A stretch of DNA of 64,000 nucleotides from Hormiphora californensis. Its lineage: Eukaryota > Animalia > Ctenophora. The notes beneath the pieces are model-generated. The model saw nothing but the letters and a program-made list of their open reading frames with translations, had not been told where the DNA came from and did not search any database. The stretch spans positions 4,774,001-4,838,000 of the forward strand of contig CM035354.1 of the NCBI GenBank assembly GCA_020137815.1, given 5' to 3'. Positions within the stretch are counted from its first letter, which is position 1, and each line of letters opens with the position of its first letter. The translations under genes were made by a program, and so were the position numbers. Of the stretch, positions 1 to 64,000 are shown one piece after another.

Positions 1-232
1 GCACTTCTAGCTATATGGAACTGGTGCGATTTGATGTTAAATATGGTGGATAAGACTGAAATATTGATGATGAACTGTATCGACTGAATAAATTTAATTC
101 AACATGGTAAAATTCAATTTATAATAATTAAAATAATCAATATATTAGCTAAAACTGCAGCACCAACAAACAGACAAACTTAAAATAAATTGCACAACTA
201 GTAATGCTAAAATAAAGAGCGATTGTTCACTT

Positions 233-3200
233 TCAGAATGACAACAGAAGTGTGAGGGTGGCTAACAGTCCTAAGATGATGTTAATTTGAGAGGACTCCG
301 GGTGCCGAGTTGCAAAGATCATAGTTGTCACAGACTTCGTACCAGCAGGGCTTGTCGAAGTACTGGCTACACGCCGTATCTGGGAAGAGGTTTTGAATTC
401 ATATACGAAACAGCTAGAACAGTTAACAAGTCCAATAAGAGGATAAAAATGTTTGAAAAATCCTATTATTTGGGGGCACTTACATGTGTAGTTTTCGTTG
501 GTACACAGGAGTTTAACCCTCTGGTCACTACTCGCCTGTTCAGTATGGTACAACCTAACACACCGGGCATGGGTCGAGGGGTTGGATTCCTTTCTCCAAC
601 ATTTTCTAGGGGTGTTGGGATGTGTTAGAGGGGTTGGATTCCTTCTCTAACATTTTCTAGGGGTGTTGGGATGTGTTAGGAGGGGTTGGATTCCTTCTCC
701 AACATTTTCTAGGGGTGTGGGGATGTGTTAGGAGGGGTTGGATTCCTTCTCCAACATTTTCTAGGGGTGTGGGGATGTGTTAGGAGGGGTTGGATTCCTT
801 CTCTAACATTTTCTAGGGGTGTTGGGATGTGTTAGATGGGTTGGATTCCTTCTCCAACATTTTCTAGGGGTGTGGGGATGTGTTAGGAGGGATTGGATTC
901 CTTCTCTAACATTTTCTAGGGGTGTTGGGATGTGTTAGATGGGTTGGATTCCTTCTCCAACATTTTCTAGGGGTGTGGGGATGTGTTAGGAGGGGTTGGA
1001 TTCCTTCTCCAACATTTTCTAGGGGTGTTGGGATGTGTTAGGAGGGGTTGGATTCCTTCTCCAACATTTTCTAGGGGTGTGGGGATGTGTTAGGAGGGAT
1101 TGGATTCCTTCTCTAACATTTTCTAGGGGTGTTGGGATGTGTTAGGAGGGGTTGGATTCCTTCTCTAACATTTTCTAGGGGTGTTGGGATGTGTTAGAGG
1201 GGTTGGATTCCTTCTCCAACATTTTCTAGGGGTGTGGGGATGTGTTAGAGGGGTTGGATTCCTTCTCCAACATTTTCTAGGGGTGTTGGGATGTGTTAGA
1301 TGGTAGGGTGGATAACTAACATTTCTAGGTTGTGTTTGGGGTGTCTCATAATAAAGTCAACGCTGTACCGTCAACCGTGAAAAAGATTGTTTGATATTAC
1401 TGGTGACACAGGACGCTGTAAAACGCAGAAATGCAGCTACTGATCCTGAGAATAATCCCCCTCTATAATAAGACTATAACTATAAGACAACCTCGAAAAT
1501 GAAGAAAAGAATAATCCCCCGTATTACCTCGGTACAGTTGACTATTTTGCAGGTTCCCCCCCCCCTATTACCTCGGTACAGTTGACTATTTTGCAGGTAC
1601 CCCCCCCTATTACCTCGGTACAGTTGACTATTTTGCAGGTACCCCCCAGATCATCTTCTGTATATTTTCCACCCAACCAGTCCAGTCTGTCAAAGTGGAA
1701 CTTGTTGGGTAGATCATCCTCAAAACAGTCATCCCAACAATACACCGTCGGGTCTGAAGGGGGAGGGGTTATCCCCGGGTTATCGGGTCTGAAGGGATGG
1801 GGTATATGGGGTAGGGGTTATCGGGGGAAGGAGCTGGAAACTTAGTATATGATTGACTGAGATCGTATCGGGGATGGGTAATAGTTCAACACTGTACCGT
1901 AGTAGTATATTCTGGAGAAATCGTTGCTGGTGGTGTTTCCAAGTTTGAACCACTTTGAGTTCCCAATATCAAGAGGGATATCTGTAAAATGGTTACATGT
2001 TGAATATCCCCTTGCAACCCCCCGAACGACGCTCGGAAACTCCCCGATCCTCTATTCCTACTCCCCACCTATACTAACAAGAAGAAAGGTAACCTCGACC
2101 TGGACAGAACGAGAGGTGACCCAGGAGAGGTGGAATCCATCACACTCCCCTACTATATTTATTTCGTCACCCCCTATATTTACCTCGAAGGAAGAGTTTG
2201 ATTGCCAGAACATCGTTTACCCAGAGATGGATATGGGTTGCATTAAACATAAAGGTGAACTTTACGTAGTCTAAACTATCGTTCCTGAAGTGAGGGGGAG
2301 ATATAGCGGGGAGATAGAAAAGAGGGAATGGAGTGAGAGAAGATAGAGAGTGAGAATGAGCAGGGTAGACAGTGGTCAGATGGGAAATTCTGTCACGAAA
2401 GTAATGACGTGTCTTCTCACATTGGTTTAGTGGCGTTCTCCAGGTCAAACATGTTGGTTGTTATTCGGAGGTTTACCGTTTCCAAACCCAGAGGTACGTT
2501 GACAAAGTCCATGTAGGTATACGCTAGACGCCTGGTGGGGAGAGGTGGGGAGCTAGACGCCTGGTGGGGAGAGGTGGGGAGCTAGACGCCTGGTGGGGAG
2601 AGGTGGGGAGCTAGACGCCTGGTGGGGAGAGGTGGGGAGCTAGACGCCTGGTGGGGAGAGGTGGGGAGCTAGACGCCTGGAATGGGGTGGGGGAATAGAC
2701 GCCTGGTGGGGGAGTTGGTACAATTGGGAAACAATGGTATATTATATCGATAGTTCTATAGAACTCATGTCTAATTCAAGGGTTAGATATGGTGAATATT
2801 GCAATAATTCATTGTGTGCCTTCTATAATAGGAGAAGAATGGCTAGATTTGTGACATACTTTCCTACATTCCAGCTGAAGTAGATATCGGGCTCCTCTGA
2901 CACGTTATACATGGGACCATGGAAGAAGGGCTCCAGAGTAAACCATTTCTGAAAGAGTATTGGGACGAACTAAATAACACGAGGTTTATGAAAAAGATAT
3001 ATAGTTCTTCAACATGCAGTGTGTGCTATGTGCACATGGTACTGTGACTAATGCACTGTCCCATTATTACACGTACTCCCCCATTGTTCAGGACAGTGAG
3101 GAACCACATACTCCCCCTGCTTATTATATACAGAGGTAAGTACCCCTGAGATATTAGACACGTTCTAAAACCACACTTCCTAGCTATTAGAATCTTAGAT

Positions 3201-4271
3201 CCGGTAACTTCTCTAGAACTACCTAGAAGAGAGATCAGATCCACGGTGTGGGATATGGTACTGTATCATTTAAGGAAGAGAGGGAGAGCCAACATGATAT
3301 TTTCAAAACCACACTGCATGTAACATTGGTTTTGTATACCAAGTGTGTGTGTGTGTTAAGCTCTCTTTCCTTCTCACGATATTAGCGATTAGGAAACCAC
3401 ACACATACAGTTATACAGTACAACCAGCTTTCCACCCCCCCCCCCCAATAGAAACAGAAAGTACAATTCCTCCACACAGTTCTAACCCCCAACCATTCAT
3501 CCTACGGGGCTCACGAAAACTGTACAAACAGATCAGAGCAACTAAACAAGAGTTGACAGTGTCAGGCGACTCAAGAGAGACAACTTACATCAAGCGATAT
3601 CCCCTCATATCCCTGTCTGTGTACCCATAGAGTCATGGTGTGTAGTCTCCTGTTGTACCATGTCTGTAGCAGATCACCGGACCCTCCCAGCCTTACCGTG
3701 TCTGGAAGAGAGTGGAGGCTTTATACATAGCGGGGTAGGGAGTAGAGGTTTTATCAGGGGTCAGGGAGTACTGCAGAGTACATTAATTGTTGAACTCAGT
3801 TGATAAAACAAGGTGTGAGAGGCTTGAGTGGACATTATATTACCTGACTGTTTATCTATTTGTACCACTGATTGTAGAGTGAGTGTGAACAACACACAAC
3901 TCGATAGGAACAACCTCACTGGACACATTATACCTCTCATCTGCTAGGACTTCATAGCTATACTGGGAGAGAGAGGTGGTATAATATAACAAGCAATTAC
4001 ACACAGTATTATAGTGACACTGTTCGTCTAATAGATGCGGTTTCCCAAAATCTCGATAGTTCAACAAAAAAGGGGCAGCTCTCAATATGCCGTGCCTCTC
4101 GATGTGCCGTGCCTCTCGATATTCCTCTCGAGTCTCGATGTTATACCGTGTGCGGCGTGTATTTCCAATTTCCATTTGTTGGAGGAGTTACCCCAAATGT
4201 TGGACAATGAATAAATTCATGATCAGTTCAACCGGGCCTAATATAATGAATACTTCCAGTATTCTATACAC
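233..4271 (-). CDS. Multi-exon cell-surface protein: beta-rich N-terminal region, C-terminal Ly6/uPAR (three-finger)-like Cys domain, probable GPI-anchor signal
   Basis: Phase-consistent exons at about 2948-2860, 2531-2421, 2284-2185, 1981-1900, 1753-1614, 605-484 and 379-233 read ...KRLAYTYMDFVNVPLG...YCWDDCFED...TCKIVNCTE|KMLEKESNPSTHARCVRLYH...LCTNENYT|YTACSQYFDKPCWYEVCDNYDLCNSAPG, followed by hydrophobic IILGLLATLTLLLSF. Two +1 homopolymer bases (about 591 and 287) must be removed to read through. Upstream exons (about 3625-3701, 3868-3963, 4192-4271) and the start codon are uncertain. Confidence 0.6.
577..1299. repeat. Minisatellite, 14 copies of a 51-52 bp unit
   Basis: Unit GGGGTTGGATTCCTTCTCCAACATTTTCTAGGGGTGTTGGGATGTGTTAGGA. 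On the minus strand each unit contains CTAAC...CCCCTAG|AAAATG. Confidence 0.95.
1516..1647. repeat. Tandem repeat, 3 copies of a 42-44 bp unit spanning a 5' splice donor
   Basis: CCCCCTATTACCTCGGTACAGTTGACTATTTTGCAGGT x3. The minus strand reads ...ACCGAG|GTAAT. Confidence 0.9.
2523..2712. repeat. Minisatellite, 29 bp unit (5 perfect and 2 degenerate copies) spanning a 3' splice acceptor
   Basis: Unit GCTAGACGCCTGGTGGGGAGAGGTGGGGA. The minus strand reads CTCCCCACCAG|GCGTCTAGC. Confidence 0.92.
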
Positions 4272-4895
4272 TGGATAGAGAGAATACAAACATTATATGG
4301 GTACAATGATTTCCAATAAACAATGACTAGGCAAATAATTCAGGATGGCTCTCAAACAGAAGAATAATTACATGGAATATTACCAAATAAAAGATTCCTC
4401 CAGATCTCTAATCACAGTATAATACCCAGCAGTACCTCTCCAAGCTACACACACACACTAAACTCTATCCTCCTTCCACTAACACCTGGTGGCCGCTCTA
4501 TCTGGTCTTGGGAGAAAACAAAACTAAGAACATATTATTAGCAGAGTCAGATACACTTTTTCAAAGATGTGTAGTTCACCAAGTAGCGAAACTGAAATAT
4601 GTCGCTTTCTATCTCGCTCTCTCTCTCTCTCTCTCTCTCCCTCTTTTCATGTATCGCACTCCCTATCTTCCCTCTCCATTTGATCGTACCAGGTGTTTAC
4701 GTTTGACCCATTATCCCCTACTGGGTCAGAATCAAACAAAGGGGGACACAGAAGACTAGAACAGAATAAAAGAGACGCATTTTGGGGAAGAGATATAATA
4801 TACATTAGAGGAGGTGCCTAGAGGACGGATTGATTTTTGAACCTGACTTAGAAGTGAGGAAATATTTGTTCAGTTAAAGAATAGTGTGGGCTTGA

Positions 4896-5354
4896 TTTTT
4901 TCCCTGCCCGGGTGAATGCCGAAGGCATTCACCCGGATGCCTTTTTACTTTGTAAAAAGGCATAGCAGGGTTAGAATTCGAAAACGACATTTTGGTATAC
5001 TAACTAATCGGTAGAGGGACCATTTTGGTCACACTTTCGTTGCAACGGGCAACCTCGCGGCGCGCGCGATCTGACACTTGCGGAGTAACATGCGCGCGCA
5101 AACAATTGAAATTTTATGAGGGGCGCGCGGCTATAAACTGTAACGCGCGGCAAAATTTGTTTTATATCGGCCGCGCGTTTTGATTCGTGAAAATTATGGA
5201 GAAATTGAAAAATCTGTTCTGCGTTTTGTTCAAAAATTCGAAAAACACAAATCCCCATTTTGCGGACAGCTTACTCGTTGGGCGAGTTGAATGGCAAATC
5301 GAAGAGGGCAGGGAAACGTAGCATTATGGATACATAATGCAAATAATTCTTGTT
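4896..5354 (+). mobile_element. Non-autonomous Helentron/DINE-1-like element, copy 1
   Basis: Starts in a T-run. Subterminal inverted repeat TTCCCTGCCC...GGGCAGGGAA, 5' hairpin GGGTGAATGCCGAAGGCATTCACCC and 3' stem-loop GCATTATG-GATA-CATAATGC. The same termini occur at 9881-10521. Confidence 0.7.
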
Positions 5355-5453
5355 TTAAATGTGATTTTTTGTTTCAAAGAAAAAACGACTCTTTAAATGT
5401 TTCTGAATTTGAAATAGAAATAAATACATCATTTAAGATACATGGTGCCCCTC

Positions 5454-7660
5454 TTATTCCGATTTCCCTTTTCCGCCTCGTCCCCTCTGACCACCTCGAC
5501 CTCCCTCACCGCCGCCACGACCTCCTTGACTACCACCTCTCCCGCCCTGACCACCTCTTCCGCCTCCTGCTGCTGCTCCCTGATCACCTCCAGCCTTACC
5601 ACCTCGTCCACCGGCACCTCGTCCTGCTGCCCCACCTCGTCCTGCTGCCCCACCTCGTCCTGCTGCCCCACCACGTCCTGTTGCACCACCTCTTCCTGCT
5701 CCTTGACCACCTCCAGCCTTACCACTGGCTTGACTTTCCGCCTTTCTCCTCTTTGCAGCCCTGTTATCCCTCCCATAGAACTCCCAGATACACAACTTTG
5801 CTACAGACGCCAACACAAGGATGGTTGTACCGGCTATATAGTGGGGTTCCAGCTCCTCAAATACTAACGTCTAAAGGGGGGAGGGGGTCAGTAATTCACC
5901 TTATAATAGAGTTAGACTGAGGAAATGGGTGGTAAGATATCCACCATGACCACTATACGAATCAATATTGAAAATGTGGGTGAACCTTATTGGTGGAGTT
6001 GTTCAGCTGTGTGAATTGAAATGGTGGGGGTCTGTCAGATTGAGATTAATAGTAGCACTTACCGAGAACATAGCAGAGAAGAAGACACTGATATTAGAGA
6101 TGGAGGTGAACATCATGACGTAGAGACCGCTACTAAAAGCCAGGATATGTGGCCGGATGAGGGAGAGGGCTGCTGCGAGGGCAACCAGAGCCACCAACCG
6201 GATGTCAGGAACTTGAAGGACGGTGAGAGTGGTCCCAGTGATACCCATATCAACTCCAGTTGCAATACACTTGCACACTGACTCCACGAACAAGAGAGTG
6301 GTGTAATGGGAGGGTAGTCCTCGACCACCGTTGTGATAGATGTGTTGGGCGTTCATCAGGAGGTGACTCTGCATTAGCACCTGGAATATACAGGAGTTAG
6401 ATAATCCGGGAATTATATAGGGTATTCTTCCAGCCACCCTTATTCAATAATTATTTTAAGGGTACTGTTGGTATAAAACAACTTGATAGTTTGAAGATTT
6501 AATAATTGTCAATGTCAGTTAAGAGAATCCCTGTACCTGCGCTAGACCAGCGATCACAGCAGCAATCTGCATGCTTCCAAATGCAGCGAAACTAAGAGTC
6601 ATTGCCCCTTCGGTGAATATCGGGGGTGAAAGGGTGAGGAAAGCGCCCAGACAGGTGGCCATTATAACGGGGTGGTCTAGCCGTTCAAATTTTATACTGA
6701 AATTAGGAAATATTAATATCATAAAAGGAAACTTTAAAGCCAACAATTATACAAAAACTCAAAACTTTACAAATCTAAAATTAACTTACGGTTGTTTCTC
6801 TTTCAGTATCATGGAGGCCATGATGGCGCTAACAAGGAAGCCCAAACTGTTGATAGCAGCGCTCACTACCAGGGGCAGGTGCTGTTGCATAAAACTCTGA
6901 CAGAGGACTATCAGTCCAGCTTCTAGCCCGTGAAAGAACACCCTCTTTTTTGATATCACAGTCGTGGTTAGCGCCGTTAAATTGGGTTTCCTGAAACAAG
7001 TGTGTGCTGTTGTGTTCTCTCTCTCTCTTCACATCACCGATTGTGAAGATCAAGTGAGGATCATTGATCAAGTGTTCAAGAACCTTCACTGAAAGCAAAG
7101 AATAAAGATCACGTAATCAGCCCCTCGACTCACTGGAAGGCGGTGAACAGAGCGATCAGTGTATACTTGAGCAGCTCAAACTGGTGGAAGTGTGAAGCGT
7201 AGTTACCCTCCGCAACGGACGATACTCTTGCGATTACAGCAAGAACAAAGGCCCCGAATGCAGTTGCAATATACATTTCGTAATCATCGTGACTGAATTT
7301 CGGTGGGTCTGCATTGATCGGTTTGTCTATCATTCCCTTCATCCAGCCCCACTGAGGTGGTGCCTCTAACTTGTCTTCCTCCGTAGCTTTCCAGTCCTCC
7401 TTTAGCTCAATAGTGTTCTTGGGGCTATACTGCTGCGACCAATGTCTCATTCCAAGTCCATCCGCCTCTGTCTTGCTGCCCATGTGGAATCCCTTTACTG
7501 CGGAGTACTTTGCAAACGGGTCGTAAATATCTGGTTCTGGGGGATGGAGATGTTTGGTAGAGTTGGGAGTTTGGAGTTGCTATGGTAACGTCAGGCATAT
7601 TTCAATAGTGCCCGGCGTCAAGTCAAGAGAAACAAACCTACCTTCTTTGGAAGCCGTCAT
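5454..7660 (-). CDS. EamA/DMT-superfamily (SLC35G-like) multi-pass transporter, paralog A, with Gly/Arg-rich C-terminal tail
   Basis: About six exons: MTASKE|EPDIYDPFAKYS...WGWMKG...LFTAFQ|KPNL...HLPLVVSAAINSLGFLVSAIMASMILKEK|...|...HYIAGTTILVLASVAKL..., then a GRGGAA-repeat tail. The LP....A.I.S......MA..LL.E pattern is typical of EamA. Colinear with paralog B. Confidence 0.75.
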
Positions 7661-8191
7661 GATGTCAAACAAATCTCAAACAAAAACTGACAAACTGTTT
7701 TCAGTGTTGCGGCAAAACTGCTGACAAAAATTTGAGATCTGCTACGTTGCGTAGGCGGAAAGAACAAGATGCAAGCTGGTTAAGTTTGCAAGTTAGCTTT
7801 TCTCTCTACATACCTGATTTCCTCTCTCTTATTTTCTATCTATTTATCTCTTCCGCCAAAATAGGGGTTCCACAAGCGAGATACTCTCAATATATAGTCT
7901 TGTTTTAGTGATAATAAGACAATGAAGTTATTATAGTCAGGACCACTATTGGTGCGCGGTCGTGCCCACGGAAGGAGTGCTTGGATCATCTTGAAACCGG
8001 TTTTAAGTTAACTAATGCATATCCAAAAGTGTCTGTAGCTATTTGGGTGATGTTCTGACAATCCAATCATGAGTTATGACCAAAAAACAGTCAAAAAAGA
8101 CGTTTTAAAGTGACAAAAAGGAGGACCTGAACACAGCGCTTACAGGAAAGAATTACACGTCGGTTTCGTCAATCATCAACATCAGATCGGG

Positions 8192-8235
8192 CTTAAATTA
8201 ATTTGTTTAAACTAGTGTTGAAAAGTGTGAACCTC
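8192..8235 (-). other. Genomic relic of a full-length (44 nt) spliced-leader exon
   Basis: Minus strand GAGGTTCACACTTTTCAACACTAGTTTAAACAAATTAATTTAAG. Its last 27 nt match the copy at 12263-12289 at 25/27. It resembles the ctenophore SL as I recall it. It is not followed by GT, so it is not an intact SL-RNA gene. Confidence 0.75.
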
Positions 8236-9260
8236 TCTGTTGTTCATCTCCATCTCTATTTATTTTATCTTTAGGTGATTTTGAACATTCCTAGTGCTGG
8301 ACAGCGTGTGAATTGAGGCCCTGCTTTTTGAGCCGTCTCTGACACAGTTCTTTGCACGTGGAATCATCATGTTATTCATAAATTTCTCCTGAAATAGGGA
8401 ACAAATCTTGGCACTTTATTAAAGACACGGGATGTGCACATTATCAAATAAACTTGTTGAGTAGGGTCTGACTGTGGTCTGAAACCCCCTGGGAGCAATA
8501 GGGGGTTTCCAGACCACAGTCAGACACTATTGTTGAGACAAGTGCGTTGAAAATATTGAGGTACCAGTTTTTAGACAATCTAGTAGAGGATCTCTAATTA
8601 CTAAACAATCAGTAAGGCACCAGCGTGTCAGATACCTACCTGTATCCTAACACAGTAGCTAATCCTTTCTCTTCGTTTCTTCGTTGAGAGTGAATAATCG
8701 CACAGCGTACCTACCCCTACCTCTTACTTTCGGCTGCCACATTATCGCATTTAGGAAGTCCTTTATTCTGATAGTTCAATAATTAAATAGTTGATTAAAC
8801 GCCATGTGGCTATTTCACGATTCCCCTTTCAGGGCATTGGCCTGGCCCTCATTCTTATTTCTGTGGTCAGCATTGGCCTGATAGCGATTCCCCTTACCAA
8901 TCATTGTTCATTGAGTTGAAAATTGGATCCCTCTTGCGACTAGCCTAGCAAATTTATGGGGATTTCATCTCCCACTTCCCCTGACCAGTTTCGCCAGTTC
9001 CGCCGGACTTCGGTGGTAACTGAAATTTTCCTCTGATTTCCCTTTAGTGCAATGAGGCATAATCGCAGTAAATTGAAGCTTAACCTCGTGAGGGCTTGTC
9101 CTCAAGTGAGTCATTACTTCACAGTAATATGGTCCCCGTTCTTCCGTTTTGAAGGAGAACTGTCAGCTGACTGCTGAGGGATCCAAATTTTACTTTTAAA
9201 AACTGCTGCAGCATTTTTAAAGTCCATTTTTATTCAACTGTTCACCCTGGGCACGATTAT

Positions 9261-9512
9261 AATCTGGGTGCCTTGCGGCCTGTTTACAGGTGCGCGCTAC
9301 CAAAAGAGTACACTTAGACCGACTTTTTTCAAACGGCTATAGCCACGCAACCACATGGCCAATTTGAGTAAACTAAACGGTAACTGATAGGGAATCGATA
9401 GACCTAACCGATAACCCCAAACCAAACCCTAACCAGACCCTAATGGATAGCCCTAACCCGTCGCGCGCGATAAAACTACGAATTGTTAGCAATGAAAGGC
9501 ACCCAGATTTTA
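9261..9512 (+). mobile_element. MITE with AATCTGGGTG termini and internal CCCTAA-like repeats
   Basis: TIR AATCTGGGTGCC...GGCACCCAGATT. Near-identical inverted copy at about 33612-33860 and a related copy at about 33376-33593. Confidence 0.75.
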
Positions 9513-9652
9513 ACGTTTTCCGTTCACCCTCCAACTCGTGCGCGTGCGATATTTTAATTTACGCTGCGCGCGCTACACGTTAACTTGTGATTAGACGCGC
9601 AAAACAATTCCGCGCACGACTTTGGGGGGTGAACAGTTGAAAAAAAATGGAG

Positions 9653-9877
9653 TAAAGTCGGATTTTTTGAAACTGTCACCCCCCTGAAATAACAAAATTT
9701 GTCATATCTCCGGTTCCTGATAAGATAGCGACTTGAAATTTGGAGGTTCGGAAGAACTTAGCAAGATCTTCGTAACCTCCAAATTTCAAGTCTCTATCTC
9801 ATCAGGAACCGGACTTATGGTCATTTAAAGAAATTTGAAAACTCCAGGGGGTGACAGTTTCAAAAAATCCGACTTTA
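9653..9877. mobile_element. Fold-back MITE with TA ends
   Basis: TIR TAAAGTCGGATTTTTTGAAACTGTCACCCC...GGGGTGACAGTTTCAAAAAATCCGACTTTA. Same TIR family at about 32022-32173. Confidence 0.8.
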
Positions 9878-9880
9878 TAA

Positions 9881-10521
9881 TTTTTTCCCTGCCCGGGTGA
9901 TTGCCGAAGGCAATCACCCGGGATGATGTTTTTAGCACGCACGTGCTAAAAAGATCATTCAGGGTTTAGAAATCAGCAGATTGTGTAGTTAACTAAAATG
10001 TCCGTCCGTCCGTCCACCGTTACACATAGCAACAAAGTCTGCTCCTTCATAAATCTTTCAACTCACACTTTGTTGATGCAATAAAGGAAATGATTAACAC
10101 ATATTGTGGCGCGCAATTACTCACTCGTATCACTTCCTATTTTCACCTGAAATCACTTTGGGTAACCTACAGCCGTACCATGACGTGGTAGCAAGTCTTC
10201 CAAGCATGAAACTACTATCACACAATAATTGCAAGTGACTGGTGTTAAGATTACTGATGCCTGAGGGTAAAGGTGAAGCGCTTGGTCAATGGTCACCAAC
10301 TAGGGTCTCCTAAGCAACTGTCTTGGTTATCATAGCAACTGCCTTGGTTACCATAGCAACCACCCTGGTTACCATAGCAAATAACATCGTATCAGCCAAA
10401 AATTGCTCTTAGAGTGCAAAATTCATCGGAAAATCTGAATTTGAAACTTAGTCATCAATTTTACACCCATCTGGGGCAGGGAAACACCGCATTATGAATA
10501 CATAATGCAATAATTCTTGTT
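9881..10521 (+). mobile_element. Non-autonomous Helentron/DINE-1-like element, copy 2
   Basis: Same termini as 4896-5354, with an internal (GTCC)n tract at about 10000 and a 3' stem-loop at 10489-10508. Confidence 0.72.
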
Positions 10522-11038
10522 AAAGTAAAATGTTTGGATTGTATTTGAGAATTATGCGCGCGGCTTTAGAACACGCGCAAATAAAACGCGCGCATTAATC
10601 ATACATATGGGGAACAGCTGATAGGAACAGCTGAAGTTGTTTATTGTTGACATGCAAGTGTTCATTTAAACAATTTAAACACATTAAATATGGAGTTTTT
10701 AAGACAATGTTTAATAAAATAAGATTACAGCAACAAATTCATTACCAATTTATTGATTTGTCAGAGCCCGAACGCGAATTGAATGTACATTATATCTTTT
10801 TCTTAGGCTTTTCATTGAGAATTTCATAATATTTTTTTAAAAAATACTACCTTTCCTTCGTTTTTTCGTTAGCTGAATTCGAGCTGCCACATTATTGCAT
10901 TTAGGAAGTCCTTTATTCTGATAGCTGAATAATCAAATAGTTGATTAAACGCCATAATATGTGGCTATTTCACGATTCCCCTTTCAGAGCATTGGCCTGG
11001 CCCTCATTCTTATTTCTGTGGTCAGCATTGGCCTGATA

Positions 11039-12288
11039 TTATTATTATTATTAAATCTAAAAATGCATACATTGCATACATATACGCCCCTTTTTGTGGG
11101 CAATTTGGATAGTCCTTTCGATTTAAAATTCAATGGTTAGAGTTCACTTAGCCACATTTAATGACCCCCTTACTAATCCAATAACGTCCATTCGGATTAT
11201 CTCGTTTTAGTTCTTTCAGAGTATCAACAAGAGATTTCCGCTCTCGCTGTTCGTCTGGTGATAGGTCGGGAGAGAGAAAAACGGATGAAAACTTCTCTGA
11301 ACTCTGCAGCTGCTTTGCTTTCCGAAGAAGCTGCAGCAAGGATTCCCTTCTTTCAAGGGTGACGATAACAGGTCTCGCTCGGTCATCAGTCCTTAGGCCA
11401 ACCCGCTTTGTGGAGGTTACGACAGGTTTCTCATTTAGCTCAGCAAAGATATCCTGAACTTCATGATCAGTAGCCCTGGCAGTGGTTTCTGGGAGCCCAA
11501 ATATAACCAAATTCAGCTTTCTATCCGGAGTTGTTCTTTCAGTTGGTGGAGAGGAAACTGTCGCCTTCTTCCATGCTTCCTTCAGGCGAGATGGAGCAAT
11601 AGCAGCTGAACAATTCTGTACAAGGACCTTGGAGTAGTCATGCAACTGCTTTTGGACAGACTCTGACATCGAGTTGTTTTCACCTTTTTGTACTTCAATC
11701 AAACTATTTTGTGCTTCTATCAGCTTCCCTTGCAATGCAATCCTTGCTACCCGATGCTTGTCGACTTCTTCTTTGAACGTGCTAAGTTCTATCTGTACCT
11801 CCTCCAGTTTCCTATTACAGTCCTCCAGTTGCAGGCATTCTTTCGTTCTAGCACTTTCATAGTTCTTCATCTTAGTTTCACACAATCGTTTCTCATTCCC
11901 TATTTCCCTCCCTAACTGGAGAATGTGACGACAGAGTTTCTTAGTGATAGCCTGGAGTCTTTCTGCATTGTACTCCTTCAACTTGTAATCTAGTGGTAGT
12001 GCTTCCTCAATATATTGACGCTCATTATCCTCCGTATCCTTTTCCAAGATCTCTTTTAGTAAATCCTCTATCGCTTCTCGCTCGCTTTGACGATTCAGAG
12101 TTCCTTTCTTTACCAACATTACATCACTCATTGCATTAAACAGTGTACTTCTCATCGTACTACCCAAACATTCTCCTATACTTGAAGATTTCTTGGGCTT
12201 CTCCATCGTCGTCATAGCTTGGGACTGCCCCTACGGGCGGTTCCGCCATCCTAGGGACATATCTCAAATTAATTTGTTTAAAGTAGTG
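11039..12288 (-). mobile_element. SL-capped, ORF1-only non-LTR retro-insertion with a (TAA)5 tail and 5-bp TSD TGATA
   Basis: TSD TGATA at 11034-11038 and 12289-12293; empty site GGCC-TGATA-GCGATT at 8879-8883. The 5' end is the SL 3' portion (12263-12289) and the tail is (TAA)5 at 11039-11053. Confidence 0.88.
11148..12215 (-). CDS. LINE (CR1/L2-type) ORF1 protein, 355 aa, intact
   Basis: Intronless ORF. A coiled coil is followed by RKLNLVIFGLPE...RVG...RPVIVTL...VFLSPDLSPDEQRERKSL...YWISKGVI, the L1-ORF1-like RRM/CTD pattern. Confidence 0.85.
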   Translation of the reverse strand: MTTMEKPKKSSSIGECLGSTMRSTLFNAMSDVMLVKKGTLNRQSEREAIEDLLKEILEKDTEDNERQYIEEALPLDYKLKEYNAERLQAITKKLCRHILQLGREIGNEKRLCETKMKNYESARTKECLQLEDCNRKLEEVQIELSTFKEEVDKHRVARIALQGKLIEAQNSLIEVQKGENNSMSESVQKQLHDYSKVLVQNCSAAIAPSRLKEAWKKATVSSPPTERTTPDRKLNLVIFGLPETTARATDHEVQDIFAELNEKPVVTSTKRVGLRTDDRARPVIVTLERRESLLQLLRKAKQLQSSEKFSSVFLSPDLSPDEQRERKSLVDTLKELKRDNPNGRYWISKGVIKCG

Positions 12289-12645
12289 TGATAGCGATTC
12301 CCCTTACCAATCATTGTTCATTGAGTTGAAAATTGGATCCCTCTTGCGACTAGCCTAGCAAATTTATGGGGACTTACTCCCTGGGATTTCATCTCCCACT
12401 TCCCCTGACCAGTTTCGCCAGTTCCACCGGACTTCGGTCATCGGTGGTAACTGAAATTTTCCTCTGATTTCCCTTTAGTGCAATGAGGCATGGTCGCAGT
12501 AAATTGAAGCTTAACCTCGTGAAGCCTTGTCCTCAAGTGAGCCATTTCTTCACAGTAATATGGTCCCCGTTCTTCCGTTCTGAAGGAGAACTGTCAGCTG
12601 AGGGATCGAAATTTTACTTTTAAAAACTGCAGCAGCATTTTTTAA

Positions 12646-12872
12646 AGGAAAACCCAAGCAACAATAGCCCTCACTTGGGTTTTGTGAAATTTCCCACGAT
12701 CATTGCTCCACCCCCTGATGAGATAGAGACTTGAAATTTTGTAGTTGGATAGATCATGTCGAGTTCTACCTCACTACAAAATTTCAAGTCTCTATCTCAT
12801 CAGGGGGTGGAGCAATGACCGTGGGAAATTTCACAAAACCCAAGTGAGGGCTATTGTTGCTTGGGTTTTCCT
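12646..12872. mobile_element. Fold-back MITE with TTAA TSD (Kolobok-like AG...CT termini)
   Basis: About 100-bp near-perfect TIRs AGGAAAACCCAAGCAACAATAGCCC..., flanked by TTAA at 12642-12645 and 12873-12876. Confidence 0.85.
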
Positions 12873-13249
12873 TTAAAGTAAAATTTTTGGATGCATTTGA
12901 GGATTTCAAATTATGCGCGCGGCTTTAGAACACGCGCAAATAAAACGCGCGCATTAGTACACGAGAAAAAGGAACAGCTAAGCTGAAGTTGTTTATTGTT
13001 GACATACAAGTGTTCATTTAAACAATTTAAACACATTAAATATGGAGTTTTTAAGACGATGTTTAATAAAATAAGATTACAGAAACAAATTTATTATCAA
13101 TTTATTCATACTGATTTGTCAGAGCCCGAATATGAAATTTTCAATAATATTAACATTAAATTAATACATATTAAATCCATAGAACTTCGCAACTCGTAAA
13201 AAAGAACAGATAAATTTCCCATGGTAAACAATCATATAGTTTATTGTTT

Positions 13250-15710
13250 TTATTCCTCTTTGGTTCCATTACCACCTCCACGACCACCTCTCTTTCCTCC
13301 TCTGCCTCCCTCTCCGTCACCCCTCTTGCCTCCTCTGCCTCCCTCTCCGTCACCCCTCTTGCCTCCTCTGCCTCCCTCTCCGTCGCCCCTCTTGCCTCCT
13401 CTGCCTCCCTCTCCGTCGCCCCTCTTTCCTCCCCGGCCTCCCTCTCCGTCACCCCTCTTGCCTCCTCTGCCTCCCTCTCCGTCGCCCCTCTTGCCTCCCT
13501 CTCCATCACCCCCTTCACCACCTTTGCCTTTACCTCCCTTTCCCCCTTTTCCGCCCTTTCCCCCTTTTCCTCCCTTTCCTCCTTTTGATGTGTCAAGCTC
13601 GGCCACTAGTAGTTTGGCAATGCAGGATCCCACAACCATGAGTGTGCCAGTGTAGTAGAGATTGTCGAGTGTCTTGTCACCAAACAACATCATCTAGGGA
13701 GGGGGGGGGGGTGAGTAATAGTCTTGGTATTGGCCCAATACTATTGGGCCTGGGGCTAGGTGATTGGGTTATCAGGGTGATTGCAATATACGTTGAACTT
13801 ACATCGAATACAAGAACGATAATCTAAGCTAAGTACAACTACAATGACTCACCGAATACATGATGGAGTAGAGGACATTAGTGGAGGAGAGGACGCTGGT
13901 AACCGAAACTGGAAGACCACTAGAAAACACGCTGAGGTGAGGTCTGAGCTGATGAAGTCCCGCTGCCATCATGATCAGCACCACCAACCTCCAGTCAGGG
14001 ATCTGGGAAACTTTGGGGGCAGTCCCTGCAATACCGATCTGAACACAACTGGCAATAATCTGACAGCAGGCATCAAAGAACATCAGGGCCGAGAAGTGCT
14101 CCTGTTTAGCGCCGCTCTTGCGGAGTTTCCTGGCGTTTATCATCAGACTGCTCCTGACTACCAACTGAGAGGAGAGAAGTAGAGTTATTGGTCTCTGAAA
14201 AAAAACAGAGCGAGATGTATTGTACTAGAAAATATTGTACCTCCAATAAACCAGTGTGTCGCATGGTTCATTTGACATTTCCTAACTAGAGAGGGGGTCT
14301 ACATGTACCTGAATGAGAGCAAGGGAGATGGCCAGGTACTCGATCTGGCTGAAGACCTTGGCGTTCTCTAAAGCCCCAGTTAGGATGGGAGGTTTGGAGC
14401 AGATAAAGGTGCCCAGACAGGAGAAGAAGATAACAGGGTAGTCCATTTTGGGGTTCATTCTGAAAGTAAAGATGGGTTATAGAGGGAGTGAGGGGAAGGT
14501 GTAGGGAAGGTGCAGGGAGGTTGTTTTGTAGAGGGAGATATGCTTATGTGGATTGTGTAGGAGATGAATTCCACAGAGAACAAATTGGGGAAGAAATAAG
14601 TAGTTGATTTCGAATTATCACGTGTACTTACGATTCTCCAAGAAGGAAGGCGGCCATTACACAGTTACTCATGGTACTCATACTGTTGATGGTAGCTGTG
14701 ATGCTCATCGGGAGGGTCCGGGACACAAAACTCTGACTGAGACCCAACATTCCCATTAGGAGACCCCGCTTTACAAAGGACCATTTCGTCATTCCGAGAT
14801 CAGTTAGCAGACTTAGCTTGGGTTTCCTGAAAATTATGGGTCCAATTAGTGGAAGAAGGGAGAATGTATCACGTCTCTCAGAGCTATTGGTGAGAGAAAA
14901 AGAAATCGATCAATATTTAACTAATTGTTTGACTATGTAACCAACTCAATTTGCCCCTCATTACTTACTGCATTGCACCCATGCCGGCCACAGTAAGGAA
15001 CTTGTATAGCTGGAGCTGATGGGGATGAGATGCGAATCTCTGGTTGAATCTACCCATGGCATTGATAGTAACCATCATGAATGTAGTGAAGAGAGCTGCA
15101 AAATACATCTGTAGATTGGAGTAGGTTGCCTCTGGGATCTCTGCTTTGTAGGTGTTCTCCAGCTTCCCTTTCATCCAACCCCATTGGGGGACTGCCTCGT
15201 ACCTAGAGACACATGGAGTTAGTTATAGTGGGGAGGGGGTAGTTGGGGACACATTCCCAGAGGGTTCAAATAGTTGGGGAGTTAGAGGTTGTGTCACTCT
15301 CAAATCTTAAACTGCGTTTTCCAGGTATCAACACTCCAATCGTGGAGTTTAATTTACCTGTCTTCATCAGTAAGTACAAAGTTTTCCTTTAGCTGTATTG
15401 TATTCTCCTCCCCGTACACAGAGGTCCAGTGTTTCTTGCCCAATGCCTTTGCCTCGGCCATTGATCCATTGTGTATATTGCGGCCTCCAGGGCCTGTCGC
15501 AGCGGAAGCATATTTTTGGAAGGGATTGTAGACGTCAGCCGCGGCACTCTTTATCTTTATCTGGGCTGGGGGAGGTAGTGAGGGGGTTAGATAGTGAGAT
15601 ACAGGGGCTGGTAAAGAAATACAGGGTTCGTGTAGGAGAGGGGCCAGGAGAGAGGTGGGAGAGACAACAAGTATCTTACCAGGCTCCTCAGGTTTGGTTT
15701 CAGCAACCAT
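13250..15710 (-). CDS. EamA/DMT (SLC35G-like) transporter, paralog B, with (GGK)n and (GGRGGKRGDGE)n tail
   Basis: About seven exons: MVAETKPEEP|...VYNPFQKYAS...LGKKHWTSVYGEENTIQLKE|...QWGWMKG...|KPKL...TLPMSITATINSMSTMSNCVMAAFLLGE|... The final exon contains 33-bp tandem units. Confidence 0.75.
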
Positions 15711-16520
15711 CTTTCAGTTCAGTTCGGCTGCAGATCACAGGGCGCTAGTAGAGAGACAAGAGAGTTATTAAGGATTAGGAATTTAACAAGAGAAGTTCTC
15801 TAGAGGAACAATATTTAACTACAAATCCCTGCAGGATTAACAAGATTCAACTAACATATCACTGTGTTTACACACAACAATCCCTCCCTGGTCTCACCTG
15901 CTGCTGCTGCTGCGGATAGTGCGTGGGATGCCTCAATGTTTGTAGCTTGCGTGGCAGCCTCCAGATATCAGCCGCTGCTTTCTTTCTTTTTCTTTATCTG
16001 TCTCTAGTAGCTCTCTGTCTCTGTCTCTGTCTCTGTCTCTGTCTCTGTCTCTGTCTCTGTCTCTGTCTCTGTCTCTGTCTCTGTCTGTCCCCCTCTGACC
16101 AGGTCAACAAATAACTAAAACAACGATCTCAGATATGGTCAACACAAAATCTAAACACGCACACACAATCTCGAGAGCCATAAAATCAGTCCGAATTATC
16201 TCACACAATTCTCTGTGTCCTATTTTTCAAGTTGGACTACCGCGGGTAACAACATTGTGGGACAAATATTCACGGGTCTTTTGGAGGTTCTAATGTTCTT
16301 ATGTGAGTGTGATATATCTGGCTAAAAACATTTATGAACATAAAATATTGTGATTCTCTGTCTCCTCCATCTCTAAATATCCTTATTAAATACTCTAAAC
16401 ACGAATTAATAAATTTAAAGATTTGTGGGAAGTGGGTAAAAATACTATGGGTGATCGCGGGTAAAAATAAAGGTGAAACACACCACAGGAGATAGATGTG
16501 TATTCCAGTTCAGCTCCTCT

Positions 16521-19500
16521 TTAAAACAATTTCATCTCGTACCTAAAAAACAGGGGTGCGTTAGGAGGGGGCGTTTATAGGAGGAGGTCCTAAAGTACTG
16601 AATTGACGATATAAAATGAGCTAGCAGGGCCGAATAACACATGTATGTAGATTGTAGCCCACATGTAGCCTGCAACAGGGAACACAGAACAACTAGCTTG
16701 TAAAATAGCGCTACTGTGAGATGATATAGGCAACAAGGATAGAGATATATCTATATTTCTGCCATGATGACATAAGAGACAGGATATAATAGCTGCCTAG
16801 ACATAGTTATATAGCGAACTATCTCAGCATTTTACCTTACAACTGCATATGTTTTTCCACTCTACAATTGACAAATACTTTAGTTATTTTTCGTTTACAT
16901 TAACTTACTAACACCTAAGTTGATCCAATAACGTTGCTAGTTAACTATGGTAACCATGGTAACTATATAACACTACACTTACGAGTGAAGAGAGTGCACT
17001 CCACCCTCCTTGATTGCAGCTAGAGTCCTCTTCTCAAACTTCAGCTTACCACTGTACATCATCGTCCTGATGGTGAAAATGGGATATCATTGTTAAATGT
17101 TCTAACCCTCCGCACGGATAGAGGATCGAGCAAGAAAATGGGACAACACAATATTACCACCTGAATTCCCCTTCTACTTCTCCGGGTGTCTGGGCTTGCC
17201 AGCGGCCCACAAGGGATTGATTCCCTCTGCTACAGCTGAGATGTATTATTACCTAAGTTGGGAGAGGGATTTAGCCCCGATATCCTGGCAGCCATGCTGT
17301 ATTCCCGCCACTAGATAGGGTATGTAGGTGTACACGCTACCCCGGTCTACCACCGACCCACTAACTCCCTGGGCCACTTTAACAGCGTCCGCTGTTGAGA
17401 AGTATCTCTCCTGGGACGCTACTCCATCTTTCATGGCCTAGGAAGGGGTGAATGGGGTTATGGAGGGAGGGCTAAAATCACTCCTTCAATACCCCAAAAA
17501 ACAAAGTAAACTAAAGGGTTGGTTCACATTCAAATGGGCGCCCCACTAGACCACAAAACAAGCATATATTACCTCAAGACATCCCATTCCCCGGTACTTC
17601 TTGAGCCTCACTCCATCCTGATAGAAATACTCCCCGGGAGACTCCGAGGTGGCAGCCAGAAGGGAACCCATTATAACTGGAATTGTATATCGTGAATTTG
17701 GGGTCAAAATAAAGTCGTTTTGAGTCCTGTCGTTCCCCCCCCCCCTTTTTTAGTCCTGTCTATCTTATCAAGTACCCTTCTCTCTCTCACCTGTGCTAGC
17801 CCCGAGTGCCAGGGCCTTGGTGATGTGACCCACACAGGTTATACCTCCATCCGCAATAACTGGCACCTTGAACCTCCTAGCATATTCAGCTACCCTGTAC
17901 ACTGCTGTACCCTGGGGCCGACCCACAGCCATCACCTGATACATGGTGGTCAGTTTGGGGTGTTTTCAGTATCTAAATCCCTAATATTGGCACTGGATAT
18001 CTTTGAAAGATTGGCTCGGTAGTTGTCCTGCACAATACTTGTCAGTCTCTGACTGTAATATCCTCCTGGAGAGGACAGTCAATTATAATGAATTTTGACT
18101 ATTCCCACTTTCTGTAGATTATATTATATGTTTTATGCATGAAGAACATTCCTAGAAAGTTTCAAGTCGATATTTCAAGCAGAACGGAAAATATAATTTA
18201 GTGCATGGGCAAACAAAATGGTGCAAGGGCACATGTTCAGGGGAAATTTGCACAAATTGTGCAAGGGCAAATTTTGATTAATTTGCCTATAATTAATTAC
18301 CTAATTGATATATTAATCATACGGCTCTTCTAGTACTCGTAGTTATGCTACTAGAACATGCATAGAAAGTTTCGTGTCAAAATATTAAACGGTGTGGACA
18401 CAGTTCGATCATAAAATTGGTGCAAGGGCTGCCCTTGCACCATTTGCCCTTGCACATTGCCTGCCCTTGCACCAAATTCCATTTTTTGCACGGCTCTAAC
18501 TAACTAATTAATTAATTTTGACTATTCCCACTTTTCGAACATCATCTTTTATGATTGAAGAACATTCCTACAAAGTTTCAAGTCGATATTTTAAGCAGAA
18601 CGGAAAATAGAATTTGGTGCAAGGGCGCGGTGCAAGGGACAGAACACGCAATGTGCAAGGGCACGGTGCCCTTGCACCATTTTTAATTACCTATAATTAA
18701 TTAATTAATTAAAAATTCAAAAATCCGCCAACGTCATGACACAAAGGAATACTACAAGAACATGCCTACACATGGCCACAATCGTTGACATGTTTTTTGC
18801 CCCCCCCCCCCAAAAAAAGACCTTTCTTTGTTCTTAACAGGGCCGGCATTTTTGGGTTTTTGTGCAAGGGCAAAAATTTTTTTTTCTTTTTTTCGTTTTT
18901 TGCTGTTTTCTTCGGGTCGGAGGTGCCTGCCGGCACCTAAATTCTGTATCGCAATCTCACTTTATTAGGACTGGGCCGAGGGGATGTCCCAATTTTAAAG
19001 GTTTTGTCTGGTTCGGTACTCATCAGAACAGACCCTACTATGCTATAGTGTTCCAGTGTTCCACACAATACCTACCTCCTGTGTGATGCAGATGGAGCCA
19101 CTGCCCATACCAACACGTAGCCCATCCACCCCAGCATCAATTAGACTCTTAGCCTGGTTAGCAGTCACCACTGAAAATACGGTGTTGTAAGGGGACTTTG
19201 GAGGTGGAAGAGGGGTTTATATTGATTAGTTACCTACTCTATCAAACAGTGCTACCTCATGTATTGAGGGTAAATCTATCGCCCTTGTGTCTTTTTATCA
19301 ACCCCTCTATTATAAGTTCACTCACCGTTTCCTCCAATGATCTCAAGATCAGGATACATATCTCGAATGTATTTTATCATATTAATCTGGTAGATACTGT
19401 TTCCTTGGGACGAGTCCTGGAATGGGATGGTTTAAATGAAGACGTTTTTAGTTTGTAAAAAAAAATATTTCCCTGCCCCAAGAACCAGCGAGGCATGATA

Positions 19501-19570
19501 CATCATTATGATGGCAGTGAAGGATGGTAGTAGAAGAACAGATGATGAAGCAGAGAAGAAGGGATAAAGA

Positions 19571-19649
<79 letters not shown>

Positions 19650-22600
19650 AAGAGAGAGAATAAGAGAGAACAAGAGAGAAGTTTGAAATGTTATGTTGAG
19701 TAAGGACCCATTTAAACAACCACCCTCCACCAGGTGCTACCTGGACATAACCACCCTGTACCCCCTCTCTGTCCCCTCCAGCCCTCCCACTCCTCCTCCA
19801 CCCGCCCTTCTACTCTAAGTGCAGTTACACCATCTTGTGAGCTGTCAGCCTCCATTTAGCATTCTCTCTATCTCACAAGCTAACCTCTATTTTGTTTCTC
19901 AATACCATTTTTTAGTTGTATTAGTTGACAGTTGTACTTATAGTTGTATGAATTCTAACTCAAGTAATGGGAGCCCAAAACTGATTTCTGTTCTTTTTAG
20001 ATGTCGCCACTTCTACTTCTGCTGACTCTGACGTTACCATGGTTACCTAGTGGTCAACTAGCAACCAGTAACCATAGCAACATTGGAAACAGAAGATTCT
20101 CGGATATATCCGTACTCCGGATTCCCGTTGACGTTCCAATAACTCTGAATCCATTCTACCCAAAAGGGAGCCTTATGTATTTTGAGTTTGAACATACGGG
20201 TACATCCTCCCAACCCATTGGGTACCATCTTGGGGGTGCATCCTACCGTTACCATGGTGATGGTGGTGACCATGACTTCAATCCTGGCAAGGATGATGAC
20301 AGGGAGCAAGATGGGGCTGTATTGAAGGTCCAGTTCAGGAATGATGGTGGCACTACATTTGCAGAACTGGTGATAACACATAGTGGGGTGGAAGATGGAA
20401 AGTGGGCTGAAGTTAAGATTGTAGAGGTGGAGGGGGAGATTCGGGAGAAGACTTGTTCCTACAAATCAGAGGATACCCTGTTTACTGATCTACAAGTGTG
20501 TGAATACCTTGCTCGACCTTGCAGGCCCCTCCCGAAAGGAGTTGTGCAAGAGGAACACAGAGGGGCACGACATACCCAATATCAATGCTCGACCCTCTCT
20601 TACAAATATTGTAAACATGGGGTTAGAAAATAAAACCGTTCATCACGCTAACAATGATAACTTCCACCAGTTGATAATAGGGAACGATGACCATGGAGCA
20701 CAACAGGGTATCTGGCTAACCAAACAAGATGGAAGCACTTCACTGGACCTGATTGGTAGCGACTTTCTGGTATGTAAAGCAGGGGGTTCCTGGGATACCT
20801 GGAAAGGAGCCATTAATGGACGTAGTGTGGACAATGCTGTGATGGAGCTGACAGGGGATCGACCTGGATATGAGGTCTACTACAAGGTCACCGCTAACGA
20901 TGGTAAGGGGGAGGGAGACTCTGTTAAAACGTCGCGTGTTGCTCCTTCATAAAACCATCCATCCCTTCCAGATTACTGTACAGATATGGATCCATCCTGG
21001 GAACACGTCAAGGAAGACCCTGATCAGCCGAGACTGCCAGTCAAAGAGAGTGGCCGTGTTTGGCTGATATGTGACGAGGGATACTTTAACTACGGTGCGG
21101 GGGAGGTGGTGTGTAGAGGAGGGAACGTGTATGATAGGGCACCCAAATGCAGGGCAACAGGTAACATAATGGTAACAAAATGGTAACTATGGTAACGGGG
21201 GAGGGATAACACCATGGTAAAAGGGGAGGGATAACAGAATGGTAACTATGGTATAGTGGAAGGGATAACAGAATGGTAACCATGGTAACTATGGTAGGAT
21301 AAAACCATGGTAACTGTGCTGGGAGAGCAGTTATCATGGTCCCGATTTGCTGAAAAGCGTGTTGGGAACTTTTTGGAATGTTGATGTGATCTCTCTTTGT
21401 AGTAGGCTGACACACGTGCAGTCGATTCACGTGTTTCTCGATATTATATTGACACACACGGGGGAGGAGGGTGGTTCCTGCGGTCTTCACCCCCAACATA
21501 CAGATAAGATCACAAGAACCTCACACAGGAACTTGACCTGTTGGGAGATCATTAACCACACACAGTGGGCATGGGATCTACCAACATTATCATATCTACT
21601 TTCCAATTATATCCCCTTGCCCCTATTGGCCTTCATTTCCTTTTGAGCTGCACCGAGAGATAAAAAGCATGCAGTGATATCATTTGATATCAGGGGTGGA
21701 TATCGATGAAAAATCCCTCTCTGCCAATCAAAATTAGTGACCCCAGTAAGTGATAATGCTACATATTAATATTGCCACTGCAGTGTTGTGGTGTGTCTAT
21801 GTGTTACTTGTCTTGCTCACTATATACTGTCTGTCTCAGCCCCCAAAAATAAACTACTGTCTGTCCCCTTGTGATGATCATCTCGCTAGTTGTGTGATAT
21901 CTATTGGTCCCACCCACCTACTAAATCCTATCAAAATCGGATATGCTGATTTTTTGCATTTTTAGGTTTATATTTAGTATTTTAGCACAAATTATTGCAG
22001 TCACCTAGCCCCTCGTCACCTAACCCTCTCCTTGAGTCGCCTGACACTGTGTCTAAAGTGTGAACATTTCAACCCTCTCCTAAGACCATGGTGTTGGACA
22101 GTGACTACACAATCAGCTCTGTCCGGGTGGTCCGTCCCGAGACAGAGGTCCGGTCTGTCCGCTCTGCCCACCTATCTGGTGGAGGGTGCAGCGGATCAGG
22201 GTCAGCAGCAGGAGGAGGGTCATCTCGTTTCTACACTTCCTCTATTGGAGGGGCCTCCTCCGGGGTAGCAGCATCATCAGGTAGCAGTTATAGCAAGAGT
22301 GTGACTTCAACCACCAGGACTATTGGAGGTGGTGGAGGTGGTATCTCTATGGGAGGTGGTGGTATCTCTATGGGTGGTGGTGGTGGTGTCTCCCTGGGTG
22401 GTGTTAGTGGTGGGTTCAAGAGTGGTGCTGCCATGTATGGTGGCTCTGCTGCCTCCAATGGAGAGTACTATGTGAAGACTTGCGGAGGAAGCAACCGGAC
22501 TGCTCAGGTATATTGTAACAACTAAATCTTTGTAATAAATATTTCTCGTGATGACCTCTGCTTCAAAATAAACTTCTAACTGACTCTCTAACTATCCAGA

Positions 22601-25600
22601 ACTAATTCTCTAACACTTCCCAGGCACTATCAGCTGGTTTGGGAGCTAAGATAGAGGACAGAGCAGGAAGTACCTCACCAGGTGTTAGTACAGCTCGTAA
22701 CAGGATGCTAAGTGATGCTAGCCAGCGCCTACACGAGGAAACAGCCACCATTGTAACCAAGGTATTACACGTTCAATGGTTGCCATGGTAACCATGGTTA
22801 CCAATATGTAGTTGAAACTTGAACTCTCATTGTAACCATGGCAACCCCATAACAACCCCAACCACCCAGGTTATCAGGGAGGACACTAGTGGAATGGAGG
22901 CAAGGTTGAGGGAGTTGGGAACCATCACTGCCGACCTCCAGGGTGCTCTCAAAACCATCCTGGACCAAACTAGGAACGACCAGGGAACACTGAGGAACCA
23001 GATTGAGGCCTTCTCTGGTGATACAACCATGATAAAAGAGGTCAGAAAACGCCTTTTTAGTTGTCTGTAAAAACATTTCAGTTCAATATTGCCACTCTCT
23101 CATTTCTCACGACCCCTCCGCTCTGAAAGAACTACAAAGTTTGAATAATTCAACCCTCTTCCAGAGTCTATATGAGTTGAACACCCAGCTGACTGCCATT
23201 AGGACTGAGGTACAGAGTATCACCCAGGAGGTCAGGGTGTGCGATGAGAGGATAGTTACCATTGACAACTCCATCGAGGCTAAGGTACGGGTACCACGGT
23301 AACCTAGATTCTAGAAGATCCAAAGGAGGGTGTCATGCGTTGCCGTGGAGACATTTCCCTTTCATGAGTAACTTCATATTATATATATATGCCCTGAGGC
23401 ATGAGATTTACCCCCCCCCCCCCATTATAGATTTCAGCCCTAAGACAGGAGATGGGAGATCGAGATGTGATCATTGGGCAGATTAGAGAGGAGCTAGGCA
23501 ACAGGGATCTAGTTCTGGCTGACCAGGCAAAACAACTACGGTACGAACTTACCAGGGATTGCTCCCTCTGCAAGGGCATGTAGAGATCTTATCTTCTGTT
23601 GACCAGTGCTACAAGAATATATCGAGACGCTCAAACAGTTAAAGGACTACTACAATGAATCTGTTTGATAATGTATTGTTACCCAGATCTTGTTTATGTT
23701 GTTCTAATTACCTCGTTTATCTGTCTACCACACCAACACAACACTGTGTTATATGTGGTAGCAGTACGAGGCTCAATCTTGTAGATTTCCTGAATCTGTG
23801 CCTTGTCATTTCAGGGAACTGGAGGAGTGTAGACACTCTCTTTTCCATGCAGAGGAAGCCATCAGAGACAGAGAGAACCAGATCCAGCAGCTAACCGAGT
23901 CTGTAACTACCCTCACTCAGAGGTGCGAGCAGTGGGAGACACAGACCACCAATCACACTGAGGTATGCGACATTTGACAAAGATCTTACTTACTGAGGAC
24001 AAAAAGTGCCAAATCTTTTATATTTGTTATGTTGAATGTTCTAACTTCTAACCCTCCTTTACACCTGTAAAAGACTTTCGCCGTGTGGGGCGCGGTGAAA
24101 CAGGGTCAACTAAATCTCTAATCTCACTCCAGGTGATTACAACTCTGGAGAGAGATCTGGATACTGAGAGACAGGGCAGGTTGGCTGGTGAACAGGAGAT
24201 ATCTAGTCTCCATGGTGCCCTTGCCGAGCTGGAGGATGCACTGGGACAGGAGAGGTCCAAAGCAAACGAGAGGGACAGAGAGATGTACGAGCTTCATCAG
24301 GTAGACCCTTATTTAAATAGAACGGAGGAAGCCGGAGGGACAATACTTGGATTTTATTGGTCTCTTTTTTTGGAATGTAACTTCTAATAACTCTCCCTCT
24401 TCTTCATGTTACTAGACGATCACCACCCTGGAGACTACAATCACGGAGGAGAGGGGCAGGTTTGAGGGAAGTGGCAGGGAGATCAACCAACTGCAGGAGA
24501 ACTTGATGAGGTTGGAGGCCCAGTTAGATGAGGAGAGAAGAGCAAAGGATGATAGGGATAAGGAGATTGCCAATATAACCAGGCAGATTGAGGTGTTGAT
24601 GAGGGAGAAGCAGCAGATGGAGAGTGAGAGTGTTCATCTGAAACAACAATACCAGAGTGACCTTGATGCTCTCACCCAGGTAACTAAACCATGTAAACAC
24701 CACCAGTTTTGTGGTCCTGGGATTTGCCACCCAGTAAATTTAGGTAGCTGCATGTTGTTCAGATTGCTTGCGGAGTAAAATGGGTGATGTTTTCTATTGC
24801 TGATAAACCATTGCCAGCACACAGCAGATTATCTGCTAGCCTAGCAAGATTAGAGGGGGGGTACCAGGAAACCACGGGGGTTGTGTTCGCTGTTTTATTT
24901 CTCTCTCTCTGTTACATTCCTTTTAGCAACTTGAACGACTAACGCAAGAGCGGTTTGAGCTTGAAGAGGGCGGAAAACGTGAGCGTCGAAAGAGTTCCCA
25001 GCTGCAAGAAAGCATGACCAACCTGCGAAGGGTAAGGAGGGTATTGTTCTAGTTGTTGTGGTTCCTCAGTTTTGTTGTTCTCTCTTTCCTGGTGGGGTTC
25101 TAGTTATATAATGCTGATATAAATATCACACTCTCAGCTGTTGGAGGAGGAGCAGAGAAAGTCGGAGGAGAAGGAGAGGAAAATCCAAGGATTTGATCGT
25201 GTCATCAAGGAAACGAGGGAGATGTTCGAGATGAAGCAGTCAGAGTTTGAGATGTTGAAGGAGGAGATTGTGCATTATAAAAACCTGGTCGCAACCAAGG
25301 AGAAGGAACTGAGTAATCTCACTGTGGTTTTCAACCAAAACATGAACGAAAACAAGAATGAGGTACACACACTTCTACAACAATCCCCGATCGAATTTTG
25401 GTCCTATCTATAGTATTAAACTGGCAGCATCCTGATCTAAAATAAGCAGAATTTTCAGCATTTTAGTCCGCCAATGTGCTGAAAATTCCTCTCAATCATA
25501 TCAGATACACATGCAGAGAGATTCTTATTCTTGCAGTACTGCAGCAGTGTGAATGAGAGAGAGAGAGAGAGGGGGGAGAGGGGAGGGAGATGGAGAATAT

Positions 25601-28600
25601 GTGTTGGTTGGCGCCAGTTGTGCGTAGTGCACCGACAACAGTCTAGAGGGGGAAAGGGGAGATTAGAGAGATTCATACATTACCATTGCAATTGAATTGG
25701 CTCTCTCTCTCTCTTTTTCAGCGCGACCAGTTCAACCAATCTGCTGAAAATCGTGCTGAAAACTGACCATTTCAACCAATCTGCTGAAAATCGTGCTGAA
25801 AACTGTTGTCGGTGCATTACGCAAAACTGGAACATTCCCCAGCATATTCTGTCTCTCTGTCACACACAACCAGCACATAATATCCCCAGATATCTCTCTC
25901 TCTCACTCTTCAGTCTTTCACATTCACTGCACCACCTATATTTTCAGCAGAATTTTCAGCACATAATATGTAGATGAAATTTTTGAATTGTAAAAATCAG
26001 CATTCTCGTTAAAAAAATCAGCATCCTGGGAGACATTTCTTTCCAATTGGTTGGCAAATTTTGAATTTTCGAACGGGGACAACAATTCCCTTATTTTTCC
26101 CTTAATCCTCCCCCCTTCTCCCATTGGTTACGAAGTCACCCCTAATCCATGAGCTTGCGCAGAGGAGTAATTTCATTACCAACTTCTACCAACCCTCTCT
26201 AACTCCCTCCCTTATCCCAGGTTGGAACACTCCGTCAGGAGATCAAGCAATTCAAGTGTACTCTCCAGGAAGCCGAGTTTAAACTCAGGGAATACCGAGA
26301 TAATGAGGTCCTCCTCCGAGCTGTTGAGACGACCTCCTCAACCCACACAGACAGGAGTGCTGCAGCAGGTTACCAGAGTCACACCATTAATCAGAGCAGC
26401 AGCCATGGAATGAACACCAGCACTGCAGCACTGACTAGTAAAACAGCCTCTATAAGGAGTGGGTCCCCTGCATGTAGATCACCCTCCCCCACCCTGGGAT
26501 ACTGCCAGACCCACAAGTCTATTGTGTCCCTGGATTCCAGGGCATCTGTTGGTAACTGTGGCACATCTTGTGGAGGGAATAACCATGGTATTCTGAATGT
26601 GCGGTATTCTGATCCCTGCAAGAAACTTTACCCTACTAAGGAGAGCGCCCTCCAGGTATTTAATATTCAGTGATGTGATGCAAGAAGAAAACCATTGGGT
26701 TTGACCCAGACATTTTTAATAATTTCTGAGGTGTTTTAACCACCCACCCCCACTGCAGGTTACCAACATGTACCAAAGTAAGAAGGTTAGCAACCAAGTC
26801 AGGCTGTCAGATGAGAGCTTCAGGAAGAACTAAAAACTTACCAAAATAACGACATCTACACCCGCCTGGACGAGCAGTTCCAATCTCTTCTTGTCTTTCT
26901 CGTGGGTACTAATAGCCGCACCGACTGAAAGGGTTGTTGAGCGGTTTCAATAAAATGTTTGGGTTACTAATATTAAATGTATAAAAGTGTGTATAAATGT
27001 ATACCTAGCAGTTGTTTGTTCTTGTCTTTGCTTGCAAAGGGATATTCTCGGTTTTTCTTGAGATCAGTACGAGAAATAAGACCCACCAGCTCATCATTTT
27101 CATTCACAATCGGCAGTTTTCCTGGGCAGGGAGATTATGGTAGAAAGGATTCACAGCTAAAGATTGATATCCCATTGACGCTTGTCAGAACAGAACTAAA
27201 TTTCCCACGGTTAAGAGCGCGCGTTCAACAAATGCAAAGACGCCGCGCGAGTGATATTGTGTAACTGTCACCGCGTGCTCCAAACAAGACGAGCTTCCGG
27301 TCAGTTATTGGGTTATAAGGGGTCACTCTCTATCGGCACAGCTAAAGTGCGTGTGTGAACATTTTTAGCGAAATCCCAAGGGACTACAAATAGCTACTCT
27401 CCTACTATATCCAAAACTGTAGATTTTCATTTAAAAAAACCCGCTAATTTACTCGATTCTCATACTTTCTCTTCCCCCTCTCTTTCAGTCATTGTTTTCA
27501 CAGGAAGTATATGTTCTAAGTACAAACATCCTGTTACAATACTCCTATACAAACATCTTGGTTTTGGGAATTATAAAACTTATAGAGTAGGTCTAGGTAT
27601 AATACCAAGAAGTAAGTGACAATCTCCTTCGCCGTCGCGGGGTGCGGGGAAGGAGGGTCGAACAATTACGCAAAGATAACCCTTGTTTTGTTCAAACCCT
27701 TTATATTTTATTTCATTTATTATTTCTATTTCCTTCATCGGTATTCCCTACCTTTCTTGCTAGCCTGTAGGATTTTGTTCGCTTCGGAGAGGGATGTGCC
27801 GTGTTTAGCGGTGACCAACTTATCGCGAGGCGTCATGACCTGGTGCAAAGGAGATATCTACTGGGGAGTGGTTAGTACGGTACGTGATAGGTTAGGGAAG
27901 GTGGTTAGATCAGTAAATGGTGGTTAGTAAGGTACGTGATAGGTTAGGTAAGGAGTGGTTAGATCAGTAAATTGTGGTTAGTAAGGCACGGGATAGGTTA
28001 GGGAAGGTGGTTAGATCAGTAAATGGTGGTTAGTACGGTACACGTGATAGATTAGGGAAGGTGGTTAGGGGGAAGAGGATGGAGAGAAACCCTCTCCGTG
28101 AGAGGGTATTTCAAACAGAGCGGCGAATTTATTCCAGAAATTCGGTCACATTTGAGGATGATGTAATTCTTCATTAACGCACTCCCACACTACATCCTAA
28201 TATAAAGTTGATTAGAGGAGGCCCGGTTGTATAAAATACGGCCGGCATATTACAACTGACACATGGCATGTTCCCCCCTACACGTTATAACAGACTGAAC
28301 GTGCTTGTAATATCCATATTGCCTTATTAGGACAATGAGGCAATGGATGAGTGAGTTTTTAATAAAGAATGGATAGGATTCGAGGGGGATGAGATAAGCA
28401 CATAGATGAAGAGTGTCTATTACTGTAATTCTACACACATTTTGGAAGGTTCGGTACAGTCTCTCTCTCTCACACAATGACACTGTCCTAAAGTCCAGTG
28501 GTCTGTGGTGATGTGTGTGCGAGAGAGATTAAATGGGAGAGCGTGTGTATACTGTCATGAATGTGTATACTGCGATTATAGGCCATAGAGAGGTAGGATA

Positions 28601-31134
28601 GAGAGTCTGTATGTGACAGTGCTATGAATTAATTCACACATTGTGATTGTAGCTAAAAGACTAAAGCTCTGCTGCTCTGCATTACTCTAATTCCCGTATC
28701 TCACAGTGCAACACAATGCACGACTTTTCTTTTTCCTTCGCTCACACCACAACATGTTTTGTATAAACAACAGCAAGCAAGAATCACACTCCGTCCCTGT
28801 CTGTTCACTAGATCAAGATGTTTAAAAACTAGCTGAACTTTAGTGATATGATAGATGAGACTAATATAAAGCATGGCAACACTGATATGTTACCTCTGAG
28901 ATATCTTGTCCAAAGTCCTCAACAAAATCAATGTCCCTGGAGGTGACCATTCCCATCAGCTTTCCACCCAATTCACCCGTATCTGCGAGGGAGAGAGAGA
29001 GGTAGAGAGAGGGGTTCATTAAGCATAATGGTGAAATACAATATTGATTGAGACTACTGTTCTCAGCTAGGGAGTAGGAGATCGCACGAGAGGCAACCTG
29101 AACAATTGAACATGCTCCAACGTAGGCTATGGTCTTCATCTATTAATTTTGTCTACATGTGTGAAACATTTGTTGATTTTGTAAAACCTTGTCACAATAG
29201 TCTACATGTTACCTGTTATTGCCACACCCGAGAACCCGTAAATGTCCTTTACTTTCTTAACATCGGTAATCGTATGTTTGCACGAGAGGACAACAGGGTC
29301 CAAGATAAAACCTTGCTCGAATTTCTGGAATAAAACGGATTGGGAGAGAGACGGAGAGATAAAAAAGGAGAGAGAGGAGACAGGAAAGGAGAAGAGAGAG
29401 ATAGAGATTGCATGTAATGTCATTTGTGAAAAAGGAGACACTCTCCCTCCTACAGTAGGGCTCCAAAAGGCAATCCAATTTCTAGAACTTGTTACCTAGA
29501 AGACACCCCCTGTCTCTTGCAGTTACTGCTGCAGGGGTAACATGGTAATATATCAAGTTCCCTGCCATGTGTTCCTTCAAACTTATCATATATTGCCTCG
29601 CAAAAAGACTCGCATAAAACGAGTCGCATAAAGCGAGTCGCGATAGAAGTTTAATCAACCCTTGTGTTGATGAGGTGATAGAGAAAGAAAGAGAGTAGAT
29701 AAACTGGAGAAGTTGAGGCACGATTAAGAGAAGGGGGAGAAGGAAAGTTTGGTGGAGCCTGGTATTGCAGGTGTGTGTATGAATTATGACAGGATGCAAC
29801 CTCATAAATACATTGAGTCCTGTTATTACAGGGCTTCCGTTGTAAGTATGTCTCAACTCTCATTGAACGAAAAAAGAGGAGAATTGAGAGAGGTAGAAAG
29901 AGAGAGAGGAACACGAAACAGATAGAGAAGAAGAATGATACCTTATTACCTTGACTTTCCGGACCTCATCAGCTTGGAACTCGGGGGCACAGTTGTGGTG
30001 AATTATACCAAGTCCTCCCATCAACTGAAAAATGGGGGGTTACATACGTGTATCAAACGGGTAATAAGGGATATTTTCCAAGTATTAATATTATACTTCT
30101 GATGACAGTATGGCAGGTGGATGTCGTCAATTACATACACACACGCATCAGTTGTTTTACTGTAATTCTCTCTTGCCGTCACGTTCATTTCTCCAGACAC
30201 CTTTCTCTCCATCCCTCTACATTTCTCCTCTCCATCCCTCTACATTTCTCCTTTCCATCCCTCTTTCTTTCCCTATACATGCGATGAGTGCCAATAAGAC
30301 TCATATATTGGAACATCTCCAACCGGACTGAGAGAAAGAGAGAGAAAGATTTGTAGTATCTCCATTCCCCCCTCTCTCTTTCTCTGTTCTATTACGTGCC
30401 GTATATTGCAACTCATTGCCATTTTTTCCTTTCTCCCCGAATCGCACGTGCAATACAATCGCAGTTATTGTCCAGACCACCTCCTTTACTCATCGCCCGT
30501 ATTTCCACAAGCTCGCACATTGCACAATACAACCGTGACGATGGAAATAGGTTCTTTGTGATGCATGATTATGGGTTTCACCCAGGTGAGCTATAGAAGA
30601 AGAAGAAAATATCGGGTGTGATACAAAACCGGGGAAACTGGTCCCAATTATAGTACGGAGTATAACAGTCAGGGTTCTGGGTTATCGGAACAAGTACGTG
30701 TGACATAAGCTCATGTTATTACCCACGTCCCACAGACATGTGTTTGTACATATAATCTTACCGCCATCGCGATGGCCATGCCGCTCTCGGTAACGGTGTC
30801 CATGGGGGAGCTGATGAGTGGTGTGTTGAGGGTCAGCTTCTTGGTGATGGGAGATGACAAGGTCACATCTTTAGAAGAGAAGTCAATATATCCTGGCAGA
30901 ATCAGGAAATCATTGTAGGTCAACCCCTCTTTCCCTGTATGGAAAGTGGTGTTACTCTACACAGTCCAAAGAACTTTTCAATTGAATATAAAGATGGTAT
31001 TGACGAATACTAAAAAGATTTTCTAACATGGGTGAATTGTAATGTAACTCATAGTGATGAGTACCTGATACTAAATCGGCAGCTGATATACCGTCCTCAG
31101 GAACGTAATCAGAGAAGTCTTTGTCATCAGCCAT
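16521..31134 (-). CDS. IMPDH: Inosine-5'-monophosphate dehydrogenase, 15 coding exons
   Basis: Approximate exons 31134-31065, 30934-30762, 30024-29950, 29324-29213, 28982-28894, 27839-27752, 27121-27006, 26924-26842, 19417-19327, 19171-19077, 17936-17792, 17676-17573, 17437-17253, 17066-16983 and 16542-16521. They encode [27 protein letters not shown], a CBS pair, DSSQGNS, catalytic [31 protein letters not shown] and [15 protein letters not shown]. Confidence 0.97.
18085..19040. mobile_element. Probable non-autonomous DNA transposon remnant in an IMPDH intron
   Basis: GTGCAAGGGCA-like motifs occur more than 10 times in both orientations, and there is an internal duplication (AATTTTGACTATTCCCACTTT...AAGTTTCAAGTCGATATTT at about 18090 and 18515). 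Confidence 0.5.
20001..21160 (+). CDS. Secreted protein with a Sushi/CCP domain, nested antisense in an IMPDH intron (3' end unresolved)
   Basis: Signal peptide [15 protein letters not shown] directly after a TTTTTAG acceptor. Intron at about 20903-20971, then YCTDMDPSW...[19 protein letters not shown]...APKC, the CCP cysteine pattern. A frame change near 20540-20640 is unexplained. Confidence 0.6.
22088..26833 (+). CDS. Long coiled-coil protein with keratin-like Gly/Ser-rich head and Ser/Cys-rich tail, nested antisense in an IMPDH intron
   Basis: About 12 exons. Head [10 protein letters not shown]...[11 protein letters not shown]; heptad-rich exons at 22870, 23166, 23438, 23816, 24133, 24417, 24928, 25138 and 26222; last exon [24 protein letters not shown]. 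Confidence 0.8.
27868..28070. repeat. Intronic tandem repeat, about 4 copies of ~52 bp
   Basis: Variants of GGTTAGTACGGTACGTGATAGGTTAGGGAAGGTGGTTAGATCAGTAAATGGT. Confidence 0.85.
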
Positions 31135-32244
31135 ATTACAAGTCACCTTATAACAAGTGGTTGGGGTGATGGGTTTCTTTCACATAATGAACAAAAGCTT
31201 TATTATTAACATTATCAAATCTGAATTGACACAATAGTGTACCAATACAATAAAAAAAGTTCAAGAGCACACTCGTCACCCAGATCCAAGAGTGTACCAC
31301 ATCCAGAAGAGAACACTGCAAGATGGATGGGAGCTGTCTTCAGTGAAGACAGCTCCCCAATCCCCATCCAAAAGATACCGCTCGTGGAATGGATCCGTTT
31401 CTTCTAGATGTGGTACGCTCTTGAGTCATGCAGCACCTGGACCTTGACAAACGCTACTGGCCCCCACACGGGATAAGGCAGCGCTTTTCAACCCTGGACC
31501 CTGCTTGTGGGCAGTGGGGGGTTTCCTGCTTCGCCGAGGCTGTATCCCCTGGCCCCGGACACCCAGGTCCCAGGGACTTGCTGGGCCTAAGGCCCAGGTC
31601 ATCGCCGCACCTACATAACACTTTTCTTTTCTTTTTCTTAATTTAACGACACCCAGATTTTAAATTTTAACGTTTTCTTGTTTTAACGTTTTCTGGTTTT
31701 AACATGACTAGAGTACCCGTTTGCTGGGAACCCGTGACCTGGTAAATGGTAATTTATCCTCATATAACCGGTGACATTTGTGTTTGATTTTTAAAAGATA
31801 ATTTGTTTGTTCCTTAGAGCAATGAGTCTCATAGTAGGCGCGGTTAGATCAGCACGTGCAGAAAGTCGCGCTACGCGCGCCACCCTAATCTCAGGTTACT
31901 CTCACGGCTTCATTTCGCATCCAATCCAAAAGTGACCTTCATAAAACCTGCAGTAGATCTCCTTAAGGAGAAGCGAAAACTTGAGGGACATTTCTTGATT
32001 GGATGCGACCTCGAGGAGCTGAAGTCGGATTTTTTGAAGTTGTCACCCCAAAATGACCGCGCATGTGAAATTTATCAATTTTGATGCACACACCACACGT
32101 TAACATGTGATGTGACACGCAAAAACATTCCGCGCACGAAACGGGGGGTGACAACTTCAAAAAATCCGACTTTATGACAATGCGCAAAAAGGGGTGGCAC
32201 GCGACTTTAACCACGTGGTGATCTAACCGCTCCTACATGACACA

Positions 32245-32636
32245 TAAGGAACCATAATAAAGTTCAAGAGCCTCCAAGAGCGCACCAGGTCCAAGAGCAC
32301 ACCAGGACCAGGAGAGCACCCCATCCAGAAGAGACCGCGCGCAAGGGATACCACGCGCAGAAGAGGCCGCACGCGCAAATACAACGCCGCGCTGGTCTCT
32401 TCTGCGTGTGGTGTCCCCTGCGCGTGGTATCTTCTGGATGGGGAGCTCTCTTTGATGTGGTGCGCTCTTGGAGTGGTCTCTTCTGGATGTCATGTGGTAC
32501 GCTCTTGGTTGTGGTCTCTTTTGGGTGTGGTGCGCTCTCAGGTGTGGTCTCTCTTCGATAGGGTCCGCTCTCAGGTGTGGTCTCTCTTCGATGGGGTGCG
32601 CTCTTGGAGGCTCTTGAACTTTATTATAGTTCCTTA
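32245..32636. mobile_element. Fold-back MITE with TA ends and internal CAAGAGCGCACC-like repeats
   Basis: TIR TAAGGAAC(C/T)ATAATAAAGTTCAAGAGCCTCCAAGAGCGCACC. A degenerate relative lies at about 31255-31425. Confidence 0.8.
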
Positions 32637-33375
32637 TTGGGTTTTTGAAAAAACGGCCATTACAATTTTGGCGAGGCGGGTAAATCATTTACTGTAACGC
32701 ACAAATTTTCCCAAAAAAGCGCTGCTTTTTTACGCCGCGCGCGGAACCTAAAATTACGCACGTAGTGTAAAATTTTAAAATTCATTGAAAATTTCCTCGC
32801 GTTTTATGTCGCCAAAAAAAAATCGACGAAAAATTCCAAATTCGTGAATTATAAGAACTCCGGTCTGTTCTCATCTTGCCAATCCGTTTTCCGGGAACCC
32901 CTGGCCAAAGGACATTAAAATTCACATACCGACCAAGTTTCATATCGATTGGATAAGATTTTGGGTGGCTACGGTGAAAAATATCGTATTTTTGGCATTT
33001 TTAACTTTCCCGACGCGATTTACGACCCTTAAACATTGAGTTACGGGAAATCGCTATCAAGTAAAATGAAGTTCAAACGATTCTCTTTCCCCACTATTGC
33101 GCTAGTTTTTTGATTTAGAGCCGTTTTCAGGGTCTTAGAAGCGTTTGAAAAATGTAAGTCTTTTTGTCGCAATGACGTCACCCCGTGACGTCACTGCTGT
33201 AAAGATCGGATCAAAAATCTGAGCCCGTACTTACATCCGCCTTGGTCCAAGGTACCAGTGTACAAATTTTCAGGGGTCTAGCTCAAAAACTGTGGGAGGA
33301 GTTTGAAAAACCAATTAACGGACAGACTGACTAACATTATGGAATTTATTATATGGATCATGAGGCCAGCGTTAA

Positions 33376-33860
33376 AATCTGGGTGTTTTGGGAGTGCTGA
33401 CAAACGGTTTTTTAGGGTTAGGGCTAAAGTAGGGTTAGGGTTGGGGTTTGGGTTGGGGTTAGGCCTTGACATTCCCTACCCGATAAACTTTGAATCAGCC
33501 AAAACGGTTGAGTGGTTTGGCGGTTAGAGCCATTTTAGTGAATCAACTTTTTTGGCAGCGCGCACCTGCAAACAGGCCTCCAAACACCCAGATCGTAACG
33601 GAAAACGTTAAAATCTGGGTGCCTTTCATTGCTAACAATTCGTAGTTTTAGCGCGCGCGACGGGTTAGGGCTATCCGTTAGGGTCTGGTTAGGGTTTGGT
33701 TTGGGGTTATCGGTCAGGGCTATCGATTCTCTATCAGTTACCGTTTAGTTTACTCAAATTGGCCATGTGGTTGCGTGGCTATAGCCGTTTGAAAAAAGTC
33801 GGTCTAAGTATACTCTTTTGGCAGCGCGCACCTGTAAACACGCTGCAAGGCACCCAGATT
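33376..33860 (-). mobile_element. Two adjacent MITEs with AATCTGGGTG termini
   Basis: 33612-33860 is the reverse complement of 9261-9512. Both contain GGGTTA-like repeats. Confidence 0.75.
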
Positions 33861-36308
33861 AAAGTGCGTTTCAAACGACTTGACCTGAGATTCCTGGAGT
33901 GCTTTGCGCGTTCTGAGCTGTGATTGGTGGGCGTGACTTGATTGTGCATGACTTGAACATTTCCGAGGGGCCTCATAATCGCGCCCGATCGTAACGGCGC
34001 CCTGATCATGATGCAGCTGAGATTTCCAGTTGCTTTGAAATATACGCTGCCGGGACGCACTTATGATGTAACGCGCGAAAGTTTTAGGACAATTACGCTG
34101 CGCGCGTGACCAACCGGCGCCGCGCGGTCGTCGCGTTTAAAAAAATAAAAATTAAAGCTGAACCGCAGCTTTTTTCCTTTTCTTCTTAGTTCTTTTTCGA
34201 AATCAAAAAGATCCGACACCGGTGACCGGGGTCTTAGATAATAAAGTATAAACGCACACCACGATCGGTCACAGAGTGAACATAAAAAGTGGTACAACAC
34301 CAAAGTGTCGAGAGTACCCTCGTATCCATCATGGAACCCGGTTATTGTCTGCAGAGTCTTAGAAAATCGCTGACCGCTGCTCATAAAAGTCCCCCCCCCC
34401 CCCGGAACACTCTCAGGAGAAGCCAGGGCCCAGGTGATATCGGTGTATCTTCTGCTACTGGTTGCTATCCTCTCAATGTGTGGAATGCCGATTGCCGATT
34501 GACCTTGACAAGAGAGTTCAACAGCCTTGAGCCTAGCAGCCTTTGACCTATCAGGCAGGCTGGCAGTCGACACGAATGTGAAAAGCTGTTAAACAACACT
34601 GATGCAAGATTAGCTGAGGAAGCAACTTTTCATCCTCTGGTGTTTTCAACAACTGTTGTTGAACAACGGTTGCCCCGTGTTGTGGTTCCAAAAGACAAAA
34701 CCCGAGGTGTCCACAATCCACATTTGTATCCGCTTATCCGTTCCAGATGAGTTTCGTAACGGGGCAGTAACTGTAAAAACGGCTCGGTATTCCTGATTGC
34801 TACATATGGTTACCCCCTTTCTCTCTTCTGCAGCTTCTCCTCGGCTGTTGAAAAGTGATACCAATCGGTTAGGTGTTGGGGTACTATTTTCTAAATATTT
34901 CTAATTTCATCCATTCAAATTGTTTTAAATCTGTTTTTCAATTGTCTCCTGTGATCCCGCAGATCAAAAAGTAGTCGCTAGATTATGTTTGTGAAGAATT
35001 AGCGGTCTGCCGATACATTAAATATTATGTCTCATGCTTCTAACTTGTTCTTGAAGCTTGCACATGCGTGCACGTTCCTAGTTATCTATGAATTTCAAAC
35101 GGAACATTGAGACGTCATCTTTTCACCAAACTTTTAATTGGACACCAAGGAATGTTACACACAATTTGTTTAGAAATTATTCCGACTTTCGTTTTCGTGC
35201 ACCTCTCACTTTAAGAAAACTCCCGGGGCGGATTTTCAAATTCGTAAAACAGACGAGATCCTCTTCTTCACTTCATCTGATCTGGAAGGTTCATTGGATA
35301 AGGTTCATTGGATAAGTAATTCAACTTCACTAAGGTATTTGAATTGCACTCCATAAAAGCATACCTATCACTTGGACAGTTGTAGCACCAACAATATATA
35401 ATGAATTGAACGAGAGAAGTATTGACATTTTAGTTCATTTCTTTTTATGATTTTAGCCAAGTTGCAGGTCATGTTCACACTTTTGTTTCCGATGCTTTCA
35501 TGGATTGTTACCGGATTGTTAACGGGTTGTTACCCAGTCCGGAAATAATGTTTTCTCAGCCATCTAACATCACGGTTCTAACTTAGTTTTAGTACCGGGG
35601 AGAATGACCCCTGAGCTCTTCATTGAATCCATCGAAATCAAGATTCAATTGTCTGTGGGATTTACATTGTAATCGGAGCTGATCAGAGTAAAATCAATCA
35701 TTCCCCTGAAACCTCTCAAAACCGTCTAAGATATATTCAGAATATTCAAAATATAATATGTGTTATGTTTGTTTTAGTGTTATCTAAACACTACGACAAA
35801 GATAAAATGGCATACCTGCAGTGTGGATTCCCACTGCCCGTCTACCCTAGCAAGTAGCACCTGTCATAATGCTGTTGTGATAATCTAGGTAAATTAAATG
35901 CTCATTATGCTACATTCTTATTTGCTGTATTCTTATTTTCAGATTAGTTCTCCAGAGCAGAATCTAATTTCTAACGCTTCTTCCAAATCCTGCTCAAAAT
36001 TAAATCGTCCCTTCATTTTTATTATCTTTGCTCAGACTTATTTATTATTGTTTCCATTATTGCATTACGGCCCCTTTCAACGGCCACAATTTCGACTTTG
36101 TTTACTCTTAACTTCTTATTCTGCATTCCTTGAAGCTATCCCTTTTTGTTTTGAGAACACCGAGCTTATATCCTCACGTTTTACAACCACGTGAGGCTAA
36201 ATTTGATTTTCAGACCTTTTGCCCTTGCCTCTGAAGACCGAATAAAAGATTCCCACTTCTTCTGACCCAGCCTGTTATTTTCTTCACTTTAGTATCTCCA
36301 CTGATCCC

Positions 36309-37677
36309 ATGATGTCTTCACCCTCGGTCTGTGTTATTGGTGCCGGTCCTTCTGGAATGGCTGTCCTCAGTGAGCTGGACGATGATAAACTGAAGGTTAC
36401 TTGCTACGAAAAACAAAGCCAGCCAGGTGGTCTATGGAACTATGACTGGAGAACTGGACTCACAGAATTCGGGGAACCTGTCCACAACAGCCAATACAGG
36501 GGATTGTTTTCAAACAGTCCTAAAGAGTGCATCGAGTTCCCCGAGTACTCCTTCGAGGCACACTTTGGGAAGCCCATTCCCTCCTTTCCACCGAGGCCCG
36601 TCCTGTTTGATTACCTTCGGGGGTGGTGGAGGTTTAGGGGTGTTGATGAGAGCAAGATCTTAACATGTCATACTGTGCGTGGTGTCTCGTATAGCGAGGA
36701 AACTAAGAAATTCACAGTGACCGTCTGTGATCTTAAGACGGGATTGGATAAGGTTGAATTGTTCGATTATTGTATAATTGCGGTGGGACACTTTTCAACT
36801 CCTAACGCCCCTGATTTCCCTGGGCTGCTCTCCTTTCCCGGGAGAATCATCCACAGCCATGACTTTAGGAACGCGGCAGAGTTCTCCGGCCTCAGGATCC
36901 TCTCCATTGGTAACAGTTACAGTGGGGAGGACATGGCGCTACAGACGCTGAAGTTCGGTGCCAAGTCTGTGACCGTGTCTTATCGCAGTAGGAGTACGGG
37001 TTTTAACTGGCCCGCTGGCATAACTGAGAAGCCCATGGTTGAGAGATTCGAGGGGAATACAGTGCACTTTGGAGATGGTACCAGTGGGGAGTATGATGCG
37101 GTGATCATGTCAACAGGATATAAAGTCCACCTTCCCTTTCGTGGACCAGTCCCTGAGATTAGAATGTGGTACACAGCTAAACTGTGCCTGATCTCTACCA
37201 GGGTGTCATGTGGAGTCCCGTTACAAAAGGGAAGAAGAGTGCTGATAATAAGTTGTTTTACTATGGGAATGCAGGATCAGGTTTTCACCTTTACCATGTT
37301 CCAGATGCAGGCAAGGTGGATTGCTCGTGCTATTGCTGGAGATCTGGTAATCCCTTCACTTGATAAACAACGGGAAGACATTCACAAAATGGTTGGCTCG
37401 GAATGACACACTGAAAGATGCGGCTGCTCTAATCAACTGTCAGACGGAGTATGTGATGGGGCTTGCGGAGGAGACGGGGTATTGCCATGGTAACGCTCTA
37501 GATGCACGGGATGCCTGGTTTGGGTGGGTTAAATCCAAGGTTGATGTGGCTCATTATAGGGATCAGAGTTACAGATCTGTTGTAACTGGTCTCATGTCAC
37601 CTGTACATCCTGTACCGTGGATGAAGTTACTAGACGATTCTCTGGAGGCGTATGTAAACCCTATCGGGGAGATGTAG
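36309..37677 (+). CDS. Intronless bacterial-type flavin-containing monooxygenase (trimethylamine monooxygenase Tmm/mFMO-like), frameshifted in this assembly
   Basis: Motifs GAGPSG (FAD), GGLWNYDWRTG..EFGEPVH.SQYR.LFSN.PKEC.EF, FPGRIIHSHDF (FMO signature), GNSYSGED (NADPH), GMQDQ.FTF.MF..QA.W and YRDQSYRS..TG...P.H..PW...LDDSLEAY. Four +1 bases at about 37140, 37183, 37262 and 37389. Confidence 0.9.
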
Positions 37678-38204
37678 AACTGGGTGTTCCAATGGGAGAT
37701 GTAGACAATGAAATTACCCCTCATCCCGAGTTACCGGATATATACAGTGTAATAGGCTAGGGGCCGGGTCACTTCGTAACCAAATGTAGACATTGGTGTT
37801 TATGTTCCAAGGGGGTTTAGAATAGCATGGAGATATTACTTCCTGATTCGTGAGCATATGTTTTAAAAGTTTTTGTATAGACTGTAGAGATAGTATTGAT
37901 CTTATCCTTTAATTAAACCTGATATAAAGTTGTTGTTCTGTGTACTAAAAACGAAAAACTATCACACTTCATATTTCATCACATAACTATTTCGCTCCAT
38001 AAATTCAAATATTTAAACCTTGATGATAAAATGTAAGTAATATACTGGACCACTATGCGACTGATTATTCAATGAAAACATTCGGAGAAACGCGGAGAGA
38101 CCTCTGTACTGACAGGCTAATTGGACACAAGGTTTTACAAGGTATCCCGCTACCTGACCTGTTCATTCATTGCAACCCTTTTCTGTGTGTAGTGAATACT
38201 GTCG

Positions 38205-38347
38205 CCTGTCGGACCCCGATTTACCGGGATGCTCGGGGAAAAGGGTTTTGCCCGGTAAATCGGCGTGTCCGGTATATCGGGGTCAAATACCGTTACTTTC
38301 CTATATCGGGGAAGTTTTTCCTCTCGGTAAATCGGTGTCCGACTGTA
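38205..38347. mobile_element. pogo/Tigger-like MITE
   Basis: TIR GTCGGACCCCGATTTACCG...CGGTAAATCGGTGTCCGACTGTA with internal CGATATACCG-type repeats. Confidence 0.65.
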
Positions 38348-38548
38348 CAAAAAAGAAACAAATACAATGCCGGTGTGCCCCAAAGGAAGGAGGTTATGTG
38401 GGGGGGATCACATGACATTTTTTTGGAACAATTTGGAATTTTTTGGATTTTTCCATATTCCATTGACTATGGCACCAAGAACTGATTCCCCTAATAAATG
38501 TATGTGTCATATGACTGCTAACCAGTAACTTGTTAATAGGAAGAAGCC

Positions 38549-40900
<2,352 letters not shown>

Positions 40901-41583
40901 CCTACTGTCACTCTTTGGGTGCTCTCTCTTCATCTTCTATCTCTCTCTCCTTCCACTCCCCACATACGAGATACTCTCAAGCCTCAGACTGTGTCTCCTC
41001 TCTATAACTAGACCCCCACAGTAGGACTGTAAACGTGCCTTAACGGAATTCCAACTTAATGAATGAGGACGTAGAGCTGCTCTACTGTGTTTTAACGGAA
41101 AATTCCAAAGTGTAAGATTCGTGGATAGACTGGTCTAACCTGTAATTGTAATTCTTTAGACAAGTAGTGTAGTGAGTTTAATAACCTGTAAAAATGTGGT
41201 TGTGTCCATATTGACACATGCTTGTAGTGAGTTTATAAATTAGAAGTGCTCCTTTCCCATTTTATATCATTTTTTTGCATTAAATGTTTATATTAGCGGT
41301 CCTGTTTCTAATGCGAATATTTCTAATTGCCGAGTAAAAGTTTCCGCCTTTCTTTCCTAACCGCGACGCTTCATAAATCACGCGTAGGTGAAAACCGAGC
41401 TGTTTGCCGCGCTTAAAATTATGAAGGCATTTTGGAAAAAAGCGCTGAGCTGTTCACCTTCAATTTTTAAATCCTTTTTTAAAAAACTGCTAATCCGCGA
41501 ATCTCTTTTTTTCTAACAATTTAACCATGTCATAAAATGCTCAAAATTGAACTCAGCAACAAATACCGATAGCATAAGTCGTT

Positions 41584-42917
41584 ATGCCCAAAATTGAGGA
41601 CAAACCAAAACGGAAATACACGAAAAAGCTCAAAGATCCGGAGGAAGATGAGAATTTCAAACTGGGAAAGTGGCACAAAAGTGAGGAAGACAAGTTGAAA
41701 AGTAACGCCAGGGTGAGTTTGGTGACGTGATGCATCGCTATACATCTCAATTTGGTCTGTAGATGGGTGCTGAAGCGTTTTTTTTTGTAAGAAGAGGAAC
41801 TATGATGTCTGATGACGATGAATTTTATAACTAACGTGTTTCAGGAATATCTTGAGTATCATAACACCACGCTGGCAGAGATCTTCAAAACGAAAATGAA
41901 AGATGCTAAGCCTTTCTTCGACCATTGCCGAAGGGACCTTGACAGAAGCTTTGTTTCTGTGAAGAAAAAGGTTGGTAAAATATCATGGAAATTTAAGTTT
42001 AATTGCAAATTGCCCCCCCCCCCCCCCAATTGCTGAAACGCTGTAACAATCTTTGCTTTCCAGTGTATCCGAATGTTTGACGAGAAAAATCAGCTCGGCG
42101 CTTACACTGAAGAGGAAATTAGTCGGCTGAAGGTTCTCGATTTGGAAATTTCCAGTGAAAACAAATACGTTGAGATAGGTTAGCAGCTCATAAAAATAGT
42201 ATATCCCAAAAGAAGCTATTTTCTATTGCAAATAGCCAAGATGATGTATGAGTTTCAAATCTGTTCCCTATCAGGAAATGCGATCGGCCGATCAGCAGGT
42301 TCAGTCAGAGACAGGCTGACAAAAGTGGGTACCAAGTTACCCTCGAGAAACAGGGATCGCTGGAGGGATGAAGAGATAAAAGCTTTTGAAGATGCAAGAG
42401 ACAAATTTGGAAACGATTGGAAGAAAATTAGTGAGTTTTGAATTATGTTTTTTATTCGACCTGTCTTCTGCAGATCGGGAGACTAGAAGATTATTATATC
42501 TTGATAAGATATATTATAGCTCATCTCATTTCAGGTGAGCTAGTAGGAACTCGATCAATGAAGCAGTGCTCCAAAAGAGCGGACGCGACACGACAAAAAC
42601 CAGCCGAGCTCACCGAAGACGAGCAGGTGATTTTATTGGAGATACTCGACAAGGAGCCTGTTCATTTCATTGATGAAATTAACTGGAAAAGCATCCCTGA
42701 AAAGTGGCCCTACGAGTTAGATCCTCAGATCGATGGGAATGCTTTGAAAGAAAAGTTTTTCCGTTTGGTGCAATACCGAGTGCCCTTCTACAGCCACCTC
42801 TCATACTCTGACATTATTGAGTTACTTATGGAGCACTTTTGTAAGCCACAGAGAGACAAATCAATGAGGAAATCGGAGAGGATGATGGAGAGTTTTAAAG
42901 TTGAGGTTGTTGATTGA
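41584..42917 (+). CDS. TTF1/DMTF1-like Myb/SANT-repeat protein, paralog A
   Basis: FKLGKWHKSEEDKLKSNAR|EYL..., GAYTEEE, RWRDEEIKAFEDARDKFGNDWKKIS, TRSMKQC, DEINWKSI. Confidence 0.8.
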
Positions 42918-43079
42918 TTTTTACCAGGTTCTCTCAGAAAGGTTGTTTTTAAACTGTAATTGGTAAATTATTAACTTTTAATTTTATTCGGTAGTAGTTC
43001 TCCTGGTTTGATCACAAGCAAATTAATAACTCTGAAATCTATACCCGACTCAATTGTACTTCTCAGTTATATAGCCGGT

Positions 43080-44487
43080 ATGTCCAACACTTGGAAGGGT
43101 GAGCCGGTGAAGAAACAGTGTCAAGCGACTCAAATGAAGAAAGGAAAATGGAGTCAAGCAGAAGAAGATACATTACGGCAAAACGCCAGGGTAAGGAATG
43201 GGGAATACGATAATTCAAAAGTAACATAGTTCTCCTAAATTTCTAGTTTATTGGTGTTTTTATCCCATTTTTGCTTTATCTTTTAACTTACAATTAACTC
43301 TCTTGCACTTCAGGAATTTATGGATAGTAGAGGACTGAGTTTCTCAGAGATTTTAGCGCTCCCTAATTCCGACCAAAGATTGTTTTACAAGCATTGCAAT
43401 ATCGGTATTAACCGGTCCTACCCCGTTATTCGACAAAAAGTTAGTACACAAGGGGGAGGCCGAGGTTTATAATGTTCGATCCAAAAACTCTAAAATTGCC
43501 TGTCACAGCAATATTGGTTAAATAACTGAAAGTCCTCTAAAACCAACCCCTTTTTTCAGTGTCAAAGAACGTTTGACGCCTCACACGATGCCGGCCGGTA
43601 CACGGATTTTGAGGTGTCTCTCCTGAGTAACCTGGTTAAATCGAGCAATAGCATAACAAATATAGGTTAGTTGTTACAACCAACTTTATCTTCACACGAT
43701 CTATTTGTTCTAAAAGATGTCTACTTTCATTTAATGACCACCCATTACTTTCTGCTGCCTCGCATTATGAGTGTCTTATGGCCAACTATATCACTCAGGG
43801 AAGGTTCTTGGTCGGTCCCACCAGTCGGTACATACACGGTTGAACAGTGATTGTGGCACTAAACAAGGCCACAGGAAGTCCGTCCGATGGACTGACGAAG
43901 AAGTTGCGATACTGGAAGAAGCAAAGCAGAAGTTTGGAAATGAGCCAAATCAGTGGCAGAAAATCAGTAAGTTCCTTCTTCACGGTATCAAATAGTGTCT
44001 CTAAAATCAAGTCCAATATCTCACTGCCCATATTTCAGGTGACTACGTTGGTACCAGGACGCCTAAACAGTGCGAGAAGAAGTGTTATTTAATGAAGATG
44101 GCCGACAAGGCGGGTAAGCCCCTCTCGACGGTTGAGAAACAGACTCTAATTGGCATACTAAGCCGTGAAAACCACGGGTTTGTGGATGAGATTAACTGGA
44201 CGGGTATAGTGAACAATTGGCCGAGTGAAATTCATGACGGTATCACAGCGTCCAACCTAAAGATACGATTTACCGGTATACTCCGTCGGTACGTCCCCCT
44301 TCACCGGCACCTCACCTTTGCAGAAATAATGGAGGTATTAAATGAGAACTTTATGAGTGAGGGTGGGGGTAGTAGCTGGGGGCAGAAGGAGGAGACGAGT
44401 AGAGATAGTGAAGAGATGGGGGAGAGTAGTTCCCCCGCTGTAAATCAGGAAGAGGAAGAGGAAGAATACACTTTATTGGAGCTTTAG
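43080..44487 (+). CDS. TTF1/DMTF1-like Myb/SANT-repeat protein, paralog B
   Basis: KKGKWSQAEEDTLRQNAR|EF..., RWTDEEVAILEEAKQKFGNEPNQWQKIS, TRTPKQC, DEINWTGI. Intron positions match paralog A. Confidence 0.8.
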
Positions 44488-44640
44488 CCGCATTGTTAAC
44501 CGTCGTTTTTTTAAATACTAAACCTAATTTATTGCTCCCGTGTTTAAAAAATCCGTGTTTTATTTTTCGTTTTGTAAAAAGGGTGTTGGTGGCAGCGCCA
44601 CTGGTCAAACTATTCTACTCTAACTATCGAGTCTAGTATC

Positions 44641-46086
44641 ATGGAGGGTAAAGGTCCTACTAGTTTGGATCAGGGTAAAGGGCAACCCAGTGTGCAGGGT
44701 AAAGGTCCTCCCAGAAAGCGACGAAAGAAGGTTGATAAGACCGGATACAAAGTTGGAAACTTTACAAAAGAAGAAAATGAGACTTTTGAAAAGAATCTCC
44801 AGGTAAGTAACCCCCCCCCCCCCCCTCCGGGACACCCCTACCGGCTACCCCAATCATCCTTCATCACATTAGAATTGAGATGTTCCATTCAGGAATACTT
44901 GGTCCAAAGTCGCCTCACTCTGTCGGAAATAAAAGAGTCCGGAAGGTCGGTTAAATGCGACTTCTACGATTATTGCTGCAAAGGATTAAACAGGGACAGA
45001 CACACAATTTACAACAAGGTAAAGTCATTTGTACTGGAGATATATCATAGATATGTGTTGAATCCGGGACGATGATTTTAGCAAACTATTTTCCTAGTCG
45101 ACACGCTTTACCACTTTCACACGATATAATTCACCTTCTAGACCGGGGATGTGGTAGTTTATTCTAACCATGGTGTTGCCTGATTAATAAGCCAGCGACC
45201 TATTTTCAGTGTTACGCGAGGTTGTTCAATCTTGGAAAGCGGTCAGGGAGATTTTCTGAGAAAGAACTTGATAAAATTGACGAGCTCCTCAAGAACTTTC
45301 AGGGCCATTCACGGTTTCGAAAGATTGGTATGTTTGCATATAGTATTAACTAGACACACTTACTTCAAACGGGTTGAACTTTTATACGGAATTCTTAGTG
45401 TCTCCTTGGTTACGTCTATTCTAAAATATCCTCCACTTTTCAGGGGAGATACTTGGTAGATACGGAACACAGATTGCAGTGCGATATAACAAGATCGGTC
45501 TACGTCACAACATACCACGAGCTATTAGACGCTGGACTGAAGAAGAGGAAGTTATTTTAAATGAAGGGACTGGAAAAGTTTGGTCGTGATTGGGTCAAAA
45601 TCAGTGAGTTGTAGGCTTTTTTAATGAGTTTAAACATTATAATCTGTGTTGGGGGAATGTAATACTATTCATCATCTACTACTTGGTTTTATATAGGTAC
45701 ACTATTCGATGATCGTGCACCGTTCGTCTGCCAACGTCCATTTCTACTGGATAGAGAACCGGTCTGCCAAGAAGTGTGTACTCTCTGTGAGCGATGATGT
45801 CAGCTTAGATTGAGGTATTGAACAGGACAGCCTGTGAACTATAGTGAAGACATTAACTGGAGTGTGGTTGTGGAACAGTGGCCATCAGAGAGGCACACAC
45901 TGATAACACCCAAGAATCTAAGGTTCCGTTTTGAAAAACTCTGCCAAGGAGAAGGTTCCGTTGGGGCAGCAAAAGGATTTTCATTGCACAATAGACATTT
46001 TGATGGAGGAATTTGTGAAACCGTATCGAGAGAAAGAGAAAAGTGATCTTTGTGAGCATGGTACTGATGTGGTTGGTGCAGTATAG
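44641..46086 (+). CDS. TTF1/DMTF1-like Myb/SANT-repeat protein, paralog C (frameshifts in the 3' half)
   Basis: YKVGNFTKEENETFEKNLQ|EYL, RWTEEEEVIL...FGRDWVKIS, EDINWSVV. Several indels at about 45570-45950, from assembly error or pseudogenisation. Confidence 0.7.
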
Positions 46087-46256
46087 GTTATTGCTAACAG
46101 ACAGTTGATTGGGTAACATGTTTGACGATTAAATGTTTGAATTATTCTTGATTTTGTATCTAACTAAAACACTATCACTCTTCGAGTCCTATATTTTTCA
46201 AGTTTTTAGTACCCGCATTATATAAGTTTTCTCCCTAATTCTAGCTGGTCTCAAAT

Positions 46257-48767
46257 ATGGGTGTGGGTTTGGCAGAGGAGAAGTTTACTGCGATTAGGAA
46301 GCGATTGGATCAGCTAGGGTACAGACAAACCCTCGATATCTCATCTGTTCCTCTGGTTGAGAAGCTCTTTGCAGATCTAATCCACACGACAGAGAGCCTG
46401 AAAGCAACGAAGCAACAGTCTGCAACACTACGGGAGGAGAGTCAGGCTATAATTCAACAGGGTGATCCTTATAAAGCTGAAAATACACGGCTACTACGGG
46501 AAAATAATGATCTTCACATCCAGATTATTAAGGTATAATGAAGTGTTTTACTATACCTCTCTTGAACGCCCTAAATTGTCGCCAATCTTCTAAATCTGAC
46601 ATCTATAAATTCCATTCCCTCTCTTATATAGATCAAGGAGGAAACGGATGCCAAGGTAAAAGAGCTAAAGAACGCTCTACGGAAGAGTGAACATGAGTGT
46701 GCCGATCTTCAGTTCCTCAATTCCCAATACGCTCACAAGCTCAAGGCACTCCAAAAACAGGACCAGGCTAAATCTGATCGGATCCAGCAGTTACATGTAA
46801 GATTATAATGTTTCGATATCAAACATCGCGTTCTTATTCAATTATTACATTTCAAGACAACATAAAATAGCGTCCATCACCCCATAGAGAATGCTTTCTT
46901 TCTATAACTCTAAATTTCAATTATATCTACCATTGCAGGAACGCAACATGAACGCTGTTGTAGAAACACCTGGTGGAAGGAGACGGCACATAGCACCTAG
47001 AAGACCCGTCCTGGAGCTGAATGCCTCCATCCCCAGTTCCCCTGCCGCCACTGAGACAGAATCCCCTGCCAAAACAGTGGGAGACCCGTACATGGCTGAC
47101 TTGTTGAGGGTTGCAGATAACCAGATTGCCGAGCTGAACAGGCAGATCAAGAGCTTGGAGGATGCTAACAGTGCCGCACAGAGGAAGTGTGAAAATCTAG
47201 GAAAACAGGTATAACTTGAAACCCAGTGAGATATGTTTCTAACTCTGGCTGTAGATCTGGCTTCCACAAGTACTGTTAATCTATGTTCCGCTCATTCCGC
47301 TCTCCATTTCAGGTGACTCTGAGAGATAAGGAGATAGACAGGTTGCAGCACTTGTTGGAGGGAGGTAGACCCACCAAAGCCATGTTGAACGATGGCATGG
47401 CAGAAAGTACTGATCGGGTCATTTCACATCTCAATATTCAGGTTCGTTAATCGTTATGTCCTAAATATTGCCTAAATAGTTTTTTTAAGCCCGTGGTATA
47501 ATCTAACAAGGTGCCACCTTCAGTCTTCAGAGTTTCATCCTCCTTCAACAACTCTATAAAACTAACACCACTGACCACCTCCACAGGTTGAGTACCTGCA
47601 ACAGACGAACAGGGAATTGGACGCCAAACTGCGGGCTTCCCTTGGTAAACAAAGGGAAGAAATGGAAAGCAGCAAGGTAAGAAAAATCCTCAAAACACTC
47701 GATAAAACAAAAACCATAAAAACCTCAAGGCATGTACCACATCAATTGTTCACAGGGACTGCAATCGAGACTAACAGAGTTGAAACAGAAGCACGACCTG
47801 ATTTCGGAAGAGCTTGAAAAGATGAAGATGGAGAAATCAGCACGACTTGGGACTTATGAAACTGAACTAGACATGATATTTGATAAGGTAAAACATCCAC
47901 ACGATGGTGCCCAGATGGTGTTACATCTCGTATCTTGTAGAGTACACGATTCATGATGGTTGTATGCTGTTGTGTAGACTCTAGTATATTGACTTTTTAG
48001 AAGACATAGGGTCCCTTAATTTAGGCTCCTTCTCACACAGTCTCACACTTCTGTTTCACAGATGAAGAACAAAGAGAATGAAGCGAGGGAAGAGAAGGCA
48101 ACCCAGATGGCGCTGAATGAGAAATTGGAACAAGCCAAATCTGAGAAGAAGGAACTTATCAAATTACTCAGCGAATCACAGGTTTGTTGTGCTCATAGCT
48201 GGGACTGTAAACAGTTAGCCGTTCAGATTGAATGAGTTATCGTCCCAATTCAGCCCCGTAACTCTATTTTGTTGAGTCACTTGACCAAAGGGATCACTCC
48301 CTCCACGAGTCTCTTGAATCTCTTGAAACTGTGTTCATGCTGTTTGAACACTTCAAACATGTGTCCTCTAGGTGGAAGCGGAGAAGTTTGAGCTGGTGGT
48401 GCGTCGTTTGGAGGAAGATAAGAAAGAAGCAGGACGTCAAATTAGGGATATGGCTGAGGAGAACAAACAATTGAGGAGAAATGTCAACAGGTGTGTGTGT
48501 GTCTGTCTGTGTGAGTGTGTGTGTCTGTGTGTGTGTGTGTGTGTGTCTGTGTATAACTGTGTAGTTCTCTATTTGAATCACACACTGACTCAGCATCTCT
48601 ATGGTTTATACAATGTCGGTGACAGAAAGAGTTCGTCTGTGTATGATACTTGTCTGCACGATACACACTACTATTATAACTCCGTTTGTCCGTCTGAATG
48701 TAATGAAGGAATGACTGACACGCTTAGCAAGCAACATGAACATGTCCACACCTTTACAGTTCTCTCC

Positions 48768-48857
<90 letters not shown>

Positions 48858-51800
48858 CTCACTGTGTCTCACTGTGTCTCCCTCTATCTCTATCTCTCTC
48901 TTTCTACCTCCCTTTCTCTCCCTCTATCTCTCACTCTTTCCCCTCTGTCTCTCGCTCTCTCATCTCTCACTCTCTATCTATCGCTATCTCTCTCCCTCTA
49001 TCTCCCTCTATCTCAGTTTGGAGCATATAACTGACCTGAAGACGGCTAGTTTGGAACAGCAAAAGAGTAGGGCTGAGGTGAACCTACAGGATAGAATAGA
49101 TCAACTGAGAGAAGAAAATGATAGCAACAAAGATAGAATCACCATCCTGCTGAAGGTAAATTGTTCGTGTTTTGATCCCCTCAATCGCAAACTTGTTGCT
49201 TGACTTGGTAATGAAATTACCCCTCATCGCGAGCTCCCGGAGCTCCAGGTGGGAGGGGTGACTTCGTAACGAATTGCTTGACTTGCTCAGACTAACAACA
49301 ACGTTTCTACAGGAGGTGGAGGAGGGTCACAAGGATGTGAACCTGAAAGGAGAGGAGTTGTTATACTACAAACAAGAGTGTGCCAACCTCCAATCATTGA
49401 TATCCAAATTTGCAATCCCAGCCCGCGATCACGAACCGGTTAGTTTGTACAAAACACACTTCGCAGTATTTTGGTTTTAGATCAATTGATGACCGTGCGG
49501 GACCGTGCGGGACCGTGCAGAAGTTGATGGTTAAATCTAACGTGCATTTTTCCTAATCATACCCCCACTTTTTCTTCACACCTAACCTTTTTTTCTTTTT
49601 TAATCTCTTCATCGTTCCTATATCACACCTCTGTTTGCAGTTTGCCTACTTTCTAAGTTAACTACTCAATTTCACTGTCACTGTGTTTCAGTTGTCCCAG
49701 CTGGAGAAGGTGGCCGGTGAGAGGGATAAAGCCCTCCGTCAGATAACAGAGCTAAAGGAGGAAATGATAACTTTGAGGTCCAATATCCGAATGTTAACCT
49801 CGGAAAGGGATAACATTGATGCACTCTATCTGCAGGTACCGTGTTGTTGGTTACCATTGGTTACCATGTTGTTGTTATCTGTTACTTCTTTGGTTACCAA
49901 TGATTACCACTTTTCTCAGGTTACTGATGAGGTGAAGAGGTTACGGAGTGAGAAATCGGAGCAGCTGATTAGTGAATCAAATGATGTTCTAAGACATGAG
50001 AGGGACACTGCCATCACCAAGTTAAAGCAGGTGAGCAAGTTAAGTAGTTGATGGTGATATTACAATCATGTTTACCTACTACCGTAATACCCCTAATATC
50101 TTGGTTTAGTTACCTAGTTAGCTGGTAATATAATATAGGTGTTAACCACTCAAATAATTTATTACCGCCAATTACCCCTTCATCTCCAGGCTCTGGCAGA
50201 CAAGGAGCGGCTCTCGGAACAGCTAACCCTGGAGAAGCAGACGAGGAGGTTGGAATTCGAGCAGCTTGAGGATAAGTCCCGGGATCAAGATAGGAGGGTA
50301 CACTCCCTTACAGCGGAGCGAGACCTACTAGTCAACAAGGTACATGTGTTATTGTAGGATTTTATTATGGCTATAAGTTGTACCTGAAAACTTATAACAC
50401 GAGACCGAAGGTCGAGTGTTATAAGTGCAACAATAATGATCCGAGACCACAGGTCGAGGCAGATTCTTGTACTTTAGTGCACGAGCCTGCGAGTGCCACT
50501 AAGTGTAACTACCTCACGAGCCTGCGAGTGATGTAGTTTTACTTTTTGACCGAGCCTGCGAGGTCTAAAAGTGTAAGAATCTGGGACATTATTGTTGACG
50601 TCAGGTACAACGAAAATAGGCATAATAAAATTGCATTGTAAAATTTTTAAAACAAGAGTGAGAGACACTTTAGGGCGTAACAATAGAGCGAATTCATGAT
50701 ATGGTAGCAGGCAGAGATATCAGTATAAGATAAGATAACGCCTGAGATAGGTAAAGAGAGTGAGAGATTAGTGAGAGTGAGAGAGATAAAGAATGTGTGG
50801 GACGTGGGTCCGGGAGTTCGTAACTGTTATCTTGATCTCGGTGCTGCAACGGCTTGACAGTGTGAGAGAAGAAAGAGAGAGAGGGAGGGAGTTCGTAAAT
50901 GCTTATCTTTCTAACGGTTTTTAAGTGTGACAGAAACAGTGGAGTAAGGAGTTCTAAGTGCAGGCAGTGTTATAAGTTTTCATGTATCACTGCTAGCAGT
51001 TATACATGAAAACTTATAACACTGCCAGCAGTTATACATGAAAACTTATAACACTGCGCAGTGTTATAAGTTGTACAAGCAGTACTACCTAAAGAATTAT
51101 ATTATATCTCAAAATTTTACAATGTGAATTATCTTGATGTTGTTTACCAAGACCTCAGTCCTCAATCAAGTCCAGGGATTCATCCAATTGTTATTGTAGC
51201 TTAGAAGACGGGAAACATAGTGTTTTAGAAAGCTTATTACCTTTTGATTTCTTGTTACTAATTCCCCACCACACTAGGTGAACAACATGAAGGAAACTGT
51301 TAGGAAACTGGAAGAACAAGTAGCCAACTCCAGCAACCAACTATTTACCGTCAAGGCTGGTAAGTTGATTTGATAAAAGCGGTTGCCATGATTACCAGCA
51401 ACGCTATACTATTTAATAGTATAAACTTTACCCTTGTGACTTGTCTTTACCACCCCTCACCCCTGCCCCAATAATTCCTGATCATGATGTCTGATGATCA
51501 CGCCAGGCCAATCCCACACGGAGTCCCAAGTGAGCCACCTGAAGACTGTGGCCAGTACCGCCCAGCGGAGTAGGGACGACCTGCACAACAAGTTACAGGA
51601 GGTGTCCATGGAACTCGAACTAGCAAACCAACGGAACACATTCTTAGATAAACAGGTACACACACAGACTAACTCTATATTTGTCTGGATGTTTCTTCCT
51701 GAACGCTACACATTGCAGCCTCTCCGTCCCGGTTCGGAGAGGGCAGTCTTTTGTGAGACAAACAGATACACACCGACATAATTATAACTGTTCATGTTAG

Positions 51801-54800
51801 AGAGACTTAGTTATAATAGCCGTGTGAATTTCACACTGTGAACCTGATCTCCCTTAGTTAAAGTAACAGTCTTCCCCATTTGCTATTTTGTTTGCTATCT
51901 CTACAGTATATGAAACCTATTAAATGTCCCATAAAAGATCTCTAAATGACAAGTGGAATTGTACATGCCACAAAGTCATTATTCCTTATATGGTCATGCC
52001 AATGACAGACCGCGGGTTTTAGTGTAACCATGGTGATGACCGTGATGTCTTTTATGAAGTATTGACAACAAAGTCTGAAGATGGAATAATATGCCCTTTT
52101 CATGATCAGACCAGCCCCCGTAGATCATCAAAACAACAACCATCCCCCCCTCTCTGAAACATTTGACAATAACCCTCTCTCTCTTCCTTGACAGGTGAAC
52201 GATCTTCAAGAATCGATGAGAGGGAAGAATACGGCTGGTATCAAGATGAAACAGACGCTAGTTGAGAAAGAGAAGGATAGAGATACACTCCTTACACAGG
52301 TAACATGGTTGTTGCTAATTAGATTGGCAATTAGAGATGTGCTAATTATTAGAACTCTCTAAATCACTAATTAAACCCCTAATATTCTAGTTGGACGAGA
52401 AGACAGAGAAGTTGTACGAGATGAACCAAAAGTTCCTAAAGCAGCAAAATGAGCTGCAGGTCCTAACACTGGAGATAAGGAGTTTTGAAGATAAATTCAG
52501 GGAACAGAAGATGCAGAGTGGACAGAAGGTATGGTTTTATCTGACTGTGTGGGTCATGTGTATTATGCGAGAGGGTTTTATCTGACTCACGGCCAATACA
52601 GATTGGAGAGGGTTATAGACAGCCCCTGATAAAGTGTGACAGCACCCCGGCCCGTACACAATGTGTGAGGGAGGGGGTTGTACAGTGTGTGTATCTTGTA
52701 TCACCACTAAAAATAGTACACGTCATGCTGCTATCATATTATGACATCATACCCCATTTCGCATCATTCATCGCCCACACACGTTTCTCATTGCGAGCAC
52801 GGGACAGTTGCTATGGGAATACAGTGATGTCATTGCATTTCCTAAACATGAGATTAACAAATTATAGGGTTTCAAAATTCAAGCCCTAATAATATAAGTT
52901 ACCAAGATTATCAATTATCTCTCGTTCCATCAGGTGCAAGAAGCGGAAGGGTTAAGGAAGCAGATAACACAGATGGTGGATGAGGTATCGCAATTAGAGG
53001 CCGTCAGAGATAGGACCCTAAAACACAACAAACAACTGAATAATGATGTCAAAACAATGACTGGAGAAACTCAGGTACATAACTCTTTGTGGTACTGATT
53101 TCTATTCGTTACCCCCTTACCCCCGGTTATGCTGGTTTTGTTGAAACCCGGGGCACGGAGAGAGAGGGTCGAGTAAGACTATGATACCTCTAAATAACTA
53201 AACCCCTCCTCATCCTATTATGAAACCCGATAGCTAATTTAACAGTCGTTTGGACATTTTGCGCGCTCATGATAACTGCTAGCTGGGAGATTTAACACCC
53301 TGCTCGCTGTTTAACAGTCCCGCTCTCTTTTTCACGCGTTTCTCTTCATTTGAATAACATGCGTGTAAAATTCTAAGTATTGAAAATGTGTGTAAACACA
53401 CAGTTCTGTCAACAAAAGAAAGGGGAAACATGTCTGCAACACGTTTCAATGTTATCTCTCTCATAAGGAGTGAAAAGAATCACATTCCATTCATTTCTCT
53501 CTCTCATTGTATCTTTTACTGTTCATTACCTCTGACAGTGTGTATTGCCCCTAATCTTTCTCTCTCTTTCTCAAACATGTTAGGAACAGTAGACACTAAG
53601 TCTACACACATTTTCAGGGTATCTGTTGACTATTTACCAGCAGTTCTAGTGTGTTTCACCTTGTGTTGTGTCTCTTATTTGTGTGTAATTACTATCGGGT
53701 TTCATAAAATATGAACGTTTGTTAGCCTATCGCGTTATAGGTTTAAATCACCTCCCCCTCACCCTCGGCTGGCGCCTCGGGATCGGAGTCGGGATTTAAA
53801 CCAGTTTAATCGCCCTGCCGGGCGATTAAACTCCAGTTGGCTGTCCCCAGCTCGCGCTGGGAACAGCCAACTTCATAACGCGCCAGTCTACAAACGTTCA
53901 TACTTCATATAGCGGCTAAATGAGGAGATACGGGGGCTGAAGAAGCAGTTGGAGTTGATGAGGAAGGATGTGAACGAGAAGGCAGCGGAACTCCACAGTA
54001 TCCACCATGTGGTGGGGTTGAAAGATGCTGATAATGTGGATATCCTCAATAGATATCAGGTATGGAGTAATTACTTATATAATTAGTAATAATTAGAGGA
54101 GTAATTACCAGTGTCCAGTAATTACTAGGTGAAGTCATTACTAGGTGAAGTAATTACCAAATGATTTACCAGTAATTACCAAGTACACGTGTATTGCCGT
54201 TTATCACAACACCAATCGGGGAAATACTAACTGGGTTAGTAGTAGTAGTAGTCTAACCCCTTCTTCCCCCTTCTGTACAGGAGATCAATGTTGAGTGTGA
54301 CAGACTTGCCAGGGACTCCAAGATCAAGTGCAGAGAACTGCCGAGCTCTCCAGCGGGACCTGGCGGCTACACAAGATGTCCGTACTGCCCTGGAGCGGAG
54401 ACTGAAAGAGCAGACTCTAGAGATCCAGAAGTTAGTGGAGCATAGTGAGGAGCTGCAGAGGGTAGTGACTGAGGGAGATCTACAAGTTGAGGAGCTGAGG
54501 GAGATGTGCAGGAGGGGTGATGAAGAGAGGGAGCAGATATTGTTAGATTTGGAGACAGTTAGACAGATAAATAGCAAGATTGAGGGACAGAGGGAGGCAC
54601 ATGCGAGACAGGCCGCTAATAGAGGGGTGGAGGTTGAACAGCTACAGAGGGTGATTGAGAACCTTTCTGCTGATTGTGAGAGTTTGAAGAGGCAGGTTGC
54701 TGCTGAAAAGGACTGTGCTAGGAACCTGGAGTATATCATCAAAACTAGTCGGCAACAGGTAACTGTTTCAGTATTAATCTCTCTATCTCCCTCTATCTAA

Positions 54801-56748
54801 CTGTCTTTGATCTACCGAACCATCACAGTGTGAGCCATACAAAACTGTCTAACCCTGTCTATACCACTGTCTTTTATATCCACTCTCTCACTTGTTTTTC
54901 AATGTGTAACTTTCTCTCTTCTGTCCTCTGGCCCTTTATTAATTATCTCCCTCTTCTAATCCCACTATTTCCACTAGGAGTTTGACAACCAGACATCTGT
55001 TGAAGATCTACATGGCATGGTAAACCACCTGAAAGCTAAACTACAGCTCAAAGAGACAGAGTTGGCAGGGGCCCGGGAGCAGTATCAACTGATCTGTAAT
55101 GAGCATGACAATCTGAAACAGGAAAACGCTACCCTTCTGAGGAATGTGACTGATGAACGATTTGAGAGGTAACACAGTGAGACAATGAATGGAGAGGTAG
55201 TGAGACAATGGATGGAGAGGTAGACAAAGAGATGGGAGACAGACAGCGAATAGAGATGAGATACAGGCAGATGATAAAGTACTGAAATTACAGTACGGTC
55301 GAACAAACTGACGGACAGAGTAATGGACATGCAACACACACGTCCTCCACTCAGAGACTTGTACACACACATGCACTACATGCGGCGTTCGTAATTATTG
55401 TGTCTACTCTGTAAGTGGCCGGTCGCATTTTGTTGTGGTGTGTGCTGGAGCGCGCGGGGTCTTACAACCAGACCCCATGGGCTGCGCGCGAAGGGAGTGC
55501 GCGCATAACATCAACGGTTAGCTTATTTACCGCGCCACACACATCAACACGCTGGGATGAGTCACGTGACATACACACTGGGTAAACAAGCATGTTTTTC
55601 TGACATCTGAACGAAAGATAAACATCTCTTTTTTCAGGGAGAAAGCAAAGAACGAATCCAATATTCTGAAACACAAACTGGCTGCTGCATCTCCCAAACC
55701 TTCTTCCTCTCAGCAGACTACATCCAACAAGCCCCCTCCATTGTTTGAGAGACCTGTTAGCTACGAACCCACCCTATCACCCAGTGTAGTTAGAAAGAGG
55801 ACTGCAAGGAGAGTTCATGTGTCATCAGCTGATGAAACGGATGACTCTATCATGAGAGAAATTAGTAAGTCTAATATGCCTAAATGGTGTCGTAGATTTG
55901 TTTTGTTCAAACCCATATGGTCGAACAAGACAATGTTAGATAATTGATCAGGATATTTAATTGATGTTGTGGTATTTCTCCCCTGTGATTACCTACCCCC
56001 CCCCCCTCCTAGATCGATCAATGAAGAGTAAGATCACCACTACTCCTGCTGCTGCTGCTGCCCCCTCTACTAACGTCAGCTCCATCATGACATCTCTAAC
56101 AGAAACCAGCTTCGAGGATCAGACCCTAGATAGTGAGAGACCTGTGGAGCATAGTATTGATAGTCTACCTCCCTCCGGTCCTGCCCGGCCCTCTCCAGGT
56201 CGAGGTGGGTAAAGACAGAACAGCTTTCATACTGTCGAGAAAGAGATAGACAAGCTATATTATTTGAATTGGCTCCCATTTTTCTCCCCCTTCACTAAAA
56301 CTTAGTTTGCTTATCTCACCCCCTGTTCTCTCTCTCTGACAGTGTCTTATAAACCCCTCCTCTTTCCAGTGCCTGTTAGGGAAAAGAAGGATAGTGTGGT
56401 TGAATCTGAGCTCTCTAGACATAGCTCAGTTGTTGTTGATGATGGTATGAGTGAAGCGGTAAGTGCAACCACCTCCCCCTTTGTGTTGTGGTACTGGCGA
56501 GGTTCTGAACTAGACAAACCACTTTGTAGCTGGTGTCAGTACCTTTATCACTCTGCCCAGTTCATCCATTACCATGGTCGGTATCTACTATGTTTAACTA
56601 CCGATAGCCCCTTCCCACCAAACTCCCCAACACCCCCTCCCCAACACCCTACTATTTGCAGACTTTTGATGGGGACGAGGATGATAGTGTATACCAAGCA
56701 ATTAAATCCTCCCAGAGATCTGGCGGCAGTACCACAGGAAAACAGTAA
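46257..56748 (+). CDS. CEP135: Centrosomal protein of 135 kDa (Bld10), more than 20 exons
   Basis: The N-terminus KFTAIRKRLDQLGYRQTL..SVPLVEKLFADLIHTTESL...PYKAENTRLLRENNDLH, plus ADLQFLNSQY, AVVETPGGRRRHI, LRDKEIDRL..LLEGGRP and TDERFERE, is diagnostic. Ser-rich tail ending GKQ*. Confidence 0.93.
50372..51076. mobile_element. Non-autonomous element in a CEP135 intron with repeated AAAACTTATAACAC / GTGTTATAAG motifs and hairpins
   Basis: The motif recurs in both orientations at both ends, with internal CGAGCCTGCGAG repeats. Confidence 0.5.
53710..53901. mobile_element. Short hairpin-rich MITE-like element
   Basis: TIR TATGAACGTTTGT...ACAAACGTTCATA with internal GC hairpins such as TTTAATCGCCC...GGGCGATTAAA. 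Confidence 0.55.
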
Positions 56749-57297
56749 CAATTTCCAGGTCTAATTATTCAGTGAAACATAATCGATACCGGTTTGTTGC
56801 ACATCATATTATGCTCTATGACATATAGGCTGGTCCTAGACGTTTTGACACACCAGCTATTTGCATGCTGACTTTACGAGTACTACAATAACACTATTAT
56901 TTTGTAAATAAATGTATTTTTATTCAATGTAAAGTATATTGACAGACAGTTCTCCAGTATTTATATGACACACACTTTATTACATGTCTCGGGTTTAATT
57001 TTCTCCAATTGAGATACTTAATTCTCCCCTCAGCCCTAGGTTACCGCACCTTGTACTTGTAGGCAGTCTCTACCTGGTAGATATAACCATACAGCCTGCA
57101 AACCACCCCATTAACATTCTTCATAAATCATCATCTCACTTTTCATGTGGGCCTGTTGAGTTCAGACACTCTGAGACTGAGTTAGGCACTGGAAGGTTGT
57201 AAAGTGTGCTTCTCTTCTGAATGATTTAGCTGAACAATAATTTAGTTGATCCTCGACCACCCCTTCTCATATAATGGGTGGTAATCCTCCCCCACTC

Positions 57298-57791
57298 TCA
57301 TATGGGTGGTAGTCTGTACTGTTTATTAAACACCGTCTTCTGTTTAGTCTGAATCAGGTTGATCATCTTGCTCTTTAGTTTGCTGTGCTCCTTCAAAGGG
57401 GCCAGTTTCTCTGTCCCTACAGCCCTCTCATGGGTAATGGGTACAGGTCGGTGTCGTGGTGCTGTCACCTCCTGTAGCTGCTCCCTCCTCCTGTGGTACC
57501 GGGCTGTTCTCAGTACCAGTTGGGTCATACTCCGCTCGTGTCCTCGCCGCTGCTCCTCTTTCAGGTTCTCTAGCACCTAGCGAAATGTTCAATATTAATA
57601 CCAGGTTACAGGGGTATTGTTCATTGTCGTCTATGGCCCTCGTCTAGAATCTAGATATACTGGTCTACAACTCTAAAGTTCTATATCAACTGAGTACTGA
57701 CCTGCAGTTTTTGATCCAGAACATTTTCCAGTCGTTTATTGAGTTGCCGAGTGGTGAATTCCAGTTGTTCAGACTCCTTTGATAAGCGCAT
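57298..57791 (-). CDS. Small (~122 aa) basic coiled-coil protein of unknown function ending in LPPI
   Basis: Exon 57791-57702 MRLSKESEQLEFTTRQLNKRLENVLDQKLQ|gtcag...ctag| splices in phase to VLENLKEEQRR...KQYRLPPI*. Confidence 0.65.
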
Positions 57792-58183
57792 AACTACTGA
57801 ACAACGAGACAGAAAATAAGCGTGATTTGGATTCGAGTTTGGACACTGCAGAGAGTCAGTTAGGCAATGGAAAGTCGCAAAGTACTAGCTGGTTAGGCAG
57901 ATTTGAAAGCAGTGCAAGGAAACTAGATGAAACCTCGGACACTATCTGTCTGGTGCTCAGGGAATGAAAACGAGCAAGTGCAAACGGTGTGGGATGTACT
58001 TAGCTGTAGGAGGGGGAGAGAGAGATATATATATATAGAGAGAGAGAGAGAGAAAAGATTGCATAAAAGGTACACAGCTTGTGCTCAAATAGCAAAGCTC
58101 TTTAGAGCAGCATCAATTCATATATATGTCCATTTGAGAGATAGAAAAAGATAGAGCGAGAGAGTTAAAGATAGAAAGGATTG

Positions 58184-58197
58184 GTTGCCATGGTTAC
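58184..58197. promoter_or_regulatory. RFX X-box-like palindrome between divergent genes
   Basis: GTTGCCATGGTTAC versus the X-box consensus GTNRCC-N(0-3)-RGYAAC. Confidence 0.4.
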
Positions 58198-58661
58198 TCC
58201 GATTTAGACCACTGTACTACACGTTATTAGAACGTTATATAATTGATGGTAGACTGAGATAGAGAGAGCAATAAGTGGTGTGTTTATTGGCTGCATCACT
58301 CATTTAGTTAATTACAATTATTTTGGGAGCCCTCTCCCTAGAGATTTCTCCCTGAACATGAATCACATAACAAAAGGACGGCGCCTTTCTGTAGTTCATA
58401 ATTGCCACCTGGAATTTGTGAAATATCTAATACCCCTCTGTCACACTAAAATGTAACACAAGCTTCCTCAAACCCCTTTCAAAACAACAAATTCCCGAGT
58501 TCATTTTCACGCTTCATCAATCATCATTATCTTCTGCTTCTGATGATAGCTACTCTCTTGACCCCCCCCCCCCCAAGTTCCCTCGCCAAACCACCACCCC
58601 CTCCAGCCCCCTCTCCCCAATCCCAAACCACCTAACTCCACCACACTATGAATCTCTAGCT

Positions 58662-60923
58662 ATGGTAATATCCAAGAAGGCTCGCCTGGACATGACCCCT
58701 CCTGAGGTGGACAGGTTTGTGGAATACCTGAAGATAAAAACAGTACACCCGACCCCCGCATATCAGGAATGTAGACGGTGGCTGCTGGAGTACCTGCGGG
58801 ATGACGTTGGTCTTGAGGTAGGAGCTGCATGTCTGTTCTTGTTGGGGTTCAGAGGACAGAGATAGCATGTCGTTGTAATTGTATGTGGGACGTGGATAGT
58901 CACTAAGCTAAGATGCCACCAATAATTAACATACAACAAAGCGTTATAACGGGTTTCCTGTTTAGATAGTGGTAGATAAGGAGTTTGTTGAAGGGAAACC
59001 TGTCATTGTAGCGAAACTACCTGGATCAGAACCCCACCTACCTGCAGGTGAGTCACATATCCTACAACCCAGTCCATGTTGTACTTACTTTCACATGCTG
59101 TATAGCTGGTTCAGAAGTTCGTGTCAGCCTCTCTTCTATTGACCGATTGACCCATCCCATCGTGTTTCAGTGTTTCACCAACCCCCACTTTCTTGTCAGT
59201 TCTTTAACCCCCTCTTCCTTCCTAGTTTTGTTGAACTCCCACACTGACGTGGTCCCGGTTGAAGAGGACAAGTGGGAACATGAGCCCTTCTCAGGACACG
59301 TGACCCCAGAAGGACGGATATACGGGAGGGGAACACAGGACATGAAGTGTGTGGGTATTCAGCATATTGAGGCAGTCAGGAGGATAAAGAATCGGGGAGA
59401 GAAACTAAGGTTTTTGAAATGTCTCTCGTACATTCTCATTTCCTATCTAATCCAACATATAATTTGCCTTGTTCGACCCCCCTTCCAACATATAATTTAC
59501 CATATCAAGACTGTCTACCCTTTCAAGACTCACTGTGAGTCACAGACTACTGACTAATTAATTCAAAATTTCTCCCCAGGCGAACTCTCTACCTATCGTT
59601 TCTACCCGATGAAGAAATAGGAGGGTTTCACGGTATGAAGGAGTTCTGTGAGAGTGAGGAATTTAGAGACCTAAACATTGGACTATCTCTTGATGAGGGG
59701 CTGGCAAGGGAGGATAATGACATGACTGTGTTTTATGGGGAGAGACACGCTTTTTGGGTCACGGTAAGTGAAACAGAGCTGATCAGATATGACTCGAGTT
59801 TTGTTCGAATCTCTCCACAAAAACATCAACATCAGTCACCATGACAACATGATATTTCCTTCAGAAATTGACCCCTTCTCTTCCTGATGCAGGTTAATTT
59901 TAGTGGTAATCCAGGTCACGGGTCTCGGTTTATTGAGGGTACAGCTGTTGAGAAGATGAGGAAACTGCTAAACACCGCTCTGGAATTCAGAGAGCAACAG
60001 AGAAAAAGGTAGGAAATTTTTGTCTTCATAATGTTGGTTCCAGTAACTGGCAACCTCGCCCGGACCCCAAAAGTGACTTTTTACCCCCCCCCCCCCCTCT
60101 GGTCTTGATACCAAATTCCCACTATCAGTGATTCCATTTACTATTTCCACATGTTTGCAGGTTGATAGCTAATGCGTGTATGCCGTTAGGGAATGTGACT
60201 ACCGTCAATGTCACTATGATTCACGGCGGGGTTCAGGCTAATGTTATCCCTAGCGAGTTCGCTATCACACTGGATTGCAGGTAAATGTAGTGGCCTTTAC
60301 ACCAACTTGACTCTCTAGTGTGTAACTCATTTCAAGTTTAATATTGAGTCGCTTCACTCATGTACTTCACTCATGTACTTTCAAACTAACTGACACACAT
60401 GACACATATCTCCTATAGGGTGTGTCACGAGTACGCGTTTAATGAGTTCAAGGCTAAGTTGGAAGGATGGGTTGAGGAGGCTGGAGGTGGGGAGATAACG
60501 TTTATAAAGGATTCAGATAACACCATATGTTCCTCGACTGATGCGGGTGACAAGTGGTGGACTGCCCTTACCAGTAAGTAGCACTCTGTCTGCCTGTCAG
60601 TCTGTCTTTCTGTCTGTCTGTCTGTCTCTCTCTCTTTCCAATAAGTAAACAATGATGCCCACTGCTATATTTTCCATGACAAATCTTCCTTGTTATCAGG
60701 TGCCTGTGAGAAGAATTCAGTTTCCCTGGTTCCCGAGATATTCCCAGCAGGAACGGATTCCAGGTACCTCCGGAGATTTGGTATTCCTGCCTACGGGTTC
60801 TCTCCCATCAACAACACCCCAATTCTACTTCATGACCATAATGAGTGGCTGGGAACGGACACATTCATTCGGGGTATTGGGATCTTACAAGATGTTATTG
60901 AGAGTGTTGCTAATGTGAACTAG
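58662..60923 (+). CDS. ACY1: Aminoacylase-1 (M20A peptidase family)
   Basis: RFVEYLKIKTVHP, LLNSHTDVVPV, IYGRGTQDMKCVGIQHIEA, PDEEIGG..GM, LDEGLA, YGER, GNPGHGSRF, VTTVNVT..HGGVQANVIP, IFPAGTDSRYLR, FSPINNTPILLHDHNE. Confidence 0.96.
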
Positions 60924-61257
60924 GGAGAATCAGACTTTTTAACTGACACAGCTAATCTGTTAAAGGGATTTTTAATGAACACTGCATGATTATTATATGT
61001 ACCCGGTGTGGTTTTTAAAGATTTGAATTAAATTATTGTAATCTTTTTGAGGGTTTTTTTACTAAAAGTGCTATTTACAGTTTAGTTCTTATTGACTATT
61101 ATGATATGCCGTATTTCTTTTCGTTACAACACTCAAAGCAAGGGGCGGATTACTCTCATGAGGCGGTGCTGTCTGGCGGCATCGACCCCATCTGAGCGCA
61201 CTGTCGAGAATCAAAATGAGGTCCGCCAGACACTGACAGAGGGGGCACGGTGCAGGT

Positions 61258-61335
61258 CCGGGGTTAGTCCATCTTGCTATACGATGACGTTACCTCTTCA
61301 CGAGGAGGTTCACCGGTTGTCTGACAGAGAGAAGC
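61258..61335 (-). ncRNA. Degenerate HDV-like self-cleaving ribozyme (non-LTR retrotransposon 5' type)
   Basis: Minus-strand order: GCTTCTC (P1), CCGGTG (P2), ACC-TCCTCGT (P3/L3), GGTAAC (J1/4), TCATC/GATGG (P4), CTAA (J4/2), CCCCGG (P2'). About 5 nt are missing at P3'/P1'. Confidence 0.5.
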
Positions 61336-62084
61336 GGGTTGTTACGTGACACGGCGTGCCTGGTGAAACTTTAACACGACCTAGCATGCTACGGGAAACC
61401 ACCACTTGTACGTGGTAGCTGAGGGTCTACAGAAGATTACGTACGATAATGCCTACGGTCAATAATGCCTACAGGGTATATAGGCATATATAATTGGGTG
61501 TAGGCAAAACCGTCAAAACGGCAATAATGCCTACGGTGGCAATAATGCCTACGATAAAGTACGATAATGCCTACGATCAATAATGCCTACATTATTGATA
61601 ATTGGGTGTAGGCAAAAGCATCAATATTATTGTTGATATGGCGATAATGCCTACAGGGGTGATTGGGTGTAGGCAAAAGCGTCAATATTATTGTTGATAT
61701 GGCGATAATGCCTACAAGCGTCAAATCATCATATCCCGATTGGTAACGTGACCCTGAGGGCGGCACCAATACGATATAGGAGATATGGCTCGTTAGTTAT
61801 TGGAGTAAACCGATTGACATGAGAGCTCCTCTAATCGGTAAGGCTTAAGCTCTCATGTCTCATGTCGGATTGGATACGTGATATGGGCGGTTCATCTAAC
61901 GGCTTGTTACAACGATTAGAGGAGCTCTCATGTCTCATTCACTATGCTAATCGGTTGGACCTACTACTCCTCCTCCTCCTCTTCCTGCTACACCTACCCT
62001 ACCCACCCTACCTACCCCTCCTCCTCCTCCGCCTGCTACACCTACCCTACCTACCCCTCCTCCTCCTGTCACATCCTCTCTTCA

Positions 62085-62981
62085 ATTCCTGACTGGTGCT
62101 AAAGGTGGACGACAGGCCGCCTATAATGGATACCTCTACTGTGGAAACAGGAAGACCCAGAAAGTCCAGCACTGGGCCTGCAAGGACCGGAAACAGTACA
62201 CACCAAACTGTACGGGACGACTAACTACCACCCTCGATGAACCAGTTGGAGTAGTAAAGGAGACCCCGCACACCCATGACCCCTCCATCCAGACAACATC
62301 GGCAAATGCCTTCCTCTCTAGACTCCGGCAAGTTACTACCTCTTCATCTGACGCCCCTGCGAAGCTGGTAACCAGTCTACTAGGCGGGACCCCCCAGGAC
62401 GCCATCCATGAGCTGCCTGACCTAAAAAAGCTCAAGAGAAAAGTTACCTAAAAGAGGAGACTGGAGAGAGGATACCCCCTGATTGAAGCTACATGCGCTA
62501 CAGAGTTTTCCCTACCTCTTCCTTCATCTGGGACCGGCTTCCATATATTCTCGGACACCACCACCTCCCTCAACCGGCGTGTTATTGCAATGGCCTCCAC
62601 CAACACCCTCGAAGTCCTCAACCAACACCACTCCACCCTCTATCTGGATGGAACCTTCAAGGTGGCACCCAAACACTTCCGGCAACTTTGGATCGTCTGC
62701 GGCCATGTCCCCGTACCAACAACCACTCGGAAGGGAACAACAATGCCTTGAACCGCTTCATCGGTTGCAGTAATCCCTCTGGTGGACTCCTGGCGGACGC
62801 CCTGACCCAGTTCAATCAACAGGCCGAACTACACATCGAGCACTGCCTCACTGGGAACGTTCCTGCCGCTAAGAGGAGGAAGAAGTATCGGGACCTTGAG
62901 GAGAGGATCAAGAAAGCCATCAGTAACTACGGAACTGTCGGACTTGCCCTTTACTGCAGATCTTTGAGCAGACTTGTGTAA
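62085..62981 (+). pseudogene. FLYWCH + MULE transposase remnant
   Basis: KGGRQAAYNGYLY...HWACKDRK...CTGRLTT...HTH (FLYWCH), then a stop at 62449. LYLDGTFKVAPKHFRQLWIV is joined by a deletion at about 62710 to PRTNNHSEGNN. Confidence 0.85.
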
Positions 62982-63037
62982 AATTCAGTTGTATTTCAGT
63001 TTTATTTCAGTTTTATAATAATGAACTAGCTTGTTTT

Positions 63038-63092
<55 letters not shown>

Positions 63093-63094
63093 TC

Positions 63095-63125
<31 letters not shown>

Positions 63126-63239
63126 CTCTTTCTCTTTCTCTCTCTTTCTCTCTCTCTTTCTCTCTTCTATTTTCAGTCTCTTTTCTATCAATATATATAT
63201 TTCTATATATTGAAATATTGATAGAAAAGAGAATGAAAG

Positions 63240-63337
63240 ATTGCATTGCAGTTGACAACTCGCTAAGAATATCTCGATTCGGTAAATATATATACCGAAT
63301 CGAGATATCCTTAGCGAGTTGTCAACTGCAATGCAAT
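63240..63337. repeat. Near-perfect 98-bp palindrome (hairpin MITE-like) inside the MULE
   Basis: ATTGCATTGCAGTTGACAACTCGCTAAG...CTTAGCGAGTTGTCAACTGCAATGCAAT. Confidence 0.85.
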
Positions 63338-64000
63338 ACTGCCTACACCCTGAGGTGGAGGGTAGGCAAAACTGCTCGTAGGCATTATTGTCAACATCAG
63401 TGGTAAAATCACAGTTTTGCCTACATGGTAGGCATTATGTACCGTAGGCAAAACTGCGGTTTACCCCCCTGGTGTTGACGATAATGCCTACAAGCAGTTT
63501 TGCCTACCCTCCACCTCTAATTAGGTGTTTTAGGGTGTAGGCATTATTGACCGTAGGCATTATTGTATGCTACCCTACAGAATGGCGCTACGGTGCGGGA
63601 AAAAAAATTCCATTGCCTAAAATCGTTTTTTTTACTTTTATTTGATTTGGGTCAAAATTGGCTATATCAAACGTGGTCCCGAAAAATCCATAATGACTTA
63701 GCACACGAAATATGTCACCCCCACCTATTTTTGCACGTAGAATCGATTGCCGTTGAAGTCGAATCTCTAAAATGACTGTAAAATGGTCAAAAGTTGATTT
63801 TTTACCATTTTTTTGAGGTTTTTGGCCCCTAAACCATTGAACACGTTGAGATAGGAATTTGAAACTAGTGCCAATCGTTAAAATGGTCATTTTTCTACCA
63901 AGAACCAAGTTTTCGTGTATATCCGATTTATGGTTAGATTTGGGCAAATTGTTGAAATCTGCCAACTAGGAGAACCGTAGCTTGATTTTTTCCTTTTTTA

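Follow-up and report, generated by a model that had tools for sequence, protein, structure and literature searches.

The window, a stretch of 64,000 nt of the Hormiphora californensis genome, carries at 11039-12288 a 1250-bp insert that reads on the minus strand and is bracketed by TGATA duplications. From its 5′ end, the insert consists of a remnant of the ctenophore spliced leader (SL), a 5′UTR, an intact ORF1, a 3′UTR and a tail of TAA units (Table 1). A sequence-only reading of this DNA had claimed that the insert is exactly bounded by its target-site duplication (TSD), with the same target uninterrupted in a paralogous block, and that a 355-aa uninterrupted ORF, a 47-nt 5′UTR and (TAA)5 lie on its minus strand; all of these we confirm. 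Indeed, the hallmarks of target-primed reverse transcription are all present, namely a TSD, a simple-repeat 3′ tail and an empty site, and the tail is the sole run of at least four TAA/TTA units in the window. At the 5′ joint, base 12289 is common to the TSD and the SL match, a 1-nt microhomology.

We compared contigs from four of the 24 listed sequencing runs with positions 10850-12450, using the DNA runs X4 and X7 and the RNA runs X8 and X10, with X14-X20 (small shares) left out; this comparison listed 22 of the 66 loose ends, and 650 further pieces lie beyond the matches listed.

Table 1. Features of the insertion and of its uninterrupted counterpart (positions in the window)
Feature	Position	Strand	Basis or remark
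TSD, 3′ side of element, TGATA on the plus strand	11034..11038	.	sequence; 2-nt microhomology with tail
(TAA)5 tail	11039..11053	-	multi-copy contig (X4 record 12) extends 9 nt into tail
3′UTR, 94 nt, without AATAAA	11054..11147	-	terminal part common to diverged sister copy (X4 record 11)
ORF1, 355 aa, intact	11148..12215	-	open reading frame
RRM domain (predicted), aa 232-318	11262..11522	-	model; top structural match 2w7a
5′UTR, 47 nt, 62% G+C	12216..12262	-	
Spliced leader remnant, 3′ 26 nt (27 with shared base) of 44-nt ctenophore SL	12263..12288	-	sequence match
TSD, 5′ side of element, TGATA on the plus strand	12289..12293	.	X4 joint 11033>12289, 5 letters fit either side
Paralogous block, uninterrupted target at 8879-8883	8729..9221	+	sequence comparison

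Two upstream ATGs lie in the 5′UTR, one of which opens an in-frame uORF of 9 codons at +3, while the other, at +14, is out of frame; the ATG at +14 is probably the in-frame start in the relatives P0003 and P0016, which begin MAEQP. At the other end, the length that had been given for the 3′UTR (about 95 nt) was accurate, but the short hairpins ascribed to it do not fold better than chance (z -1.35). We rejected functional 3′ hairpins, because 16 of 200 shuffles fold equally well. The claim that the insert encodes neither reverse transcriptase (RT) nor endonuclease held up in a crude test, a six-frame regular-expression search of the whole window with five short motifs, which gave no match.

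Local duplications about 2-3 kb apart, which predate the insertion, pair 8729-9221 with 10878-12645 and 10520-10772 with 12873-13130. Long inverted-repeat (MITE-like) elements lie at 12641-12877, 9653-9877 and 8462-8529, and the central parts of two of these (12714-12804 and 9716-9806) are about 79% alike. An Rfam scan of 7500-13500 returned six sub-threshold miRNA-like matches, which fall on inverted repeats, while none matched an SL RNA family. Elsewhere in the window are a dispersed 265-bp repeat with two copies in opposite orientation (9260-9524 and 33861-33597, 97% identical), a tandem array of units of about 52 bp (576-1344), and a 365-aa ORF at 36309-37406 (plus strand) that by eye resembles a flavin-containing monooxygenase.

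The leader and the encoded protein

The 27-mer at 12289-12263 (minus strand) is exactly equal to the last 27 nt of the 44-nt Hormiphora SL printed in PMC8527503, which bears out its proposed identity as a spliced leader. Its extent is slightly smaller than had been proposed, since the first A (12289) doubles as the last base of the TSD; 26 nt are strictly inside the insert, and the SL is truncated at its 5′ end by 17-18 nt. The chance expectation for an exact 26-mer in the window is ∼1e-10. The SL segment stops precisely at the terminal AG of the exon, which is the sole AG within the retained leader. Thus, genomic DNA here holds an SL exon joined at its last base, without a GT donor and inside a TSD, which is the arrangement that identifies an SL-tagged retrocopy. 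As a leader should, this stretch adjoins several unrelated sequences in contigs of the RNA runs X8 and X10. Of the Iso-Seq reads of H. californensis, 56% carry the leader, which is present at 718 places in the genome (PMC8527503).

In the DNA runs, the summed contig depth over 12254-12307 is 53,648 (X4) and 142,152 (X7), compared to 24-109 for flank contigs, and here too the stretch borders several unrelated sequences; the Hormiphora genome is very rich in leader-like DNA. The window itself holds a second leader-like copy, which is full-length (44 nt, 8235-8192, minus strand), matches the published leader at 40 of 44 positions and lies upstream of what looks like the start of a host gene near 7660, at a distance of about 530 nt. 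It lacks a GT donor, an Sm-like site and a convincing TSD, and is possibly an older leader retrocopy.

The fold of ORF1 was modeled from a 114-sequence alignment that combined close relatives with some of the 150 matches listed from a profile search, in which 3601 representatives had E values of 0.001 or below. Behind a variable N-terminus, the model (mean pLDDT 79.6, pTM 0.41) has a long helix at aa 84-201, an RRM at aa 232-318 and a domain at the C-terminus (CTD, aa 319-355). ORF1 is thus predicted to have a coiled coil-RRM-CTD fold, nearest to that of human L1 ORF1p. Human L1 ORF1p occupies ranks 1-10 of the Foldseek matches (best 2yko, E 1.5e-6) and ranks 1-3 of the VIA-align matches (Z 9.6-9.2, with generic RRMs within 1 Z). 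In the VIA comparisons, the RRM aligns with the human L1 ORF1p central domain 2w7a over 85 residues (Z 9.6, rmsd 2.7, with generic RRMs again within 1 Z), and model residues 196-355 align with 2yko over 153 residues (Z 9.6, rmsd 9.1). Sequence searches of Pfam (including PF02994) and the PDB with ORF1 returned nothing significant, so it is the fold that links ORF1 to L1 ORF1p. In the ESM Atlas the matches were eukaryotic clusters (best 0.91) along with baculovirus FP entries that were weak; we treat them as leads only.

Of the label ‘CR1/L2-type ORF1’ that had been given, the LINE ORF1 fold is supported and the clade is not. The model places a coiled coil upstream of a single RRM, with an RRM and CTD like those of human L1 ORF1p, which by predicted fold makes this a LINE ORF1 of type II. 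Type II ORF1 proteins (coiled coil-RRM-CTD) occur in the L1, CR1, L2 and R1 clades, and the available text of PMC4120745 distinguishes no clear CR1-like or L2-like ORF1. Because type II spans all four clades, ORF1 alone does not assign the element to CR1 or L2.

Relatives, copies and empty sites

We found ten relatives of ORF1 at 42-99% identity among 2405 candidates; the relative P0015 differs from ORF1 at 2 residues. Nine relative clusters comprise 58 members, many of them full-length; 56 of the 58 are on contigs of ≤1.9 kb, which is weak evidence for an ORF1-only structure in a collection with a median contig of about 1 kb. Compared with its close relatives P0003-P0008, ORF1 is 27-55% identical in the N-terminus and 74-91% identical in the RRM. 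Judged from these sequences, there are diverged subfamilies with full-length ORFs.

The contigs of X4 provide evidence of a multi-copy, ORF1-only family, as had been proposed. Record 12 (632 nt, depth 425) starts in the middle of the ORF and reaches the TAA tail without a break and without an ORF2, and record 15 (630 nt, depth 271) extends the other way, from the middle of the ORF across the 5′UTR into 5 nt of SL-identical sequence; the depth of flank contigs is only 24, 28 and 44. The ratio suggests very roughly 5-17 copies, with the caution that depth does not measure copy number. A diverged copy, record 11, shares this tail and has another flank. Thus, ORF1 alone precedes the tail both in the window and in record 12, and the element belongs to a dispersed multi-copy family that has moved.

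Among the matches listed, a complete 5′ end is observed in one copy, that of the window. Record 15 has 2 unaligned letters just beyond its 5 SL-identical bases, and many copies may differ from the SL at that point, through a variant SL, truncation, an outron or an assembly artefact. At a loose end at 12247, a variant shares the first 16 nt after the SL; if this contig is at least 31 nt long, it should reach about 7 nt into the leader. Together, record 15 and this variant hint that the SL junction is common to the family.

Selection on the ORF, which had been offered as one reason for its intactness, is suggested between subfamilies only. In a sister contig with 18 differences from ORF1, 7 of the 10 listed sites are synonymous, compared to 22% expected. 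Near-identical copies give no such sign, with 2 of 9 listed differences synonymous, and 0 of 3 in another short contig. RNA contigs of X8 and X10 cover parts of the ORF and may be DNA.

No partner LINE was found in locus scans of metagenome contigs (queries A1 and P0076) and of genome contigs (query A1), and no ORF1-RT fusion was found among the longer proteins, which is a weak test. The sole longer relative, P0061 (671 aa), was considered as an ORF1-ORF2 fusion and rejected; it is a chimera with host PSF3, not RT, and in a Pfam scan of 26 distant relatives its PSF3_N was the only domain above the curated cutoff. The P0076 cluster, a distant ORF1 relative (about 29% identity), is on contigs of 4.3 kb as well as of 1.3-1.5 kb and may mark an autonomous two-ORF element of the same ORF1 family.

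That the insertion is recent, as the sequence-only reading had suggested, agrees with empty sites in two samples. The paralogous block resembles the left flank (8729-8883, 93%) and the right flank (8879-9221, 89%), and X4 record 10 reproduces the differences that are diagnostic for it, so locus and paralog can be told apart. X7 record 17 has a locus-type left flank, with 1 difference and without the 5-nt deletion of the paralog, joined straight to 12289. Similarly, a right flank of the locus type in X4 record 16 is joined to 11033 by a junction at which 5 letters fit either side, and this X4 empty site is the weaker of the two observations in that simplified contigs can merge paralogs. Since both contigs skip the insert, the site is empty in X4 and X7, with presence and absence read from contigs. 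The simplest reading is a polymorphic insertion; a third paralog or merged contigs are the alternatives.

Origin and propagation of the element

We consider it fairly probable that the locus holds a recent insertion, absent in two samples, of a 1.25-kb multi-copy element whose sole encoded protein is predicted to fold like LINE ORF1p and which was reverse-transcribed from an SL-trans-spliced RNA by the enzyme of a separate TAA-tailed LINE. The (TAA)n tail, with neither poly(A) nor AATAAA, favors a LINE-type 3′ end over the retrocopy of an ordinary mRNA. On this reading, a Pol II transcript of a source copy would receive the capped SL directly before the 47-nt UTR, and ORF1p would be translated and would coat its own RNA. 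The endonuclease-RT of the partner LINE would recognize the short 3′ end, prime at the nick through the 2-nt tail microhomology and copy the RNA, and copying or joining would have halted 17-18 nt before the cap. Full-length copies probably begin, as a rule, at the SL junction. Several observations count against this account, among them the single complete 5′ end, the unaligned letters of record 15 past its SL bases, the GAG at the end of the leader, the two upstream ATGs before ORF1 and the locus scans that revealed no partner LINE.

If an SL head is the norm, new copies would be without a promoter and would depend on host read-through transcription. Such a promoterless element could renew itself by keeping the host leader as its DNA head, being transcribed by host read-through and being trans-spliced again at the terminal AG of the leader. 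Because that AG is the only one in the leader, re-splicing of read-through RNA would restore the same capped 5′ end in each cycle, without tandem relics. GAG is an unusual splice acceptor. The SL has GAG at its end, the host introns inspected by eye have CAG, and because of the unusual acceptor we hold self-renewal to be a doubtful proposition, if one still worth entertaining.

The SL head could instead be a side product, in which an ORF1-only family has its own promoter and outron, only some of its RNAs are trans-spliced, and the SL-headed copies are promoterless dead ends; the spliced insertions of L1 serve as the analogue, here with trans-splicing. Long-lived subfamilies require some source of transcription, and the two letters beyond 12267 in the main X4 contig would fit this account, as would the SL on ∼30% of Hydra TE Iso-Seq reads (PMC12220107), which indicates that trans-splicing of TE RNA can be incidental. 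However, the multi-copy contig agrees with 5 SL bases at the junction, beyond AG alone, the variant contig has the same 16 nt behind the SL, and none of the 22 of 66 loose ends listed leads at 12263-12267 into a common non-SL sequence. On balance, we judge the side product to be rather unlikely. A domesticated host gene had also been proposed, and we disfavor it: processed copies of an L1TD1-like host ORF1 gene with an ordinarily trans-spliced mRNA would account for the SL junction and the intact ORF, for the synonymous excess relative to the sister contig and for the failure of the locus scans to reveal a partner LINE. Such copies would not be expected to have in common a (TAA)n tail in place of poly(A) and AATAAA, nor does a domesticated gene accord with several subfamilies that keep full-length ORFs or with a polymorphic insertion, which together make it improbable.

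It is likewise conceivable that ORF1 is the first cistron of an autonomous two-ORF LINE, resolved by the host in the manner of an operon, and that this cistron alone was copied. Trans-splicing can resolve polycistronic RNA (PMC4233971), and the 4.3-kb contigs of the P0076 cluster have the size of a full LINE, judged by length alone. Record 12, at a depth of 425, nevertheless runs from ORF1 into the tail unbroken and the sister copy has the same tail end, and the longer proteins without an ORF1-RT fusion weigh, weakly, in the same direction; we regard this possibility as very improbable. In the remaining account the element was never trans-spliced, and the RT jumped from the element RNA to the SL RNA or to the leader of another mRNA. 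Template jumps of R2 onto small RNAs are documented (PMC3414825), but the junction is at the exact last base of the SL exon, and we infer that a jump to the SL RNA should have brought along part of its intron, and a jump to an mRNA part of a host UTR. A template switch therefore appears extremely improbable.

Every cycle requires a non-LTR element to rebuild its 5′ end and its promoter, and to our knowledge the solutions to this problem are internal promoters and ribozymes. A family that uses host trans-splicing would, if true, be a third solution, and self-renewing elements could, if true, account for many of the 718 leader copies in Hormiphora. The SL copies of ctenophore genomes, which run into the hundreds and are left unexplained in the available text of PMC8527503, would thereby gain an explanation that can be tested. 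Moreover, why half-elements keep ORF1 can usefully be asked in this ORF1-only family, which is polymorphic, has diverged subfamilies and appears to be active.

Comparison with known systems

Non-autonomous LINEs that retain ORF1 include HAL1 in the L1 clade, Ag-Sponge in the CR1 clade and HeT-A in the Jockey clade, and bipartite non-autonomous LINEs usually retain the 5′ end of their parent (PMC5786205). The Hormiphora element is like these three in having a single ORF1-type protein without RT, in being multi-copy and in being presumably mobilized in trans, but differs in the 5′ end of the copy in the window, which is the host spliced leader plus 47 nt. The tail of HAL1 is poly(A), of the L1 type. 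With (TAA)5 and no AATAAA, the element is not a HAL1 in the strict sense; rather, it works like an ORF1-only non-autonomous LINE with a head that was probably trans-spliced.

Leaders fixed in DNA are known from the DinoSL-tagged retrogenes of dinoflagellates, which are retrocopies of host genes, sometimes with tandem relic SLs, and in which the SL is proposed to aid renewed expression of the copy (PMC6050394). In both cases, the SL in the DNA marks the copy of a trans-spliced RNA, but the element here belongs to a family that is mobile, is from an animal, ends in a LINE-type tail and carries one perfect SL. For a host-gene origin of the element, no parent was seen, and the family looks mobile. 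In Schistosoma mansoni, SL exons are fused to transposable elements at six loci, for which the authors allow chimeric assembly (PMC5832876), and in Hydra the SL is found on TE transcripts, at the frequency given above (PMC12220107). These cases are similar in that TE RNAs are trans-spliced and may re-integrate with the SL; they differ in that, as described in the available texts, they come without a TSD, an empty site or evidence of a family, whereas both ends and the empty sites are defined here.

If the element is self-renewing, its functional analogues are R2 and the R2 SIDEs, which have no promoter of their own, reside at a fixed rDNA site and use an encoded ribozyme to cut their 5′ end from a host co-transcript (PMC3414825). 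The element would likewise be promoterless, with a 5′ end excised from a host co-transcript, but unlike in R2 that end would be made by the host spliceosome, and at dispersed sites. Among the titles and abstract openings of the top-ranked literature matches, a set outside of which lie most subscription papers and Repbase, we found no description of a leader-headed ORF1-only family. ORF1-only elements and SL-tagged retrocopies are each known separately, and it is their combination that appears to be new.
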